IMG/VR virus record: IMGVR_UViG_3300028588_000021
Span: 3,917-67,916 of that record
Source of the DNA: a virus
Taxonomy: Duplodnaviria > Caudoviricetes
Length of the DNA: 64,000 bases
Reading direction: 5' to 3' (one strand)
Shown: positions 1-64,000 of the stretch, in pieces
Layout: every line of letters begins with the position of its first letter
How positions within the stretch are numbered: the first letter of the stretch is position 1
Notes under the pieces: model-generated
The model's input: only the letters and a program-made list of their open reading frames with translations
Database searches by the model: none
Told to the model about the DNA's origin: nothing
Position numbers and translations under genes: made by a program

Positions 1-117
1 GGCGGAAATCGAGATGGTAGCCAAAAAGATCGAGGATGCGTTTGCGCGGGCGTTCCCCGTGGTGTACGCTACCTTTAACGACAACGGGCGAGTAGCCCCT
101 TAGAAGAATGGAAGAAA

Positions 118-330
118 ATGATTGCACTAGCACTATTTAGTTCGGTCCTGCTGTTGGCTGGCTACACGCTAGCTGGGATCATGTGGGTTGGGGCGTTCAA
201 GGCTCTTACGCAGCGGAAGTTCTGGGAGTCAATTTACCTGCCTGCCATTGCATGGCTGTGGACGGGCGGGGTGATCCTTGCAACCTGGGGAACCTGGGCT
301 GTGTGGGTGGCTGCGACGGTGGGCCTGTGA
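118..330 (+). CDS. hypothetical membrane protein
   Basis: 70-aa ORF with two hydrophobic stretches; purine-rich RBS upstream. Confidence 0.6.
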   Translation: MIALALFSSVLLLAGYTLAGIMWVGAFKALTQRKFWESIYLPAIAWLWTGGVILATWGTWAVWVAATVGL

Positions 331-473
331 AGATTGAAGATGACGGCGTTACTGCCGAGTATATTTTTGGGCACTACCCTGATGGAGTCGAGTGTGTGCG
401 CTTTACTAAAGATGATGCAGTGGTAGATGTGCCGTTGCATGTTCTTCAGCTTGCTTGGCACGCCTGGGTTTGA
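327..473 (+). CDS. hypothetical protein
   Basis: GTG start overlapping the previous TGA (GTGA coupling); C-terminal part of track ORF 183..473. Confidence 0.5.
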
Positions 474-480
474 CAACAGC

Positions 481-816
481 ATGACTAATCTAGATGACCT
501 AGTGCACCCTGTAGATAGGTTTCTGTCTCGGACAAAGGTAGACCATAATGGTTGCTGGGTGTGGCAAGGCGCAAATAGTCGTGGATACGGCATTTTTCAG
601 CTTGCCACAGCCACTCCAGTACAAGCGCATAGGTATGCTTACAAATATTGGCGGGGTGAAATACCTGATGGTTTGCAGGTTGACCACCTATGCCGTAACG
701 TGAGCTGTGTTAATCCGGGTCATCTAGAAGCAGTAACTCAGCTAGAAAACATGAAACGGTCACTGCCCTACCGTGCAGAAAAGCGCAGACTTGACAAAAG
801 TGGGGCACCCGTATAG
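481..816 (+). CDS. HNH endonuclease
   Basis: GCWxWxG, AHRYAY and [16 protein letters not shown] motifs of phage HNH nucleases. Confidence 0.9.
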
Positions 817-848
817 GCTGGTGCCACAACGACATGGAGGAGGATAAC

Positions 849-1079
849 ATGGGTAAGACGAAAGACAAAGCACAGGAGCTGCTGGATCGAACCAACGCTA
901 TTCTGGATGAGCACTATGAGGGAAAGTCCCGAGTGCACAATGATGCGCTGAGGGGCCTACTGGGTGCAGTTGTGGTGCTGGAAGACCTGCTGGACCAGGA
1001 CGAAACAGGGCTGACGTACACCAAGGTGCTGGAGCTGTGGGAGAAAGAACTGACGATCAAGGAGGTCAACGGACTGTGA
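849..1079 (+). CDS. hypothetical protein
   Basis: GGAGGA RBS, ATG, coupled to the next gene. Confidence 0.65.
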   Translation: MGKTKDKAQELLDRTNAILDEHYEGKSRVHNDALRGLLGAVVVLEDLLDQDETGLTYTKVLELWEKELTIKEVNGL

Positions 1080-1483
1080 GTAAGTTTATTGTTGTGAGTA
1101 ATGGGTTCGATTGGTCGCTGGCAAAGGTTGACGAGGGCGATGACGTTGCTTACGAGGTCATCAACTTGTCGAGTGAACAGGAGCTGAAGAGCATTGCCCG
1201 AGCACTGAACGTGCGAGACGAGGCTGCTGTTGTCAATGTACCGGCTCTGACCGCCACTGAGGAGCGCATCCAGGCCCTTGCCGATGCTGGACTTGATGCT
1301 GAAAGGGTTAGCGAGGAGGTTGAGGCATACAGTCAGTACAAAAACAGCGTAGGCGACTACCACTTCGACTACTACGAAGTTCTCGATAGTGGCTACACCA
1401 TCAACGTGTGTGAGTCATTGAACAGTGTAGATCGCTACCTGGATCTTATCGAAGAGCAGGCTAAAGAAGCGGGTGTGCTGTGA
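1076..1483 (+). CDS. hypothetical protein
   Basis: GTGA start/stop overlap; acidic ORF. Confidence 0.65.
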   Translation: MSKFIVVSNGFDWSLAKVDEGDDVAYEVINLSSEQELKSIARALNVRDEAAVVNVPALTATEERIQALADAGLDAERVSEEVEAYSQYKNSVGDYHFDYYEVLDSGYTINVCESLNSVDRYLDLIEEQAKEAGVL

Positions 1484-1668
1484 GTGAGCTTCAGAACGCC
1501 GAATTTAGCTTCGATCCGCAGTATCCGTTCGCTTTCTTGAGCGTTCGGGAGGATGAGTACGGCGAGCAGTACATTGACGTCGAAACTAACGCCAATTCGA
1601 CCGAAGAATTGGCCCAGGTGCTGCTTCAGGGCCTTGTTTCGACCCAAAAGCTGCTCGAAGAAGACTAA
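1480..1668 (+). CDS. hypothetical protein
   Basis: GTGA overlap with previous stop. Confidence 0.6.
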   Translation: MSELQNAEFSFDPQYPFAFLSVREDEYGEQYIDVETNANSTEELAQVLLQGLVSTQKLLEED

Positions 1669-1690
1669 AACCACCCAAAAGCACCAAAAT

Positions 1691-1718
1691 GGGGCCGTTT
1701 GCACGTAAAAACGGCCCC
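1691..1718 (+). terminator. 10-bp hairpin, possible terminator or processing site
   Basis: GGGGCCGTTT / AAACGGCCCC in an intergenic gap; no U-tract. Confidence 0.4.
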
Positions 1719-1742
1719 TCATAGACATTAGGAGGCAAAATC

Positions 1743-1991
1743 ATGTCACAGCTCGATGAAAAGACCCAAATGGCCGCACTGGACCACGCACACGCCACGG
1801 ACCTCGAAGTAGCTCTGCTTTTGGCAACAGATGGTGATGTTACCCCGTATGGCAATTATTGGGAGAACCGAACCGCTATTTTCGACGGTGACGAGATGAT
1901 TTTTGTCTACAAGCACGATAATGACTCCGACATTGCTGATGAGACGTTCACAGTGGAAATTCGGGTCTACAAGGGAGAGTTTGACAAGTGA
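1743..1991 (+). CDS. hypothetical protein
   Basis: AGGAGG RBS, ATG. Confidence 0.7.
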   Translation: MSQLDEKTQMAALDHAHATDLEVALLLATDGDVTPYGNYWENRTAIFDGDEMIFVYKHDNDSDIADETFTVEIRVYKGEFDK

Positions 1992-2185
1992 GCGAGATTC
2001 ACGCCAAGGATGGTAGTGTTGTGACCGTGGGAGATAACTACGAGGGCATCCCTACTACAGGTGACGACGTAGTGTATGTTGAGATTCTTGACTGGAATGA
2101 CACTGCTGTGGTTGGCCTAACAACAGATGAGGCCATTGATTTGATGGCACAGCTCGCTGAGGTCGTCAACAAATACATCAAGTAA
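1988..2185 (+). CDS. hypothetical protein
   Basis: GTGA overlap with previous stop. Confidence 0.6.
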   Translation: MSEIHAKDGSVVTVGDNYEGIPTTGDDVVYVEILDWNDTAVVGLTTDEAIDLMAQLAEVVNKYIK

Positions 2186-2202
2186 GCAGCAAGGAGGCGT
2201 CA

Positions 2203-2439
2203 TTGAAGCTAGAAATTGAAGACCTGACCAAGGAATTTAAGGGCCGGGCACCCAGTATCACTATTACGCTGGAGAAGAACGGCACAGAAACAGAAGATGC
2301 TGAGGTGGAGCTTGTTATCGAAGGCTTTGATAAGGTTGAGAGCTACATCATTCTCTCCGAGATTATCGACTCGGTGTACGATGGGCTTACTGTGCGACAG
2401 CTAGAGGAGGTGGAGGCTTATTTTGAAGATGAAGAGTGA
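2203..2439 (+). CDS. hypothetical protein
   Basis: AAGGAGG RBS, TTG start, acidic ORF. Confidence 0.65.
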   Translation: MKLEIEDLTKEFKGRAPSITITLEKNGTETEDAEVELVIEGFDKVESYIILSEIIDSVYDGLTVRQLEEVEAYFEDEE

Positions 2440-2668
2440 GCTAAGCGCTCTTTGGTGGGGTAACTCAGCAGTGATTGTCGGTGCGTTTGGTGCTATGTGG
2501 ACACTGGTCATTGGACTTTGGGGCCTTACCTTGATTGGTATTGCGCTTTTTGTGGTGGGTGTAGTAGTGTTGGTCAAGGCGTTCAAGCACTATCAGCTTG
2601 GGAATAAGACGCTCATGGAGTGGGGAACGGAGGCCATATATGGCGAACAGCACAACGACCGTAGCTAG
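2423..2668 (+). CDS. hypothetical membrane protein
   Basis: two predicted TM helices; start uncertain. Confidence 0.55.
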   Translation: MKMKSELSALWWGNSAVIVGAFGAMWTLVIGLWGLTLIGIALFVVGVVVLVKAFKHYQLGNKTLMEWGTEAIYGEQHNDRS

Positions 2669-2855
2669 TGGAGGCGGTGTGAGCATCATCGGCCTTTTGG
2701 GGCTGTTGTTTATTGGTCTTAAGCTAGCCAACGTTATTGCATGGAGCTGGGTGTGGGTTTTGGCACCTTTCTGGATTCCGTTTGCTCTGGCGATTGTCTT
2801 CCTCATCGTTGGATTCGCCGCTGTGCTTATCGGCCATGCCCTAAGTAGGCGGTAG
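2640..2855 (+). CDS. small membrane protein
   Basis: GLLGLLFIGLKL...WSWVWVLAPFWIP pattern common in small phage membrane proteins. Confidence 0.7.
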   Translation: MANSTTTVASGGGVSIIGLLGLLFIGLKLANVIAWSWVWVLAPFWIPFALAIVFLIVGFAAVLIGHALSRR

Positions 2856-2856
2856 A

Positions 2857-3123
2857 GTGGGTAACCGAGTGCAGGCAGGTTTCCAGCCCGAGGGGCAGAA
2901 TGTAGAAGAAGAAGAAGAGTCAAGCAACGTAGACCACCCCAAGCACTACAACGTGGGCCAGATCGAGGTCATTGACGTGATAGAGGACTGGAATCTTGAC
3001 TTTCACCTAGGCAATGCTGTAAAGTACATTGCAAGGGCAGAGCACAAGAACAACGCTCTCGAAGACATCTCCAAAGCTCAGTGGTATTTGGACCGAGCAA
3101 GAGAACTTCGAAGAAGGACTTGA
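2857..3123 (+). CDS. DUF3310-like (SaV-like) protein
   Basis: VDHPKHY, FHLGNAVKYIARA and DxxKAQWYL motifs. Confidence 0.85.
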   Translation: MGNRVQAGFQPEGQNVEEEEESSNVDHPKHYNVGQIEVIDVIEDWNLDFHLGNAVKYIARAEHKNNALEDISKAQWYLDRARELRRRT

Positions 3124-3149
3124 CAAACGGGCAGGACATCTACTAAGAT
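3120..3149 (+). promoter_or_regulatory. sigma70/SigA-type promoter for the tRNA cluster
   Basis: TTGACA-18 nt-TAAGAT directly upstream of the first tRNA. Confidence 0.75.
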
Positions 3150-3178
3150 AGATGGCAGAGGGTGAAAGCCCCTCGTAT

Positions 3179-3250
3179 TCCTTGGTAGCTCAACGGTAGA
3201 GCAGCACCCTGTTAAGGTGTCGGTTGTTGGTTCGAATCCAGCCCTTGGAG
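3179..3250 (+). tRNA. tRNA-Asn(GTT)
   Basis: cloverleaf; loop CT-GTT-AA; T-loop TTCGAAT; G73; two U-U mismatches in the acceptor stem. Confidence 0.9.
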
Positions 3251-3281
3251 CGAGTGCAGCTCAATAGCTTGCACTAAGTGA

Positions 3282-3345
3282 TCCACATATGCTAGAGTAT
3301 TTCACACCTACAAAGTGTGTACGGCTGGTACGAAGGTAATGTGGG
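3282..3345 (+). pseudogene. degenerate tRNA-like element (anticodon-like ACA)
   Basis: 7-bp end stem TCCACAT/ATGTGGG and CACAC-CTACAAA-GTGTG stem-loop; no proper D or T stem. Confidence 0.3.
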
Positions 3346-3354
3346 TTGCAACAT

Positions 3355-3425
3355 GCGTCCCAAGCATTAAAGTGATGTAGAGGCTTCCAAACCCTCTGAA
3401 CGGCGGGCAGTACGTCGGGGATGCG
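3355..3425 (+). tRNA. tRNA-Trp(CCA), atypical T-loop
   Basis: acceptor GCGTCCC/GGGATGC; loop TT-CCA-AA with C31:C39 mismatch; T-loop GGCAGTA; G73. Confidence 0.75.
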
Positions 3426-3697
3426 CAATGTCGGGCTTAGCGGCCAGACAGAGGAAGTGGCGGAATGAAGCCCCTAGGGATAGGGGGCGAGAATCGCACA
3501 TGGCGGTAGATCAATGCAAGGCTGCACCTAGGGCCAACTGGCTAAAGTGTGGTGGAGGCGATAGACTTAGCGGTCTTGAACGATCTATCCTTAGCGGGTA
3601 ACGTTGTGGTTCTGAGAGCTTATCATGCTGAATGATCCCCTCTCGGTTGTGGGTAGTGGCCCACCTTCCACCGCCCTGGCGGTCAAACCAGGGATAC
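3426..3697 (+). ncRNA. candidate structured non-coding RNA in a tRNA spacer
   Basis: ~270 nt with nested helices (3551-3558/3664-3672, 3560-3565/3584-3589, 3614-3618/3640-3644, 3674-3679/3688-3693) and no credible ORF. Confidence 0.35.
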
Positions 3698-3771
3698 GGG
3701 AATGTAGCTCCAATTGGTAGAGCAACTGCTTTGCAAGCAGAGGGCTGTCGGTTCGAATCCGACCTTTTCCA
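3698..3771 (+). tRNA. tRNA-Ala(TGC)
   Basis: cloverleaf; loop TT-TGC-AA; G3.U70 pair; A73. Confidence 0.92.
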
Positions 3772-3812
3772 CTGCGGGTCCGTTTTTCTAGAGCGTGAGC
3801 GGACCTCGCTGA

Positions 3813-3888
3813 TGCTCGGTAGGCCAACGGTAAGCCGGGGCGCTCATAACGCCTGCATTTGAGGGTTCGACTCCCTCCTGAGCAACCA
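3813..3888 (+). tRNA. tRNA(CAT), elongator Met or Ile2
   Basis: cloverleaf; CT-CAT-AA; encoded CCA; lacks the initiator three-G-C anticodon stem. Confidence 0.85.
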
Positions 3889-3943
3889 CGCCAGACACAC
3901 ATTAGTAGAGCTGGTCGTTTGATGGTATCGTATAACCATTCAT

Positions 3944-4014
3944 CAGTCCGTGGGCCAATGGTAGGTCATTTGCTTTGGAAGCTCAGGGCGGAGGTTCGAT
4001 TCCTCCCGGATTGA
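3944..4014 (+). tRNA. tRNA-Pro(TGG)
   Basis: C1-G72, A73; loop TT-TGG-AA; weak anticodon stem. Confidence 0.8.
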
Positions 4015-4015
4015 C

Positions 4016-4090
4016 GGTAGTGTTAGTGTAATGGCAGCACCACAGCTTGTGAAGCTGTTAGCGCGGGATCGATACCCGTACACCACCCCA
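4016..4090 (+). tRNA. tRNA-His(GTG)
   Basis: G-1:C73; TT-GTG-AA; T-loop ATCGATA; encoded CCA. Confidence 0.88.
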
Positions 4091-4091
4091 A

Positions 4092-4163
4092 GTGTGTATC
4101 GTATAGTGGAAATTACGCTGGCCTGTCGAGCCGGATACAGGGGTTCAATTCCCCTTACACGCG
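4092..4163 (+). tRNA. tRNA-Asp(GTC)
   Basis: cloverleaf; CT-GTC-GA; G73. Confidence 0.9.
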
Positions 4164-4166
4164 CTA

Positions 4167-4199
4167 GAGTGATGACGGCCTTCGGGTTGTAAAGCTCTT
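4167..4199 (+). other. 16S rRNA helix-16-like hairpin in a tRNA spacer
   Basis: GAGTGATGACGGCCTTCGGGTTGTAAAGCTCTT matches the bacterial 16S h16 segment as recalled from memory. Confidence 0.65.
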
Positions 4200-4201
4200 A
4201 T

Positions 4202-4272
4202 GCTCGATTGATGTAATGGTAGCATCGCAGATTCTCAGTCTGTGCGCAGGGGATCGAAACCCCTATCGAGTA
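4202..4272 (+). tRNA. tRNA-Glu(CTC)
   Basis: cloverleaf; TT-CTC-AG; T-loop ATCGAAA. Confidence 0.85.
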
Positions 4273-4328
4273 CGTTCCGTCTAAAGAACATCCACCGTGA
4301 GGTGGGAGCCTTGTTTAGGCAAGGCTAT

Positions 4329-4399
4329 GGCTCTATCGTCTATAGGTAGGACAGCGGTTTTTCAGGCCGCGAGACAGAGTTCGAGTCTCTGTAGAGCTA
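4329..4399 (+). tRNA. tRNA-Glu(TTC)
   Basis: cloverleaf; TT-TTC-AG; T-loop TTCGAGT. Confidence 0.9.
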
Positions 4400-4532
4400 C
4401 GCAACAGAAGAGCGCGCGTCGGCTACGACCATGACGCACACAGGAGTAGCGAACCCACTCGCTAGTGATTACGCTCTAGTAGCGTAATCGATGCCACCCC
4501 TAGTCAAACGAGCTAGGTCTAGGGTTGGCTAT

Positions 4533-4611
4533 GCGTCGGAAGTACCTGGTGGTACAAGCGGGCTGTAAACTCGTTGTTTCGACATGGGAGGTTCGATCCC
4601 TTCCCGGCGCA
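4533..4611 (+). tRNA. tRNA-Tyr(GTA)
   Basis: CT-GTA-AA; variable hairpin TGT-TTCG-ACA; A73. Confidence 0.88.
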
Positions 4612-4686
4612 CTGTCCTTAGGATGGACTAAGCACAAGCTCAAATGTGGTAGCGCCTTTAGCCTCTACTCAAGCCTCTGTGCGTTT

Positions 4687-4757
4687 GCCTTCTTAGCTTA
4701 AAAGTAAAGTCCCGGCTTGAAACCCCGGGGAACGTGGGGCGGTACCACGAGTAGGCA
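4687..4757 (+). tRNA. tRNA-Phe(GAA), atypical T-loop
   Basis: acceptor GCCTTCT/AGTAGGC; TT-GAA-AC; C31:C39 mismatch; T-loop GGCGGTA. Confidence 0.75.
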
Positions 4758-4804
4758 CGGCAGGGGTTGCGACCTGGCTCCGTATGGAGAACAAAACGCA
4801 ATAT

Positions 4805-4878
4805 GGCTCTCTAGGCAACTGGCAGACCACTTTGGCTTAGAACCAGAGATGCTGTGGGTTCGAATCCCACGGGGGCTA
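4805..4878 (+). tRNA. tRNA-Leu(TAG), short variable region
   Basis: CT-TAG-AA; A73; only ~6 nt of variable region. Confidence 0.85.
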
Positions 4879-4884
4879 CGCAAT

Positions 4885-4914
4885 TTGACAGACAACAACC
4901 GAGTAAGGTACACT
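4885..4914 (+). promoter_or_regulatory. internal promoter of the tRNA cluster (leaderless geometry)
   Basis: TTGACA-18 nt-TACACT, with ATG 6 nt downstream at 4921. Confidence 0.8.
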
Positions 4915-4920
4915 GGACAC

Positions 4921-4989
4921 ATGAGCACGATTAGCACAGTCAAGCAGACGGGGACCCAGCAGGGTCGCTCGTCCCGTTGGCGGCGCTAG
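4921..4989 (+). CDS. putative leader peptide MSTISTVKQTGTQQGRSSRWRR
   Basis: ATG at the predicted +1; followed by competing hairpins; composition matches the downstream tRNAs. Confidence 0.55.
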   Translation: MSTISTVKQTGTQQGRSSRWRR

Positions 4990-5010
4990 TTTAGTCTCAC
5001 AGTACTAACT

Positions 5011-5051
5011 ACGCCTCCTCGGTTCAAACAACCAAGGGGGCGTTTCTCTTT
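5011..5051 (+). terminator. intrinsic terminator (candidate attenuator) before tRNA-Ser
   Basis: 13-bp stem ACGCCTCCT-C-GGTT/AACC-A-AGGGGGCGT followed by TTCTCTTT. Confidence 0.75.
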
Positions 5052-5134
5052 GGCTATTGAACCCACGTGGCGTGGGGACGGTCTTGAAAACCGCACGGTC
5101 CGCAAGGGCAGGGGTTCGATCCCTCCGGTAGCCG
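5052..5134 (+). tRNA. tRNA-Ser(TGA)
   Basis: CT-TGA-AA; long variable arm with GCAA loop; G73. Confidence 0.88.
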
Positions 5135-5178
5135 CAGTAATTCACTTTTACAGTGAATTAGCTCGAACAAGTTAATAT

Positions 5179-5262
5179 GGATAATGAACTGCTAGGGTTA
5201 GCAGGGCGGCTTGCTAAGCCGTACGGTCCTCCGGGGCTGGGAATCGTGCTCTCCGTTATCCG
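5179..5262 (+). tRNA. tRNA-Ser(GCT)
   Basis: TT-GCT-AA; long variable arm; T-loop ATCGTGC; G73. Confidence 0.82.
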
Positions 5263-5263
5263 C

Positions 5264-5334
5264 TAGTCACAAGCATTAAGGTGATGCACCTGGCTCTTAC
5301 CCAGGGGAAGAGGGATCAGTACCCTCGTGACTTA
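5264..5334 (+). tRNA. tRNA-Lys(CTT), atypical T-loop
   Basis: CT-CTT-AC; T-loop ATCAGTA; U1:U72 mismatch. Confidence 0.8.
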
Positions 5335-5335
5335 C

Positions 5336-5408
5336 GCGATACGAACCAACATGGCTAAGGTACCTGGCTTCCACCCAGGGTAACGGAGTTCGATTCTCCG
5401 GTGTCGCT
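5336..5408 (+). tRNA. tRNA-Gly(TCC)
   Basis: cloverleaf; CT-TCC-AC; U73. Confidence 0.9.
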
Positions 5409-5424
5409 CGCAACAACTAAATAT

Positions 5425-5497
5425 GCCAGTGTAGCTCCAACGGTAGAGCAACCGCCTTGTAAGCGGACGGCTGCGGGTTCGATTCCTGTCACTGGCC
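5425..5497 (+). tRNA. tRNA-Thr(TGT)
   Basis: canonical cloverleaf; CT-TGT-AA. Confidence 0.92.
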
Positions 5498-5499
5498 CC

Positions 5500-5567
5500 G
5501 GTCCTCGCTCTGGGAGCAAGCATCCTTTACACGGAAGCTCCGTACAGTTCGATCCTGTAGGGGACTA
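5500..5567 (+). tRNA. tRNA-Val(TAC), reduced D-arm
   Basis: TT-TAC-AC; D-arm GCTC-TGG-GAGC joined directly to the acceptor stem; A73. Confidence 0.7.
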
Positions 5568-5580
5568 CGCAATAACATAC

Positions 5581-5656
5581 GCGCATGTATGCCGCCTGCC
5601 TACGAAGCAGGAGAAAGCTAACTGGACACATGGAGGTTCGACTCCTCTCATGCGCA
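5581..5656 (+). tRNA. tRNA-Arg(ACG), D-armless with a 20-nt variable region
   Basis: perfect acceptor GCGCATG/CATGCGC, anticodon arm CCTGC-CTACGAA-GCAGG and T-arm; only 7 nt in place of the D-arm. Confidence 0.65.
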
Positions 5657-5657
5657 C

Positions 5658-5732
5658 TTCCCACTGGTGTAATTGGCAACATACCTGGCTCTGAACCAGG
5701 AGTACGAGGATCGTAACCTTGGCGGGAAACCA
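5658..5732 (+). tRNA. tRNA-Gln(CTG)
   Basis: CT-CTG-AA; T-loop ATCGTAA; encoded CCA. Confidence 0.85.
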
Positions 5733-5758
5733 TCAACCAATATGAAGGAGGCAACATA

Positions 5759-6064
5759 ATGGGATACTACGACAACCCTGTAGCGACACCTGAGAAATAC
5801 GGCTTTGAGTTTGTGGGTGAGGTAGAGAAGAGCGGTTACTCATACGAGTTCGACCTCCTTGCTGTGCTCAAGAACGACCAGGGCTACTATCTGACAACCG
5901 ATTCTGGTTGCTCTTGCCCTACACCCTGGGAGTCTCACACTGAGGGCGACCTCACAGGCCCTCTGACACCAGAGCAGGCTCGTGAAGAAGCTACCAGCCT
6001 TTGGGAGCTGAGCAACAAGTACGACGCACACGAGTTTGTAGCGCTACTCGACAGCATCGTGTAA
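5759..6064 (+). CDS. hypothetical protein inside the tRNA cluster
   Basis: GGAGG RBS; 101 aa; DSGCSCP motif. Confidence 0.8.
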   Translation: MGYYDNPVATPEKYGFEFVGEVEKSGYSYEFDLLAVLKNDQGYYLTTDSGCSCPTPWESHTEGDLTGPLTPEQAREEATSLWELSNKYDAHEFVALLDSIV

Positions 6065-6070
6065 GTCTTT

Positions 6071-6146
6071 ACGCGGGTGTCCACTGGCGGTAGCAGCTCC
6101 GGCTTTGAACCGGCAGTCATTGCAGGTTCGATTCCTGCCCCGTGTG
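6071..6146 (+). tRNA. tRNA-Gln(TTG)
   Basis: CT-TTG-AA; T-loop TTCGATT; G73. Confidence 0.8.
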
Positions 6147-6150
6147 CTAT

Positions 6151-6222
6151 CCCTCGTTAGTGTAACGGTACCACTCTGGACTTTTACTCCATGGAATCTG
6201 AGTTCGAATCTCAGGCGAGGGA
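6151..6222 (+). tRNA. tRNA-Lys(TTT)
   Basis: CT-TTT-AC; canonical T-arm; A73. Confidence 0.88.
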
Positions 6223-6233
6223 CAATTAAACAT

Positions 6234-6305
6234 TGTGCGTTGGCTGAACGGTAAGGTCTGGGCCTGCAAAGCCTAAGCTCGTCGGTTCGACTCCGACACG
6301 CACGT
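6234..6305 (+). tRNA. tRNA-Cys(GCA)
   Basis: CT-GCA-AA; U73. Confidence 0.9.
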
Positions 6306-6307
6306 CC

Positions 6308-13486: not shown

Positions 13487-15153
13487 GTCGCGGCTTTGAA
13501 ACTTCCCTACGCGCCGCCGCTGTGCGGTTGCAGGACGAGGCTAAGGCTGAGCGCTACCGGCTAGATCCTGTGGCATGGGCCGAGGATAAGCTCAACGTTA
13601 TGCTGTGGAGCAAGCAGAAAGAGATTCTGATGTCGCTCGCGCAGAACAAGCGCACAGCGGTCAAGAGTTCTCACTCCATCGGCAAGACCTTTATCTGCGC
13701 TGTTGCTGCCGCTTGGTGGGTATCCACCCACGACGACAGCATGGTACAGTCTACTGCTCCTACCTATCAGCAGGTTCATTCTCTGCTTTGGGAGGAAATT
13801 CGTAAGGCTCAGCTCAAGGCGAACCTACGTGGGCGCGTAACACTGGGTGACAAGTGGTTGGTCAACCGCACGATCAACGGGCGCTCCAAGGAGTACCTGG
13901 TGGGCGAAGGTAAGAAGCCTGCCGACAGCAACATTCACGGCTTCCACGGTACCCACAGACCTGACGGCGTTCTCGCTATTCTTGACGAGGCTTGCGGTGT
14001 CGCTGAGTCTATCTTCACTGGTGCCGAGGCTATTACCACGGCTCGCATTGACCGCATTCTTGCGGTGGGAAACCCCGACGACCCTAACACTGAGTTCGGT
14101 CGCATTTTCTCTGAGGCTGCCAACGAGTGGAACCTTATCACGGTTTCGGCCTATGACACGCCCAACTTCACTGAAGAGGGCAAACAGATCATGGACCTTG
14201 CCCTTCAGATGGACAAAGACCCCGAGCTGGTCAAGGCCACTAACGAGCAGGACTCAACAGACTACCGCGATCCTCACCGCCTGAAGGCGCTGGCGATCCT
14301 GGACCACATGCCAGACCCTGAGTGGATTGAATCGCGCCGCCGAGACTGGGGCGAGGATTCCCCTCGGTTCCTGTCCAAGGTGCTGGCGCAGTTCCCTAAG
14401 ACCTCGATTGACAGCCTCTTCTCCGGCAGCGACATCGAGACGGCTCGCAACAATGTGATCGAGCCTGCTGAGACTGCCTTTCGTGTGCTGGGTGTCGACG
14501 TTGCCCGCTACGGTGGAGACAAGACAGTCGTCGCCATGAACACAGGCGGACATGTCGAGGTCATCGGAGCCTACAACACAATGGACGTGATGGAAGTCGC
14601 AGCTACTGTACACAAGCTAGCCATTGATAACGGAGCCGATCAGGTTCGAGTCGACGGCATCGGTGTGGGTGGTGGTGTAGTCGACCGTTTGATCGGACTG
14701 GCGCGCTCTATCGATAACCGATATACTGTAGTAGAGATGACAGCAGGTTCTCGGGCACCAGACCCGACGCTGCACCGCAACTCTCGTGCGTATTGGTATG
14801 ACACACTTAAGCACCAGATGCGAAATGCGCTGGTTGATCTTCCAGATCCCGGTTACTACGACGGGGACGAGGAGCGCACAGATGAGCAGGTCAGACGCTC
14901 CGCTAACGCGAAGCTGCTACTCAAAGAACTTACAACGGTCAAGTATGCCTACCCTAACGGCATCATGCAGATCGAGTCCAAGGAAGACATTCGCCGTCGC
15001 GGTGACAAGTCTCCTGACTACGTAGACGCCGTGGTGATGGCGACTGCTCCGATCAACAACATCGTCAGCGATCCGCTGTCTGTGTACCGACCAGGGCAGA
15101 TGCTCGAAATTGATGTAATGGCTGACATGGACAACCTGGTCAGCCTCTACTAG
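13483..15153 (+). CDS. terL: terminase large subunit
   Basis: SSHSIGKT Walker A variant, ILDEA Walker B, VGNP, nuclease motifs LGVDVAR and SPDYVDA. Confidence 0.93.
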   Translation: MSRGFETSLRAAAVRLQDEAKAERYRLDPVAWAEDKLNVMLWSKQKEILMSLAQNKRTAVKSSHSIGKTFICAVAAAWWVSTHDDSMVQSTAPTYQQVHSLLWEEIRKAQLKANLRGRVTLGDKWLVNRTINGRSKEYLVGEGKKPADSNIHGFHGTHRPDGVLAILDEACGVAESIFTGAEAITTARIDRILAVGNPDDPNTEFGRIFSEAANEWNLITVSAYDTPNFTEEGKQIMDLALQMDKDPELVKATNEQDSTDYRDPHRLKALAILDHMPDPEWIESRRRDWGEDSPRFLSKVLAQFPKTSIDSLFSGSDIETARNNVIEPAETAFRVLGVDVARYGGDKTVVAMNTGGHVEVIGAYNTMDVMEVAATVHKLAIDNGADQVRVDGIGVGGGVVDRLIGLARSIDNRYTVVEMTAGSRAPDPTLHRNSRAYWYDTLKHQMRNALVDLPDPGYYDGDEERTDEQVRRSANAKLLLKELTTVKYAYPNGIMQIESKEDIRRRGDKSPDYVDAVVMATAPINNIVSDPLSVYRPGQMLEIDVMADMDNLVSLY

Positions 15154-15161
15154 GAAGACTT

Positions 15162-16733
15162 ATGGCAAACCTACTCCAGAGACTGTTTACCCCAGACTAT
15201 GAAGAGACAAAGACACGTCTCACAGAGGCTACCACAACCATTCGTGAGACGCAGGCCGTCGCCAGCGCGCACTCTTTCGAGGCCGAAAGCCTCAAGGAGT
15301 CGGTGCGTGAGCTGAGCCTGTGGCTTGAGGACCGCAACTGGGAGCCCATCGAAGGCTACAAGGAGCACAAGGGCTTTGACCTCAAGACGATCAAGGAGCA
15401 GGCTGACCGCGCTCGTGCTCTGCTTACGATCAACCCGGTCATCAAGAAGGCATCCGACGCTCGCATTGGCTACATCTGGGGCAAGGGCGTTGCGTTCGAG
15501 GGCGCACCCACCCGTGTGCTCAAGGACCAGTTCAACCAGTCGAACTTCTTTAACGACTACGCTTACGAAGAGCTAGAGCGTCTTCTTCAGACAGACGGCA
15601 ACATCTTTGCGCTGCGCTCAAAGCAGGGCAAGGAAGTCGCTCTCGTTCCCCTTGAGCAGATCGCCGGTTGGTCCCTCAATGAGGAAGACCCGTCGCGTGT
15701 GGAATACTGGCTACGCCGTTACACCATCGAAGTGGAAGACTACCGCACAGGTGTCATTACTGAGAAGGTGTACGAGTCATGGTACCCTGCCGAAGGTCAG
15801 GGTGGAACCGTCAAGACGATTCAGAACATTCCTGTCGTTCGCTCCTCAGAGATGATCCACAAGGCTGTCAACCGCCAGAAGGGCTGGATTCTAGGGCTGC
15901 CTGACATCATTGTCGTGATGTTCTGGACGAAGGCCCACAAGGAGCTGTTTGAGTCTGGTACGACTTTCGTCAAGGCTCAGGGTAAGTTCGCTTCCAAGGT
16001 TGTCTCTAAGACCGCTGCTGGCGCTCAGCGTTCTGCCGCGTCTGTGGCTGAAGCTCCCCGACGCGATGAGCGTACGGGCGAAGTGCTAGACATCGGTGGC
16101 ACTGCCGTGATGAGTGCAGGTCTTGACATGCAGCTCATGGGCAAGATGAGTGGCGGAGTAGACTTCAACGTCTTTGAGCCTGTCCTCGGTCTTGTCGCTG
16201 CGGGCTTCAACGTTCCCCTCTCTGTGCTCACCGCTAAGGCGGGGGCTGAGGAAGAGACGCTTGAACTGAGCGTTGTTACTGCTGCGCAGTCTCGACAGAA
16301 GTTGTGGACTGAATTCTACACTGCTATCTTTGGTCGTCCGAACAGCCTGAAGATCACTTGGCCCCGTATCAAGGTGGAGTCCACTTACCGTCAGGTGCAG
16401 GCAATCGAAATTGCGAACAAGACTAACAAGCTCTCCGCCGTAGAACTACGTCAGCTCAGCTTGGAGGCATTCGACATCGTGGGTGACCCGAACCAGATTC
16501 CTAAGATCGAAGAGAACCCAGCATACGCCGTGCCTGCTGCTATTGCCAAGCTAAACGCTAAGCTTGCCGCCGATGCTGCCGAAAAGGCAGCCGAGGATGC
16601 TCAAGCGCTAGCGGCTGCCCAGCCTGAGGCTACCACACCTGAACAAGGTGTTGACGCCGGAGTCGGCAAGCTGAGCACTGGAAGCGATGCTAAGGACGCC
16701 CGAGACAAGGGTGAAATTGCTTCTGCTAGATAG
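15162..16733 (+). CDS. portal protein
   Basis: 523 aa directly after terL; size and synteny. Confidence 0.8.
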   Translation: MANLLQRLFTPDYEETKTRLTEATTTIRETQAVASAHSFEAESLKESVRELSLWLEDRNWEPIEGYKEHKGFDLKTIKEQADRARALLTINPVIKKASDARIGYIWGKGVAFEGAPTRVLKDQFNQSNFFNDYAYEELERLLQTDGNIFALRSKQGKEVALVPLEQIAGWSLNEEDPSRVEYWLRRYTIEVEDYRTGVITEKVYESWYPAEGQGGTVKTIQNIPVVRSSEMIHKAVNRQKGWILGLPDIIVVMFWTKAHKELFESGTTFVKAQGKFASKVVSKTAAGAQRSAASVAEAPRRDERTGEVLDIGGTAVMSAGLDMQLMGKMSGGVDFNVFEPVLGLVAAGFNVPLSVLTAKAGAEEETLELSVVTAAQSRQKLWTEFYTAIFGRPNSLKITWPRIKVESTYRQVQAIEIANKTNKLSAVELRQLSLEAFDIVGDPNQIPKIEENPAYAVPAAIAKLNAKLAADAAEKAAEDAQALAAAQPEATTPEQGVDAGVGKLSTGSDAKDARDKGEIASAR

Positions 16734-16739
16734 TGGTAT

Positions 16740-16769
16740 TTGCATTTGGTATTTCACTTGTGATAAGAT
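16740..16769 (+). promoter_or_regulatory. promoter for the capsid operon (leaderless geometry)
   Basis: TTGCAT-18-TAAGAT, with ATG 6 nt later. Confidence 0.7.
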
Positions 16770-16775
16770 AGACGC

Positions 16776-17738
16776 ATGACCACTGAGATTACGCTCGTTG
16801 AGAGCCTTGCCCCAACGACGGAGATTACCGTCGCCAAGGGTAAGCGCTGGAGAGCCAGAATCATCGAAGCTAATCGCTGGGGGTCAAGCGCTTACTATCC
16901 AGCCGACGTGCTAGAGCGAGACGGTGCCCGTGTCTTCACGGCAGGGCTGCCTATGTACGCTAACCACGCTACGGACACCGAGAGCTATGACCGCCCCGAA
17001 CGCAGTATCAACGACCTCGTAGGCAAGCTGACATCAGACGCTATTTATGAGTCTGACGGCCTGTACGCCGACGTAGAGTTCTACGACTCCTTTGTAGATC
17101 GCATCTCCGAGCTATCAGAAGACGTGGGGCTATCAGTAAAGGCCACCGGCCTGACTGAGGAAGCCGAAATGGACGGGCGCTACGGCCCTGTGCTAGTCGG
17201 ACTCCTTGCAGCAGACAGCGTAGATGTTGTCACCAAGGCCGGAGCTGGCGGCAAGCTTACCAGCATTCTTGAGTCGGACCGCACACCTGCGGGACGGCCT
17301 ATCGAACAGGAAGGGACGCAGCACGTGGCTGACGTTACTAAGGAAGACTTCGACGCGCTGAAGACAGCGCTTACCGAAGCCATTGCAGGGCTGAGCGCCT
17401 CTATCGCTGAGTCTCTGAAGCCCGCTGAGGAAGTGAAGCTCTCCGACGAGGAGCGCGAAGCTGCTGAGGCCGAAGCCAAGGCCAAGGCCGAGGCTGGGCA
17501 GGGGGAGGAAGTGGACGTTGTAGCTGTCGCTACCAAGGTCGCGGAGGCTCACCTACCCACTAGCGCAATCGCTCGTGTGGCAGCAGACGTCAAGGCCGGA
17601 ACGGACCTTGAGGAAGCTGTCAAGAAGGAATCGGACTACATCGCATCGGCTGCACAGGCTGAGGGTGGCGTCGTAATCAAGGAAAGCAAGTCGGATGAAA
17701 AGTCCGGCCTGTCTTACGCTGTCAGCCTACTCGGCTAA
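16776..17738 (+). CDS. capsid maturation protease / scaffolding protein
   Basis: protease-like N-terminal domain (NH, GLSV, SVDVVTxxGAGG) and acidic helical C-terminus; between portal and capsid genes. Confidence 0.75.
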   Translation: MTTEITLVESLAPTTEITVAKGKRWRARIIEANRWGSSAYYPADVLERDGARVFTAGLPMYANHATDTESYDRPERSINDLVGKLTSDAIYESDGLYADVEFYDSFVDRISELSEDVGLSVKATGLTEEAEMDGRYGPVLVGLLAADSVDVVTKAGAGGKLTSILESDRTPAGRPIEQEGTQHVADVTKEDFDALKTALTEAIAGLSASIAESLKPAEEVKLSDEEREAAEAEAKAKAEAGQGEEVDVVAVATKVAEAHLPTSAIARVAADVKAGTDLEEAVKKESDYIASAAQAEGGVVIKESKSDEKSGLSYAVSLLG

Positions 17739-17750
17739 GGAGAATACCAC

Positions 17751-18134
17751 ATGGCTGTAAACGAAATTTTCAAGGCTGATGACTTCATCAGCGTCGAGGT
17801 AGGCGTGGGACACGCTGCCGGTGAGCCGTTCGTCAAGGGCGCTCTCGTCGGTGTGCTCGTGACTGGCTCGGGTAGCGACACTGTTCCCACCCCGGATGGC
17901 TTCAAGCAGGGCGTCGGTAACCGCAAGGGCTGGGCTTCGGTCGCTCTTGTCGGTGGGTGGCGTGTGAACGTTCCTGCCGGAGCTACCTACGCAGTCGGAG
18001 ACGTTGTGTACATCAGCGACGCCGGTGTGCTCGGCAAGACTGCTACTGGCAACACGCGATTCGGCGTTGTCACTCACGAACCCAAGACTGAGGCCGCTGG
18101 CGCGGGTTCCGTCATCGTTAAGATCGGATACTAA
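17751..18134 (+). CDS. capsid decoration/cement protein (DUF2190-like)
   Basis: small Gly-rich beta protein (GDVVYI motif) directly before the MCP. Confidence 0.65.
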   Translation: MAVNEIFKADDFISVEVGVGHAAGEPFVKGALVGVLVTGSGSDTVPTPDGFKQGVGNRKGWASVALVGGWRVNVPAGATYAVGDVVYISDAGVLGKTATGNTRFGVVTHEPKTEAAGAGSVIVKIGY

Positions 18135-19279
18135 TGGACTACAACAAGCGCGTCGAGCAGGTTGCCGACTGGCTGAAGTCTGCCTCTAAGGGTAGCTTCA
18201 GCGCTCAGGCAAACCTGAAGGAAGCTCTTTCGACTTCCGACTTCCCCGCCGTGTTCACGGACATCAAGAACGCACAGCTCCAGGCTCGCTATGAGCTTGA
18301 GGACGTGCGCTTCTGGAACAAGATTGCCCGTAAGATCACGGTCCCTAACTTCCTGCCTCAGTCGTTCATCGACCTGGGCTGGGACGATGCGGCGTTCGAC
18401 AACGTGCTTGCCACCAACGGTGGTCGACGCACTGTGCCGGGTAGCCTGCCTAACGTCCCTGAGGGTACTGAGTACCCTACGGCCTTCAAGCTTTACAGCT
18501 CGCAGGAGCAGCTTGAGATTCGCAAGTCTGGTGCGCGTATTCCGTTCACCTTCGAGGCGATCATCAACGACCAGTGGAGCATTGTCGACGACCTGCCTAA
18601 CTGGCTGCTGCGTACGGCCCTTGACTCCGAGGAGATTGAGGTCACTCAGCTCCTAGTCGACGAGGCTGGCGATGGTCTGTCCGACTACTTCAACGCCGAG
18701 AATGGCAACCTGCTTGCCTTCGGTACGAACACCCCGGGTACCGCTGCCCTGACGCGCGACACCCTGAAGGCTGCTCTCAAGCAGGCTAACAGCTACAAGG
18801 CTGGCCCGAACTCGAACCGCCCTGTGCGCTTCCAGAAGTTCGCCCTCGTTGTTCCTGCTGCCCTTGAGGACCTAGCTAACGAGATTGTGAACGGCCCTCG
18901 CCAGTTCATCGTCACCGATGGTGCTCTTCAGTACACCGAGACTTTCGAGTTCGGTGCTAACTTCGAGGTTGTTGTCAACCCGTGGCTTGACCAGATGAAC
19001 GTGACCAGCGGTACGACCGCATGGTACGTTGTCCCTTACGCGGGCGAGGGCGTTCGCGCCGCGCTTGGTCTGGGCTTCCTCATCAACCACGAGTCTCCTG
19101 AGCTTCGTGTTCACAACGAGACTGGCCTCTACCTTGGTGGCGGTGCAGTTCCTGCTCGTGAAGGTTCGTTCCTCAACGACACCTGGGAGCTTCGTATCCG
19201 TCACATCTACGGTGGTGTTGCGCTTAACGGCGGAATCGGTACCGTTGGTTCGACTGGAGCCGCTGCTCCTACGGAGTAA
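18134..19279 (+). CDS. major capsid protein (HK97 fold, Mu gpT-like)
   Basis: EALSTSDFP, VPEGTEY, INDQW and final RHIYGG motifs; synteny. Confidence 0.88.
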   Translation: MDYNKRVEQVADWLKSASKGSFSAQANLKEALSTSDFPAVFTDIKNAQLQARYELEDVRFWNKIARKITVPNFLPQSFIDLGWDDAAFDNVLATNGGRRTVPGSLPNVPEGTEYPTAFKLYSSQEQLEIRKSGARIPFTFEAIINDQWSIVDDLPNWLLRTALDSEEIEVTQLLVDEAGDGLSDYFNAENGNLLAFGTNTPGTAALTRDTLKAALKQANSYKAGPNSNRPVRFQKFALVVPAALEDLANEIVNGPRQFIVTDGALQYTETFEFGANFEVVVNPWLDQMNVTSGTTAWYVVPYAGEGVRAALGLGFLINHESPELRVHNETGLYLGGGAVPAREGSFLNDTWELRIRHIYGGVALNGGIGTVGSTGAAAPTE

Positions 19280-19285
19280 GTGACT

Positions 19286-19320
19286 GAGAGGGTGTGTCTT
19301 GCGGGCATACCCTCTCTTTC
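19286..19320 (+). terminator. intrinsic terminator after the MCP
   Basis: GAGAGGGTGTGTC/GGCATACCCTCTC plus TTTC. Confidence 0.75.
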
Positions 19321-19335
19321 CTGAAAGGACTACAC

Positions 19336-19509
19336 ATGGCATTCCCATTCTTCACTCCTAAGCCTAAGCCCCTAACGGCTGTTGCTGGCACTCAGGCTCT
19401 GTCTGGTGTCGAAAGCAAGGTCGCGGCTGAGCCTGTTGTTATCTACGTAAACGGTGAGAACCTGGTAGACATCATCGCGCAGCTACGAGCTGGCGCTCCC
19501 GGCGTTTAA
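19336..19509 (+). CDS. hypothetical protein
   Basis: AAAGGA RBS, 57 aa. Confidence 0.55.
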   Translation: MAFPFFTPKPKPLTAVAGTQALSGVESKVAAEPVVIYVNGENLVDIIAQLRAGAPGV

Positions 19510-19521
19510 CTCACACAGGTA

Positions 19522-19561
19522 AGGCCCCTCTACTCAGGTAGGGGGGCCTTTCTGGTATACT
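19522..19561 (+). terminator. terminator followed by a -10 element (leaderless start of next gene)
   Basis: stem 19522-19549 plus TTTCT; TGgTATACT ending at 19561, ATG 7 nt later. Confidence 0.7.
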
Positions 19562-19568
19562 AGACACT

Positions 19569-19961
19569 ATGACTGATACATTCCCCGTAGACTTTACCAC
19601 TGAGGTTGGACGAGTACGCAAGTACATTCCTGACCTAGTGCAGCTACCCGACCCGTCTGACCCTACACTAGACCCTAGCTTCATGTGGTCGGACGACGAA
19701 ATTCAGTCGTTCGTAGATGACGAAGACGGCAACATCAAGCGAGCTGCCGCCTACATTCTCATCGCCACAGCCAACAACGAGAACTTGATTCTCAAGAAGC
19801 TCACGACCGAGGACCTGGCTACTGACGGTCCCGCTGTGTCCAACGCCATGCTCAAGACGGCAGAGCGCTTGCTGGCCGAAACTGCTGCCTCCGCCGAAGA
19901 GGAAGAAATCTTTATCTCGGTACCTTACACACACAACCCCGCTCGATACGACTGGAGATAG
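19569..19961 (+). CDS. head-to-tail adaptor (putative)
   Basis: synteny; VR..IPD and SDDEIQSF pattern. Confidence 0.65.
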   Translation: MTDTFPVDFTTEVGRVRKYIPDLVQLPDPSDPTLDPSFMWSDDEIQSFVDDEDGNIKRAAAYILIATANNENLILKKLTTEDLATDGPAVSNAMLKTAERLLAETAASAEEEEIFISVPYTHNPARYDWR

Positions 19962-19964
19962 CTC

Positions 19965-20438
19965 ATGCGCGGCACTGGTATTTTTCATCCCAAGTTCTCC
20001 ACCCACCCTACCCCGGGCCTAGAGACTTCGATGACCGACCTCGTGCGCATCTATGAGCCTACCGGTAAGGCCGCAGAATGGTCGCCCACAGAGGGAATCA
20101 CCAACGACAGCTTTACGCTCGTCTACGAGGGCATGGGGCGCGTACAGCCTAACATTGACTGGCGAGCCAGGGACCGCAACTTCGCTAATGAGCTGACTGC
20201 CACACAGGCCACACGTGTTCAGATCAAGTTCAATGGCAATCAGCTTCCAGGCACTGACGGAGCTGTCCCTGAAATCTACAAGGACTACCGCGTTGTGCTA
20301 GTGACTCCCGGTGGCTCGGACCGCAACGAGTGGATGACGGGGCTATCCATGATCGTGCGCAACGCCGAGCAGGCCAGCCAGAAGTGGGTTCGCACCATGC
20401 TGTGCGACCACGGAACTAGGGGCCACGATGGCGTCTAG
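19965..20438 (+). CDS. head-to-tail stopper (DUF6093-like, putative)
   Basis: synteny; YEGMGRVQP motif. Confidence 0.6.
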   Translation: MRGTGIFHPKFSTHPTPGLETSMTDLVRIYEPTGKAAEWSPTEGITNDSFTLVYEGMGRVQPNIDWRARDRNFANELTATQATRVQIKFNGNQLPGTDGAVPEIYKDYRVVLVTPGGSDRNEWMTGLSMIVRNAEQASQKWVRTMLCDHGTRGHDGV

Positions 20439-20901
20439 TCCTGGTCTAGTCTGGGGCAAGCGCACACCGGATGATCTTGTGTCCACGGTCACGGCTCTGA
20501 GAGATGAGCTAAGCGGAAACGTCGAGCGGTTGACCCGCGAGTTTTTGCAGGAAGCGGTCGCAGAGATGCGTGAGTCCATTAGGACTCGCGGTGTTCGCAA
20601 CGGCGTTCCCAACGGCGATGGCCGTATCGTCACGGGCGACATGCTCCGCTCCGTGGACTTCGCCCTCAGCTACAACAATAACTCCCGTGTGCTCGGTGAG
20701 TTCGGTTACCTCTACAACACACCAAAGTATGCGCTGTGGCAGGAGTACGGAACACAGGGCGGGCAGGGCAATGGCCGAGGCATCCTAGAGATGCTAGCGC
20801 TAACTGATGCCTTCCGCAATTTCGAGCGCAAGATGACCGATGCATTCGCCAACGGGCGAGTGATGAACCTGAAGCAGGGCAAGTATGCAAGTTACTCTTG
20901 A
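20428..20901 (+). CDS. neck/tail-completion protein (HK97 gp10-like)
   Basis: TGDMLRSV and YALWQEYGT motifs. Confidence 0.65.
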   Translation: MASSPGLVWGKRTPDDLVSTVTALRDELSGNVERLTREFLQEAVAEMRESIRTRGVRNGVPNGDGRIVTGDMLRSVDFALSYNNNSRVLGEFGYLYNTPKYALWQEYGTQGGQGNGRGILEMLALTDAFRNFERKMTDAFANGRVMNLKQGKYASYS

Positions 20902-21319
20902 CGCAGACAGAGAGGCGCTGGAAGAGCGCCTACTGGAGTTTGGTATTCCGAATGTCTTTGAGCAGACGGTACCAGCCGGTAAGGATCTACCGATGGAAAA
21001 CGGTGTCTTCCTGCCCTATGCCGTCATCAGCTACGGCGGACTATCCCCCGTCGCGCAGCCCCAGCAGGGTATCACCAGTTCTAGGGACGACCTCAAGTGG
21101 ACTAGCGTGGCAGTCGAGTCAGTCGGGGCCAGCCCCAAGATTGCTCGCCAGCTTGAGGCCATTGTGCGCGATGCTTTCGAGGGCTACATTCCCGCTCCTG
21201 GCTGGGGGCAGATGCGTGAGCAGCTCAGCGATTCCTACACGGTGAAGGTTCCCGACATGGACCTCTGGCCTGTGCGCTTTGTGCGCGCGATGGTGTTTAA
21301 TACACAAACCGGTGCCTAA
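20885..21319 (+). CDS. tail terminator (putative)
   Basis: LPYAVISYG motif; precedes the major tail gene. Confidence 0.65.
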   Translation: MQVTLDADREALEERLLEFGIPNVFEQTVPAGKDLPMENGVFLPYAVISYGGLSPVAQPQQGITSSRDDLKWTSVAVESVGASPKIARQLEAIVRDAFEGYIPAPGWGQMREQLSDSYTVKVPDMDLWPVRFVRAMVFNTQTGA

Positions 21320-21320
21320 C

Positions 21321-21350
21321 TAGACACATGATATGAAAGACTGATATAAT
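21321..21350 (+). promoter_or_regulatory. promoter for the tail operon (leaderless geometry)
   Basis: TAGACA-18-TATAAT with extended TG, ATG 7 nt later. Confidence 0.7.
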
Positions 21351-21357
21351 GGTTGAT

Positions 21358-21615
21358 ATGACTCGTAAGCGCTATGTCCACAACGTGACTGGAGTTGAGA
21401 CTTCTCTCAGCCCCAAGTTCGCAGCTATCTTTGGTGACCGTTTCACGCTCATTGAGGAAGAGGTACCGGAAGTAGCACAGCCCGCTGATGCTCCGGCACC
21501 CGCCACTGTGGTAAAGCCCCGACGTGCTCGCAAGACTAACACAGAGGACAACTCAGTTGGTGACGACGTGAATGCCTCAGCCCCCAACACCGATTCCTCT
21601 GAGGAGGGGAACTAA
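21358..21615 (+). CDS. hypothetical protein
   Basis: short globular N-terminus with a low-complexity tail. Confidence 0.65.
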   Translation: MTRKRYVHNVTGVETSLSPKFAAIFGDRFTLIEEEVPEVAQPADAPAPATVVKPRRARKTNTEDNSVGDDVNASAPNTDSSEEGN

Positions 21616-21617
21616 AC

Positions 21618-22127
21618 ATGCAGAAGATGCTTAACCCCAACACTACCATCTGGGTTGTACCCGAGGCTGGTATTGTCAACCCTGACGCCCCCAAGGCAGC
21701 AGAAATTAACGCTGGAGAGAATGTCTCCTGCGCCATCGTTCGCGGTTACACGCTGAACCCTACTGACTCTGACACTGACGACAGTGCGAGCATCTGCGAC
21801 AGCGGTAACGTCGAGAACCGCCTGTACGACAACTACGAGGGTGAGTTCACGTTCTTCCGTGATGCAGACACCGAGGATGCCGAGTCCGTGTACAACACGG
21901 CCCGTGACCTCTTCGAGTCGCCGGACCAGCGAGTGTGGATCGTGCGCCGTCTAGGTAAGAAGAACACCGAGCCTGCTGTGGCAGGCGACAAGGTGGAGCT
22001 GTACCTCTTCAGCAATGACCACATGCGCTCCGTCGATGGTGGAGACGCCGGTCCCATCCAGTTCACGGTTCCGCTGCTTCAGCAGGGTAACTACACTGGC
22101 TACGTGCCGGTGGCTGCCTCCGCTTAA
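21618..22127 (+). CDS. major tail protein
   Basis: 169 aa; GAGGGGG RBS; precedes tail chaperone and tape measure; followed by a terminator. Confidence 0.8.
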   Translation: MQKMLNPNTTIWVVPEAGIVNPDAPKAAEINAGENVSCAIVRGYTLNPTDSDTDDSASICDSGNVENRLYDNYEGEFTFFRDADTEDAESVYNTARDLFESPDQRVWIVRRLGKKNTEPAVAGDKVELYLFSNDHMRSVDGGDAGPIQFTVPLLQQGNYTGYVPVAASA

Positions 22128-22142
22128 TAAGCCCCGAAGTTA

Positions 22143-22176
22143 AGGCCCTCTCCGCTTGTCGGAGGGGGCCTTTTCT
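22143..22176 (+). terminator. intrinsic terminator
   Basis: 12-bp stem AGGCCCTCTCCG/CGGAGGGGGCCT plus TTTCT. Confidence 0.8.
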
Positions 22177-22239
22177 CGTGTTGTGATAGCACTAGCTATG
22201 TGCTAGTATGAAGTGTACGATATACCAACTGGAGGAATT

Positions 22240-22842
22240 ATGACTGACCTGCCCGCAAACCTTGAGACTGCACTCGACCAGGAGACGTTCGATGTGCTGG
22301 ACTTTGTGACCGGTGACTTGACCCCCGAAGACACGGTTGTCATCTACACAGATGCAACTGCTGGCTACGCTCTTGACCGCCTTGCTGAGGCCGAGAAAGA
22401 GCAGGCAAAGCGCGGAGAGACTGAGGGCCTGGGCATTGCAGACGAGCTTGTCTGGGTTGACCCTGATGAGGTAGACGCCCTCAAGGCCAAGATCGAAGCA
22501 TCGGCACTGACGTTCAAGCTCAAGGGCTTGGCACCCGCGCTGAAGAAGGCCCTCCGTGCGAACCTCGTAGCTAAGCACAACTTCAAGGAAGATGCCTCAT
22601 TCGATGAGAGCGAGGGCTTCTACCGTGACTTCACCCACGAGCTGATCGCGCGCTCTATCGTAGAGGCACGTACCTCAACAGGCAAGGTTGACAAGACCTG
22701 GACTGTCGAGAAAATCAGCAAGCTGGAAGGCCGTATCCACCCGACCGAGTTTGCTCGACTAGACCGCGCTGTGTTTGCTGTCAGCTCTGACGCTGAGCTG
22801 TTCGACCTGGCCGTGAGTGCTGATTTTTTGTCGAAGCGCTAA
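22240..22842 (+). CDS. tail assembly chaperone (gpG-like)
   Basis: GGAGGA RBS; slippery T TTT TTG at 22824-22830 near the end. Confidence 0.8.
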   Translation: MTDLPANLETALDQETFDVLDFVTGDLTPEDTVVIYTDATAGYALDRLAEAEKEQAKRGETEGLGIADELVWVDPDEVDALKAKIEASALTFKLKGLAPALKKALRANLVAKHNFKEDASFDESEGFYRDFTHELIARSIVEARTSTGKVDKTWTVEKISKLEGRIHPTEFARLDRAVFAVSSDAELFDLAVSADFLSKR

Positions 22843-23264
22843 CGCGACCGCACAACCTTCGGTACGTTAGCCGACTCAAGTCCGCTGTGGAGGCGCGTAT
22901 GCGCCCCACGGCGGCTTTGCTAGAACTAGACGATCCATTTTCTGGCTGGTATAGCCACGACTATCGGCTACAAGAAGCCATCGGTGTCCTGGATCGTGAC
23001 ACCTGTAAGACCTGTGGTAACCCCGTCTGGCTGTGCCATACATCGCACAGTGGGGTTGAGTTCGACATCATGGCTAGCATGTGCTATGCGAAAGCAGAGC
23101 TGGATGCCTATGACAAGATGCCCGGTAACCCCGACCCCGAAGCGGGCGAGAACCGGTTCGCCAAAGCGGTCGGACTCAAGAATGAAGATGGTACTTTCGA
23201 GCCTCTTCCCAGCCGCAGCGAAGCGCTTGCTAAGATCGCTAGCAAGACGCTACACACCCAATAG
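22824..23264 (+). CDS. tail assembly chaperone -1 frameshift extension (gpGT-like)
   Basis: -1 frame is open from the slippery heptamer (FFVEALTRPHNL...) to TAG at 23264. Confidence 0.75.
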   Translation, partial: FFVEALTRPHNLRYVSRLKSAVEARMRPTAALLELDDPFSGWYSHDYRLQEAIGVLDRDTCKTCGNPVWLCHTSHSGVEFDIMASMCYAKAELDAYDKMPGNPDPEAGENRFAKAVGLKNEDGTFEPLPSRSEALAKIASKTLHTQ

Positions 23265-23279
23265 CAGTAAGGAAACTGT

Positions 23280-26200
23280 GTGAGTGATCTAGACCTCAAG
23301 GGCAATATTGACATTGGTACCGGCTCTGCCGTATCCAACCTCAACAACCTTGCCCAGGCCGCTGCCGCTGTGCAGAAGGCGTTTGACGCGGGAGAAATCT
23401 CTGCTGCTCAGTATGCCTCTGCTATGGCGGCAAACTCACGCGCCGTAAACGCTGCTAACGACTCCATCGGTCGCTCCTCTGTCAACCTGTCAAAGGTCAT
23501 GACAGAGGAGAGCCGACGTCGTATCGCTGAGAGCAAGGCTGAAGCGGACAACGCCAAGCAGACTGCCTCTCAGATCACTGCTTCTCTCAAGGCACAGGAG
23601 GCTGCCCAGAAGCAGGCCGTGGCCCGCAACCGCGCGGGTACTGGCAACCAGGCTACCACAGGTGCAGCCACTGTCAACCGCAACCTGAGCAAGGCACTAG
23701 GATTTGAGGACGACCCTCAGACCGCCCAGCTCAAGGCGATGAATGACTACTACCGTCAGATCGAAGCTGCTGATGCTAAGTCTGCTGCTCAGCAGATTGC
23801 TAACGCTCAGCGTGTTGCTGACGCTAAGGCTGCTCAGAACAAGCAGAGCCTGATCCAGCAGCAGCGTGATGAAGCCGCTGTGCGCAAGAGCGAGCTATCT
23901 GCTATGCGTGGCAGCTCACAGAGCGCGTTCGAGCTTCCCGACATTGGGCAGCTTAACCAGACACGTTACGCTCTTTATGACGTATCCACAACCCTCGGTG
24001 TGCTGGGGGCTGGGTTGACTGCTGCCGGTGGGGCGGCTCTGACCTTCGGTGCACAGTACGAGTCTGCCTTTACACAGGTTGAGCGCACCTCGCTCCCTAC
24101 TGCACAAGCAGCTCAGTCGCTACGTGCTGACTTGAATGAACTATCTGAGACGATCCCTGTAGGCTTCGATCAGCTTTCCAGCATCGCTGCGCTGGGTGCT
24201 CAGATGAACATTGCCAACGACGACTTGGCTCAGTTCGCTGACACCACTGCCCGCTACTCTGCGGTGACTGGCGTGTCCACTGACCAGGTTGCTACCAGCT
24301 TCGGTGCGCTGTTCGAGCTGACCAACACAGGTTCTGGCGAGATGGAAAACCTTGCCTCTAGCATCAACTTCGTCGGTGTGCGCTCGGTCGCTACTGACTC
24401 CGAAATTCTGAGCCTAGCACAGAACATCGGTGCGTCTACGACCCAGGCCGGGTTCCTCGCTGAGCAGACTGTCGGCCTTGCCGGTGCTCTTGCCTCTCTC
24501 CGTATTCAGCCTGAGCAGGCGCGTGGTGTTATCCTACGGCTGTTCAGTGACTTTGACAAGGCTGTGTCCGAGAACGGCACTCAGCTTGAGAAGTATTCCA
24601 AGACGCTGAACAAGACCACCGAGGACACTGCTGCCCTGTGGAACACTGACCCCGAAGCATTCTTTGACCAGCTACTGAAGGGCCTTAGCACTGCTGAAGA
24701 CCTGAACGGTGCGCTGCGCGAGCTTGGCATCACGGAAACTCGTGAGTCCAACGTGCTCCAGCGTCTGGCCGGTAACTACGACACTTACGCAAACTCTATG
24801 AGTGATGCTGCCCAGGCTTACCAGGAGGGTACATTCCTTGGGGAGTCATACGGTAAGGTTGCGGACGATGTGGCTAGCCGTGTCCAGATCCTGGTCAACT
24901 CGATCACTAACCTGCTAGCCAAGGCTGGGCAGTCGGTATTCCCGATCCTCGGCCCCGTGCTTCAGGTTGTCACTACCATCGTACAGGGTATTGAAGCAAT
25001 TCCGGCTCCCATCCTCGGTGTGCTCACAACTATTACACTCCTAGCCGGTGGTTTTGCGCTTATCGTTGCTGGTGGCGCTGCCCTCGTAGCCTCTGGGTTC
25101 GCTGTGCGCACTGCTCTTGCTGGTATCACTCAGCAGGGTGGCGCAACAGTCGGTGTGATGACCGGCCTTCGCTCAACCGTCACGGGGCTAACCGCCGCTC
25201 TTGGTATCAACAGCGCAGCCGCACGCGTGAATGGCGCGACCATTGGGTCACTGATCCCTGGATACCGCGCTCAGCAGGCCGCAACTGTCGGACTAACGAC
25301 CGCCACACTGGGCAGCTCTGCTGCTCTTGGCGGCGCTGGTGTTGCAGCTCGTAGCTTCGGGACTGCGCTCCTTGCAACACCTATTCTCAACATCGTTGCC
25401 GCACTCTCGATCCTAGTGCCTCTGGCTTTCAGCCTCAAGGATGCTCTTTCGGAATCCTCGCAAGAATCCGCACGTGCCGGTGCTGCTCTGTTGTCTGCGG
25501 GCGGTGGCGTAGAATCCTTCCGCGCGGCACTCCAGAAGGACACTGAGGCTGCTGGTGAGAATGCCGATGGCCTAGGTCGTTTGACTGCCAAAGTCACAGA
25601 GACGCAGGAAGAAGCCGCACAAGCGTCTAAGGCCCACGGAGAGTATGCTAGTGCGCTCGGACAAGCAACGGGAGCCAGCGATGAACTCTATAATGCCTCC
25701 TCCAGCGTAACGCAGGGACTCAAGGATCAGACTCTGCTCGTAGGTGAAAACTCGCGGGCGTGGGTGGCTAACGCGCTGTACAAGCAGGCGTCACAGGACC
25801 CTGAGAATGATCCTCTAGGGCAGCTATTCGGGGACGAAAAGATGCGTGCCCGTTATGAGCAGTCTGGTATTGACATTCGAGACGCTATCAATGCTGGCCT
25901 TGGCAAGGATGGTGGAGTAGCCGGTGCTCTAGAAGCGCAGATTGCAGACATTCGCAACAAGATTGCTTCCAGTGGTTCCGATACAATGGCAACCGACCTC
26001 CTACAGCTTGACTCCATTGTTGGGCCTCTGCGTGAGGCTGCTGCTTCCGCTGACGCTATGGGCGGATCGCTTACTACTGCGGATGCTGTAGCCAGTGCGC
26101 TAGGGGCGTCTACGGGCGTTGTTGCAGATGAGATGGGTGAAGTAGAAGAAAAGAGCACTTCGGCTGCTGACTCTATCGGCGCACTGTTCGACACCCTTGG

Positions 26201-27968
26201 TGGTGCAGGAACATACGCTGCGGCAATGGACGCGCTGCGTGACTCAATCGATGAGAACGGCTACGCATTCGATAACCTATCGGCTGGTGGGCGTGCTAAC
26301 CTGTCTGCGCTTGGCTCTGCACTTGCAGAGGCTAGCACTTACGGCTCCACGCTTGGCCTGTCTGCTGAAGACTCGATGGCACAGGCTGCTATCTCCATTG
26401 GGGGCGATGTGTCCTCTGTGCTCTCCGCTCTTCAGGCTATCTCAGCAGCCAACCCCACAGCTTACGCCGACCTAGACATCAGCGCTGTTATTGCTAAGTA
26501 CAAGCAGCTCCAAAGTCTAGGTGTCGGGGCATTTGGCTCTGCGTCAAACATTGGTGTCACAGCCGCTGCTGACGCATCCAACCTGAACCGACTAATGGCT
26601 AAGCGCACACAGGTGCAGAGTCAGCTTAGCAGCGCTCAGGCATCAGCGGCACCTAAGAGAGCCAAGGCTAATGACAGCGCCGCCAAGAAGGCGGCTGCCG
26701 ATGCTAAGAAGCAGGCAGACGCTATCAAGACCACGGCTGAGTATGCACGTGACCTTGGTTCTGCTATGAAGGAAGCCTTTGACAAGCGCTTTGGTGTCCA
26801 GCAGTCTATGGATGATATTACCAGCAAGTTCCAGGACCTGGCTGACCGCATTAAGGAAGCCAAGGACCGCATGGCAGCTCTTAAGGCTGACCTAGCAAGT
26901 CTACAGTCTGATCGAAGCATCCTAGAAATTCAGCTCAAGGTGGCTACCGACTACGGTGACACCACACGGGCCGACGCCATCAACGCGCAGCTAGGTCAGA
27001 ATGGTATCGACCAGGCAGCAAAGCAGGCTGACCTCGCTAAGGCTACCGCAGCAGCGAGCACCGAGCTAGAGGGCAACACCACAGCAGCGATTGAAAACCG
27101 CGCCGCTGTGCTGGGGCTTATCTCAGCTTACCAGGGACAGATCGAAGCTTTTGCTGCAACAGGTGCAAGCGCTCAGCAGATCAGCGCGTACACTCGTACG
27201 CTTCAGGGTCAGTTTGAACAGCAGCTTACACAGCTTGGGTATAACAGCGCTCAAGTACGTGCCTTCTCTAGCACCTTCGACGCTTTGACAACAGCCGTGA
27301 ACAACGTGCCCACACGTAAGGCTGTAACGGTTACGGCAGATACTAGCAGCGCTATGGGCAGCCTGAACGCTGTGGGCGGTAAAATCGGAAGCCTGTCGGG
27401 CGACCTGGCTAGTTTGAATGCTCAGATTGCTGCGGCACAGGCGCGTGTCGATAAAAATACTCGCGCTCAGGCAATTCAAAAAGACATCACCGCTTTGGTG
27501 GGTCAGTATGCTGCCTACAACTTGGGTGCCCCTACTGCTCTGAGCGTATCTCAGATGGCTCAGCTTCAGGGACGTATTGCTTTCCAGCAGGCCCGACTTG
27601 CTTCGGGTAACTATGCTTCGGGTGGTCTTATCACAGGTGGGCAACGACCCGCAAACCGTAGCCTGGACAATACCATGATTAACGCTCAGTTCGGTGAGGG
27701 TGTTGTCAACCTGAAGGGCATGAGTTTCCTGGGTGTTGATGGACTAAACGCTATCAACAATCAGCAGAACCCATTCCCACCACAGGTGGTATATGTAAAC
27801 TCGCCAAGCTCGAATAACTCTGGTACGATGGAAGTATCTCTTAGCCCTATCGACCGTCAGCTTATTGCTGCTGGTCAGGCCGTGACTGTAACGATCCCTC
27901 GAACAGCCGTGGCGGGAGCTACAAATGCTGCCAACCTAGACAACTCCCTTCGAGGAGCGAACGGATAA
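23280..27968 (+). CDS. tape measure protein
   Basis: 1562 aa, Ala/Gly/Ser-rich helical, TP901-like core; follows the chaperones. Confidence 0.93.
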   Translation: MSDLDLKGNIDIGTGSAVSNLNNLAQAAAAVQKAFDAGEISAAQYASAMAANSRAVNAANDSIGRSSVNLSKVMTEESRRRIAESKAEADNAKQTASQITASLKAQEAAQKQAVARNRAGTGNQATTGAATVNRNLSKALGFEDDPQTAQLKAMNDYYRQIEAADAKSAAQQIANAQRVADAKAAQNKQSLIQQQRDEAAVRKSELSAMRGSSQSAFELPDIGQLNQTRYALYDVSTTLGVLGAGLTAAGGAALTFGAQYESAFTQVERTSLPTAQAAQSLRADLNELSETIPVGFDQLSSIAALGAQMNIANDDLAQFADTTARYSAVTGVSTDQVATSFGALFELTNTGSGEMENLASSINFVGVRSVATDSEILSLAQNIGASTTQAGFLAEQTVGLAGALASLRIQPEQARGVILRLFSDFDKAVSENGTQLEKYSKTLNKTTEDTAALWNTDPEAFFDQLLKGLSTAEDLNGALRELGITETRESNVLQRLAGNYDTYANSMSDAAQAYQEGTFLGESYGKVADDVASRVQILVNSITNLLAKAGQSVFPILGPVLQVVTTIVQGIEAIPAPILGVLTTITLLAGGFALIVAGGAALVASGFAVRTALAGITQQGGATVGVMTGLRSTVTGLTAALGINSAAARVNGATIGSLIPGYRAQQAATVGLTTATLGSSAALGGAGVAARSFGTALLATPILNIVAALSILVPLAFSLKDALSESSQESARAGAALLSAGGGVESFRAALQKDTEAAGENADGLGRLTAKVTETQEEAAQASKAHGEYASALGQATGASDELYNASSSVTQGLKDQTLLVGENSRAWVANALYKQASQDPENDPLGQLFGDEKMRARYEQSGIDIRDAINAGLGKDGGVAGALEAQIADIRNKIASSGSDTMATDLLQLDSIVGPLREAAASADAMGGSLTTADAVASALGASTGVVADEMGEVEEKSTSAADSIGALFDTLGGAGTYAAAMDALRDSIDENGYAFDNLSAGGRANLSALGSALAEASTYGSTLGLSAEDSMAQAAISIGGDVSSVLSALQAISAANPTAYADLDISAVIAKYKQLQSLGVGAFGSASNIGVTAAADASNLNRLMAKRTQVQSQLSSAQASAAPKRAKANDSAAKKAAADAKKQADAIKTTAEYARDLGSAMKEAFDKRFGVQQSMDDITSKFQDLADRIKEAKDRMAALKADLASLQSDRSILEIQLKVATDYGDTTRADAINAQLGQNGIDQAAKQADLAKATAAASTELEGNTTAAIENRAAVLGLISAYQGQIEAFAATGASAQQISAYTRTLQGQFEQQLTQLGYNSAQVRAFSSTFDALTTAVNNVPTRKAVTVTADTSSAMGSLNAVGGKIGSLSGDLASLNAQIAAAQARVDKNTRAQAIQKDITALVGQYAAYNLGAPTALSVSQMAQLQGRIAFQQARLASGNYASGGLITGGQRPANRSLDNTMINAQFGEGVVNLKGMSFLGVDGLNAINNQQNPFPPQVVYVNSPSSNNSGTMEVSLSPIDRQLIAAGQAVTVTIPRTAVAGATNAANLDNSLRGANG

Positions 27969-27970
27969 AA

Positions 27971-28831
27971 ATGCGAGACATGATTTACTTCGGCAACCGC
28001 GAACGCATGACTTGGGTTCGCGCGCCCGATGCAAACTATGACGGCTCGCGCCAAGGCTGGAGCGGTGGTGCCCCCACTTTTTTGAATGGTGGCACCATCG
28101 TCCAGCGCTCTACTTCGGCTCACGCAGTGTACAACTACACATGGAACATGATGAGCCGCAATGAAATTCGCAACATCAAAGACTACGCCGAGGGTGTGTG
28201 GGGTCCGGGCACAATCTACATGCTCGACCCCTTCGCTATGGACCGCAATGTTCTACCGCAGCACTGGGCTGCCCCACGTACCGTCCTACAGGATGCCCCT
28301 GTGCTTTCAGGCAGTACCCGCAATGAAGCCCCTGAGTATCCGGTTGACCTAAGCAACAACCTAGGGTATCCGATGCGAGGCATTCTATACGCATACTCGC
28401 CCACTTGGCCGCAAGCAAGTCTACGCCCGAAGCTCTTTATTCCCATCCCGCCCAACCACACAGCCTGGTTTGGAGCACACGGGGTGGCGTCTGCGACTTC
28501 TGGGCTTACAGCTACGCCTGTCAATGGCTCGGCTACCACCCTTCCTGTGCTAGCCACAACCACGGATCAGCGATTCTCTAACTCTTGGGATGGCTCACAG
28601 TACCCCGGCGTGGAACTAAGTTTCAGCCTTAATTCAGGGTCGGCTGTTATTGCAGGTATGATGATGCAGATTCTGCCCACAGGTGTGACACCTGATGCTG
28701 GTGGGTTTGTATCTGGGCAGGGCAACAGTGGGCTGAGCTTTGCAACACAGCCAACCCTAACAAATAACAACGTGGCTTTGGATCGCCAGAGCTTGTCAGT
28801 ACAACTAATTGAGGATGCAGCATGGCGGTAG
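27971..28831 (+). CDS. minor tail protein (distal tail-like)
   Basis: position directly after the tape measure gene. Confidence 0.65.
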   Translation: MRDMIYFGNRERMTWVRAPDANYDGSRQGWSGGAPTFLNGGTIVQRSTSAHAVYNYTWNMMSRNEIRNIKDYAEGVWGPGTIYMLDPFAMDRNVLPQHWAAPRTVLQDAPVLSGSTRNEAPEYPVDLSNNLGYPMRGILYAYSPTWPQASLRPKLFIPIPPNHTAWFGAHGVASATSGLTATPVNGSATTLPVLATTTDQRFSNSWDGSQYPGVELSFSLNSGSAVIAGMMMQILPTGVTPDAGGFVSGQGNSGLSFATQPTLTNNNVALDRQSLSVQLIEDAAWR

Positions 28832-30540
28832 AAGCTACCATCAGTGGCACTGGTACATATGCCGGTGTCAGAGCCAATATTGCAGACTACTCCGCAGTCG
28901 AAGATGCTACACCGATTGATCCCGCCAGCAATAGCGGTGGCGTCGGGCAGCTCACGCTGTCGGTTGTGGAAAATCCTAGTGCTTCCGGCACAATTAGTCT
29001 ACTTGACAACGGCATCACCTTGACAGACGGCTCTCGGGGTACAACTACTGGCACCGTCAGTGGTATCGATGTATCTGATGGCGTGGCTAGCATCACTGCC
29101 GATTCACGGCTGGGCGCTCTCTTGGCTACTCGAACTGCGGCACCCCAGAACCTGAACATGGAGCAGACGTTTCGCTACTACCTTCAGCTTGCGGGCATCA
29201 CAACCAACATTGTCTTTGAAGTTCCCACAACGGTACCATATAGATACAGTACAAGTGCGCTCATTGCCACGCCTGGATGGACTGATGTCATCTTTGACAG
29301 GATTCGCCAGTTCGCCATTGTGTGCGGTGCAGAGGTATCTCTAGTATCAAACAACATCGTATTTCGCCCTCTACGCACGCGTATCTCGGAGAACAAACGC
29401 GACACGTCAATCAGCTCTTCCACTAAGAAGGGACAGATTGCGCGTAATATCGAGGTCGCCTACTACCAGAATAACTATAAAACGGATGCTCAGGTGTACC
29501 CGGAGGGTGGAGCCTGGACCCCAGACACTCCTGTATATCAGGTTGATGCCGGTGAAACCCTAGAGGTCAACGTTCCTGTGCAGGCTTACTTGCTCAGCGT
29601 TATTCAGCCGACCTGCGTGCCTTATGTCGCTCGCTATGACACAGGCAGCGTGTACTCGGTGGTCGGCCAGGATGGCCTAGCTATTGTGCCAGCTCAGTGG
29701 ACTGAGAATGGCGGCAGCGTAACGGTCGCAATCGGGGAAGACCCATCCACCCTGGATATTACTATCGTAGGTGCCCGCACAACTCAGGGGCCTTATCGAA
29801 TCGCCGTAGGTGCGGGAGCAAGCGACGTGTACTCATCGTTGCGTATCCAAGGTACCGGCACATACTTTGACAGACAAATTGTCAAGCTACCAACCGGTGT
29901 GCCCGATTCCGCTACACCACAAGACGTCGGCGTAACGGTGGAAAACCCTTACATCTCTACACCGGCTGACGCTTACGACCTTGGTGTGCGCACAGCGATG
30001 CGGTTCGCTGGGTTTGACCAAGCTATTAGTGTGACGACCCTTGGCGTAAACCGAGCAGACTACAGTGGTAACACGCGCTACCCGACATTCAGTGAGTTCA
30101 ACACCGGAGTCAATGGGCAAGCTACGAACTGGACAGGCAAGACCTTTAGCCAGTTCAATACTGAGTGGGCCGGAAAGACCTTTCAGCAGTTTGATGATTA
30201 CTACTACAGCCTTGTGCGAACTGACTTCAGTAACCAGGCATTTGGTAACGTAAGCGGGTCGCGTGTTCGTTACCGCGATGCTTTTTACCGCATTGATTCA
30301 GCTACGGTCGCAGCAGTTAATACAAGCTATACCGCTACGGCAGATACGCTATTTCAGGACTTCAGTAACGTCTGGGCGCTAGCTACCCATGAGGGTACCA
30401 GCGCAGGTCCATTCGTTGGCAAGACAACACCCTACACCTTTGCTGACTTTAACCAAATCATGGGCAATCGCACCTTTGCGAACTTTGCCGTATCGCCCCT
30501 ATGGAGAACCTATGCCGGTCTATCCTCAGCCCAATCTTGA
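28822..30540 (+). CDS. minor tail protein (baseplate hub-like)
   Basis: 572 aa; synteny. Confidence 0.65.
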   Translation: MAVEATISGTGTYAGVRANIADYSAVEDATPIDPASNSGGVGQLTLSVVENPSASGTISLLDNGITLTDGSRGTTTGTVSGIDVSDGVASITADSRLGALLATRTAAPQNLNMEQTFRYYLQLAGITTNIVFEVPTTVPYRYSTSALIATPGWTDVIFDRIRQFAIVCGAEVSLVSNNIVFRPLRTRISENKRDTSISSSTKKGQIARNIEVAYYQNNYKTDAQVYPEGGAWTPDTPVYQVDAGETLEVNVPVQAYLLSVIQPTCVPYVARYDTGSVYSVVGQDGLAIVPAQWTENGGSVTVAIGEDPSTLDITIVGARTTQGPYRIAVGAGASDVYSSLRIQGTGTYFDRQIVKLPTGVPDSATPQDVGVTVENPYISTPADAYDLGVRTAMRFAGFDQAISVTTLGVNRADYSGNTRYPTFSEFNTGVNGQATNWTGKTFSQFNTEWAGKTFQQFDDYYYSLVRTDFSNQAFGNVSGSRVRYRDAFYRIDSATVAAVNTSYTATADTLFQDFSNVWALATHEGTSAGPFVGKTTPYTFADFNQIMGNRTFANFAVSPLWRTYAGLSSAQS

Positions 30541-31084
30541 TCCTAACGCCGCTCCCTGGGGCCGCTCAGTCAACACAAGACTAGCGGCCCTAGAGCTGGC
30601 AGCATCAAGAAAAGACCTGAATGACATCAACACTAACAAGCAGCAGAACTCGACTGCGGTGTCACTCTCAGACCAGGTAGCTGTGCTGCTTGCACTAGCC
30701 AATGTTCAGTATGCCGAGATGGGTGCAGCCACTAACTTTAGTGGTTACTACACGGGCGCAAGGGCCTCAGTCAATATCACTTCTCCTACAGGCCGACTAG
30801 AAGTTGGTTTTGGAGGGTCTTTGAACAGTGGTAGCGGCTACTTTGTTTACTCGATTGTGGAAGCTGACAGCGGGAGTGTGGTAGTCGATCCCGAATCTGT
30901 GCTCAGCAATCCGGCTCAGCGAGTGGCTGTTACCGGTGGCTCATCGTTCGCGCCTTCTGGGTACAAAACAATCGTACGAAATGTCCCTGCTAACAGACCG
31001 CTTCGAGTGACCTTGGAGCTAAATGCACAAGATAGCTTTGTGTACTTCTTTGGCGGCAGCTTGCTAGCTCGCGTAGCCCCATAA
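30512..31084 (+). CDS. minor tail protein
   Basis: GGAGA RBS; PWGRSVNTRL coiled N-terminus typical of actinophage minor tail proteins. Confidence 0.6.
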   Translation: MPVYPQPNLDPNAAPWGRSVNTRLAALELAASRKDLNDINTNKQQNSTAVSLSDQVAVLLALANVQYAEMGAATNFSGYYTGARASVNITSPTGRLEVGFGGSLNSGSGYFVYSIVEADSGSVVVDPESVLSNPAQRVAVTGGSSFAPSGYKTIVRNVPANRPLRVTLELNAQDSFVYFFGGSLLARVAP

Positions 31085-31111
31085 TCAAATACATGATAGA
31101 ATAGAATAACG

Positions 31112-31627
31112 ATGGCTACCACTACTCCAGACTCAGTTTACTTCCCGCTTGCTACGGACGCAATTGCTCCGCTGCATACAGTTTTTGCTAACCTAGCATC
31201 TTCGACGCAGACAGCACTTAACAAGCGGCAGCGATTTACTTTTGTATGGGCTAACAGCGCTGCGCGTACCGCACAGACGGGGATGGTCGCAGGCTCAACT
31301 GGGTATCAGGTCGACACAAAAGATGAGTACACTTACACTGGCTCAGCGTGGAACCTAAACCAGCGAATTGTTGCCTTCCCTATCTCTAACAACGTGGGCG
31401 ATGGCTCTGGGTTGCACACTCACACGCATAACCTCGGACGTACCCCAACGGTGGCAGTGCCAACGCCGCGCAGTAACTCTAACGACCTAGTTTCTCGTAT
31501 TACAGAGATGATGTTCTGGGATAACCCCACGGTAAACACTACACGCTTCCGCGCTGTGCGCCGCGACAACAGCACATGGTTCTCCGGGCAGACCCTTAAC
31601 TTTGACGCTGTTTACTACCTAGCTTAA
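31112..31627 (+). CDS. minor tail protein
   Basis: synteny; RFTFVWANSAARTAQTG motif; HNLGRTP fibre-tip-like motif. Confidence 0.6.
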   Translation: MATTTPDSVYFPLATDAIAPLHTVFANLASSTQTALNKRQRFTFVWANSAARTAQTGMVAGSTGYQVDTKDEYTYTGSAWNLNQRIVAFPISNNVGDGSGLHTHTHNLGRTPTVAVPTPRSNSNDLVSRITEMMFWDNPTVNTTRFRAVRRDNSTWFSGQTLNFDAVYYLA

Positions 31628-31645
31628 CTAACCGAAAGATCATAT

Positions 31646-32449
31646 ATGGCTAACACTTCAGGTGCGCAGCTAGCAATCGTGTCTGCTGACGGTCGACAGA
31701 CCATGAATGCAGATGCTGCGAAGCACTTCAACGCACTGATTGCCAATATCAAGTCTGAAACCGGCATTAGTATTGTCGCTACAGAAGGCACTCGTACTTA
31801 TGCGCGACAGAAGTACCTTTACGACAACCGAAACAAGCCTGGATTTAACCCGGCTTGGTCCCCAGATTCACCCTTTGCTTACCACCTTAGTGGTCGAGCA
31901 GTTGACGTAGGTTCAAATGTTGGATACGTCATTACAGATTCTTCTCGTGCATTTTACGCCCGGGCAGGCAAGTATGGGTTCCGGCCCACGGTGAAGGGTG
32001 AGCCGTGGCACTTTGAGTGGCGCGCTGACTGGGTTGGCGTGTCTCTTGAGTCGGCTGCCAGCAACGCCACCCCATTCCCTTCCCCCGCAGAACAGTCCGA
32101 GGAGGACGACTTGACCCCCATTGAAAGTAGCCAGCTCGCTAACCTACATGCCGCATTTTTCGCTGGCCTGAACGGCGTAGAAGCGCTTAGCCCCGCCATC
32201 GTAGCGACAAAGGCTGCCGTGGCAGCTACCGCTAACCGCTTCGCCCTTGTGCGCAAGGACGGCAAGCCCGAAGTGTTCCTATCGGTAGACCGTCAGGAGC
32301 TGCGCTGGATTAAGAGTGAAGCGTCTCTCAAGGACCAGCGCTACACCCTCAACTCCCTAGGTTCTCCCGCAGCCAACGCCCCTGTGCAGGTTGTTTCTAA
32401 CCTAGAGGCGTTCGGTACCATCATTGGTGAAAAGCCGGTAGGCTACTAA
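31646..32449 (+). CDS. endolysin, peptidase M15 family
   Basis: RTYARQ, HLSGRAVD and EPWHFE zinc-peptidase motifs. Confidence 0.88.
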   Translation: MANTSGAQLAIVSADGRQTMNADAAKHFNALIANIKSETGISIVATEGTRTYARQKYLYDNRNKPGFNPAWSPDSPFAYHLSGRAVDVGSNVGYVITDSSRAFYARAGKYGFRPTVKGEPWHFEWRADWVGVSLESAASNATPFPSPAEQSEEDDLTPIESSQLANLHAAFFAGLNGVEALSPAIVATKAAVAATANRFALVRKDGKPEVFLSVDRQELRWIKSEASLKDQRYTLNSLGSPAANAPVQVVSNLEAFGTIIGEKPVGY

Positions 32450-32475
32450 GTCACCTCAGCTATTAGGAGATACAA

Positions 32476-32772
32476 TTGAGTACACAACTACAAGACATTT
32501 GGTTTAAGTCGCAGCGTGTTCTGCGCACTGCGGTGGCAGTCGGCATCCCGTCGTTCCTTGTGTTCGCCGGGGTGCTTCCCCAGATTATCACAGCTCTTGG
32601 GCTTCCGGTAGACTCCGCTTTGTACGGCTGGCTGCTTGGTCTAGCCGCAGGAGTCACGGCTGTTGCAGCAGCCATTACGCGCCTCATGGCAATCCCTGCG
32701 GTCAACTCTTGGCTAGCGCAGGTCGGACTCGGATCGGTGCCTAAGAAAGCCATCGAAGACAACAAGGTCTAG
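32476..32772 (+). CDS. holin (putative)
   Basis: two TM helices; directly after the endolysin. Confidence 0.7.
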   Translation: MSTQLQDIWFKSQRVLRTAVAVGIPSFLVFAGVLPQIITALGLPVDSALYGWLLGLAAGVTAVAAAITRLMAIPAVNSWLAQVGLGSVPKKAIEDNKV

Positions 32773-32776
32773 CGCC

Positions 32777-33223
32777 ATGTGGCAGGCCCTGAAGAGGGTA
32801 ACACTACGTCACTGGGCCTGGATTCATGTTATGCTCTCACTCGCAGTTTGGGCAGTGCTGATCCTCAACTTCACACCTGTCGGTGTGTACGCTGCTCTCC
32901 AGCAGCCAATCATCGGTATCTGGACCACAGTCACCATCATCGGTGCCCTTACGGCTGTCATTGGTCTGCTGCTCAGCCTTGCAAACAGCCCACGTAAGCG
33001 TGTGCTCTCCATCTCTGTGGAATTGTTCGGACTGATCCTAGCGGCAGCCGGGCCATTTACTTACTTCATCACCCAATTCAGTCTACTATTCGCGGAAACA
33101 CCAGACGCGCGACTAGCATTGACATTCTTTGCCTACTACGGGCTGAGCATCATCCTTTATCGCATCTTGATCGTGATTCCACGGTTCCGTAAGGAAGCTC
33201 AAGATGTGCGAAAGGACGTGTAA
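32777..33223 (+). CDS. membrane protein (four TM), lysis cassette
   Basis: four hydrophobic helices. Confidence 0.65.
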   Translation: MWQALKRVTLRHWAWIHVMLSLAVWAVLILNFTPVGVYAALQQPIIGIWTTVTIIGALTAVIGLLLSLANSPRKRVLSISVELFGLILAAAGPFTYFITQFSLLFAETPDARLALTFFAYYGLSIILYRILIVIPRFRKEAQDVRKDV

Positions 33224-33228
33224 CCGGA

Positions 33229-33666
33229 ATGCCCGTCGATCTGGTACAATTTATTGTAACTACTGGAATCATCGGCTCGATCATCACGGCTGCGAGTGTC
33301 ATCGTTCAGGTCGTACTGAACAAGCGACTACGCACACCGGCTGATCGCCAGAGTGAAATCAGCAATGTCTTCAATATCCTCAACGGGACTATTCAGGACA
33401 ACCGAGCTGATAAGGAAGCCAATGAGAAAACCATCGGAGCGCTGCGTGAATACGCAGAAAAGCTAGAGGGGGATGCTCGCACAGACCAAGAGCTAATCGG
33501 AAGTCTGTACGGTCGCATCCATGAGCTGGAAATGCTTAACGCCGGAAAGGACCGCCGTATCGCAGAACTAGAAGCTGAACTGAGAAAGTACGCTGACGCA
33601 ATTGTGAAGGACCCTATGAATCTAGCCGAAGATTTTGAAACAATGGACCCGGTACCCTCTGCCTAG
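33229..33666 (+). CDS. membrane-anchored coiled-coil protein, lysis cassette
   Basis: N-terminal TM helix followed by heptad coiled coil. Confidence 0.65.
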   Translation: MPVDLVQFIVTTGIIGSIITAASVIVQVVLNKRLRTPADRQSEISNVFNILNGTIQDNRADKEANEKTIGALREYAEKLEGDARTDQELIGSLYGRIHELEMLNAGKDRRIAELEAELRKYADAIVKDPMNLAEDFETMDPVPSA

Positions 33667-33682
33667 GTGGTGATCCTGAATC

Positions 33683-33730
33683 TACAACAAAGCCCCCGCA
33701 ACCTGCTAAAGGTTCGGGGGCATTGTTGTA
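33683..33730. terminator. bidirectional terminator between the convergent arms
   Basis: TACAACAA-A-GCCCCCG...CGGGGGC-A-TTGTTGTA. Confidence 0.75.
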
Positions 33731-33731
33731 T

Positions 33732-33848
33732 CTAGATGTGTCGCCAGTGCTCTCGGTACTTGCGGCCTCGCCACTCCCACCATGTCTGCTCTTGCTTACC
33801 CCAAGGGGTGTACATCTCGTGGCGCTTGAAGCGCGGAATCCAGCTCAC
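33732..33848 (-). CDS. 38-aa Trp/Arg-rich peptide
   Basis: GAGGAG RBS, GTG start; MSWIPRFKRHEMYTPWGKQEQTWWEWRGRKYREHWRHI. Confidence 0.5.
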   Translation of the reverse strand: MSWIPRFKRHEMYTPWGKQEQTWWEWRGRKYREHWRHI

Positions 33849-33861
33849 CTTGCTCTCCTCT

Positions 33862-35094
33862 CTACAGAATGGTCAGGCTCTGGAGGTCCAGGCCATGTTC
33901 GTCGACCAAGAATACCATAAGGCCGGGGTCACTGTCGTCCCCTCGGAGGTTGCGGTACCAGTCCGAGCCATTGTCCAACGTGGGAGCTTGTAGCCACCAC
34001 CGGCTCTTTCCGGTACGCTGAGAGCGACCCATAGGCTGTGCGCGGAAGCTGTGGAAGTGGCCCGTCAGCAACACGTCAGCGTTAGCCAGGGGCTGATTGC
34101 CGAATGCCTGCTCCGTCCACCACTTCTGAATGTTGTTCGGGTTGTTGACCTGGTGCCCGTGAGCCATGCCCACCTGAGTACCTTTGACGTCAACCACCAT
34201 CGTCTCGTCCCATTCATTGGCGTATTTAAAGCCAACGTGGTCGTACGCATCATTCAGGCGCAGTGCCTTCTCAAGCTGTCGCTTCAGATAGATACCATAG
34301 TCATCGTTAGGCTTACCCAGGGTAGCCTTACCAGCGCGCCAGCGGCAATGGTTGGATGAGATACCGGCCACCGTGACAGCACTGTGTGAACTGGCTAGGG
34401 TTCTCACCATCTCAAGCTCAAAGGTCAGCTCAAGGTCGAGCTGATCTGGGAAGCTGAGGTCATTGGTGAAGCCCTGCTGCGGGGTGTTCTCGAAGGACTC
34501 AACCTCATCACCCACACTGAGGAAGAATGCCTCATCAACGGGGTTGGCGTCAATGTAGTCACGCAGCGCAAGCCTTTTCTCCTGCACTCGCTGGATAAGC
34601 TCCGGGGTGCCGCCGCGTGAGCCTGTCTTACCGACTTGCACATCAGCCCACACCACGACAAGTGCCTTACCCTCGACAGGTGTTCCCACCTTGTGCGAGA
34701 AGGCCGCTCTCTTGGCCTCAGCGTACAGCGTGGGTAGGTCTACCTCGGCCAGCTCTGGTGTCTCATCAGCCACAGGCGTGGCACTGACGCGATAAGAATA
34801 CTTAGGCTGCCCGTTGGGTCCGTCGTAGATACTAAAGCGCTCAGTGAGCTTGTGGGTGTCTCGGGAGATGCCTCTAGCTGCTAGCGCCTCATCGATCTGC
34901 TCGATGTTCTGAGGCACAGAGGACTCGATACTGACCTCCGTCTGTGCAATGGGCAAGTAACCACCGTTCTCACGCGCTTCATTACGTGCGTCATTGATTG
35001 TGGTCTTGCCCACCCCCAGCCGGTCAGCAGCGTCTCGGCTGGACAAGCCAGCTACGGAGTCAAGATCAGCTTGCGTAAGTGCTCGCTGTGTCAT
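33862..35094 (-). CDS. HTH plus calcineurin-like metallophosphoesterase
   Basis: N-terminal HTH (SSRDAADRLGVGKTTI); DxQxG, GD, SNH, HGH and GHFH motifs. Confidence 0.8.
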   Translation of the reverse strand: MTQRALTQADLDSVAGLSSRDAADRLGVGKTTINDARNEARENGGYLPIAQTEVSIESSVPQNIEQIDEALAARGISRDTHKLTERFSIYDGPNGQPKYSYRVSATPVADETPELAEVDLPTLYAEAKRAAFSHKVGTPVEGKALVVVWADVQVGKTGSRGGTPELIQRVQEKRLALRDYIDANPVDEAFFLSVGDEVESFENTPQQGFTNDLSFPDQLDLELTFELEMVRTLASSHSAVTVAGISSNHCRWRAGKATLGKPNDDYGIYLKRQLEKALRLNDAYDHVGFKYANEWDETMVVDVKGTQVGMAHGHQVNNPNNIQKWWTEQAFGNQPLANADVLLTGHFHSFRAQPMGRSQRTGKSRWWLQAPTLDNGSDWYRNLRGDDSDPGLMVFLVDEHGLDLQSLTIL

Positions 35095-35606
35095 GTAGTT
35101 CTACCTTTCTTAGGCCAACCGATTAGTACGGTTGGTAGGTGCCTGAGCTTTTCTGTGGCGTACACAATGACGTGACGCACAGCGTCGTTGGCGTGGCGAT
35201 TTGACTTGGAGTACCAGCCGAACCGCTTCAGCGCGTCAGGTCGCCCATTCTTAGGCTGCGGAACCAGCGTCTTGGCTTGAGCCGGTAGCTGCCACACAAT
35301 CTCTACGTCGTGGATATTGTTGGTGATGTCTCGTGTGATGTATTTTGCACTGAAGTCTGGGTTGATGATTCCAGGTCGCTTGTCGAACTGCTCGACCACG
35401 AGGACCACTGTGAATCCCTTAGCCTGCCAGGTGTGGACGAGGGCGTGAATGTCCCTCCACACCGTGTCTTGGTCGCCCCACTGATAGTGCTCCAGGTACT
35501 CGACAGTCGTTTCAGTGAGTCCAAACACAGCCACGCCAGTCGTTCCACCAGGGTCGACCCCAATGACAACGATAGGAAGTTCCGGTGCTTCATACTTGGT
35601 GAGCAA
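35091..35606 (-). CDS. RuvC-like Holliday junction resolvase (putative)
   Basis: IGVDPGGTTG, VVEQF and HANDA motifs; TTG start inferred. Confidence 0.7.
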   Translation of the reverse strand: MLTKYEAPELPIVVIGVDPGGTTGVAVFGLTETTVEYLEHYQWGDQDTVWRDIHALVHTWQAKGFTVVLVVEQFDKRPGIINPDFSAKYITRDITNNIHDVEIVWQLPAQAKTLVPQPKNGRPDALKRFGWYSKSNRHANDAVRHVIVYATEKLRHLPTVLIGWPKKGRTT

Positions 35607-35898
35607 GCTCCCACACCACCTGACCATCCGGTAGGGGCCAAGGCCATGTCTCACGACCGGCCTCAAGGTCAATTTCGTACTGGTCGATCTTGCCTGTGAG
35701 CTTGCGAATGTACCCCGGAGTGCATGTCCAGCAACCAGCATTGTCAGGTCTGATACCTGTAAAGATATATACCTGCACCAATTCGATCTGCTCAGGGGTA
35801 AAGGTCAGTCCGAAGACATACTCTACCTCTTCGTATGATCTAAAATACTTCGTGTGGAACTTACCCTCGTCTGGGGCCTGAGCCGTCAAAGTTGTCAA
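35590..35898 (-). CDS. hypothetical protein
   Basis: TTG start after GAGAGGAAAG; C-terminal part of track ORF 35590..36219. Confidence 0.55.
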   Translation of the reverse strand: MTTLTAQAPDEGKFHTKYFRSYEEVEYVFGLTFTPEQIELVQVYIFTGIRPDNAGCWTCTPGYIRKLTGKIDQYEIDLEAGRETWPWPLPDGQVVWELAHQV

Positions 35899-36250
35899 CA
35901 GTCTTTCCTCTCTTAGAAGTCTTCCTATATCGTACCATGTTAGCCGCGTGCTCCGCTTGTGCCTTAGGGTCTTTCCAAGAGTACATGTTGTCCCTTCTCT
36001 GAGCTGGCTTGTTAAAGTGCCGCCGAGTATCTCGAACGGTTCCCGTGTTGATGCCAAGCAGCTCAGCAATCTCAGGGTCGAGCTTGCCCTCCTGGTAGTA
36101 CGGCCCCACCAGTTCCCAGCGCGCCTGCCACACGTCTTCCACGTAGTCTGCGAGTACCGGCCAGTGAGGGGCGGGCAACTGCTCTGTGCAGTCAGCACAG
36201 ACGTCGCCCGCCCCCTCAAATTTGATGCCGCATCGCCAGCAAGTCTGCAT
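35861..36250 (-). CDS. Zn-finger/HTH DNA-binding protein (putative)
   Basis: CxxC...CxxC N-terminus; EIAELLGINTGTV HTH. Confidence 0.6.
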   Translation of the reverse strand: MQTCWRCGIKFEGAGDVCADCTEQLPAPHWPVLADYVEDVWQARWELVGPYYQEGKLDPEIAELLGINTGTVRDTRRHFNKPAQRRDNMYSWKDPKAQAEHAANMVRYRKTSKRGKTVDNFDGSGPRRG

Positions 36251-38418
36251 CAGATGCCCTCCCAGGTCGGTCCCATCGTGAACTCGGTGTCGAACGGCAC
36301 GACATCACCGAAGATTGCCTTGCCGCTAGCTTCCATTTCTTTCTGAATCCGCTTACCGATTTCCTCGGCGTGCTTCTTGGGCACGTCGGTGAGAATAGCA
36401 TCGTGAATCAGTGCGATGATCTTGCCGTCGTAGTCACCGATCCACTCGTGGACCTTAATAGCTGCGTTCACACACAGGTCGCTCGCTGTGCTCTGGGGCA
36501 GGAAGGCAAGGCCGGAGTTGATGACGTTCTGGCGGTTACGTCCGGTGACCACCTCGGCCTGGTAGTACCGACCGAAGGGAGTGACCAGGGTTTCCGTCTC
36601 ACTCATCGCCATGCCCTCCACCCACATGCGCCAGTCGTAGAACTCAGGTGCGTTGCGGAAGTAGTTCGTGATGATGGCTTGCGCCTCACGCTCTGACATT
36701 CCGAGCGACTTAGCAATCGCCTTGGCCTTGCGTCCATAGGACAGACCATAGATGACAGCCTTGAGGTTGGCACGCAGGTTCTTACGAAGGCCCGGGTCCA
36801 TGCCCTCCAGGTCAAGCTTGGGGTAGGCAATGGGCATCAGCGAGTCGAAGAAGTCCGGCATACCAGGCTGGAACAGTGAAATGAGGTACGCATCATTAGA
36901 TAGACACGCCATCACACGCAGCTCAGCCTGCGAGTAGTCACACTCTACGAGGATGCGATCTTCAGCCGATGCCACAAAGATGCGGCGAAGGCTGAACTCT
37001 CGCTCGTCGTACTTGCCATCCCTCTTCTGCGGATCACGCGGGATATTCTGCACGTTCGGGTCAGCCGATGAGAGCCGACCGGTGTTAGTGCCCGTGACCT
37101 TGAACGTAGAGTAGACCTTGTTCCCCGGCTGCATTCGCTTGCGGATACCCTCGACATAGGTACCCTTGAGCTTGTTGAACCCGCGAGCCTCCAGCAGGTG
37201 CTCGATGAACTGACGCACAACCTCGGGCATATCGGCGTCGTCTGCGATGGCGTCGAGTAGCTTCTCTTCCGCTGTGCTCTTCATTGGGTAGCCCTGTTCG
37301 AGCATCCACTTTTTCACCTGCGGAGGTGAGTTGGGGTTGAAGTCCGGCTTGCCCGTAAGGCGTGCCAGCTCAGCTAGCTCGGCATCGTAAAGGCCATTAA
37401 CCTTGCCACTAAGCCAGCTAATGTATGCTGTGTCAACCGTTAGCCCGTTGTTCTCTACGTCCTGGAGGAAGTTGCCGTAGCGGTACTCCATCTTGGCGAG
37501 CCTAGCCAAGCGCTCGTCATTCTTAAGCGCTGGGGTTAGGTACTCGAAGAGTCGCCACGTCCAGATAACGTCCCACCCGTTGTAGGGGTAGAGAATGTCC
37601 TTAGGAATCGCCTCGAAGCCTACCATGATCTTGGCTGCCTTCTTGATGAAGGTGTCCCACACATCGTCAGGGTAGTAGATGTCCTGCGGTCGATCCTTGT
37701 ACGCTCCACGCACGTAGTCCTTGGTGCCTGCATCCCAATCGGGGGCACCGAGGTACTTCTGTGCGAGGGCCTTTAGGCCGTGCTCCTTAGCTCCCGGGTT
37801 GATTGCGTGGTGCATGAGCATGGTGTCACAGTGCCCATAGATTTTCTCACCGAAGTGCGCACTGAGAGTTCTAAAATCGAACTTCATGTTGTGCGCGATG
37901 AGTTTCTTAGTACGCAGCAGCCGCAGAATCTGCTCCCGAGTGCGTGGCTTGGTCAGTGCCTCTTGAGTGTAGACATAGGCCGTGTCGCTACCATCATAGA
38001 TAGCCACAGAAAGTAGCCACGTCTGCTCAGGCGTCATCGTCTTGATGTCGCCACCCGTCTCGATGTCAACCACGAGCACAGGGGCGAGACGGTTCTCCTC
38101 GGAGATGGAAAGGCGGTCCACGATCTTGATGGCCGGGTCTTCCCACACCTTGGGAGTCAGTAGCTGGTTGAGTGCTGCCGTCAGCTCAGTGATAGCAGCA
38201 GGGTTCGAGAGGATCTGCTTCTGGCTCAGCGTCTTGACGTGGTGAGCTGCCTTGGGGCCGTCGATGTTCCCCAGCATGAGAGTCGGGATTGTCCGGTCCA
38301 GCAGCTCAGTCCACAGGTAAACGTCATCCACCTGAGGAAACTGCTTGAGCACACCGGCAAAGATTTCCTGCACTGGTGGGAGGAACTTGCTGTCGACGTG
38401 GATTGCGATTGCTGTCAT
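36250..38418 (-). CDS. polA: DNA polymerase, family A, with 3'-5' exonuclease
   Basis: DIET exonuclease I, TGRLSS, DYSQAELR (motif A), KAVIYGLSYG (motif B), IHDAI (motif C). Confidence 0.95.
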   Translation of the reverse strand: MTAIAIHVDSKFLPPVQEIFAGVLKQFPQVDDVYLWTELLDRTIPTLMLGNIDGPKAAHHVKTLSQKQILSNPAAITELTAALNQLLTPKVWEDPAIKIVDRLSISEENRLAPVLVVDIETGGDIKTMTPEQTWLLSVAIYDGSDTAYVYTQEALTKPRTREQILRLLRTKKLIAHNMKFDFRTLSAHFGEKIYGHCDTMLMHHAINPGAKEHGLKALAQKYLGAPDWDAGTKDYVRGAYKDRPQDIYYPDDVWDTFIKKAAKIMVGFEAIPKDILYPYNGWDVIWTWRLFEYLTPALKNDERLARLAKMEYRYGNFLQDVENNGLTVDTAYISWLSGKVNGLYDAELAELARLTGKPDFNPNSPPQVKKWMLEQGYPMKSTAEEKLLDAIADDADMPEVVRQFIEHLLEARGFNKLKGTYVEGIRKRMQPGNKVYSTFKVTGTNTGRLSSADPNVQNIPRDPQKRDGKYDEREFSLRRIFVASAEDRILVECDYSQAELRVMACLSNDAYLISLFQPGMPDFFDSLMPIAYPKLDLEGMDPGLRKNLRANLKAVIYGLSYGRKAKAIAKSLGMSEREAQAIITNYFRNAPEFYDWRMWVEGMAMSETETLVTPFGRYYQAEVVTGRNRQNVINSGLAFLPQSTASDLCVNAAIKVHEWIGDYDGKIIALIHDAILTDVPKKHAEEIGKRIQKEMEASGKAIFGDVVPFDTEFTMGPTWEGI

Positions 38419-38795
38419 CGTCGTGCCCTCCTGATAGTTGATTCGCTAAGCCCGGTGAGCATAGCGATTGTGATGACAGAAGTGCCTCCACCTGTCATCT
38501 CTTTGATCCAGTGTCTGTTTGCCTTACCAGACGCTCGCATGTACTTCAGCATACTCAGGTGAGCCGGGTTCAAATGCCCCCGACTCACCGGAGTGCTCTG
38601 CTGTGCGATTGCTTTCTCGACACGGTACATAGATACGCCGATGATACTCGACATAGCACTCAGACTCAACACCTGGTAGGAGTTGAGGTCACGAGCAGCC
38701 GCGTCCTCTACTTCCTTGGCGAAGTTTCGGGTCGGGCTGTAGTAGATGTCCTGCGCCTTGCTCATCAAGGCAGTCATTTTGTCTGTCTCAAGCAA
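38415..38795 (-). CDS. HTH DNA-binding protein (putative)
   Basis: two HTH-like segments. Confidence 0.55.
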   Translation of the reverse strand: MLETDKMTALMSKAQDIYYSPTRNFAKEVEDAAARDLNSYQVLSLSAMSSIIGVSMYRVEKAIAQQSTPVSRGHLNPAHLSMLKYMRASGKANRHWIKEMTGGGTSVITIAMLTGLSESTIRRARR

Positions 38796-40998
38796 TGGAG
38801 TAACTCTTCCTTCCCCGGCTGTCCTCTACTTCGTCAAGGCTGCCCATCTCGACCAACGTGCGAAGCATCTCCACGAAGTCTCCCTTGCGGAAGCCCTGTG
38901 CGGTAGACCACTTGAGTAGCTGCGCGTAGGTGAGCAGTCCACCCTTTTCCAGAATGTACTTCTCGATGTTCTGTAGGTCACGGGCAGCGGCAGACTCAGC
39001 CACGCCCTCGACAACCACGATCAGGTCCTCCAGCCACTGAAGGCTGAAGTAGATCGCATTGAGAACGTCTGTCATGTTAGCCATGATTCGCTTCTCCATC
39101 ATGGCAAACATGATGGCTGCTTTCATCGTGGCAAACGCCATGCGCTGCACGCTAGGCTTCAGCAGCTCAGCACGCGGGTGGTCAGCCACGTATTCTTCCA
39201 TGTCGATGGCGAACTTGTTCCAACGTACCCATGCATCGTCCTCGAAGAAGATCGGCATAGGCTCAGCGCGGTCAGGTACCGTCTTCTGCCAGAAGTTACG
39301 GACGTCGATGAGCTGCTTGACAATCGCCAACTTCTCGCGGTCCACGGTGCCCTTGATGAGGTTGCCCTGCTGCAAGAACTTCTGCTCCCTCGTGCGGGGC
39401 GGTGCCTCTCCTCGGAAGAAGATGTTACGTGGTCCCCAACCAGATGCGAAGTCTGAAATCTCAAGTTCATCCTGGATCTGTGACCGAATACCCATGAGAT
39501 ATGCCACGAAGTTCACCGGGGTGTCCTCTGTGCTCTTGGCCTGACGCAACCGGCCTCGTGCCCACCCGTCGTACAGCTCGTTCAGTGTCTCAAAGAAGCC
39601 AGCCAGGTAAGGTTTGTTCTTAATGTCACGAATTAGAGTCTGCGTCTCATCGCGGTCGTACAAAGATGACTGGTTGCCACGCTCAGAGAGTGCATCAAGC
39701 AAAGACTCAGGAGTGGTGTCGGAAGTCAAGATGTACTTCCAGTCACCCACCTGCACAGAGCGCATGATGTCTTTCATCAGCTTGCGCGTCGTGCTCTTGC
39801 GTGTGTCGGTTGTCTCACCCATGACCACCATGAACATACCCAAGCGCATCGGCCCGAACTTGGGCAATGCGATACCGTACTCACCCAGGATGCAGCCCAT
39901 GATGGCGAACGCTGAGGAGATGTGGTAGGCAGCGGGAGCGTCCGTCTTGGACTCACCCCACCGAGCGTAGACATCGACAAATGTCTCCGTCAACTGCTCG
40001 CGCTCCTCCTGCGTCAACAGGGTCAGCTCCATCTGTGCGATGGCAGCAGCATCGTTGGCGACCTTGGGTGTCACCTCGTCTGGTGCGGCACGCTCAAGGC
40101 GTGTACGAGGACGGTTAGCAGGGTCTGCTCCTGCCCGCTTGACCTCAGTCCACAGGTCTTCCTCGGGTCGGTTGTCTCGACGGTATTTATTGCACTCAGC
40201 GTACCAAGCTACCGCAAAGACCTCCTCAGCCGTGAACCCAGCTCGAAACATCTCAGACTCGAACAGGTAGAGCGAGTCTGACCAGTCCCCGTGGGGCTTG
40301 TCCTTGTACAGACTCATCAGGATTGGGTCGTGGGCCATACGCCGCAGCACATCGCTCTGCTTAGGCAGCTCGTCGCCTGTAGGCATAGCCTGGTCACCGG
40401 CAACCACCTTGTCGGGAATGTCTGCCTCGTTGTAGACCTCATGGAAGTCGTCCAGCGAGTAGACAGTGCCCGTGGTGTCCTCGGCGTAGACCGGGTAAGG
40501 CGGCTCGTGCTTGGTGTTTACGCTACCAGGCACACGCAGCAGCTTGGTCAGCATCCACCCAGAGGGGTCAGTGCCAGCCTGCTCGCCATTGATCTTCTGA
40601 GCGTGGGTCAGTGCGATGACCCGAGCGACAGAGCTGACCTCTTCAGGGCTGTACTCCTGGTCAAGGAACCAGTAGCTGTGCGTCTTGTCTTCCGACGTGC
40701 GGATAGACAAAGAGGGCTTCACAAGGAAGCCCTCAGGGTCGAACAGGTCAGTGTCTGAATAGACTACAGGTGTTGCCTTGACAACTTCACTCTTACGTCG
40801 GGGTACTGAGTAGAGCATTGGACTGAAGTACAGGTCTTCGTCGCTGCGCACACTGCAATACTTGACGATCTGATTCAGGTTGTCAGGGTACTTGTACGGC
40901 TTGTGTTGGGTTAGCTCTCGGTCGCTGTCGAGCGTAGAGATGAAGAGAAACCCTTCGGCAGAGCCGAAGATGGCTTCAAAGAATTCACGAGTTTCCAA
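38788..40998 (-). CDS. DNA primase/polymerase fused to a helicase-like (DUF3987-type) domain
   Basis: RepB-type primase motifs (YFSP, DTD, HSYW, LLRVPGSVNTK); P-loop-like GETTDTRKST. Confidence 0.8.
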   Translation of the reverse strand: METREFFEAIFGSAEGFLFISTLDSDRELTQHKPYKYPDNLNQIVKYCSVRSDEDLYFSPMLYSVPRRKSEVVKATPVVYSDTDLFDPEGFLVKPSLSIRTSEDKTHSYWFLDQEYSPEEVSSVARVIALTHAQKINGEQAGTDPSGWMLTKLLRVPGSVNTKHEPPYPVYAEDTTGTVYSLDDFHEVYNEADIPDKVVAGDQAMPTGDELPKQSDVLRRMAHDPILMSLYKDKPHGDWSDSLYLFESEMFRAGFTAEEVFAVAWYAECNKYRRDNRPEEDLWTEVKRAGADPANRPRTRLERAAPDEVTPKVANDAAAIAQMELTLLTQEEREQLTETFVDVYARWGESKTDAPAAYHISSAFAIMGCILGEYGIALPKFGPMRLGMFMVVMGETTDTRKSTTRKLMKDIMRSVQVGDWKYILTSDTTPESLLDALSERGNQSSLYDRDETQTLIRDIKNKPYLAGFFETLNELYDGWARGRLRQAKSTEDTPVNFVAYLMGIRSQIQDELEISDFASGWGPRNIFFRGEAPPRTREQKFLQQGNLIKGTVDREKLAIVKQLIDVRNFWQKTVPDRAEPMPIFFEDDAWVRWNKFAIDMEEYVADHPRAELLKPSVQRMAFATMKAAIMFAMMEKRIMANMTDVLNAIYFSLQWLEDLIVVVEGVAESAAARDLQNIEKYILEKGGLLTYAQLLKWSTAQGFRKGDFVEMLRTLVEMGSLDEVEDSRGRKSYSIA

Positions 40999-41046
40999 CT
41001 GATGGTGCCTCCTGTATCATATCGCATTGAACATTGGTGTCATATA

Positions 41047-41122
41047 TGGTCGGCTACCTGGGACTCGAACCCAGAGCATACGGACGTTTGAAATCCGGTG
41101 GTCTGCCATTGCCTAATAGCCG
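41047..41122 (-). tRNA. tRNA-Leu(CAA), short variable region, isolated from the cluster
   Basis: acceptor CGGCTAT/GTAGCCG; loop TT-CAA-AC; T-loop TTCGAGT; A73 and encoded CCA. Confidence 0.85.
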
Positions 41123-41126
41123 GGAG

Positions 41127-41230
41127 TGGGCTGAGTAGGAATCGAACCTACGCTCCCGCAATGCTGTGCCACGTTAGCGATGCATTGCTTTGGCCTGGGC
41201 GTCCCCAGGCAGCCGACCAGCGGCCAGCCC
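41127..41230 (-). ncRNA. 104-nt tRNA-like RNA
   Basis: acceptor GGGCTGG/TCAGCCC, A73, T-arm GTAGG-TTCGATT-CCTAC; no canonical anticodon arm. Confidence 0.6.
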
Positions 41231-41263
41231 ATGTGTGCGTTACAGTCGCACCCCTGTTGTTGC

Positions 41264-41776
41264 TTAGAGGAAGATACTAGAGTCCGTAGCGGCCTCTCGC
41301 TCCTCGTCACTCAGCAGGTCATCGATCTTGTCCTCGTCGTACGCGAACACGGTCTTGACGTTGTTGCGAATGCCGGTGATGTCGTTGTCGTCATCATCGA
41401 CAGTCTCGTAAGGCTCCTGAATGATCTTCAGGTTGACCTTCTCACCCACGAACTCGTCCGGGTCCGGGAACTCGAACTCGCCAGCAGGCGTGTCCTTCTT
41501 CGGGTAAGGCATGTCCAGCGCCTTCAGCAACGCAATGAGGCTGAACAGGGCGTTGGCCTTGAGCACGTACCACGCACGGAAGGTGCGCTTGGGGCCGACC
41601 GCCTCCGGGCCGGAGAGAATCTTGTAGTCGAGAACGTACATGTCGTTCCCGGCCTTGGACTTCGCCATCTTTGCCTCGTAGACGACGGCACCGTAGATGC
41701 CCTCAGCGACAGGCTTGATGGTGCTGCTCTGTGCGTCCTTGATTTCATCGGCGGTGAGGTTGAGCTTGATACCCAT
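41264..41776 (-). CDS. ssDNA-binding protein (DUF669-like)
   Basis: EGIYGAVVYEAKMAKSKAGNDM pattern; acidic C-terminus ending in Phe-Leu. Confidence 0.7.
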   Translation of the reverse strand: MGIKLNLTADEIKDAQSSTIKPVAEGIYGAVVYEAKMAKSKAGNDMYVLDYKILSGPEAVGPKRTFRAWYVLKANALFSLIALLKALDMPYPKKDTPAGEFEFPDPDEFVGEKVNLKIIQEPYETVDDDDNDITGIRNNVKTVFAYDEDKIDDLLSDEEREAATDSSIFL

Positions 41777-41826
41777 GTGTTATGTATTCCTTTTTGTTGT
41801 GATTGATCTAGTTGTGTAGCTGGTTG

Positions 41827-42597
41827 TTACTGGTTGATGCGCCCAAAGATGGTCTTCATGTCAGGGTTGAGGAACTTGCCGTCAAGCTTGTCCGCGTACC
41901 GCTGACCAGAAATCATCTTCTCGCTCACCGTGAAGTCCACGACTCGCGCCGTCTCCTTCTTGCCCTCGTCATTCTTGACGGTCGTCACACTGAAGTGACC
42001 GATGATGTCAGGGACAGACGGGAACGTGAACTTAGACTTACCACCGAGGAGCACAGTCGTGGTGACTGCGCCGGTCAGCTCGTCCTTGTCGTCCTCCTGG
42101 TGCGCGACAAAGATCGTGAGGAACGGTGCCATGTGCAGGTAGTCTGCCATCTTGGTCGTCCACGTCTTGATCGCAGCCCACTTGTAGAAGCCGTCGCGCT
42201 TGCCATTGACGACACCCTTGGGGTCCTTGTCAAAGACTTCGAGCTGTCGCTCCTGTGCCTTGTCGAGCGTGTCGATGATGACCACCTGGTAAGGCAGTCC
42301 CGACTCAGGCTCAACGAGCTTGTTGTTCAGCAGAGCCTCGACAACACGAGTGAACTCTGCGGCAGTGCCCGCCTCGATCACATCGATGCTGGGGTACCAT
42401 GCCGACACAGAGGACGAACCGCCCTCCACGTCAATCAAGAGTACCCTATCGTACTGGTCTACGTCAACAATGCTCGCGGCGAACACCGTCTTGCCCTTCT
42501 TGGGCGGTCCGTAGATGAGGATGCTCTTAGGAGCACCCATCGCTGCGGCCTTCTTGATACCGAACTCTGGGAGTGCTACTCCTGCGTTGTCAGCCAA
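41827..42597 (-). CDS. AAA ATPase (Sak4-like annealing protein)
   Basis: GPPKKGKT Walker A, LLIDVEGG, VVIIDT. Confidence 0.8.
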   Translation of the reverse strand: MADNAGVALPEFGIKKAAAMGAPKSILIYGPPKKGKTVFAASIVDVDQYDRVLLIDVEGGSSSVSAWYPSIDVIEAGTAAEFTRVVEALLNNKLVEPESGLPYQVVIIDTLDKAQERQLEVFDKDPKGVVNGKRDGFYKWAAIKTWTTKMADYLHMAPFLTIFVAHQEDDKDELTGAVTTTVLLGGKSKFTFPSVPDIIGHFSVTTVKNDEGKKETARVVDFTVSEKMISGQRYADKLDGKFLNPDMKTIFGRINQ

Positions 42598-42752
42598 TTC
42601 TTCTCCTCGTAGTCTGCGTAGTCACTGATGAAGTATTCAATATCATCGTCTAGTGCCGTGATAGTAATCCCGTCATCAACAAGTAAATCGTTGATCGCAC
42701 CAGTAAAACGGTCGAGCGCATAAGCCAGCGCTACTGGGTTAAGTTCTGTCAT
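42576..42752 (-). CDS. hypothetical protein
   Basis: AAGGAGGAG RBS; 58 aa acidic. Confidence 0.55.
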   Translation of the reverse strand: MTELNPVALAYALDRFTGAINDLLVDDGITITALDDDIEYFISDYADYEEKNWLTTQE

Positions 42753-42761
42753 TACTCCTCC

Positions 42762-43421
42762 TTACCAGCTATCCATCTTGCACTGATAGCAGTCGTCATC
42801 CGATGGTAGCCGGTCGGTTTCCCATCCATCCTCCTGGACGATGGCATAGATAGCCCCCGCTCGTGCGAACGCAGCCTCTGCCATCTCCCTGTTGTACGCC
42901 TCGGTGTAAACCCAGATGTTGTTTGGGTCCCCGTCGTCACGAGGAATCAGTACAATCGATACCGAGTCTACACGCATCCCAGCGTCCTCGCAACCCTTGC
43001 CATAAATCTGGCCCTGGTAACGATACTGAGTCTTCATGCCCTTGACTCGGTACTCCTGGATCTTCTTCTTGCCGACGATCTTCCAGTCGACAACAGTGCC
43101 CTCCTCCTCAGGAGTGCCCGGGTTATCCAGCAAGTACATATCTGTCGTGCCCTTGACAGGTCCGTAGCCAGGTACCTCACCCGTGTACAGCTTCAACTCA
43201 TGCTGTGCGTCCCCAAAGACCTGCGTCTCCAGGTAAGCGTGTACGGCTGTACCCATCCAAGGGTAAAGGCTGAAGTCTTGCTCCACCTTTACGCCCGCCA
43301 GCTCGCGGCCTAGACACCGAGCACAGGGGTTCCCAAGGGAGGAGGGACCGACCTTGACCTGCTTGTCTCGTTCGGTCGGCTTGGTAATCTCTGCTATCAG
43401 CCGCCGCTTTAGGTCAGCCGC
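42762..43421 (-). CDS. Cas4-like PD-(D/E)XK exonuclease
   Basis: PSSLG..C..C, GTAVH, GTTD, DWK, Q..IY and terminal CxxC. Confidence 0.8.
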   Translation of the reverse strand, partial: AADLKRRLIAEITKPTERDKQVKVGPSSLGNPCARCLGRELAGVKVEQDFSLYPWMGTAVHAYLETQVFGDAQHELKLYTGEVPGYGPVKGTTDMYLLDNPGTPEEEGTVVDWKIVGKKKIQEYRVKGMKTQYRYQGQIYGKGCEDAGMRVDSVSIVLIPRDDGDPNNIWVYTEAYNREMAEAAFARAGAIYAIVQEDGWETDRLPSDDDCYQCKMDSW

Positions 43422-43614
43422 CATTGATGGTGTCCGCCACGTCCTGTGCCCACTCCTTGTTCGGGGCACCGAGTGCATACTCAAGGTCAGCCAGGGAGAT
43501 AGCAGCGTCCCCACTGAGGGTGTCCCAAGTGATCGGCAGGTTCAGCAACCAATCGTTGTTGTAAATGCCCACCATGACCGATGCCACGTGCTCTGCGGTT
43601 GCGTTGTTGCTCAT
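43414..43614 (-). CDS. hypothetical protein
   Basis: RBS; coupled ORF. Confidence 0.6.
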   Translation of the reverse strand: MSNNATAEHVASVMVGIYNNDWLLNLPITWDTLSGDAAISLADLEYALGAPNKEWAQDVADTINGG

Positions 43615-43742
43615 TACTTCTCCTCGCTCTTGATGAACAGAATGAGGGAAACGATGCTGAGAATGAAAGTCACTCCCGCTGCCGCAACCGCCACCTGATA
43701 GTCTTCCTTGTTCCGCACACGGCGGGTGATGTTGAATGCCAT
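43614..43742 (-). CDS. small membrane protein
   Basis: 42 aa, one TM helix, TAATG overlaps. Confidence 0.5.
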   Translation of the reverse strand: MAFNITRRVRNKEDYQVAVAAAGVTFILSIVSLILFIKSEEK

Positions 43743-43882
43743 TAGTCTTCCTCCTCGATTTCAGTGTCTTCGATGTACTCTTCGGTCAGCCAGAAGTCTT
43801 CCCAGTCGTGCTCAGTGGCTTCGCCGTAGGGGTCTTCCTCGACCAGTGCCTCAAGGTATTCTTGCTCAGACAAACTCTTCAT
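43742..43882 (-). CDS. hypothetical acidic protein
   Basis: GGAG RBS; MKSLSEQEYL start. Confidence 0.5.
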   Translation of the reverse strand: MKSLSEQEYLEALVEEDPYGEATEHDWEDFWLTEEYIEDTEIEEED

Positions 43883-44060
43883 CTCCGTTCTCGAACCACT
43901 CGCGGTAGTCATCTCCCAGTCCCCATGAGGACTGATCCAGCATCTTAGCAAGCTCGCTGGGCTTGACACCTTCGTCCTGTGCGATCATGTCCAAGTCCTG
44001 AAACATGCGGTCAAAGACAATGCTTACATGTGTCTCAACTTCATCCCGAGTGAGTGCCAT
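43866..44060 (-). CDS. hypothetical protein
   Basis: AAGGAG RBS. Confidence 0.6.
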   Translation of the reverse strand: MALTRDEVETHVSIVFDRMFQDLDMIAQDEGVKPSELAKMLDQSSWGLGDDYREWFENGDEEFV

Positions 44061-44203
44061 TACTGCTCCTTAGGGAAGTTGATAGTGAATTTGGTCATCA
44101 GTGTTTCGGCAACCTCGATGTTATCAGTTTCGTTGAGGTCATCCAGCACTGTAGTCAGCTCCGCTCGAAGCTTGAAGAACTCTTGTGCGAGTCGTGCATC
44201 CAT
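44060..44203 (-). CDS. hypothetical protein
   Basis: 47 aa; TAATG coupling at both ends. Confidence 0.5.
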   Translation of the reverse strand: MDARLAQEFFKLRAELTTVLDDLNETDNIEVAETLMTKFTINFPKEQ

Positions 44204-44583
44204 TACTCATCACCCGCCAGTTCCACCTTGACCGTGGTCTTGGTGTTGGGCTTCTGGAAGCGAGCGTACTCCTCGTCGGTGAGTACGTCCTTGGCCCGAG
44301 CGGAGGTCAGGACCTTTTTCGTCTCGGCGTGCTGCTCCCACAGGTCAGGGGCATTCTTCTTGCCGTACGCCTCGTTGAATGCCTTGCCCGTGAACACGGT
44401 GACAAGCTGGAAGCCGTTATCCGCGTCACCCAGCACCGCAGGCTCAGTCGTCTCGCCCACCAGCTCAGCCAACTTGGCCTTGAGGTTGTCGATAGCCTCG
44501 ATGCGCTCTGCAACCTCAGCCTGGAGTCCCACGATCTGTCGTGCGATCTTGGCCTTGCGCTGCTCGTCAGTCAGTTCAGTCAT
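44203..44583 (-). CDS. hypothetical protein (coiled N-terminus)
   Basis: GGAGA RBS. Confidence 0.65.
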   Translation of the reverse strand: MTELTDEQRKAKIARQIVGLQAEVAERIEAIDNLKAKLAELVGETTEPAVLGDADNGFQLVTVFTGKAFNEAYGKKNAPDLWEQHAETKKVLTSARAKDVLTDEEYARFQKPNTKTTVKVELAGDE

Positions 44584-44959
44584 TCTGTTCTCCTCCGTTC
44601 AGCCAAGCGTTGAACTCGCTCAGCGTGCTTACTTCCCGAGCCGACTCAGGCTCCGGGTCTACCCAGTTGTCTCTCGTAGTGTACACGATCTGGTCGTTGA
44701 TAAGAACATCAAACGCCACTCGCTCGTAGGAACAGGTCACGCAGTACCCGTCATCCCAATGTGCCTCGATGATGTACACCTTACCGCCATCCACGTGCGC
44801 TCGGGCACGTACACGGTCGGCCAAGTCACCGATGACCTCGGTCTTGATGTCACCGTAGCCCGCGATGGTACCGCTACTCCACGGGTCATCGTCGTAGCCA
44901 TCAACGTAGTAGCCGGGGCTATAGTCGTTGCTTACCTCAACGTAGTTTGTCTCAGTCAT
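44576..44959 (-). CDS. hypothetical protein
   Basis: AAGGAGGA RBS. Confidence 0.65.
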   Translation of the reverse strand: MTETNYVEVSNDYSPGYYVDGYDDDPWSSGTIAGYGDIKTEVIGDLADRVRARAHVDGGKVYIIEAHWDDGYCVTCSYERVAFDVLINDQIVYTTRDNWVDPEPESAREVSTLSEFNAWLNGGEQND

Positions 44960-44968
44960 GTGTCCTCC

Positions 44969-46333
44969 TTAGTGGTTGTCCAGCATCTCAGCCAGGTTAG
45001 CCTCGATTTCATCCAGTCGCTCAAGTTGATCGACCATCACGGTGTCAACAGCATACACGTACCAGCTATTGATCGGTTCAGTCTGGCCCGGTCGGTCCAG
45101 TCGCATCTTGCACTGCGTGTTCAGCAGTGCGTTGGGGTGCTTGCCCAGCCAGAACTCATTGTGACACTTGTGCTGGAGTCCGTCAGTGCCCTCAGCAATG
45201 GCAGCGATGCCAGCCACGAGCACACGGTACTCAGTACCCAGCGTCTCGATCAGCTCGTCACGCTTGGCAGGCTTCGTCTCACCGAAGAATGCCTCAGCCT
45301 TGATGCCCTTCTTCGTGAGCTGTGCGACCACGACGGGCACCAGCTTAGCAGACGGGGTGTAGACCACAAGAGTCTCGTCACCGATCTGCTCCAGCACCTC
45401 AAGCAGAGCGTCAATGCCAGCGCTCTTAGCGTTCTCCTTGAATGTGACCTCACCCTCGATGACCGTAGGCACAGCCAGGCAGACCTGGATCTGTCGGAGC
45501 TGCTTGACCAGGGGGTTCGAGGTCGGGATGAAGTTGGTATCACCCGTGTCGTCATCGTCAACCCAAGCCAGCGAGTCGCGGGTGAACTGATCGTACAGCT
45601 TGCGCTGCGCAGCAGTCAACTCAATCTCGACAGGAATCTCAGGCAGTCGGTCAGGCATGTCGTCACGGTGGTCGGCACGCAGTCGACGGCTGAACATAGG
45701 AATGTCGGCGACGACGCCACCGGGCACCAGCTCACGCACGAGGTCGATGACGGCACCGTTACGACGGGTGCGCCAGAAGTCCTCGATCCAGCGGTGGTAC
45801 GAGCGGTAACGCTCAGGCCACAGCCAGTTCAGCGTCGAGAAGATGCCGTCAGGCTTGTTAGCTGCGGGCGTACCCGAGAGGGCCAGCTTGTACTCCGAGT
45901 GGAACTCACGCATGCGGTCAGACTGAAGGCTGCGTCCGTAGTTCGCCATCTTATGCGTCTCGTCAGCGATGATGAGGTCAGCGTTCTGTCCGGTGAGCAC
46001 ACCGGAGCGCATCAGCTCCCAGCCTATCACGTAGAAGCCACGCTCGCCGGAGCGCAGACGCATGAAGCTGGCAACCTCACCCTTGTTGTTGGTCAGTCGG
46101 TAGAAGGGCATCCCAGGAATCTGTGCGGCAACCGTCTTCTCCCACGACTTGCGGGTGTTGAGCGGGAGGACCACGATCACTTGCTCTGCCTTGATACGAC
46201 GCGCGTACTCAACAGCAGCCAGGGTCTTGCCCAGGCCCATTTCCCATGCGAAGAACGCAGACTTGTCGGGGTGCTCAACAGCAGCCGTAACGTCCGCATC
46301 CTGCCAGTCATAGAGTTCAAATCGCTTAGTCAT
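44969..46333 (-). CDS. SF2 (SNF2-like) DNA helicase
   Basis: EMGLGKT Walker A, ADETH, LSGTP, EGTDGLQ, RLDRPGQ. Confidence 0.9.
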   Translation of the reverse strand: MTKRFELYDWQDADVTAAVEHPDKSAFFAWEMGLGKTLAAVEYARRIKAEQVIVVLPLNTRKSWEKTVAAQIPGMPFYRLTNNKGEVASFMRLRSGERGFYVIGWELMRSGVLTGQNADLIIADETHKMANYGRSLQSDRMREFHSEYKLALSGTPAANKPDGIFSTLNWLWPERYRSYHRWIEDFWRTRRNGAVIDLVRELVPGGVVADIPMFSRRLRADHRDDMPDRLPEIPVEIELTAAQRKLYDQFTRDSLAWVDDDDTGDTNFIPTSNPLVKQLRQIQVCLAVPTVIEGEVTFKENAKSAGIDALLEVLEQIGDETLVVYTPSAKLVPVVVAQLTKKGIKAEAFFGETKPAKRDELIETLGTEYRVLVAGIAAIAEGTDGLQHKCHNEFWLGKHPNALLNTQCKMRLDRPGQTEPINSWYVYAVDTVMVDQLERLDEIEANLAEMLDNH

Positions 46334-46796
46334 GCCACCTCTTTCGTGTTTTAATGCGGGAAATAGTTGAGTCGTTGACTCCAAACTCTCGCGCTAGTGT
46401 TATTTGCTTAGCACCTGCGTTCAGCCTAGCGCGTATTTCCTCAACTTGCAAGGCAGTGAGCTTACTATTTCCGCCTTTTTCGCCGTGTAATTTTGCTTGC
46501 CTCCCGCGCTTAATCATGTCAGCGGTGTTTTCTTTGTTCGTACCTGCGTACAGATGATCGGGGTTGCCGCACCTGCGGTTGTCGCACGTATGGCAAGCAA
46601 TTCTACCTTCTGGGATTTCACCCAGCATTACTCGGTGAACCAGCTTGCGCTCACCCAGAGCAGAAAACCACCCATACCCGTAGCCGTTGATAGGCCCGAG
46701 CCAGTTCCAGCAGCCACTATCATCGACAGCAAAACCATAGTAATCAAGCTGCTCTTGTATTGTGAACTGTTTGCCGCGCCCACCTCGATTGGGCAT
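46326..46796 (-). CDS. HNH homing endonuclease with C-terminal HTH
   Basis: GCWNW, VHRV, CHTCDNRRCGNPDHL, ENTADM; HTH LAREFGVNDSTISRI. Confidence 0.9.
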   Translation of the reverse strand: MPNRGGRGKQFTIQEQLDYYGFAVDDSGCWNWLGPINGYGYGWFSALGERKLVHRVMLGEIPEGRIACHTCDNRRCGNPDHLYAGTNKENTADMIKRGRQAKLHGEKGGNSKLTALQVEEIRARLNAGAKQITLAREFGVNDSTISRIKTRKRWHD

Positions 46797-46811
46797 GGGT
46801 GGTCCTCCTTG

Positions 46812-47009
46812 TTAGTAGTACGTCGGTGGCTGAGTGCCTACGACTAGTGTACCTTCTGAATCGGTGCTGCGGGACAAAAGCTGCTGAATTATCAGCAAGC
46901 TATCAGCAATGGATTGAAGAGCCTTGGTTTGTTTCTGTTCTGCTGTCTCCAACATCACATCGTCCGGCCCCATGTACCAGACAGGGTTAAGTCCTTCAGT
47001 GTAGGGCAT
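46812..47009 (-). CDS. hypothetical protein
   Basis: coupled to the RNA ligase stop. Confidence 0.55.
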   Translation of the reverse strand: MPYTEGLNPVWYMGPDDVMLETAEQKQTKALQSIADSLLIIQQLLSRSTDSEGTLVVGTQPPTYY

Positions 47010-48094
47010 CAGCGTGATCCCTTCGGCTCGATGGACCGCCAGATTGCAGTTTGAATGTCTCGCCCGTCCAGCAGGCTGAACATGTATCCCTGGTATTTGG
47101 GTTCTACGTACGCCTTCACCAGCCGTGCGAACAAAGCGCGGTCCACGACATCTTCATCGCCATCAATATCTTCGTACTGCTCAAGGATAGAGATGTAGCA
47201 GCCGTCAATCTCTCGCATCTCCAGAGCATACTCACGGTTCAGGTCGTTAGCAACACCCTCGGCCCACGAGTACAGCTCATCGGGCAGCTTGGACAGCATC
47301 TCCAGGTACTCGTTACGCCCTGTGCTAAGCACACGCCAGACAGACTTGCGGCTAAGCCCAGTGAAGATACGGTGCAGCTCGATGTAGTCCATCTGCTTGA
47401 CCTTGACGGCAGTGAAAGGATCAAGCCAGCACACCCAGCCCTCGGCGTTCTTGCGTTTGGTGTCTGCCCACGCCTCACGCAAGGTCTGATGTGCTTTGAC
47501 CGGACCCTCGCTCGGCGGGATGAAGTTACCGAGTTCGATGTTCACGGCTCCTAGCAGCGCCAGGTAATCCTCAGTTCCGTAGTCCACGACGATGCGGTTC
47601 TCCGGGTAGATGATTTCCACTAGCGGGGTGTAGCCGTCCTCCACCAGGTCCACCAAGGTATCAAACAACTCGGTGTTAGCATGGTTGGTCAACCAATCGC
47701 TAGCGTGCTGGGCCTGGTCGGAAGCAAAGCTGCCGCGTGTAGCGACCTCGAACATTCCACTGTACTCGTTGTAGTAGACAATGCCAAGCGAGCCATCATA
47801 CTTGTTGTCCACCCAGTACAGCATGGCATCCATGTCGATGCTGGGGGCCTCCTTCTGCCCGTAGTTGAAGAACTTAGCAAACGGCCTGGCGATAACCTCG
47901 TTTGTCGCAAGGTCAACGATCAAACCACGTGCCTGCAACGTCTCGGGCGTCCAAATGCTGTTGATCGCAGTGATGTCAGTGTAGTTGAAGATCGCCAGGT
48001 TCGGGTAGTGCGGGTGCTCTCGCATAGTGACCTCTTTACGGGCCACGTGATCGAGCAGTGCCGTCCAGTCGAGAATTTCAGTTACTAGTGTCAT
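47009..48094 (-). CDS. RNA ligase (T4 Rnl1-like)
   Basis: ARGL, RPFAKFFNY, KYDGS adenylation motif, EII, EGWV, KVK. Confidence 0.9.
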   Translation of the reverse strand: MTLVTEILDWTALLDHVARKEVTMREHPHYPNLAIFNYTDITAINSIWTPETLQARGLIVDLATNEVIARPFAKFFNYGQKEAPSIDMDAMLYWVDNKYDGSLGIVYYNEYSGMFEVATRGSFASDQAQHASDWLTNHANTELFDTLVDLVEDGYTPLVEIIYPENRIVVDYGTEDYLALLGAVNIELGNFIPPSEGPVKAHQTLREAWADTKRKNAEGWVCWLDPFTAVKVKQMDYIELHRIFTGLSRKSVWRVLSTGRNEYLEMLSKLPDELYSWAEGVANDLNREYALEMREIDGCYISILEQYEDIDGDEDVVDRALFARLVKAYVEPKYQGYMFSLLDGRDIQTAIWRSIEPKGSR

Positions 48095-48155
48095 TACGCC
48101 TCCTTTTTAAGCTCAAAAAATAAATCCTGATTTTTCCCGCATGGGCTTTTAAGCC

Positions 48156-49052
48156 CTAGAAGTTGCCGTCTGCGCACTGAAGTACTTTCAGCCCCTTGGC
48201 CCTCCACATGTCAACCACGCGGTTTCGGTCATCCAGGATGAAGTCTACATTGTACTTACCAGCAATGTGCTCCTCGAACAACTCGTTTTTGACCACATCG
48301 TCCTTGCGCTTGTCACCTTCGGGCCGCATGTACAGCTCATCGTAGTTAACGAAGTTCGCCGCTAGCCACTCCTCAGTTTCCACGCGGTAGCCACCATCAC
48401 GGCCCGACATGATAACCACACTAACATACGGCTCTTTCATAAGCGTGTAGGCATCTGCAATATCAGCAATCACATCATCCAGCGTATCCGTGTGGTACAG
48501 GGTTGGGTCGTAAGGACTGCGGCCCTGCATGTGCGCCAAGGTGCCGTCGATGTCAACCAGAATGGCGTGCGGCAAGCCCTCGACTTCTTTGTAAGGTGCA
48601 AACTTGACAGCAGCACCCTCGTCGAGCACAGGGGGCTCAGGAAGCTGGCCCTTCCTCACGAAACGGTCGAAGAAGCTCTTGATGACCTCTTCACCCACAG
48701 AGTCATCGAACCGGCCCGAGTCACGCGCCACAGCCGTCTCGTAGTCGATTTCGAAGTCCATGAAGCTGGCGAATGCGTTCTGCTCAGCCGCGAGCTTCAG
48801 CCACTCCTTCACGAAGCGTGCCGTCAGGTTGGTGTCGTCCACGATCACCGAGATGTCGTTGCGCAGCAGCTCCTTGACACGGCTGTGCTGGATCTTAGTG
48901 ACCAGCGGCTCGTTCTGCCCGTGCCTGACGCTCAGCTCCTTGCGCAGTTCGTCGCGGTTGACCCGCACGAAGTTGTAGTCCTTGGCGTACTGCTTGGCCC
49001 AAGTGGTCTTGCCACTGGCCGGAACCCCACGGGTCAGGATCAGTTCAGTCAT
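48156..49052 (-). CDS. polynucleotide kinase/3'-phosphatase (T4 PseT-like)
   Basis: GVPASGKTT P-loop, RDELR, DDTN; HAD motif DIDGT; DDRNRVVDMW. Confidence 0.92.
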   Translation of the reverse strand: MTELILTRGVPASGKTTWAKQYAKDYNFVRVNRDELRKELSVRHGQNEPLVTKIQHSRVKELLRNDISVIVDDTNLTARFVKEWLKLAAEQNAFASFMDFEIDYETAVARDSGRFDDSVGEEVIKSFFDRFVRKGQLPEPPVLDEGAAVKFAPYKEVEGLPHAILVDIDGTLAHMQGRSPYDPTLYHTDTLDDVIADIADAYTLMKEPYVSVVIMSGRDGGYRVETEEWLAANFVNYDELYMRPEGDKRKDDVVKNELFEEHIAGKYNVDFILDDRNRVVDMWRAKGLKVLQCADGNF

Positions 49053-49333
49053 ACTATCGTCTCCTCCGTTGTCGTTGTCGTCTTGATAATCACAATAGCA
49101 CGATCGGTCCACCGATAGCCATAGATTCCCTCGAAAAGCCGACCAAAAACATATTCAGTGGTCTTCCCCAGACGCTCTTGATACAAATTCTTGTAGCTCT
49201 TAATAGCAACAAGATCGAAGTCAGGCAACTCTCGGGGGTTGTTGTAACGCTTCTCTGGCTCGCTCCAATTTCCGTCTTTGTCAAGCCAGGAGTAGTCATG
49301 CTGAACCGCAATTTTTCGTGTAACTTCAATCAT
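49049..49333 (-). CDS. hypothetical protein
   Basis: AGGAGGAG RBS; AT-richer sequence. Confidence 0.55.
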   Translation of the reverse strand: MIEVTRKIAVQHDYSWLDKDGNWSEPEKRYNNPRELPDFDLVAIKSYKNLYQERLGKTTEYVFGRLFEGIYGYRWTDRAIVIIKTTTTTEETIV

Positions 49334-49520
49334 TCCACTCCTCCTTGATTCGCTTGATGTAGTCTTCGGTGAGCTGGTGGCGACGGGGGTAATCCGCCTC
49401 AGGCCATCTGTTGACGAGCCTACCATCTTTCAGGAGAGCTGCGCTCCACCCATCGTAGATGTACGGATCTTCAAATAGGCACTCCACGTCAGACATGGCC
49501 CACTCTTCGTACTCGGTCAT
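49326..49520 (-). CDS. hypothetical protein
   Basis: GGAGGA RBS. Confidence 0.6.
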   Translation of the reverse strand: MTEYEEWAMSDVECLFEDPYIYDGWSAALLKDGRLVNRWPEADYPRRHQLTEDYIKRIKEEWND

Positions 49521-49549
49521 ATTGTCCTCCAAAGTCTCTCGTAAATACC

Positions 49550-49580
49550 GATAGCCCGAGTCTAGTGGACTCGGGCTATC
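49550..49580. terminator. perfect 13-bp hairpin (U-less terminator or RNase III site)
   Basis: GATAGCCCGAGTC/GACTCGGGCTATC, intergenic. Confidence 0.55.
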
Positions 49581-49602
49581 AGGTCAAGCTATTTGTGTGA
49601 AC

Positions 49603-50073
49603 TTAGTCGTGCTCGTAGAACTCCACGCTGAAACCATCCGTGGTCGCCGTGACCTGCGCGGGATCACCGAAGTTCTCTCGCAGAACATCCTCGTAGCGAT
49701 CAAGGTTCGGCTTGGCGGCGTTGAATGCCTTTGCTTGCTCCAAGGTAGCGGTTTCAGGCCGGTAAGGATACTCACCCTTAGCGTTTTCGTAGCCAAGGTA
49801 CCAGCCGCTAACGAACCCGTCCTCGTAATCACCAGCATTGTCCTCACCAACAAACTTCACATCCAGCTCTTGCGCGCCGAACTCACATGCGTCACCGTCG
49901 TTGAAATACGGGGTGAACTGCTCCCAGCGAACCGCCTCTACGCCCTCGATAGCGAGCACAGCGTCAATTTCAGCCAGGAACTCAGCAGCGGTGCCCTGCT
50001 CGACACGCGAGCTGGTAAAGCGGCTCACGTCGCCGCTGATCGGTCGGTCGATGGTCAGGTTTTCGTTGCTCAT
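49603..50073 (-). CDS. conserved hypothetical phage protein
   Basis: WEQFTPYFNDGDACEF motif; sits next to a DUF6915-like gene. Confidence 0.7.
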   Translation of the reverse strand: MSNENLTIDRPISGDVSRFTSSRVEQGTAAEFLAEIDAVLAIEGVEAVRWEQFTPYFNDGDACEFGAQELDVKFVGEDNAGDYEDGFVSGWYLGYENAKGEYPYRPETATLEQAKAFNAAKPNLDRYEDVLRENFGDPAQVTATTDGFSVEFYEHD

Positions 50074-50492
50074 TAGTTTCCTCCATTAGTAATTCGTGAG
50101 GGGTTGTATACGGGGACGGTCGCTTCCCTCAGCTCTTCACGACCGACAAACTTGTTCTTCTTGCCGCCCATCCAGACCTTGCACTCCATGCAAGAAACCC
50201 AGTCGTCGGGGCTAGGCAGAAAGCCTAGATCCTCTACGATGTGGTTCTCCGCGATGTCTCGCACCATGACCTTGACGGTTCGTTGCTTTTTCTCATCGTA
50301 CACCTCAATGAAGTGTCCGAAAACCTCTTGGGCCATCCAAGGTCCCTTTGTGTGATGCAAAAACGAGCGGTGCCTCACGTCGCCCACGACACTCTTGAAC
50401 TGATCGATCCACTCGTGGATCTTGATGTAGTCCGCAGGCTTGCCACCAAAGTGCCTGGCAGAAGCTTGGGCATGAATGTAGCTATTCGCCAT
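50073..50492 (-). CDS. DUF6915-like His-rich protein
   Basis: HA..SA..FGG..ADY..IH.W.D and RHR..LHH motifs. Confidence 0.7.
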   Translation of the reverse strand: MANSYIHAQASARHFGGKPADYIKIHEWIDQFKSVVGDVRHRSFLHHTKGPWMAQEVFGHFIEVYDEKKQRTVKVMVRDIAENHIVEDLGFLPSPDDWVSCMECKVWMGGKKNKFVGREELREATVPVYNPSRITNGGN

Positions 50493-51141
50493 TGGGGTCC
50501 TCTTCGTAGAAATAGAAGTCCTCATCGTGCAGAGCACAGCGGAGATTGAATTCGTTGCGCTCGGTCCACTTCTTGGTGACCTGAACCGGGTCTTGGCAGG
50601 TCGGGCACTCCATCAGGAACTTCTTAGCCTTCTTGGCTGCCGTCTCGTTCTCCATGTTGGGGACGCGGTACTTGGTCAGCGCCTTAGTCAACTCAGCAAG
50701 GCCATCCTTGTACAGCTCGGCAGTGCCTGTGGCAAGGGTGGTGACGGACCAGCCGATGGTCGGGGCTTCGTCCAGCTCAAGCCCGAAGCTCAGCCCCAGC
50801 TCCTTGAACTTCTTGTTGTGATAACGCCCGTTGTTAGACGTGTCCTTAATCCCCTGTGCGTGAGCCTTGGCGTGCGCCAGCTCGTGAAGCAGGGTGCCAA
50901 GGGTTGCCTCAGCACCCCGCTTCAGCGACTCACCAGAGAGCAGGACTTCGTGAGTCGCTGCTCCCTGGTCGTCAGTCGACTTCCAGGAGTTGGGGGCAAA
51001 GTGTCCATGCACCTGGCGCTTTTTAGTGTAGCCAGCAGCACCGAGGACCACGGTCACTTCCGGGATGCCAGTGTTCAGGCTACGCGCCTTTTCAATCAGT
51101 CCATCGATGGCCTGAAGAATGGGCAGGGTCACTGTGCTCAT
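50482..51141 (-). CDS. SprT-like zinc metalloprotease with C-terminal Zn ribbon
   Basis: TLLHELAH (HExxH), YHNKKF, CPTC...C..H. Confidence 0.8.
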   Translation of the reverse strand: MSTVTLPILQAIDGLIEKARSLNTGIPEVTVVLGAAGYTKKRQVHGHFAPNSWKSTDDQGAATHEVLLSGESLKRGAEATLGTLLHELAHAKAHAQGIKDTSNNGRYHNKKFKELGLSFGLELDEAPTIGWSVTTLATGTAELYKDGLAELTKALTKYRVPNMENETAAKKAKKFLMECPTCQDPVQVTKKWTERNEFNLRCALHDEDFYFYEEDPNGE

Positions 51142-51163
51142 GTTTGCTCCTTAAGTCTTGGTC

Positions 51164-52168
51164 TTACTTCCGGTTTCGGTACAGGACAAAGCCTAGCACA
51201 ATAATGAGGACTCCAAGGAAAATAAATCCACCAAGGGGTTCGCTACTGCCCGTGTACGCCAGGGATGAATTCAAACTGGGCTGCTCCGTAGGAAGGTCCG
51301 TGGTCGTAGAAGTGGCCTTTGACTCGGTGCTTGGTCCAGACTCGACGCTTGACCCCGACTGTGGTCCATCCGTAGAACTGGTCGGGGTCGACGGTGTAGG
51401 GTTGGGAGACGACGGATTCGTCGATGGGGGCGTCGTAGGTTCGGTCGGCGTAGACGTTGGGGTAGGCGTGCTTGGCGATGGGGTAACCTCCGGTTCTTCA
51501 GTCTTGGGCGGGCAATCGGGCGTGATGATCGTGTGATAGCGCATGTTCATGGTGCCGTCCTCATTCAGCGGCCATGACTCGTCACCACCGTTTAGCACAC
51601 CCTTAGCGATCAGGGCCTCAGTGCGTGCATCCTTGGCATACAGGTCGCTCTGGTAGAACGTACCACACTTGGTAGCTGCGGCCTTCAGCGGGCCTACAAC
51701 GTCCGTGCTGGTAGTCACGGTGTGGCTGACAATCTTCTGAGGGAACTTCGGCGCGTCGGGGGCTTTCTCCCAGATGACCAGGACGTACTCAGGAGCCGAA
51801 GAAACCGGTGGGGTTGCTGTTGGCGAACTTGCTGAGGTCGACGGGGCCACCGGCTCGGAAGAATCGGAGTTCGGCTCCGACGTAGGTCCAGAAGCCGTAA
51901 GCTCGGTGAGCTGGGGACTCTCGGCGGGCGATTCCTGCAAAGGTGTGCCCCCTGTACTCGTCTGGGCTGTTGGTAAGTTCCCACCATCCGTCAATGCCTC
52001 TCCAGGACTGTCGAGTGACGTCTGTAGCGAGTCGTCCGTCGTCTTTGTAGATGATTGGGTATTCGTGCTTTCCGATGATCCCTCTCCTGTCTGTGCGTAT
52101 GCGAGTGTCGGCGCTCCGAAGAGCGTGATCGCAACCAACAGGGCAACGATCCATTTCAGCTTGTTCAT
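51164..52168 (-). CDS. secreted Ser/Thr/Pro-rich protein with LAXTG sorting signal
   Basis: signal peptide ending AYA; PT/PS-rich stalk; LAYTG, TM helix and RNRK tail. Confidence 0.8.
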   Translation of the reverse strand: MNKLKWIVALLVAITLFGAPTLAYAQTGEGSSESTNTQSSTKTTDDSLQTSLDSPGEALTDGGNLPTAQTSTGGTPLQESPAESPQLTELTASGPTSEPNSDSSEPVAPSTSASSPTATPPVSSAPEYVLVIWEKAPDAPKFPQKIVSHTVTTSTDVVGPLKAAATKCGTFYQSDLYAKDARTEALIAKGVLNGGDESWPLNEDGTMNMRYHTIITPDCPPKTEEPEVTPSPSTPTPTSTPTEPTTPPSTNPSSPNPTPSTPTSSTDGPQSGSSVESGPSTESKATSTTTDLPTEQPSLNSSLAYTGSSEPLGGFIFLGVLIIVLGFVLYRNRK

Positions 52169-52488
52169 CAGTCCTCCAGTTTCTTAGGCGGGTACGTGCC
52201 GGTGAACGCCTTCAGGTAGTCCTGCTTTTTCTGCTTAGCCAACTCGCGGTTGAATCGTCGCATAACCTTGTTCGCTGCCTTGCGGATCGATTCGTTGTTG
52301 GCATATGCCAATACACCTTCCTCAGCGGGGTAATAGCTGTACAAATTGCCGCGCCAAATCTCCACCTTCAGTTTTTTGCCGAGGGAGCTTCCCGGGAAGA
52401 AATCATTGCTCCAGTCGTGCTGCCTGATTTTCCAGACATAGCCCGTAGGCAGCTCGGGCAGTCCGGTGCTTTCGTCAATGTTAGTCAT
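52168..52488 (-). CDS. hypothetical protein (paralogue of the next gene)
   Basis: ends GTYPPKKLED. Confidence 0.7.
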   Translation of the reverse strand: MTNIDESTGLPELPTGYVWKIRQHDWSNDFFPGSSLGKKLKVEIWRGNLYSYYPAEEGVLAYANNESIRKAANKVMRRFNRELAKQKKQDYLKAFTGTYPPKKLED

Positions 52489-52853
52489 TAGTCCTCCAGT
52501 TTCTTAGGCGGGTAGCTACCCGACAGGTTCTTTTTCGCTGCTGCAAATCTAGCGTAGTAATCCGCGTCGTGCAATTGCTTTTCGTTCTTGCGCAGTACCT
52601 TTTCGGCCAGCTCCCGAATAGCCTTTGGGTATGCCTCCGGCAGCAGCCGAATCAACTCGTATGCGACATTAGGGTCCCGCACAGCGAGGAAGTCATCCAT
52701 CCAAGCAATGACCTTAGAGCCAATTCGTCGCTTTTTACGCAAGGAGACAGTGGCGGAAGGGCATTTATCGTAGTCTCCCCAATAAACAGTTACTTTCCAG
52801 AAATACCCCTCAGGAACTACAGGCATATTGGTTGTAACATCAATTTCAGTCAT
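52488..52853 (-). CDS. hypothetical protein (paralogue of the previous gene)
   Basis: ends GSYPPKKLED. Confidence 0.7.
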   Translation of the reverse strand: MTEIDVTTNMPVVPEGYFWKVTVYWGDYDKCPSATVSLRKKRRIGSKVIAWMDDFLAVRDPNVAYELIRLLPEAYPKAIRELAEKVLRKNEKQLHDADYYARFAAAKKNLSGSYPPKKLED

Positions 52854-52884
52854 GCACCCTCCTTGGTCGTTAGTTGTTACTTGT

Positions 52885-52924
52885 GACTGCCAGGGACTCG
52901 AACCCCGGTGTATGCCGTTCAGCC
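52885..52924 (-). ncRNA. mini-tRNA-like element 1
   Basis: GGCTG-aacggcataca-CCGGGG-TTCGAGT-CCCTGG-CAGTC-A. Confidence 0.55.
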
Positions 52925-52935
52925 TACCCTACTTG

Positions 52936-53340
52936 CTACTGCTTGCCAACCTCAAGGTCGAACTCCGGCAGAAGCGACTCGGGCTTGAGGATCACGCGAG
53001 TCTTGTACACGCTCACGTCGATGGCCTCTTCCTGAGTGATGGAAACCGAGTCCTGGTCCCCCATGATGAACACGTGCTTGCGGTACTCGTTGGGGGCGTA
53101 TCGGCAGGTCAGGTCAAACTGACGCCCGTCGACCGTCTCAAAGGAGCAGCGGCCCTGTGCGTAGAATATGGTCTTACCCGTAATGCCACTGATACCGACG
53201 ATGGTACGCTGAACCTCAAACTGCTCGGCAGCAGTCTTGATGTTGCGGTCCGCCGTGTCGGCGTCACTCGTACAGCCAGACAGCAGCAGCCCAGCAGCCA
53301 TGATGAGTCCGATGCCAGCCATGATCTTCTTGTTCTTCAT
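52936..53340 (-). CDS. conserved phage lipoprotein
   Basis: basic N-terminus, hydrophobic core, lipobox LSGC. Confidence 0.75.
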   Translation of the reverse strand: MKNKKIMAGIGLIMAAGLLLSGCTSDADTADRNIKTAAEQFEVQRTIVGISGITGKTIFYAQGRCSFETVDGRQFDLTCRYAPNEYRKHVFIMGDQDSVSITQEEAIDVSVYKTRVILKPESLLPEFDLEVGKQ

Positions 53341-53389
53341 AGTGCCTCCTTGTAAGTTGTGATGTCTTGTTGTCTAGCAGCCTAGTAGA

Positions 53390-53563
53390 TTACTCGTCTT
53401 CGGTGTGCGCTTCGCTCCAGAAATGTGGAGCAAAGATGTTCACGTATTCACTGACATGAATAATCTGAAGTGCTCCCGCATCCGTGACCTCCACTAAAGC
53501 AATGCGGTCCCAGTCGAAGCTGCCAACGACGTTATTTGCTTCGTAAACCTTGAGCTTAGCCAT
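53390..53563 (-). CDS. hypothetical protein
   Basis: ATG overlapping the previous stop. Confidence 0.5.
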   Translation of the reverse strand: MAKLKVYEANNVVGSFDWDRIALVEVTDAGALQIIHVSEYVNIFAPHFWSEAHTEDE

Positions 53564-54233
53564 CGTTTTCCACAGCCTTACGCACAGCGGCAAGCTTGGT
53601 CTGGAGCAGGCTCACCAGAACGGGGTTAATCATGTCCACAACAGAGTCAGCCACCAGCGAGAGCGTCATGTTCCATTCGTCGTCACTCATCTTGCCGGTC
53701 ACGTCCTCCACGTCGGAGCGAGGAACCGGCTGAACCAGGTTGCGAACCGCGTTGCCGCTTTCCTCAAATCGTGCCGCCAGCTCGGCCAGCACAACATGCT
53801 CCAGCTCACGGCCCGACAAGCCAGCGTAAGGGTCTTCGGCATCGTCCTCGTCATCGTCCTGCTCCTCGTCCTCCGGCTCGTCAATCGTCTTGACACCAAC
53901 GGTGACCGGGGCAGTCAGCTCAGCAGTTTCGTACATGCCGACAACATGGGCCATGCCGTCAATCACGAGAGACATGCCACCGCTGGGAGCTTTGTAAACG
54001 CCCTGCAAAGTTCCCGCGACCTCGTGAGCTGCGCCCACGAAGAGGCGAATTCCATAGCCGTAGTGCTCCGTGCTCAGCTCGTCGATGTCAACGTACTGGC
54101 GTGCGACCTCGATGGTCACCAGCGACTTAGAAATCGGCAGTGCCTCCATCACATTGGTGAGAATGTACTCACGCTGCTCGTCATCCAGGATGCCATCCAG
54201 CTCGAAAGTACCACTCAGGTTGTATTCAGTCAT
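53556..54233 (-). CDS. hypothetical protein
   Basis: 225 aa acidic ORF in the leftward operon. Confidence 0.7.
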   Translation of the reverse strand: MTEYNLSGTFELDGILDDEQREYILTNVMEALPISKSLVTIEVARQYVDIDELSTEHYGYGIRLFVGAAHEVAGTLQGVYKAPSGGMSLVIDGMAHVVGMYETAELTAPVTVGVKTIDEPEDEEQDDDEDDAEDPYAGLSGRELEHVVLAELAARFEESGNAVRNLVQPVPRSDVEDVTGKMSDDEWNMTLSLVADSVVDMINPVLVSLLQTKLAAVRKAVENDG

Positions 54234-54421
54234 GCGTAAAATCCTCCATCTACTCGGAACCCTCTGGGTCGGTTGTCATTACCATACACTACCTCGAAGC
54301 CATCTCCAAGGGTGTTGTCGTGTTCGCTGAACCAATCTTCAATCCGGCTCTTACGGTCCGGGTCTTTGGGTGGCTTGCGCTTGGGCTTCAGCGGTGCCAG
54401 TACGGCCTCCAGCTCGTCCAT
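54230..54421 (-). CDS. hypothetical protein
   Basis: coupled ORF. Confidence 0.55.
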   Translation of the reverse strand: MDELEAVLAPLKPKRKPPKDPDRKSRIEDWFSEHDNTLGDGFEVVYGNDNRPRGFRVDGGFYA

Positions 54422-54825
54422 CAGTGTGTCTCCAGGTCATCCAGGCTGAATGCAGCAATTCGCTGCTTACCGTCCAGCACATCGGTGCCCTCTCGGAAGA
54501 AGTAATTAACCTCTGCCATACCGTCCTCGTAAGACTGTGCGATGGTGTAGACCCACGCATCGTGCTCGGGGTATACCGCAGACAGGTCGTTGTAGTCCAC
54601 GCCCTTCACGGGCAGCACAAGGGCGGGCTTGCCATTAGGCTGCATGTAGAAGTGCGGAACCGAGACAGGGAGGAAGTACACGCGCAGCCCAGCAGTCTTA
54701 GGCTCGCCCTCGACAGCGGTGTAAATCTCTTCAGGGTCGTGGCTCTGGAGCAGGAACGGGCGGGGCAAGTACGGACCCTCGTTCAGCTCGTCAAACTCCT
54801 CTTGGCTAATCTGCGGCAGTTCCAT
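54421..54825 (-). CDS. hypothetical protein
   Basis: GAAGGAGGA RBS. Confidence 0.65.
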   Translation of the reverse strand: MELPQISQEEFDELNEGPYLPRPFLLQSHDPEEIYTAVEGEPKTAGLRVYFLPVSVPHFYMQPNGKPALVLPVKGVDYNDLSAVYPEHDAWVYTIAQSYEDGMAEVNYFFREGTDVLDGKQRIAAFSLDDLETH

Positions 54826-55190
54826 TAGTCCTCCTTCACAGTGGCTGCGTCAAACAGCACCTTCACGTTGTCCATATCACTATTGATAATAAAGTCACCC
54901 TGGTGGTAGCCGCTCAAAGCATACCAGTCGCCATCTTTGTCCAACGCAAAGGTTACTTCTTCCTCATCAACGTAACACTTGATGACGGAACCAACCGTAG
55001 TCGGCAGCGGCGGGTCGGGCGTTTCAATCGTGATCTTCACGACAGGGCCGGGGTAAGCGGATCGAATACCGGCCTCTGCCGCTGCCTCTTGCTCAGTGCC
55101 ATAGACAATGTAGTTGTCCACATCTGACGGATCGATAACCGTACCGATGTCGGACTTGTACAGCAGTGCATACTTGGTAATAGTGCTCAT
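54825..55190 (-). CDS. hypothetical protein
   Basis: PPLPTTVGSVI motif. Confidence 0.65.
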   Translation of the reverse strand: MSTITKYALLYKSDIGTVIDPSDVDNYIVYGTEQEAAAEAGIRSAYPGPVVKITIETPDPPLPTTVGSVIKCYVDEEEVTFALDKDGDWYALSGYHQGDFIINSDMDNVKVLFDAATVKED

Positions 55191-55194
55191 GTGA

Positions 55195-55692
55195 TTACTC
55201 CTCGTCTAGAAAGCTCGTGAAGTCCGCCCTGGGGAACTTCGCTCGCAGGATTGTGAAAACTTCGGGGGTGACGGTAAGTGCCTCAGTGTCGTTACCGTGC
55301 TCAGTGGTGTTCGAACGCTCGACCACCTGGGAGTCTCCCAGGTCAAGCAGCCAGAACTCCCACTCACGCTTTCTGCTGTCAGTGACAATATACACGTCAT
55401 CGACCTTGCGAATGCCGGTCGTTGCCAAACCGTTACCTCCGCCCGTGGTACCAGCTCCAAGCATGTCGCTCAGCGTCTTAGAGTCCTTGGTGCCAAGGCC
55501 CTCAATGTGGATACGACGCTTAGGCACGCCCAGGTCGAATGCGTTCTGCACAGCGGTCACCAGGTCCGCCTGTGCGGTGATCTTGTCCTCGTCGAACTGT
55601 TCTTGCAGTCGCGCCACTCGCGCCTTGTACTCGTCGCTCTGGGCTTGCACTTCGTGAAGTGCCAGTACCTGGCTGTTGTCAAGCTTAGTCAT
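55195..55692 (-). CDS. hypothetical protein
   Basis: GAGGAG RBS; coiled N-terminus. Confidence 0.65.
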   Translation of the reverse strand: MTKLDNSQVLALHEVQAQSDEYKARVARLQEQFDEDKITAQADLVTAVQNAFDLGVPKRRIHIEGLGTKDSKTLSDMLGAGTTGGGNGLATTGIRKVDDVYIVTDSRKREWEFWLLDLGDSQVVERSNTTEHGNDTEALTVTPEVFTILRAKFPRADFTSFLDEE

Positions 55693-55853
55693 GTGTTCTC
55701 CTCAAAAGTCTTGTTTGCGATGTCGATTGCATCTTGTTGCCCTGACTCTAGCACAGCTTGCATAGCGAGCGCCAGCGCAAACCAGGGATGGGGCGACTTC
55801 TTGTTGAGAAGCCGCCCCATCCTTTGTGCTGTGTCAGTAAGTTGGGTACTCAA
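55689..55853 (-). CDS. hypothetical protein
   Basis: start uncertain; C-terminal part of track ORF 55689..56003. Confidence 0.4.
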   Translation of the reverse strand: MSTQLTDTAQRMGRLLNKKSPHPWFALALAMQAVLESGQQDAIDIANKTFEENT

Positions 55854-56238
55854 TGATGAACTCGTCAGCGTATCGCACAAGGCCGTTGTACTCGTAGGTA
55901 GGGTGAGGTGCTTTGGGTCCATCAGCGTAGAGGTCACGCATATAGATGCCATCTGAGTAAGACTTGCCCGGGCTAACAACGATAATCCATTCAGTGCTCG
56001 CACTGCGCTTGTGGCGGTACCGCGTGCCCACGGGAGCGCCCTCTAGGGCCTCTACAAGGGTCTGTCGCGGCTCCTCGGGCTGGAACTCGTCGGCGGCATC
56101 GAACCTCCCGCTTTCCACCGTACCAATGATGGACTCAAGGACGAATGTAATATCAGAGTCTTCTGGATCAGCAGCCCAAATCTGGTGAATCTGGTCCAGG
56201 TATCCCTTAAGCTTGTCGGCGTCAATCAGCTTGGTCAT
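55834..56238 (-). CDS. hypothetical protein
   Basis: GAGGAGGA RBS. Confidence 0.65.
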   Translation of the reverse strand: MTKLIDADKLKGYLDQIHQIWAADPEDSDITFVLESIIGTVESGRFDAADEFQPEEPRQTLVEALEGAPVGTRYRHKRSASTEWIIVVSPGKSYSDGIYMRDLYADGPKAPHPTYEYNGLVRYADEFIIEYPTY

Positions 56239-56678
56239 TAGTCCTCCTCAGGATTGTACTTCACGGTGATGGTCCAGTCGTGGTCATCGAACCAGAAAGC
56301 GGCTTGTGCATAGTCATTGTCAGGGCTGGTGACCCAGCCAAGTCGCTTCTTGTACCAGCGCGTAGTCTCGTTATTCACCTGAATGACCGAGCCGATTGGG
56401 AGCGAGTCAAGCAGTCGGCTGTTCCCGGTGAGGGCCTCTTCCTGCTCAACCTTGATAGCAGCATAGTCCTCAATCACGCTGTCGATAGCATCGCGGATCG
56501 CCTTAGCATCTTCGATAGTAAACGACGCATAAACTACGCCACCGTAACTATCTCGCATCTCAAGAAAAAGATGGGGACCCGAGACATGCTCGGCATTACG
56601 CGAAACCAGCAAAGTCTTTTTTGAATAAGCCGCAGTGAACAGCCCCTTATTCCGATTCGCAGTATTGAATTTGCTCAT
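56238..56678 (-). CDS. hypothetical protein
   Basis: GAAGGAGGA RBS; LDSLPIGSVI motif. Confidence 0.65.
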   Translation of the reverse strand: MSKFNTANRNKGLFTAAYSKKTLLVSRNAEHVSGPHLFLEMRDSYGGVVYASFTIEDAKAIRDAIDSVIEDYAAIKVEQEEALTGNSRLLDSLPIGSVIQVNNETTRWYKKRLGWVTSPDNDYAQAAFWFDDHDWTITVKYNPEED

Positions 56679-56679
56679 C

Positions 56680-57123
56680 TTAGTTGTCCTCCTTCTTGAA
56701 AACGATACCCGACAGTCCAGCCGACGAGTACACGTAGCCTTCCGCCCACCTATTGGTCCCGCCAATGACTTTCACAAAGTCACCCTTCTCAGTCTTGAGG
56801 AACTCACGATAGTCACCTCCGGTATCGATAGAGACACGTGCGCCCAACGCAAGAGCATCCAGCTCTGCCGTGGTGAGCGCCTTGGGCTTGGCATCCTCGA
56901 TGATCTGCTCGGCGTCGGCAATGACCTCTCCAATGGCGGCATGCAGTCGCTTGGCCTCAGCCAGCCCAATAGTCACTGTGCGAGAGTAATCGAACATGTA
57001 GAGAATCGTATCCTCCACCGAATTGTACTCTCCCCCTTCGTGGTTACGTCCCACAGTCAATTTGCCCTGGCTGGTTTCAATCTCATCTTTACGGCGGTTG
57101 GTGGCTTTAATTTCTCGGGTCAT
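56680..57123 (-). CDS. hypothetical protein (probable paralogue of the neighbour)
   Basis: AGGAGGA RBS; LDALALGARV motif. Confidence 0.65.
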   Translation of the reverse strand: MTREIKATNRRKDEIETSQGKLTVGRNHEGGEYNSVEDTILYMFDYSRTVTIGLAEAKRLHAAIGEVIADAEQIIEDAKPKALTTAELDALALGARVSIDTGGDYREFLKTEKGDFVKVIGGTNRWAEGYVYSSAGLSGIVFKKEDN

Positions 57124-57147
57124 GTGTTTGTCCTCCTAAGTTAGTGA

Positions 57148-57213
57148 ATTGCGTTCTGTGCGATGATCCAGATTACTAGACCAACACTAGGGATACCGAC
57201 AAGCTTTGTCAAT
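57148..57213 (-). promoter_or_regulatory. promoter plus conserved 22-nt leader motif
   Basis: TTGACA-17-TAGTGT on the minus strand; GGATCATCGCACAGAACGCAAT (57148-57169) recurs at 61350. Confidence 0.55.
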
Positions 57214-57231
57214 GCGCCTTGCAAAATTCTC

Positions 57232-57471
57232 CTATTCCGCTAGCGCTAGGGCATAGCTCAAGTACGGTGCTAGCCGTGCCGGAATATTCAGCACAGCCGT
57301 TTCCAGGCTAGTCTCAAGCTCGGCGGCTCGCGCAATCTCTGCGTCGTTGACTCCCATCGTGTTGCCTTTGTGCGCGATGTCACTCAGCTCACGTCCCAGG
57401 CCACGTAGCACTTCAGCCAAATCGATCAATTGCTGTGACTCGCCATCACGTAGCGGCTCAGTAGCGGTCAT
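57232..57471 (-). CDS. hypothetical protein
   Basis: AAGGAGG RBS. Confidence 0.6.
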   Translation of the reverse strand: MTATEPLRDGESQQLIDLAEVLRGLGRELSDIAHKGNTMGVNDAEIARAAELETSLETAVLNIPARLAPYLSYALALAE

Positions 57472-57863
57472 GCTGCCTCCTTAGCGTATTTGACAGCCTC
57501 GCCCCATGATGCGCCGTTATCTTGCATGGTCTGTGCCTTACCGAGCACCCAAACAGCGTCGTCGGTGATCCGAATACCCGGGTGCGGTGCGGCTCGGGTG
57601 GCGTAGTTCAGCTCGACTGCCGACACACCGTGCCCCCACAATTCTTCGTGCTCGGCTCCATCTTCACCCACAACTACAGGCCGCAAATCCACTCCCAGGT
57701 AGTTCACAACGTGTCCCACGATGCACAATGGGTTGCCCTGGCCGTCGGCATAATTGCATCCCACGGTGTCGGCATCCGGGTCAACGTAATCGGCACCCTT
57801 CTCCTCCACAGCCCGCTCAAGCAGTTCGATGGCCTTGTCGGCGTCAACAACAACAGTCGTCAT
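57468..57863 (-). CDS. hypothetical protein
   Basis: C.Y...G.P.CIVG motif seen in actinophage hypothetical proteins. Confidence 0.65.
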   Translation of the reverse strand: MTTVVVDADKAIELLERAVEEKGADYVDPDADTVGCNYADGQGNPLCIVGHVVNYLGVDLRPVVVGEDGAEHEELWGHGVSAVELNYATRAAPHPGIRITDDAVWVLGKAQTMQDNGASWGEAVKYAKEAA

Positions 57864-58009
57864 TTCTTGTTCTCCAATTCACTAGGGTTGGTGCCGAACC
57901 GCCACTCGTAGCAGCTTGCACACCAAGTCTTTCCATTTTTCCCATAGAGCACTTGCTCTAGAATACTCCCACCACAAGCGTGGCAGTTGGTGCTATTGAG
58001 CTTAGCCAC
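57860..58009 (-). CDS. small Zn-finger protein
   Basis: GGAGG RBS, GTG; CHAC...CASC. Confidence 0.5.
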   Translation of the reverse strand: MAKLNSTNCHACGGSILEQVLYGKNGKTWCASCYEWRFGTNPSELENKK

Positions 58010-58478
58010 GCTTGCCTCCTTTTTGTTTATATGCCTTTGATTTTTCTTTGGCGCACTGTCTACATACCCGTTCATTGCCCCGGGTACGTTTTTGTATGCG
58101 TGTGTTCTCAGGGGTAAATGCATGATTGTTTTTGCAGTGCGTTTTCCGGCTCATGCGCTGTGTTCCATGGGCTACTGAATCCCGCTGATTATCACTAATC
58201 GTACCCCAGGCAAGATTCGATACCTCGTTGTTGGCTGCATTGCCGTCTAAGTGTCTGACTACGGGCAATCCATTTTGCTCTAGGAATGCGCGGGCCACCA
58301 ACTTGTGAGCGGTGTAAGTTTTTCGTTTACCGTTTCGGTACAGCCCGACTCGTGCGTACTTCTGCCCTTGAGCAACGTACTGGCTAATTACACGGTGAGA
58401 GACAATCGAGTACACTTCTCCCGAGCTATTGATCCGGTAAAGACCCTCCCACTCAGGAACGTCTCGCCACTCGATCAT
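58002..58478 (-). CDS. NUMOD4-HNH homing endonuclease
   Basis: EWRDVPEWEGLYRINSSG (NUMOD4); VRHLDGNAANNEVSNL; KTHCKNNH. Confidence 0.88.
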   Translation of the reverse strand: MIEWRDVPEWEGLYRINSSGEVYSIVSHRVISQYVAQGQKYARVGLYRNGKRKTYTAHKLVARAFLEQNGLPVVRHLDGNAANNEVSNLAWGTISDNQRDSVAHGTQRMSRKTHCKNNHAFTPENTRIQKRTRGNERVCRQCAKEKSKAYKQKGGKRG

Positions 58479-58552
58479 ATTGTCTCCTCTCATGTGGCCG
58501 GTATCTGGCCGACTAAGTGCGGCCAAGGCCCATCATACACAAGGCTCACACC

Positions 58553-59032
58553 TTACGCAAGCACACCCTCGAAGCTGAGTCGGTTCTGGTAGATGGCACT
58601 GTCTTTAGTGAAGACGGCTTGACGCACCCCGTAGCGGATTTGATCTGCCGGAACCTTGTAGTGCGTGATGCCATGGCCTCGCTCTTCGAGCTTAGCGCGG
58701 TTGTGGGGGTGGTCAAACCACGTCTTGAGCTGCTCAAGGGACCAGAACCCACAGCGCTCCACGGTGTCGACAATGCCGATGGCGGGCATAACGCCTGCCC
58801 ACTCTTCGTCGGTGTACTCATCCTTAGCGAAATAATTCTCCCATTCCCTAAGGAATTGCTTGTCCTCGGTCGGCGGGCCTTGCATGATCGTCAAGTCGCC
58901 GTAAGGGTTGGGGTGTCGTCGCTCATACTCATGCGAGAGAATGCCCACACCACTGTTGATTAGCACATGCGCCCCGATGTAAGGGCCAGCGCCCGACTCT
59001 GTTTCCACTCTGTAAACGTCTACAAGCTCCAC
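58553..59032 (-). CDS. hypothetical protein
   Basis: VYRVE...GPY and CGFWSLEQLKTWF motifs. Confidence 0.65.
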   Translation of the reverse strand: MELVDVYRVETESGAGPYIGAHVLINSGVGILSHEYERRHPNPYGDLTIMQGPPTEDKQFLREWENYFAKDEYTDEEWAGVMPAIGIVDTVERCGFWSLEQLKTWFDHPHNRAKLEERGHGITHYKVPADQIRYGVRQAVFTKDSAIYQNRLSFEGVLA

Positions 59033-59066
59033 CCTGATACTCCGTTCTGTCTAGTTTTGTATGAGT

Positions 59067-59109
59067 GCCCCTGGCCGGAATCGAACCGGCCACTATGAAC
59101 CATTGAGGC
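59067..59109 (-). ncRNA. mini-tRNA-like element 2
   Basis: GCCTC-aatggttcatag-TGGCCGG-TTCGATT-CCGGCCA-GGGGC-A. Confidence 0.6.
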
Positions 59110-59116
59110 GGTACTG

Positions 59117-59284
59117 CTAGTTGTCCTTGTTGCTACCAAATAGCGGCACATCTCCGTACGTGGCTGCGTAAGCCCGCTTGAGGCCCGCCATTGCTTCGTC
59201 GGAGCTAACCCCGCTTGACTGATCCCAGTTATAGAGAATGTTCTCGACGTTCTGAATCAGTGTCTGTGCTCTAGGTGAGTTCAA
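59117..59284 (-). CDS. hypothetical protein
   Basis: TTG start overlapping the previous TGA; 55 aa. Confidence 0.45.
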   Translation of the reverse strand: MNSPRAQTLIQNVENILYNWDQSSGVSSDEAMAGLKRAYAATYGDVPLFGSNKDN

Positions 59285-59436
59285 GAGTTGACCTCCACGA
59301 AATCACTCAGCAAAAACTTGGCCGTGCCGACCCGTCGCTGAATCTTAGCCTTGGACGCTCCGGGCGTCTCAAGTGACTTGAGGACGACCGCGAGGTCATC
59401 CAGAACCGACTGCTGTGCCTTAGTAAGCTTTGCCAT
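59281..59436 (-). CDS. hypothetical protein
   Basis: AAAGGAG RBS; 51 aa. Confidence 0.55.
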   Translation of the reverse strand: MAKLTKAQQSVLDDLAVVLKSLETPGASKAKIQRRVGTAKFLLSDFVEVNS

Positions 59437-59462
59437 GTTGTATGTCTCCTTTGGTCGTTGGG

Positions 59463-59912
59463 TCAGTTGATCTTGGTATCGAACGTGTACGTACCACGCT
59501 CGGTGAACTGAACCACCGTGTGATTCTCCACATTGGAAAATTGCTCATTCAGCTTGTTTGCAAGTCGGGCAGCGTCCCCGTAGTATGCGGTAACCGCAAG
59601 CACGCCGTGCTCGCCCTCCAGAACAGCCCAGCGCGGCCTGATCGTGTGCTCTACCGTCTTGGGCTTGAGGTATTCGATGTGAGCCTCAGCCAGAAGCACA
59701 GCGGCTTCCAAAGCGCTGTCGGCGACGTCGGTGGTACCAACGATCATGCTCTGCCCGTGCCACCCCGTAGGAATGACGTCGTACACTCCACCGATGCGGT
59801 TACCGTTCGGTGCAAACACAGAAGGATAGTTGTCGTCGTCGGGCGCGAAGGTGTACCCCTCAGCGCGCTGCAAGAGTTGGACATTGACCGGGGGAATCGT
59901 GTTGTCGATCAT
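59463..59912 (-). CDS. hypothetical protein
   Basis: AGGAG RBS. Confidence 0.65.
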   Translation of the reverse strand: MIDNTIPPVNVQLLQRAEGYTFAPDDDNYPSVFAPNGNRIGGVYDVIPTGWHGQSMIVGTTDVADSALEAAVLLAEAHIEYLKPKTVEHTIRPRWAVLEGEHGVLAVTAYYGDAARLANKLNEQFSNVENHTVVQFTERGTYTFDTKIN

Positions 59913-59924
59913 GTTGTATATCTC

Positions 59925-60062
59925 CTATTCGTTGATTTGCTCGGTGTAGCTCTGAATTAGTGCTTTGTCGACCTCTGCCCGCTCCCAGGTGGAGCCGATG
60001 GCAACGCCGCCTGCGACCAATACTAGCCCCCAGATTAAGATTCCGCTAGCTGCTCTAACCAT
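59925..60062 (-). CDS. small membrane protein
   Basis: one TM helix; 45 aa. Confidence 0.45.
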   Translation of the reverse strand: MVRAASGILIWGLVLVAGGVAIGSTWERAEVDKALIQSYTEQINE

Positions 60063-60102
60063 GTTTCTAGCTCCAATGCTCCGTTGTCGGTGTCGTCAGG
60101 GT

Positions 60103-60204
60103 TCACAGCTTACCCTCTGCGATTCTCACGTCGGTGTCAAGCCAGAGGCACTTAGTCCAGTCGTGGTTCGTGCCCTCGCAGTAGACGCACTGAGGCTCTT
60201 TCAC
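60103..60204 (-). CDS. small CxxC/His/Cys peptide
   Basis: GTGA overlap; CVYC...H...C. Confidence 0.4.
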   Translation of the reverse strand: MKEPQCVYCEGTNHDWTKCLWLDTDVRIAEGKL

Positions 60205-60329
60205 TCGGGCCACACTCCCGTCTCCAGTACCGTCTGTGCGAACAGAGGCGGCTCACCCATAACCAGCAGTTCCAGTCCCCACTCGGCCATCGCCTTATTC
60301 AGGTCTGCGAATCGGTTGTATTGCTTCAT
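60201..60329 (-). CDS. hypothetical protein
   Basis: GGGAGG RBS; 42 aa. Confidence 0.5.
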   Translation of the reverse strand: MKQYNRFADLNKAMAEWGLELLVMGEPPLFAQTVLETGVWPE

Positions 60330-60333
60330 CGAT

Positions 60334-60486
60334 CTACCTCCCACTCTTTACAGGCCACACAGTGAAGCTGTGTCCCTGGTGCTTTGTCTGCCACTTGTCG
60401 CGTGCCTCCCGATGAGGCACAGTGTCTACCGATCCGCAGTGACACCACACGCGGTACTCGGTGGGCTTATCCCGCTTAGCGGACAT
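60334..60486 (-). CDS. small Zn-binding protein
   Basis: CHCG...H..H. Confidence 0.45.
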   Translation of the reverse strand: MSAKRDKPTEYRVWCHCGSVDTVPHREARDKWQTKHQGHSFTVWPVKSGR

Positions 60487-60892
60487 AGAACGTCGTCCCG
60501 TCCAGCTCGACAGCGGTGTAATCCATTTTGAGCGCTTCGCCCGCTTCGTCCCAATCAATGTGGTTGAAGGGCCACACAGCGTCGGTGACCTGGCTTCCGT
60601 AGAGGTCACCGGCCATCTCCTCGGCGTACTCGGCGAAGTAGTTTTCATTCACCAACGTCTCGCCATACTCCCAATCGGAGGTGCTGCACTCGTCCCAGAA
60701 ATCGGTAAGCATGGTGTGCTCCTCTTTGACCTCTTCCCATGCATCCCAGTGTTCCTCGCGCTCCTCGGCGTCCATCCCGCTATCGGGGTCGTTAGCCTCA
60801 TCGGCGTAGCTGCGAATGCTTTCCAACTCATCAATGCGTGCCTTGAGGTCGGAGGTATAGATAACGTTGTCGCTGAGGTCGAAGGTAGACAT
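60476..60892 (-). CDS. hypothetical acidic protein
   Basis: 138 aa; resembles widespread acidic phage early proteins. Confidence 0.7.
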   Translation of the reverse strand: MSTFDLSDNVIYTSDLKARIDELESIRSYADEANDPDSGMDAEEREEHWDAWEEVKEEHTMLTDFWDECSTSDWEYGETLVNENYFAEYAEEMAGDLYGSQVTDAVWPFNHIDWDEAGEALKMDYTAVELDGTTFYVR

Positions 60893-60936
60893 GTGATATG
60901 TTCCAATCTGTTTGGGTGAATGTGTTTGTTACAAGT

Positions 60937-60978
60937 GCCCCGCTCGGTACCTGACTCCGAGTGTATGCCTTTCGGGGC
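60937..60978 (-). ncRNA. mini-tRNA-like element 3 (diverged loop)
   Basis: GCCCCG-aaaggcataca-CTCGG-AGTCAGGTA-CCGAG-CGGGGC-A. Confidence 0.5.
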
Positions 60979-60985
60979 TGTGTGT

Positions 60986-61321
60986 CTAGGTGAGACTGAC
61001 GTTTCTGTACCAATCCCAAATCGGGTCCTCGTCGGTGCCGCTGCGCACCTGGTATTTCCATTTCGGGTCATTCGGGTCGATCATTTCCAACGTACCGATA
61101 CGCACGTCGTCACTTTCGAGTAGTGACTCCCCGACTGTGCGCACAGTGTCGCCCACGATGGGGGTACGCATACTCGGCTCCGGGACAATCTCATCGATGG
61201 TCACCCCCGGGGACGCCTCCCGCAGTCCGTCAGTGAGGTCGAGTGCGAGCTTCAGTGTCGCCACGTCCGCGAACTCGTTGCCCGTGTAGCTGTCGTACAC
61301 TCGGTACTTGTAATCAGTCAT
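60986..61321 (-). CDS. hypothetical protein
   Basis: AAGGGAG RBS. Confidence 0.65.
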   Translation of the reverse strand: MTDYKYRVYDSYTGNEFADVATLKLALDLTDGLREASPGVTIDEIVPEPSMRTPIVGDTVRTVGESLLESDDVRIGTLEMIDPNDPKWKYQVRSGTDEDPIWDWYRNVSLT

Positions 61322-61349
61322 GCTGTATATCTCCCTTGTCTAGTGAGCG

Positions 61350-61371
61350 ATTGCGTTTTGAGCAATGATCC
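61350..61371 (-). promoter_or_regulatory. conserved 22-nt leader motif, second copy
   Basis: GGATCATTGCTCAAAACGCAAT, 19/22 identical to 57148-57169. Confidence 0.5.
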
Positions 61372-61429
61372 AAATTGTCAACCCTATGAGCGGGCATCCC
61401 ACAAATTTAGCGTATGCGTCCCGCACAGT

Positions 61430-61750
61430 CTAGAGGGTGAAGTGCTCGGGGAAGTATTCGCGTGCCACGTCTAGGGCGGTGTATTTGTCGTCCAGGAAGC
61501 ACCCCCAAATTGCGTCTACTCCGTCCCACGCATCTGCGGGCGTGTCCATGTCGCGCAAGAGCACCCCGGTAAATCGTTTTTCAACACTCACGCCGTACAC
61601 TCCCTCCAAGTCGATCTGCGTTTGTTCCGCTTTGACCTCTTCGGGGGAAAGCTCCCGCTCTTCGGCTTCGATCTGGTAGTCGTCATCGTAGTAGACGACC
61701 ACTCGCGTCGTGTCATCGACGTCGATGATTTCGTGCACTGTTCCAAACAC
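61430..61750 (-). CDS. hypothetical protein
   Basis: AAGGGAG RBS, GTG start. Confidence 0.65.
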   Translation of the reverse strand: MFGTVHEIIDVDDTTRVVVYYDDDYQIEAEERELSPEEVKAEQTQIDLEGVYGVSVEKRFTGVLLRDMDTPADAWDGVDAIWGCFLDDKYTALDVAREYFPEHFTL

Positions 61751-61793
61751 TGTCTTACTCCCTTGATTTGGTTTGTTGAGGTGTGTTACGAGT

Positions 61794-61836
61794 GCCCCGG
61801 TGGAGAATCGAACTCCACTGGCAAACCATTCGGGGC
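61794..61836 (-). ncRNA. mini-tRNA-like element 4
   Basis: GCCCCG-aatggtttgcca-GTGGAG-TTCGATT-CTCCAC-CGGGGC-A. Confidence 0.6.
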
Positions 61837-61843
61837 TGTGCTG

Positions 61844-62257
61844 CTAGTTGTTACTCATCGGGTCGTCGTTCAGCTTGAGGACGGCCCACCCTGCCGGTTC
61901 GTCGTCGTCCTCATCGTACGTTTCCACCGTGACCAGGACGTACACCCCCGGGTGTGCCACGATGTCCTCAGCGATGCGGCCCCACAGGGACTCCGAAGGG
62001 TGCATGATCGGGCCGCTGTAGCCGTACTGACCCGTGTAGCCTTGCAGTGCGCCCCACTCACTTGGCAGGTTGTCAAGCCAATAGGGGTCGTCATCGCCTA
62101 CGTAGACGGTTTCGGGGGCGAGTGGGCCTCCGCATCCGAAATACCCGCTTGCATCCACGATGTAGCCACCGGCGAGGGTACGGAACGGGCAACCCCACTC
62201 GATTGTGGCGTTCAATTCGGTCGGGTCAATGAGTTGGGGGGTCTGGGAAACGAACAT
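61844..62257 (-). CDS. hypothetical protein
   Basis: GYTGQYGYSGPIMHPSE motif seen in actinophage hypothetical proteins. Confidence 0.7.
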   Translation of the reverse strand: MFVSQTPQLIDPTELNATIEWGCPFRTLAGGYIVDASGYFGCGGPLAPETVYVGDDDPYWLDNLPSEWGALQGYTGQYGYSGPIMHPSESLWGRIAEDIVAHPGVYVLVTVETYDEDDDEPAGWAVLKLNDDPMSNN

Positions 62258-62466
62258 GATTTGTCACTCATTTCTGCCTCATTTGAGGCAACTTGTATGT
62301 GTGTATACTGCTATATGAAGTTATGGTACCATAATTGAATATGGTGGTATATCAGGATGCTAAACGCGAACCTTGATTTTCCGGGGATTTTGGGTGCATA
62401 GTCAATCATTGCATACTCACTCGCAATCCACAATGATTGAATATTGACTCTAGGGCATTTATGCAC

Positions 62467-62701
62467 TTTTTACCTAGATAACCGGTCACAATTGAGGGAG
62501 TAGCAAAATTGTGACCGGATAACTGGGTAAAAACTCCACCCGTCTAGGGTATCTCTCTAGACAAGTATATATTTATATATATAGTTACTTTAGTAATATC
62601 TTGTCCGTCTAGAACGTGTGTTTAGTCTGGATTTTTTACCCAGATAACCGGTCAAACTGCACTGAGTGCAAACTCTTGGTGACCGGTTATCTGGGTAAAA
62701 A
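62467..62701. repeat. four ~22-25-bp repeats as two inverted pairs around an AT-rich core (origin-like)
   Basis: TTTTTACCCAGATAACCGGTCA at 62467(+), 62509(-), 62633(+), 62680(-); TATATATTTATATATATAG core between the pairs. Confidence 0.75.
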
Positions 62702-62809
62702 TCAGAATGTTATGTCAATACATTTCGCTTTCGAGAGCAATTACGATTAGTAAACCGAAACCGATTCCGAAGAATGCACCTGTTCCGATTATTACCAGAG
62801 CACCGAGCA

Positions 62810-62983
62810 TTACCGGTTACCCCGCTTAGCTCGGTTCAGCCCCTTGATCGTCACTGATTCGGTGAACCGCTTGGAGTCACGTCGAGCAACCTTGATTGAG
62901 TTACGCTCCGACTTGGTCAGTCGCTTGGTACGAGTGTCCACGATATTTCCATTCTGTAGAGAGGTTAGGCTGAGATTAGCCAC
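62810..62983 (-). CDS. possible small basic protein
   Basis: 57 aa Lys/Arg-rich open frame; weak RBS. Confidence 0.3.
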   Translation of the reverse strand: MANLSLTSLQNGNIVDTRTKRLTKSERNSIKVARRDSKRFTESVTIKGLNRAKRGNR

Positions 62984-62987
62984 CCGA

Positions 62988-63022
62988 TCACCGGAGAACC
63001 GTCGAGGGGTTCCATCCGGTGA
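62988..63022. terminator. 13-bp interrupted hairpin
   Basis: TCACCGGA..GAACC/GGTTC-TCCGGTGA just after the stop at 63036. Confidence 0.45.
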
Positions 63023-63035
63023 CCAGACTACTGAT

Positions 63036-63392
63036 TCAGACTCGAATTTCGTTGTTGTTCAGGTTATCCCAGACTGCCAGCTCACCCCGCTCTCTGGCGA
63101 CGTCGAGTGCTGCTGTTAGACCTTCGATGAGTTGAACCTCATCCCAGTAGATGACGTTTTCGTTGACATCGTACCCAGAATCCCAGTCAAAGCCCGATTT
63201 GTGATCGGTCCAACGACCGACCAAGGTGAGCTTAGGAAGCTCTTCCTCGAAAGTGTCCGGGGTAAGCGGCTTGACACCGACCATGTAACCGGTGTCGTAT
63301 TTCATCCGGTGCAAGTCACCGTGAGCGTCGACCAGATACGTTCCGTCTTCGGTGACGTCACTGAATCGAACTGGCTTAGTCAGAGTGTCCAT
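63036..63392 (-). CDS. hypothetical protein
   Basis: AAGGAAG RBS; MDTLTKPV start. Confidence 0.6.
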   Translation of the reverse strand: MDTLTKPVRFSDVTEDGTYLVDAHGDLHRMKYDTGYMVGVKPLTPDTFEEELPKLTLVGRWTDHKSGFDWDSGYDVNENVIYWDEVQLIEGLTAALDVARERGELAVWDNLNNNEIRV

Positions 63393-63659
63393 TGTGTCTT
63401 CCTTAGAGTGTAATCGTGAAGTGACCGGTACGGTCATCTGGGAGGGGGTTAGCTGGGGTGGACTGTTCGAGAACAGTCTTACAATCGATGGGCTGGTAGT
63501 CAAGGGTGAACATTATTCCTCATCCTTCTTAGTGCCGATGTCAAAGTGAATCAGCGTAGCCACGATTACGGCGAACATGAACATGCTTGCGATTTCTTGA
63601 GGGTACATGTGACCAGAGTGAGAATCGAACTCACTTACAACCATTCTGGCCTGTGTTGC

Positions 63660-63863
63660 TTAGATTGTGTTGATTGTGGGGTGAATGCCGTCGTTCAAGC
63701 AGTGATAGCAAAGCAGCCAGTTGTGTTGGCCCGAGCCGTTGTTTACGAGCTTCCATCCTTCAGTCTTAGCGACTTTCAAGGCGATTGCCTGTGTCTGGCC
63801 TGACCCCTTAGCGGTCATAAAGCATTGGTCACACATTGCCGTGACCATTTTTGCGTATGCCAT
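63660..63863 (-). CDS. small Zn-finger protein
   Basis: AAAGGA RBS; CDQC...CYHC. Confidence 0.55.
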   Translation of the reverse strand: MAYAKMVTAMCDQCFMTAKGSGQTQAIALKVAKTEGWKLVNNGSGQHNWLLCYHCLNDGIHPTINTI

Positions 63864-64000
63864 GTTGCTATCCTTTGTTTGGGTTGACACCATAACGGAC
63901 ACTAGTCACACTGTGCGCTTTACCTATACGCTTTATGTGGTCAGTGTAGCTAGTATCCGATATGGCGGCATATCACCCGTGGTCCCCATTGCCGCCCCCT

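Follow-up and report, generated by a model that had tools for sequence, protein, structure and literature searches.

The second half of the tRNA array of this phage, comprising 13 tRNA genes, is probably gated by a ribosome-mediated transcription attenuator. This reading is built on the anatomy and conservation of a short leader module, which are observed, on the composition of the leader reading frame, which matches the set of tRNAs behind it and changes when that set changes, and on predicted alternative folds of the leader RNA. The phage genome is 67.9 kb long with 55% G+C, and the DNA analyzed here is a stretch of 64,000 nucleotides that covers its bases 3917–67916 (the window; all positions below are those of the window).

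The tRNA array and the leader module

The tRNA array lies at 3179–6448 on the + strand. An earlier note on this DNA had counted 25 tRNA genes in it, a figure that stands only in part. ARAGORN and Rfam give 21–22 tRNAs; the Trp-like (about 3335–3405), Ser(gct)-like (5177–5263) and Arg(tct)-like (about 6308–6373) genes were called by neither and are based on an anticodon loop recognized by eye or on synteny with the annotation of Curtobacterium phage Yappy, so that the total of 25 includes three weakly supported genes. Block 1 (3179–4879, + strand) consists of tRNA-Asn, the Trp-like gene, Ala, Met, Pro, His, Asp, Glu, Glu, Tyr, Phe, and Leu(tag). Block 2 (5052–6448, + strand) begins with Ser(tga), the Ser(gct)-like gene, Lys(ctt), Gly(tcc), Thr(tgt), Val(tac), Arg(acg), and Gln(ctg), and continues with Gln(ttg), Lys(ttt), Cys(gca), the Arg(tct)-like gene, and Ile(gat); a DUF7574 gene (5759–6064, + strand) lies between Gln(ctg) and Gln(ttg). 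The amino acids served by block 2, {S,K,G,T,V,R,Q,C,I}, form what we call the downstream set, and this set is unchanged if the three weakly supported genes are dropped.

The promoters at 3120 and 4885 are two of about five TTGACA-type consensus promoters in the 64 kb. The upstream one (TTGACA-18-TAAGAT, 3120–3149, + strand) stands directly before tRNA-Asn, where it would drive block 1, and has neither a leader ORF nor a terminator; a search for a leader before tRNA-Asn at this promoter gave only short hairpins and no matching ORF. As no leader precedes block 1 in the window, the sensing would extend to only half of the array.

The leader promoter (4885–4914, + strand) has its −35 element, TTGACA, at 4885–4890 and, after an 18-nt spacer, its −10 element, TACACT, at 4909–4914, and it is kept in all eight relatives that have this leader. 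The ATG at 4921 is located 6–7 nt past the −10 box, a spacing typical of transcription start sites, and the leader mRNA is therefore predicted to be leaderless, although no transcript data are available for the start site. The leader ORF, MSTISTVKQTGTQQGRSSRWRR (4921–4989, + strand), has 22 codons and ends in a TAG stop at 4987–4989. The ORF itself can form a hairpin, P1 (regions 1:2; 4922–4999, + strand; −36.2 kcal/mol), with an outer helix in which 4929–4935 pairs with 4985–4991. According to the modeled folds, this outer helix would sequester the left arm of the antiterminator when the leader carries no ribosome. The antiterminator (regions 2:3; 4979–5018, + strand; −13.9 kcal/mol) contains the stop codon in its left arm, and its right arm occupies the bottom 5–8 nt of the 5′ arm of the terminator; its core pairing as first proposed, 4982–4995 with 5004–5015, contributes −10.6 kcal/mol. 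The predicted intrinsic terminator (regions 3:4; 5011–5043, + strand) is a stem-loop of 13 bp and −19.4 kcal/mol whose 5′ base lies 21 nt past the leader stop. Its U-tract, TTCTCTTT (5044–5051, + strand), adjoins tRNA-Ser(tga), which starts at 5052. The leader transcript is 131 nt long and mostly ORF.

The promoter, ATG, 22-codon ORF, hairpins, and U-tract had been described in the earlier note, and all of its coordinates within 4885–5051 are correct. It had also placed the stop codon inside the left arm of the antiterminator, where a terminating ribosome could mask it, and this geometry recurs in the relatives. The stem-loop at 5011–5043 is the sole strong intrinsic terminator within the tRNA array of the window, and a promoter scan of the window found no consensus promoter between this terminator and block 2. 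Under the criteria of that scan, block 2 would therefore be reached only by readthrough.

Among cultured phages, the closest relative is Curtobacterium phage Yappy, whose terminase is 69% identical and whose tRNA genes stand in the same order. The Yappy module lies at about 8,798–8,946 of PQ868972, a record that has no annotation in the leader gap. The terminase has many relatives in metagenome assemblies, and most of the relatives used here were obtained from Logan, ENA, and JGI contigs. A DNA search of the phage collection found Yappy as the sole relative, a scan of IMG/VR with a single terminase sequence and an exact search for a tRNA-Gly 30-mer gave no match, and a terminase alignment against IMG/VR gave only three or four close relatives. 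In eight of eight relatives (L172, L170, Yappy/L001, L252, L083, L165, L164, and L085, with terminase identities of 61–88% to the window phage) the module is positioned directly before tRNA-Ser(tga). None of the 80 loci from a scan for the neighboring DUF3310 gene had a further leader by the terminator-tRNA pipeline, and no convincing module was seen in three other small arrays (L171, L168, and L182); in L163, L167, and L169 the array falls outside the sequence covered. Patterns of the leader motif in IMG/VR recovered only the known loci and L335, which was rejected as a chance match inside a protein gene.

The promoters of the relatives have TTGACA or TTTGCA as the −35 element and a spacing of 17–18 nt to the −10 box, and the ATG follows that box by 6–7 nt in all 12 leaders of the phage family of the window. 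Across the window and its eight relatives the ORF is 17–24 codons long. The gap between stop codon and terminator is 18–27 nt in all nine leaders of this type (type A), and in nine of nine type-A modules the U-tract ends one base before tRNA-Ser(tga). The terminators have stems of 10–13 bp or more and, in the copies evaluated, energies of −16 to −19 kcal/mol. Although the terminator and P1 vary in sequence from clade to clade, each of them still folds. L085 and L170 have insertions of protein genes that separate tRNA-Leu from the leader, which suggests that the module travels with the downstream block. There was no match to the leader in Pfam, and none of the leader families in Rfam (Trp_leader, His_leader, Leu_leader, Thr_leader, etc.) matched by cmscan at E ≤ 1 over window positions 1–12000 or at the gathering score over the eight related loci; the only matches at the leaders were to tRNA.

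Composition of the leader peptides

Twenty of the 21 non-initiator codons of the window leader belong to the downstream set, and eight of its nine amino acids are used; the same figures had been given in the earlier note, and a recount left them unaltered. Only 12 of 62,786 stop-free 21-codon windows of the genome reach 20/21 (1.9e-4), and none of 269 random ATG sORFs reaches a fraction of 0.9 in the downstream set. The chance that a random 21-mer includes at least eight of the nine amino acids with at most one outsider is 3.5e-6. For comparison, 49% of the residues in the long ORFs of the phage are in the block-2 set.

A comparison of leader composition with the downstream tRNAs across related phages had been proposed as a test, and the test is passed by the nine type-A leaders as well as by two other kinds of leader, that of L254 and leader 1, described below. 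In frame 0 of the nine leaders, 164 of 183 codons (90%) are in the downstream set, as compared to 87 of 180 (48%) in frame +1 and 77 of 176 (44%) in frame +2. The nine type-A peptides are homologous, and these counts do not represent nine independent samples. Conservation of the open frame among the leader homologues is by itself not significant, since the other frames also carry few stops. The leader peptides are only loosely similar to one another (for example, MSTQQVRTTVSGIKSGA, MNVTQGTTSKRGQSVIVSFVVL, MTKCISTQKRGTQSGVRSFAVG, and MSICSIVKQTGTRQGRSSVGRC), yet they share a recognizable motif. Of the 57 derived residues in the peptide alignment, 46 are still members of the set, whereas changes to single-base neighbors would be expected to keep 51% there (binomial 3e-6). 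The window and L170 differ by a one-base deletion and a one-base insertion that together put five bases out of register (RWRR against VGRC), after which the frame resumes; the altered residues again belong to the set. As far as such sequence comparisons can tell, selection on leader composition is ongoing.

Of the 19 outsider codons, three are Asn at codon 2 and the others fall among the last six codons, with one exception, Leu at codon 4 of L172. Outsiders may be tolerated near the end of the ORF because, in the masked folding described below, a ribosome stalled there no longer gives antitermination.

The conservation of the frame bears on the possibility that the module is an RNA-only cis element, such as a put-like processive antiterminator or a set of processing and stability hairpins, in which the reading frame is incidental. 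Such an element would fit the two stem-loops between promoter and terminator, and the other two frames are also fairly open. It would leave without a role the ATG that is fixed 6–7 nt past the −10 box in 12 family leaders (and at 6 nt in phage Zooman, see below), the composition bias that is specific to frame 0, the restoration of the frame after indels, and the distance of 18–27 nt kept between stop and terminator, and we give this explanation little credence.

V and I are allowed in the leaders whereas L, M, and A are not, and in the same way K and R are allowed without H, Q without N, and G without A or P. The allowed residues fit no physico-chemical class and do fit the partition of the tRNAs between the blocks. 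At the level of codons, the match to the anticodons is mild, with 122 of 164 codons decodable by strict wobble versus 110 expected; the matched level is mainly the amino acid, i.e., the tRNA family, rather than the codon. Late-gene demand was considered as a reason for the separate gating of block 2 and found to be unsupported, since structural and replication genes hardly differ in their use of block-2 amino acids (0.50 vs. 0.46).

Leaders that precede other tRNA blocks were found as well. In L254 (62% terminase identity), tRNA-Asn is followed by the module and then by tRNAs for Pro, His, Trp, Asp, and Thr. The L254 leader, MTIVTTTTVDHPPM, is rich in T, D, H, and P; 9 of its 13 codons specify amino acids of {P,H,W,D,T}, to which 21% of codons belong, and it is the most extreme of the 92 sORFs in its locus. 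Codons for D, H, P, or W number 4 of 13 in L254 versus 2 of 183 in the other leaders (Fisher 1.7e-4), and those for S, K, G, R, Q, or C number 0 of 13 versus 105 of 183 (2.8e-5). The promoter of L254 is degenerate and its start site uncertain, which weakens the case somewhat.

A blind pipeline for terminators adjoining tRNA genes flagged a second module in L165, and the second modules of L083 and L164 were then found by eye. In each of these three relatives this module (leader 1) precedes tRNA-Ala and has a promoter, an ATG 6–7 nt past the −10 box, a leader peptide (MNEMFAYELHLAADPA in L165, MMFELDLHLAAYPA in L083, and MMYFAHLLAEDPAV in L164), and a terminator. The block after leader 1 consists of Ala, Met, Pro, His, Asp, Glu, Tyr, Phe, and Leu, the Phe genes having been confirmed at a relaxed threshold. 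Of the 41 leader 1 codons, 39 are in {A,M,P,H,D,E,Y,F,L}, and all nine amino acids are used in each peptide; the chance that a random 13-mer uses this set equally well is 4e-5. It appears that a single array can hold two leaders whose amino-acid sets do not overlap, with each set reflecting the tRNA block behind its leader. Leader 1 is absent from the window, L172, Yappy, and L252.

Outside the phage family of the window, a similar module was found in Microbacterium phage Zooman, a cultured, unrelated, jumbo-sized phage. It has the arrangement TTGACA-17-TACCAT-6-ATG, followed by the leader MRNSYELDFHLEPLWGV and a terminator, and it stands before a Pro-His-Met-Asp-Glu-Phe-Leu block.

It may be objected that the ORF in the window was what gave rise to the hypothesis and that short open frames are common at 55% G+C, in which case the ORF would be no more than a chance occurrence in the spacer between a promoter and a terminator. 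The later independent tests, on the eight relatives including Yappy, on L254, on leader 1, and on Zooman, all agree with the hypothesis, and a chance ORF is very unlikely, to the point that it can practically be set aside.

Predicted folds and the proposed mechanism

Every leader transcript is predicted to fold into a long P1 hairpin from the ORF, often a small spacer hairpin, and the terminator, with z scores of −4 to −7. The effect of a ribosome was modeled by masked folding, in which the nascent RNA up to the terminator loop was folded repeatedly while a 28-nt mask standing for the ribosome was moved stepwise over the ORF. Seven leaders gave the full pattern (leader 1 of L165 and L083; leader 2 of L172, L165, L164, L085, and L254). 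With no ribosome, P1 forms and the 5′ arm of the terminator is free; with the ribosome at early or middle codons, the terminator arm pairs over 6–11 nt with the segment around or just past the stop; and a ribosome at the last codons or on the stop leaves the terminator arm free again. The pattern is most distinct for leader 1 of L165 and L083. It is partial for leader 2 of L083, where it is limited to codons 6–12, and it is not clean in the window, L170, Yappy, or L252. In Zooman, the terminator arm is released only with the ribosome at the last codons and stays paired without a ribosome. Within the limits of such modeling, ribosome-masked folding reproduces the trp-type logic of 1:2, 2:3, and 3:4 pairings in most copies. 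The 2:3 complementarity is weak in each leader and its register is not conserved; the 2:3 pairing is only modestly stronger than with shuffled arms, with a combined p of 2.5e-4 and p values of 0.008–0.8 per leader, and the sequences are not independent.

At equilibrium, the terminator of the window forms with a probability of at least 0.79 at every ribosome position, and the switch must therefore be kinetic. The earlier note had anticipated this from the greater stability of the terminator compared to the antiterminator, and the calculated energies (−19.4 vs. −13.9 kcal/mol) agree with it. In the textbook trp leader, whose switch is likewise kinetic, the terminator also beats the antiterminator, with about −20 against −12 kcal/mol.

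A terminator that is the most stable fold, and that always forms at equilibrium, is also what would be expected of a separate small gene, encoding a micropeptide or a small RNA, with a constitutive terminator that additionally insulates the two tRNA blocks; block 2 would then be transcribed by leaky readthrough or from an unrecognized promoter. The high stability of the transcript (z −4 to −7) resembles that of a structured small RNA, and the motif shared by the peptides could be that of a micropeptide. However, the allowed residues match the tRNA partition and no physico-chemical class, the composition switches in L254 and leader 1, the peptide sequence is poorly conserved, no Pfam or Rfam family matches, and no promoter is seen past the terminator. 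We consider such a gene unlikely.

A further question is whether the identity of the codons matters at all. In a translation-coupling gate, any translating ribosome would open P1 and let the polymerase through without codon specificity, and the gate would separate translated transcripts of the leader promoter from untranslated read-in transcripts, or would report overall translation capacity. The same anatomy fits this arrangement, the anticodon match at the codon level is only mild, and the leader mixes many amino acids without a run of one. What a gate of this kind leaves unexplained is the confinement to the downstream set in frame 0 only, the switch of set in L254, and the disjoint sets of the two leaders in one array; it is thus an improbable account of the module.

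Codon-dependent attenuation remains the reading that we prefer. Its individual steps, namely transcription start, leader translation, termination, and stall-dependent readthrough, are inferred in the absence of expression data. Host RNA polymerase would start at the A of the ATG at 4921, and a 70S ribosome would load on the leaderless 5′ AUG and translate a 22-codon leader that samples at least one codon for nearly every amino acid of the downstream tRNA genes. When decoding is fast, the ribosome at the UAG would cover the left arm of the antiterminator (4979–4995), the terminator at 5011–5043 would form, and the transcript would end at 5051. When no ribosome is present, as on transcripts reading in from 3120, P1 would form and sequester the left arm of the antiterminator, and transcription would likewise terminate; these read-in transcripts would hold the leader internally and without a Shine-Dalgarno sequence, and they are expected to adopt the P1 fold and end at 5011–5051. 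When an aminoacyl-tRNA is scarce, the ribosome would dwell at about codons 2–17, P1 would be broken and the antiterminator free. The free antiterminator would take the base of the terminator stem, and the polymerase would continue into tRNA-Ser and through tRNA-Ile. In this way, the supply of just the block-2 tRNAs would be placed under negative feedback.

Implications and comparison with known systems

Proposed roles of phage tRNA arrays include compensation for codon usage, replacement of degraded host tRNAs, and escape from anticodon nucleases. To our knowledge, nothing is known about the regulation of these arrays. The module described here has been seen in a Curtobacterium-type actinophage family and in Microbacterium phage Zooman. 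We lean, without much confidence, toward the wider view that phages may control their own tRNA supply in a closed loop and block by block, by means of a sampler leader, with one codon per tRNA of the block, and a terminator, and that this device is modular, moves and re-codes with its block, and is widespread. In such a closed loop, a block would be transcribed only when decoding of its codons slows. The slowing might be caused by a mismatch with host codon usage, by late-gene demand, or by host defenses that cleave tRNAs; for the link to anticodon nucleases there are no data.

If the mechanism is verified, this would be the first known example of tRNA genes under the control of an attenuator and a rare case in which the molecule sensed is the molecule made, and it would mean that phages gauge decoding capacity in real time. 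The question is directly testable, as Yappy and its host Curtobacterium flaccumfaciens are both in culture, and the relatives with two leaders of disjoint composition provide a built-in swap experiment. The logic by which a leader mirrors its block could also serve as an annotation rule for unannotated regulatory sORFs in phage tRNA arrays, and the module might find use as a compact programmable sensor for the supply of chosen tRNAs.

Leader-peptide attenuation as such is known; for a leaderless multi-amino-acid sampler before tRNA genes, we found no published precedent. Full-text searches turned up no account of tRNA genes, whether of phages or of bacteria, that are controlled by a leader peptide. 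The established amino-acid-operon attenuators include trpL, hisL, leuL, and pheL, and the multivalent thrL and ilvL of enterobacteria. The phage module resembles them in having a promoter-near short ORF rich in the test codons, followed by an intrinsic terminator, and predicted alternative 1:2, 2:3, and 3:4 pairings in which the position of the ribosome would decide termination; as in thrL and ilvL, several amino acids are mixed in the leader. It differs from them in that tRNAs rather than biosynthetic enzymes would be regulated, the product sensed being the product made. The phage leader samples eight or nine amino acids about evenly, with no run of one to three, and it is phage-encoded on a predicted leaderless mRNA, with no sequence or Rfam relation to those leaders found.

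The pheM leader of E. coli pheST provides attenuation of a decoding component for the amino acid that the leader tests. Unlike pheM, which is a host leader for an aminoacyl-tRNA synthetase and a single amino acid, the phage leader would control tRNAs for many amino acids. In a T-box riboswitch, the RNA itself recognizes uncharged tRNA by direct binding, at a specifier codon and at the T-box sequence, and translation plays no part. The proposed attenuator is like this riboswitch in that the choice between terminator and antiterminator would be set by the state of specific tRNAs. As an identification of the module, a T-box was rejected; there was no RF00230 match in window positions 1–12000 or in the eight related loci, and the element is too short.

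In Actinobacteria, sORFs that begin at a leaderless AUG undergo translation and function as attenuators (PMC4633059; bioRxiv 10.1101/834739). With mycobacterial polycysteine leaderless sORFs, the Cys "ribulon," a stalled ribosome remodels the downstream RNA (bioRxiv 10.1101/834739). The phage module cannot be assigned to this mycobacterial class: the leaderless sORF is present, but tRNA genes behind a terminator follow. The Cys-sORFs act on a ribosome-binding site, whereas the phage module has a terminator and U-tract before untranslated tRNAs, and its leader holds eight or nine amino acids. What the phage module has in common with the Cys-sORFs is the actinobacterial setting and the use, here still a proposed one, of a leaderless AUG sORF as the sensor.

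Leader modules in relatives of the window phage

Three of the related phages that carry a leader of the window type have a second module 5' of tRNA-Ala, again made up of a promoter, a leaderless ORF and a terminator (5430-5541 of locus L165, 5137-5257 of L083 and 5817-5947 of L164). The amino acids used by the second-module peptide are the nine served by the Ala-to-Leu block of tRNA genes. This module before tRNA-Ala is absent from the window and from the relatives L172, Curtobacterium phage Yappy (L001) and L252.

Two relatives, L168 and L182, have small arrays with no more than four tRNA genes, for Asn, Trp, Pro and Tyr. After the array promoter and adjoining tRNA-Asn is a 9-bp hairpin followed by UUUU (L168, 5530-5610, and the corresponding region of L182). 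A possible leaderless GTG ORF spans this hairpin in both, and its composition match is not significant.

Protein genes in and near the tRNA arrays

A gene for a DUF7574 protein of 101 aa, with a strong ribosome-binding site, lies inside the second tRNA block of the window (5759-6064); a homologue in L085, another relative with the window-type leader, is at a different place in the array (about 1152-1463). The window has a DUF3310 gene (2857-3123) immediately 5' of its array, and in the relatives checked for it (L252, L254 and L168) this gene has the same position. By eye, and without a check against a family library, extra protein-coding ORFs resembling HNH-type homing endonucleases were seen within the tRNA arrays of L172 (2280-2680), L164 (5457-5804) and L083 (6085-6400), with an insertion site that differs among the three. 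Some relatives of the terminase, proteins P0096, P0098 and P0102, are about 860-870 aa long and have homing-endonuclease domains (PF05204, PF14528), which suggests that the large terminase contains inteins there.

Unusual tRNAs and possible RNA elements

The gap between tRNA-Asn and tRNA-Ala in the window is 446 nt. It contains a Trp-like tRNA (about 3335-3405), called by neither ARAGORN nor Rfam, in which a C-C mismatch closes the anticodon loop, UUCCAAA. Also in this gap, positions 3429-3674 weakly match the manA RNA motif of Rfam, with a score of 34 bits where the gathering score is 55. Non-canonical tRNAs were noted in the window at 5264-5335, 5177-5263 and 5581-5656. In Lys(ctt) the T-loop is odd, and Yappy shares this form of it; the gene resembling Ser(gct) is without a TTCGA T-loop, and Arg(acg), of 76 nt, has an unusually long stretch 3' of the anticodon stem. 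Directly 3' of tRNA-Ser(tga) is a short palindrome or hairpin, TTCACT..AGTGAA, common to the window (5141-5163) and Yappy (4060-4081 of locus L001) and not present in the other relatives.

A similar arrangement in phage Zooman

The leaderless ORF MRNSYELDFHLEPLWGV, unannotated in record OK040793 of Microbacterium phage Zooman, and its terminator lie at 4912-5024 of locus L338 (about 78,911-79,023 of the record). They precede a tRNA block of Pro-His-Met-Asp-Glu-Phe-Leu and are similar to the leader of the window phage, to which Zooman, a 193-kb actinophage, is unrelated.

Follow-up and report, generated by a model that had tools for sequence, protein, structure and literature searches.

The tRNA genes of phages are usually explained by codon supply or by the replacement of tRNAs that defence nucleases have cut. 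Non-decoding RNAs with the shape of a tRNA are also known as a general kind, which includes YrlA, viral tRNA-like structures and the stable RNAs of phage T4. YrlA RNAs, which are reportedly bacterial Y-RNA-like tRNA mimics, occur in some phages too; they have the ends of the RNA in the Ro-binding stem and a closed acceptor-like stem. Species 1 and 2 of phage T4 (rnaC and rnaD) are small, stable non-tRNA RNAs that are encoded beside tRNA genes and mature together with them. In the processing of tRNAs, RNase P, the 3'-end trimming machinery and the CCA-adding enzyme read the stack of acceptor stem and T arm, the elbow and the U-1/G+1 step.

Here we describe an RNA element of 104 nt that stands in tandem with a tRNA gene in an actinophage genome, and for which a literature search and Rfam returned no describing paper and no family. 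The DNA analysed (the window, 64,000 nt) makes up nearly all of a 67.9-kb virus record. It belongs to a small soil and leaf phage with Curtobacterium-type hosts, whose nearest named relative is Curtobacterium phage Yappy, and near-identical DNA is found in leaf-litter, phyllosphere and plant metagenomes. ARAGORN counts 18 tRNAs in this phage, and adjoining genes on the minus strand (47009-49112) encode an Rnl1-type RNA ligase (PF09511) and a PNKP kinase-phosphatase (PF25109, PF13671), a tRNA-repair pair that is also annotated in Yappy (genes 98 and 99) and that, together with the 18 tRNAs, fits a tRNA-centred conflict with the host. No gene for a CCA-adding enzyme was found in the window phage. 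Within its tRNA array, tRNA-shaped genes that ARAGORN did not call lie on the plus strand at 4687-4757, 5336-5408, 5500-5567 and 6308-6372; the first of these was called by Rfam, the last is a weak covariance-model match, and 5500-5567 is just 68 nt long, with a tiny D arm.

Locus and architecture of the 104-nt element

The features of the locus are the following, in the direction of transcription (RNA position i corresponds to window position 41231-i):

41266..41264, minus strand: stop codon of the gene for a DUF669 SSB-like protein, upstream of the element
41235..41251, minus strand: small hairpin GUGCG-ACUGUAA-CGCAC after the SSB-like stop codon, followed by the leader ACAU
41127..41230, minus strand: the whole tRNA-shaped RNA, 104 nt (sequence, fold, pattern scan against shuffles)
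41224..41230, minus strand: 5' strand of the acceptor stem, GGGCUGG, with U-1 preceding G+1
41212..41224, minus strand: D-like hairpin (G)CCG-CUGGU-CGG(C), with GG in the loop (fold)
41193..41210, minus strand: hairpin 2, GCCUGGG-GACG-CCCAGGC, 7 bp, in the position of the anticodon arm; GACG tetraloop at 41203..41200
between hairpins 2 and 3, minus strand: linker CAAA
41158..41188, minus strand: hairpin 3, GCAAUGC...GCAUUGC, 31 nt, interrupted, in the position of the variable arm
between hairpin 3 and the T arm, minus strand: linker GGGAGC
41135..41151, minus strand: canonical T arm GUAGG-UUCGAUU-CCUAC
41127..41134, minus strand: 3' strand of the acceptor stem, UCAGCCC, and an unpaired, discriminator-like A (41127)
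41123..41126, minus strand: spacer CUCC, 4 nt, to tRNA(CAA)
41047..41122, minus strand: tRNA(CAA) with encoded CCA and no long variable arm (ARAGORN; Rfam tRNA, 35.7 bits)
40998, minus strand: TTG start of a DUF3987 primase/helicase-type gene, downstream of the element

As in a canonical tRNA, the 7-bp acceptor stem (GGGCUGG/UCAGCCC, with a G.U at pair 7) is contiguous with a 5-bp T stem that carries the T-loop consensus. The fourth pair of the D-like hairpin (G7-C19) reuses the G of acceptor pair 7, so that the two pairs are mutually exclusive. Hairpin 3 is built from 7 bp, a 3x3 internal loop, 4 bp and an apical ACG loop (41174..41172). An unconstrained fold of the element returns the same architecture, at -51.4 kcal/mol and z = -3.1 relative to shuffles. 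A descriptor demanding a 5-bp stem with a UUCRANN loop on which a 7-bp stem closes directly matches the window 17 times, at its tRNAs, at the 104-nt element and at one or more further places, at least one of them possibly a chance match (61939..61793); the dinucleotide-shuffled window yields 0.15 matches on average, which makes the real window ~100-fold richer. The element is therefore genuine and no chance fold. To judge from its sequence, it is laid out as a class II tRNA, and decoding would be impossible. A 65-codon minus-strand ORF across the element was set aside because base pairs, not codons, are conserved.

The sequence-only reading of this stretch had described the 7-bp acceptor stem, the unpaired A and the perfect T arm on the minus strand, the D-like hairpin GCCG-CTGGT-CGGC, the 7-bp hairpin with a 4-nt GACG loop in place of the anticodon arm, the interrupted hairpin GCAATG...CATTGC, an end 4 nt before tRNA(CAA) and a position between SSB and primase genes. 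All of these are found in the sequence and, where they concern pairing, in the fold, the flanking genes being those of the DUF669 and DUF3987 proteins; the fourth pair of the D-like hairpin exists with the shared G described above.

At gathering thresholds, Rfam matched only tRNAs in the window and left the element unmatched, so that none of YrlA, tmRNA and tRNA-Sec, the families that the sequence-only reading had brought into the comparison, is reached. In a permissive scan (E<=10) of 401 nt around the element, the best match is tRNA-Sec (RF01852), with 19.9 bits and E = 0.18 against a cut-off of 47; RF00005 (gathering threshold 29 bits) has no match across 41127-41230 even at this level, nor do tmRNA, YrlA and Y RNA in the 401 nt, and weak matches to plastid ycf2, mascRNA and snoRNA were judged to be chance. 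ARAGORN made no call on the element at normal thresholds, be it with default settings, intron settings or in tmRNA mode, and gave only inconsistent calls at an 80% threshold when hairpin 2/3 was taken for an intron-bearing anticodon arm. A canonical tRNA requires a 5-bp anticodon arm with a 7-nt loop, whereas the element has 7 bp and GACG. A tRNA-Sec is ruled out by the missing UCA loop and by a D-like stem of 3-4 bp with a 5-nt loop, where 6 bp and 4 nt are required. As for tmRNA, the RNA has 104 nt only, position 3 is a G-C pair, in agreement with the earlier remark that the G3.U70 pair and the tag ORF are lacking, and there is no Rfam or ARAGORN tmRNA match. The suggestion of a Y-RNA-like RNA finds no support: there is no YrlA or Y RNA match at E<=10, the topology is the reverse, and a search with the TROVE profile (PF05731), in which control profiles matched, extended the absence of a Ro/TROVE gene from the window to the complete 67.9-kb phage record.

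The neighbouring tRNA(CAA) has an anticodon stem CGGAU/GUCCG with the loop UUCAAAC. A bacterial tRNA-Leu is expected to have a long variable arm; tRNA(CAA) lacks one in the window phage and in most relatives, and its imperfect D stem GGCA/GACC is conserved. Many unrelated IMG/VR phages have this D-arm motif in their tRNA arrays as well. Another motif, AAUGCGAUAYGAAACAGGAGG, is located in the stretch from tRNA(CAA) to the primase start (window 40998-41046, minus strand) and recurs with variation in most relatives read (L001, L005, L069, L071-L078), being well conserved in the window, Yappy and L005 and diverged in L069 and L078; a promoter-like site, ATGACA-16-TATGAT (41043..41016), overlaps it. 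Wherever it was read (about eight loci), the primase start is TTG, directly after a tRNA that reads UUG.

Assemblies of three leaf-litter metatranscriptome runs contain contigs on the SSB-like gene and upstream of it and none on the element, tRNA(CAA) or the primase gene, an absence that is uninformative for the element, as assembled contigs cannot reveal small structured RNAs. Two of these contigs end at 41263 and 41258, where a contig from a DNA run goes on, which hints, weakly at best, at an mRNA end close to the SSB-like stop codon.

Copies in relatives and a variable slot

Relatives of the primase number about 100 in metagenome assemblies, and the gaps between SSB and primase genes were compared in ~20 of them and in phages Yappy, Nonagon and Amigo. 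In this sample of about 20 relatives, the module has three members, the window, Yappy and L069, the last being the one new member from 12 examined contigs of primase relatives:

L069:1275-1372: module copy; primase 66% identical to that of the window
Curtobacterium phage Yappy, L001:4267-4362: module copy; primase 61% identical to that of the window

In both copies, an acceptor stem of 7 bp leads straight into a D-like hairpin whose 5-nt loop contains GG (CAUA-UCGGU-UAUG in L069, CGU-GUAGG-ACG in Yappy); two GACG-capped hairpins, a canonical T arm and one unpaired base complete the module. U-1/G+1 is common to all three RNAs, within the leader ACAU|G (window, L069) or UCAU|G (Yappy), and the spacer to tRNA(CAA) always has 4 nt (CUCC in the window, UCAU in L069 and UUCU in Yappy, the last counted in a 7-bp acceptor register). 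The base after the acceptor stem varies (A, U, C), as does the gap that separates hairpin 3 from the T arm, so that a shared aminoacylation identity or protein-docking geometry is doubtful.

The element has diverged beyond the reach of sequence search: with blastn, the only match among 50,697 phage records was to the SSB-like coding part, in Yappy. A MAFFT alignment of four tRNA-like elements was unusable, and the alignment was therefore built by hand on the helices. In it, the acceptor, D-like, hairpin 2 and T stems comprise 23 pairs, each of them canonical in the three RNAs, and 17 show compensatory double changes; since the alignment was fitted to the structure, this count is descriptive and no test. 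With a covariance model built on the window copy only, the L069 copy is recovered over its full length (25.1 bits, E = 3e-4 in 8.4 kb). The Yappy copy was not recovered as a whole by the covariance models and would belong to the family by its place, layout, spacing and loops. The models (R1 and R2) recover L069 and otherwise mostly rank ordinary or odd tRNAs; as they also miss Yappy, they were used neither to define the family nor to search host genomes. When IMG/VR was scanned for the D-arm pattern conserved in the tRNA(CAA) family, many tRNAs and no further copy of the element were returned.

The lower hairpins of the three RNAs have seven apical loops, of which five read GACG, and the second loop of the window copy reads ACG. 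The stems beneath the GACG loops have no sequence in common, and this retention of the loops while the stems turn over indicates that the loops are under selection. GACG hairpins are not otherwise enriched in the genome; the three others lie inside genes and look like chance. By analogy with other RNAs, the two GACG/ACG loops could contact each other and clamp the lower domain, or dimerise the RNA.

The common theme among the relatives is a tRNA(CAA) immediately before the primase gene, preceded by a part that varies like a cassette; in all of them, the first tRNA or tRNA-like gene is preceded, at a short distance (2-5 nt where counted), by a hairpin or larger structure. In L071 and L072, close relatives of Yappy within a clade whose primases are 82-91% identical, the same terminator-like hairpin and tRNA(CAA) are present and exactly the ~100-nt module is missing. 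In L070, L075 and L076 a true long-arm tRNA-Leu(CAA) takes the slot instead. In L005 (the window's closest relative, 82%), L074 and L073 it holds an unrelated three-way-junction RNA, in which L005 and L074 differ by a compensatory change from A-U to G-C:

L005:1327-1381, L074:180-236 and L073:1325-1384: three-way junction with the conserved motif GUUAAAUGGGUA...CCCA

The tRNA-like element of L010 lacks GACG loops. In Arthrobacter phage Amigo the slot is occupied as follows:

L004:2084-2160: tRNA-like gene of 77 nt, annotated as tRNA-Gly(ccc) and called 'tRNA-???' by ARAGORN

Its anticodon arm consists of 6 bp and a CCAA tetraloop, and a long-arm tRNA(GAC) adjoins it; this gene is probably a further tRNA-like one that does not decode, in the same slot between SSB and primase genes. 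The slot thus tolerates both the loss of the element and its replacement by unrelated structures, which makes the element dispensable; from these comparisons, we see in the slot a cassette of structured RNAs that evolves fast, and in the element an accessory module that it may carry.

Other arrangements were seen before the primase gene. Further Y-shaped structures occur in the slot of L006, L030 and L198. In more distant loci (L067:1371-1462 and L025:1328-1437, primase 26-28% identical), tRNAs with canonical acceptor, D and T arms have a ~20-nt insertion in the anticodon loop that gives an anticodon stem of 9 bp, and ARAGORN in intron mode reads them as Leu(CAA) and Cys(GCA). An extra Cys-rich ORF, which by eye resembles an HNH endonuclease, lies between tRNA(CAA) and the primase gene at L198:840-1262, L199:~800-1200 and L033:1-412.

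Junction elements and possible roles

The window phage also has smaller elements in which a closing stem of 6-7 bp sits directly on a 5-6-bp stem with a UUCGAKU loop, with a GG-containing segment on the 5' side. There are five of these mini-tRNA elements in the window, all on the same strand and at gene junctions:

52885-52924, 59067-59109, 60937-60978 and 61794-61836, minus strand: mini-tRNA elements of ~42 nt (sequence and fold)
63651..63610, minus strand: fifth mini-tRNA element, directly after a stop codon (UAAGCAACACA)

In those between 52885 and 61836, the stem is followed by A, by C and in most cases by NNGUAACA; the sequence of the fifth is GGCCAGA-AUGGUUGUAA-GUGAG-UUCGAUU-CUCAC-UCUGGUC-A. 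Yappy has a single comparable element in the same arm (record ~60841-60906, ~66-72 nt, tRNA-like), so that their number varies between relatives. The counterpart of the fifth element in the closest relative, G002 (L197), has a T arm, GUAGGUUCGAUUCCUAC, identical to that of the 104-nt element and is, like it, followed by ACUC. The 104-nt RNA has all the features of these elements: the closing stem stacked on the T arm, the UUCGAKU loop, the GG segment on the 5' side and, behind the stem, an A and then a C (in several elements ACUC); it also shares their strand and lies at a gene junction. It differs from them by three hairpins (~70 nt) in place of a 10-12-nt linker and by its GACG loops, which the mini elements lack. 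In view of the T arm shared with the G002 element, we regard the 104-nt RNA as the enlarged member of a family of tRNA top-half modules at gene junctions of this phage lineage.

This kinship bears on an explanation in which the element acts in cis, its top half serving as an RNase P and 3'-end processing signal after the SSB-like mRNA, with the RNA itself as a by-product. Such a role in punctuation would suit the acceptor/T-arm design shared by the five mini elements, by the one in Yappy and by the one in G002 with its identical T arm, as well as the conservation of shape in the top half only across the wider set of slot elements and the dispensability of the module in relatives. However, tRNA(CAA), 4 nt downstream, already supplies an RNase P site and the hairpin at 41251..41235 caps the upstream mRNA, so that the module adds nothing to punctuation here; moreover, 42 nt suffice in the mini elements, but an extra 60 nt are kept in three divergent phages. 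We therefore hold this explanation to be possible but unlikely. The retention of these 60 nt as perfect hairpins with conserved loops favours a trans-acting mimic both over punctuation and over a pseudogene, and we consider it probable, with some reserve, that the 104-nt RNA is a selected, processed, non-decoding tRNA mimic that acts through its shape. The idea of a non-decoding mimic, raised by the sequence-only reading, has accordingly been strengthened by the intact top half, the missing 7-nt anticodon loop and the compensatory changes in two divergent relatives.

The element has the features of an RNase P substrate in its sequence: an acceptor/T-arm coaxial stack of ~12 bp, U-1/G+1 and a predicted elbow, which the GG-containing D-like loop could form. 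It would be co-transcribed with the SSB-like gene and tRNA(CAA), and RNase P would cut at G41230 and, a second time, at the 5' end of tRNA(CAA), leaving a 4-nt trailer that would be trimmed, with CCA added by the host. The mature product would be a stable tRNA top half that is never paired with a codon and whose tRNA shape, together with the two conserved loops, would let it act in trans. The role that we rate as most plausible is the occupation of a factor that recognises the acceptor end or elbow of tRNAs, for example a tRNA-directed defence toxin.

In its most explicit form, this would be an anti-defence decoy, a CCA-tailed, anticodon-less class II body that soaks up toxins acting on the acceptor end, with its GACG/ACG loops kissing and with no part in translation, a scenario that in all its details we regard as a long shot. 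By analogy, candidate targets would be nucleotidyltransferases of the MenT/AbiEii type and pyrophosphokinases of the toxSAS/CapRel type, and the kissing loops might hold the lower arms in a geometry like that of tRNA-Ser or tRNA-Leu, or join two molecules. In selecting its tRNAs, the actinobacterial toxin MenT3 relies on the CCA end and the long variable arm, not on the anticodon (PMC11541572), and a decoy for a MenT3-like factor would be the most attractive specific reading.

That the element is a decaying, functionless class II tRNA gene, such as a tRNA-Leu or tRNA-Ser whose anticodon loop has been lost, seems improbable to us. The true long-arm tRNA-Leu(CAA) in the slot of L070, L075 and L076, the class II layout with tRNA-Sec as the best Rfam alignment and the rapid turnover of the slot all speak for such an origin; against it, mismatches would accumulate in a pseudogene, but every stem is intact, including the perfect 7-bp hairpin, the double changes at 17 of 23 pairs lie between otherwise unalignable copies, and the GACG tetraloop recurs five times. 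Most improbable of all is a chargeable non-decoding tRNA body, serving as a non-ribosomal aminoacyl carrier or as a sink for a synthetase (LeuRS, SerRS, AlaRS), which would suit the discriminator A, class II layout and elbow of the window copy and the fact that bacterial LeuRS and SerRS do not read the anticodon, but which is at odds with a discriminator that differs in each copy, a G3.U70 pair that is not shared (it is found in Yappy only, and there only in an 8-bp register), a variable-arm geometry that is not conserved and a neighbourhood of the element in which no aminoacyl-transferase or synthetase gene was noticed.

If the 104-nt RNA is indeed a selected non-decoding tRNA body, the tRNA shape alone would be useful to a phage, and the kinship with the mini-tRNA elements suggests that top halves serve the RNA metabolism of this phage lineage more widely. 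The system has practical advantages: with a 68-kb genome, a cultured relative (Yappy, host Curtobacterium flaccumfaciens) and natural variants with and without the module, its function can be tested by ordinary deletion and plating, and the repeated GACG loops provide a defined handle for mutagenesis.

Comparison with known RNAs

Among known RNAs, the class II tRNAs (Leu, Ser, bacterial Tyr; tRNA-Sec) share with the element the order of the helices (acceptor, D, anticodon-position, long variable-position and T), the canonical T loop, the GG-containing D-like loop, the 7-bp acceptor stem and the tandem arrangement with a tRNA; in contrast to them, its arm in the anticodon position has 7 bp and a 4-nt loop with no anticodon, and it has no U8/N9 linker. 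YrlA is likewise a non-decoding RNA with a tRNA-like T arm, a D arm and an acceptor-like stem, but the ends of the 104-nt RNA sit in the acceptor stem and not in a Ro-binding stem. The T4 rnaC and rnaD genes are, by description, small non-tRNA RNA genes beside a phage tRNA gene, as here, whereas T4 is unrelated to the window actinophage. In retroviral leaders, GACG tetraloops contribute to RNA-RNA contacts (PMC516450), and the gammaretroviral and related leaders resemble our RNAs in having two neighbouring capped hairpins per molecule (both GACG in L069 and Yappy, GACG and ACG in the window); the context is unrelated and the resemblance is a lead only (PMC516450). Against this background, what is new is the class II layout with GACG-capped arms, the setting in a small actinophage with a cultured relative and natural variants with and without the module, and the kinship of the 104-nt RNA with the mini-tRNA junction elements.
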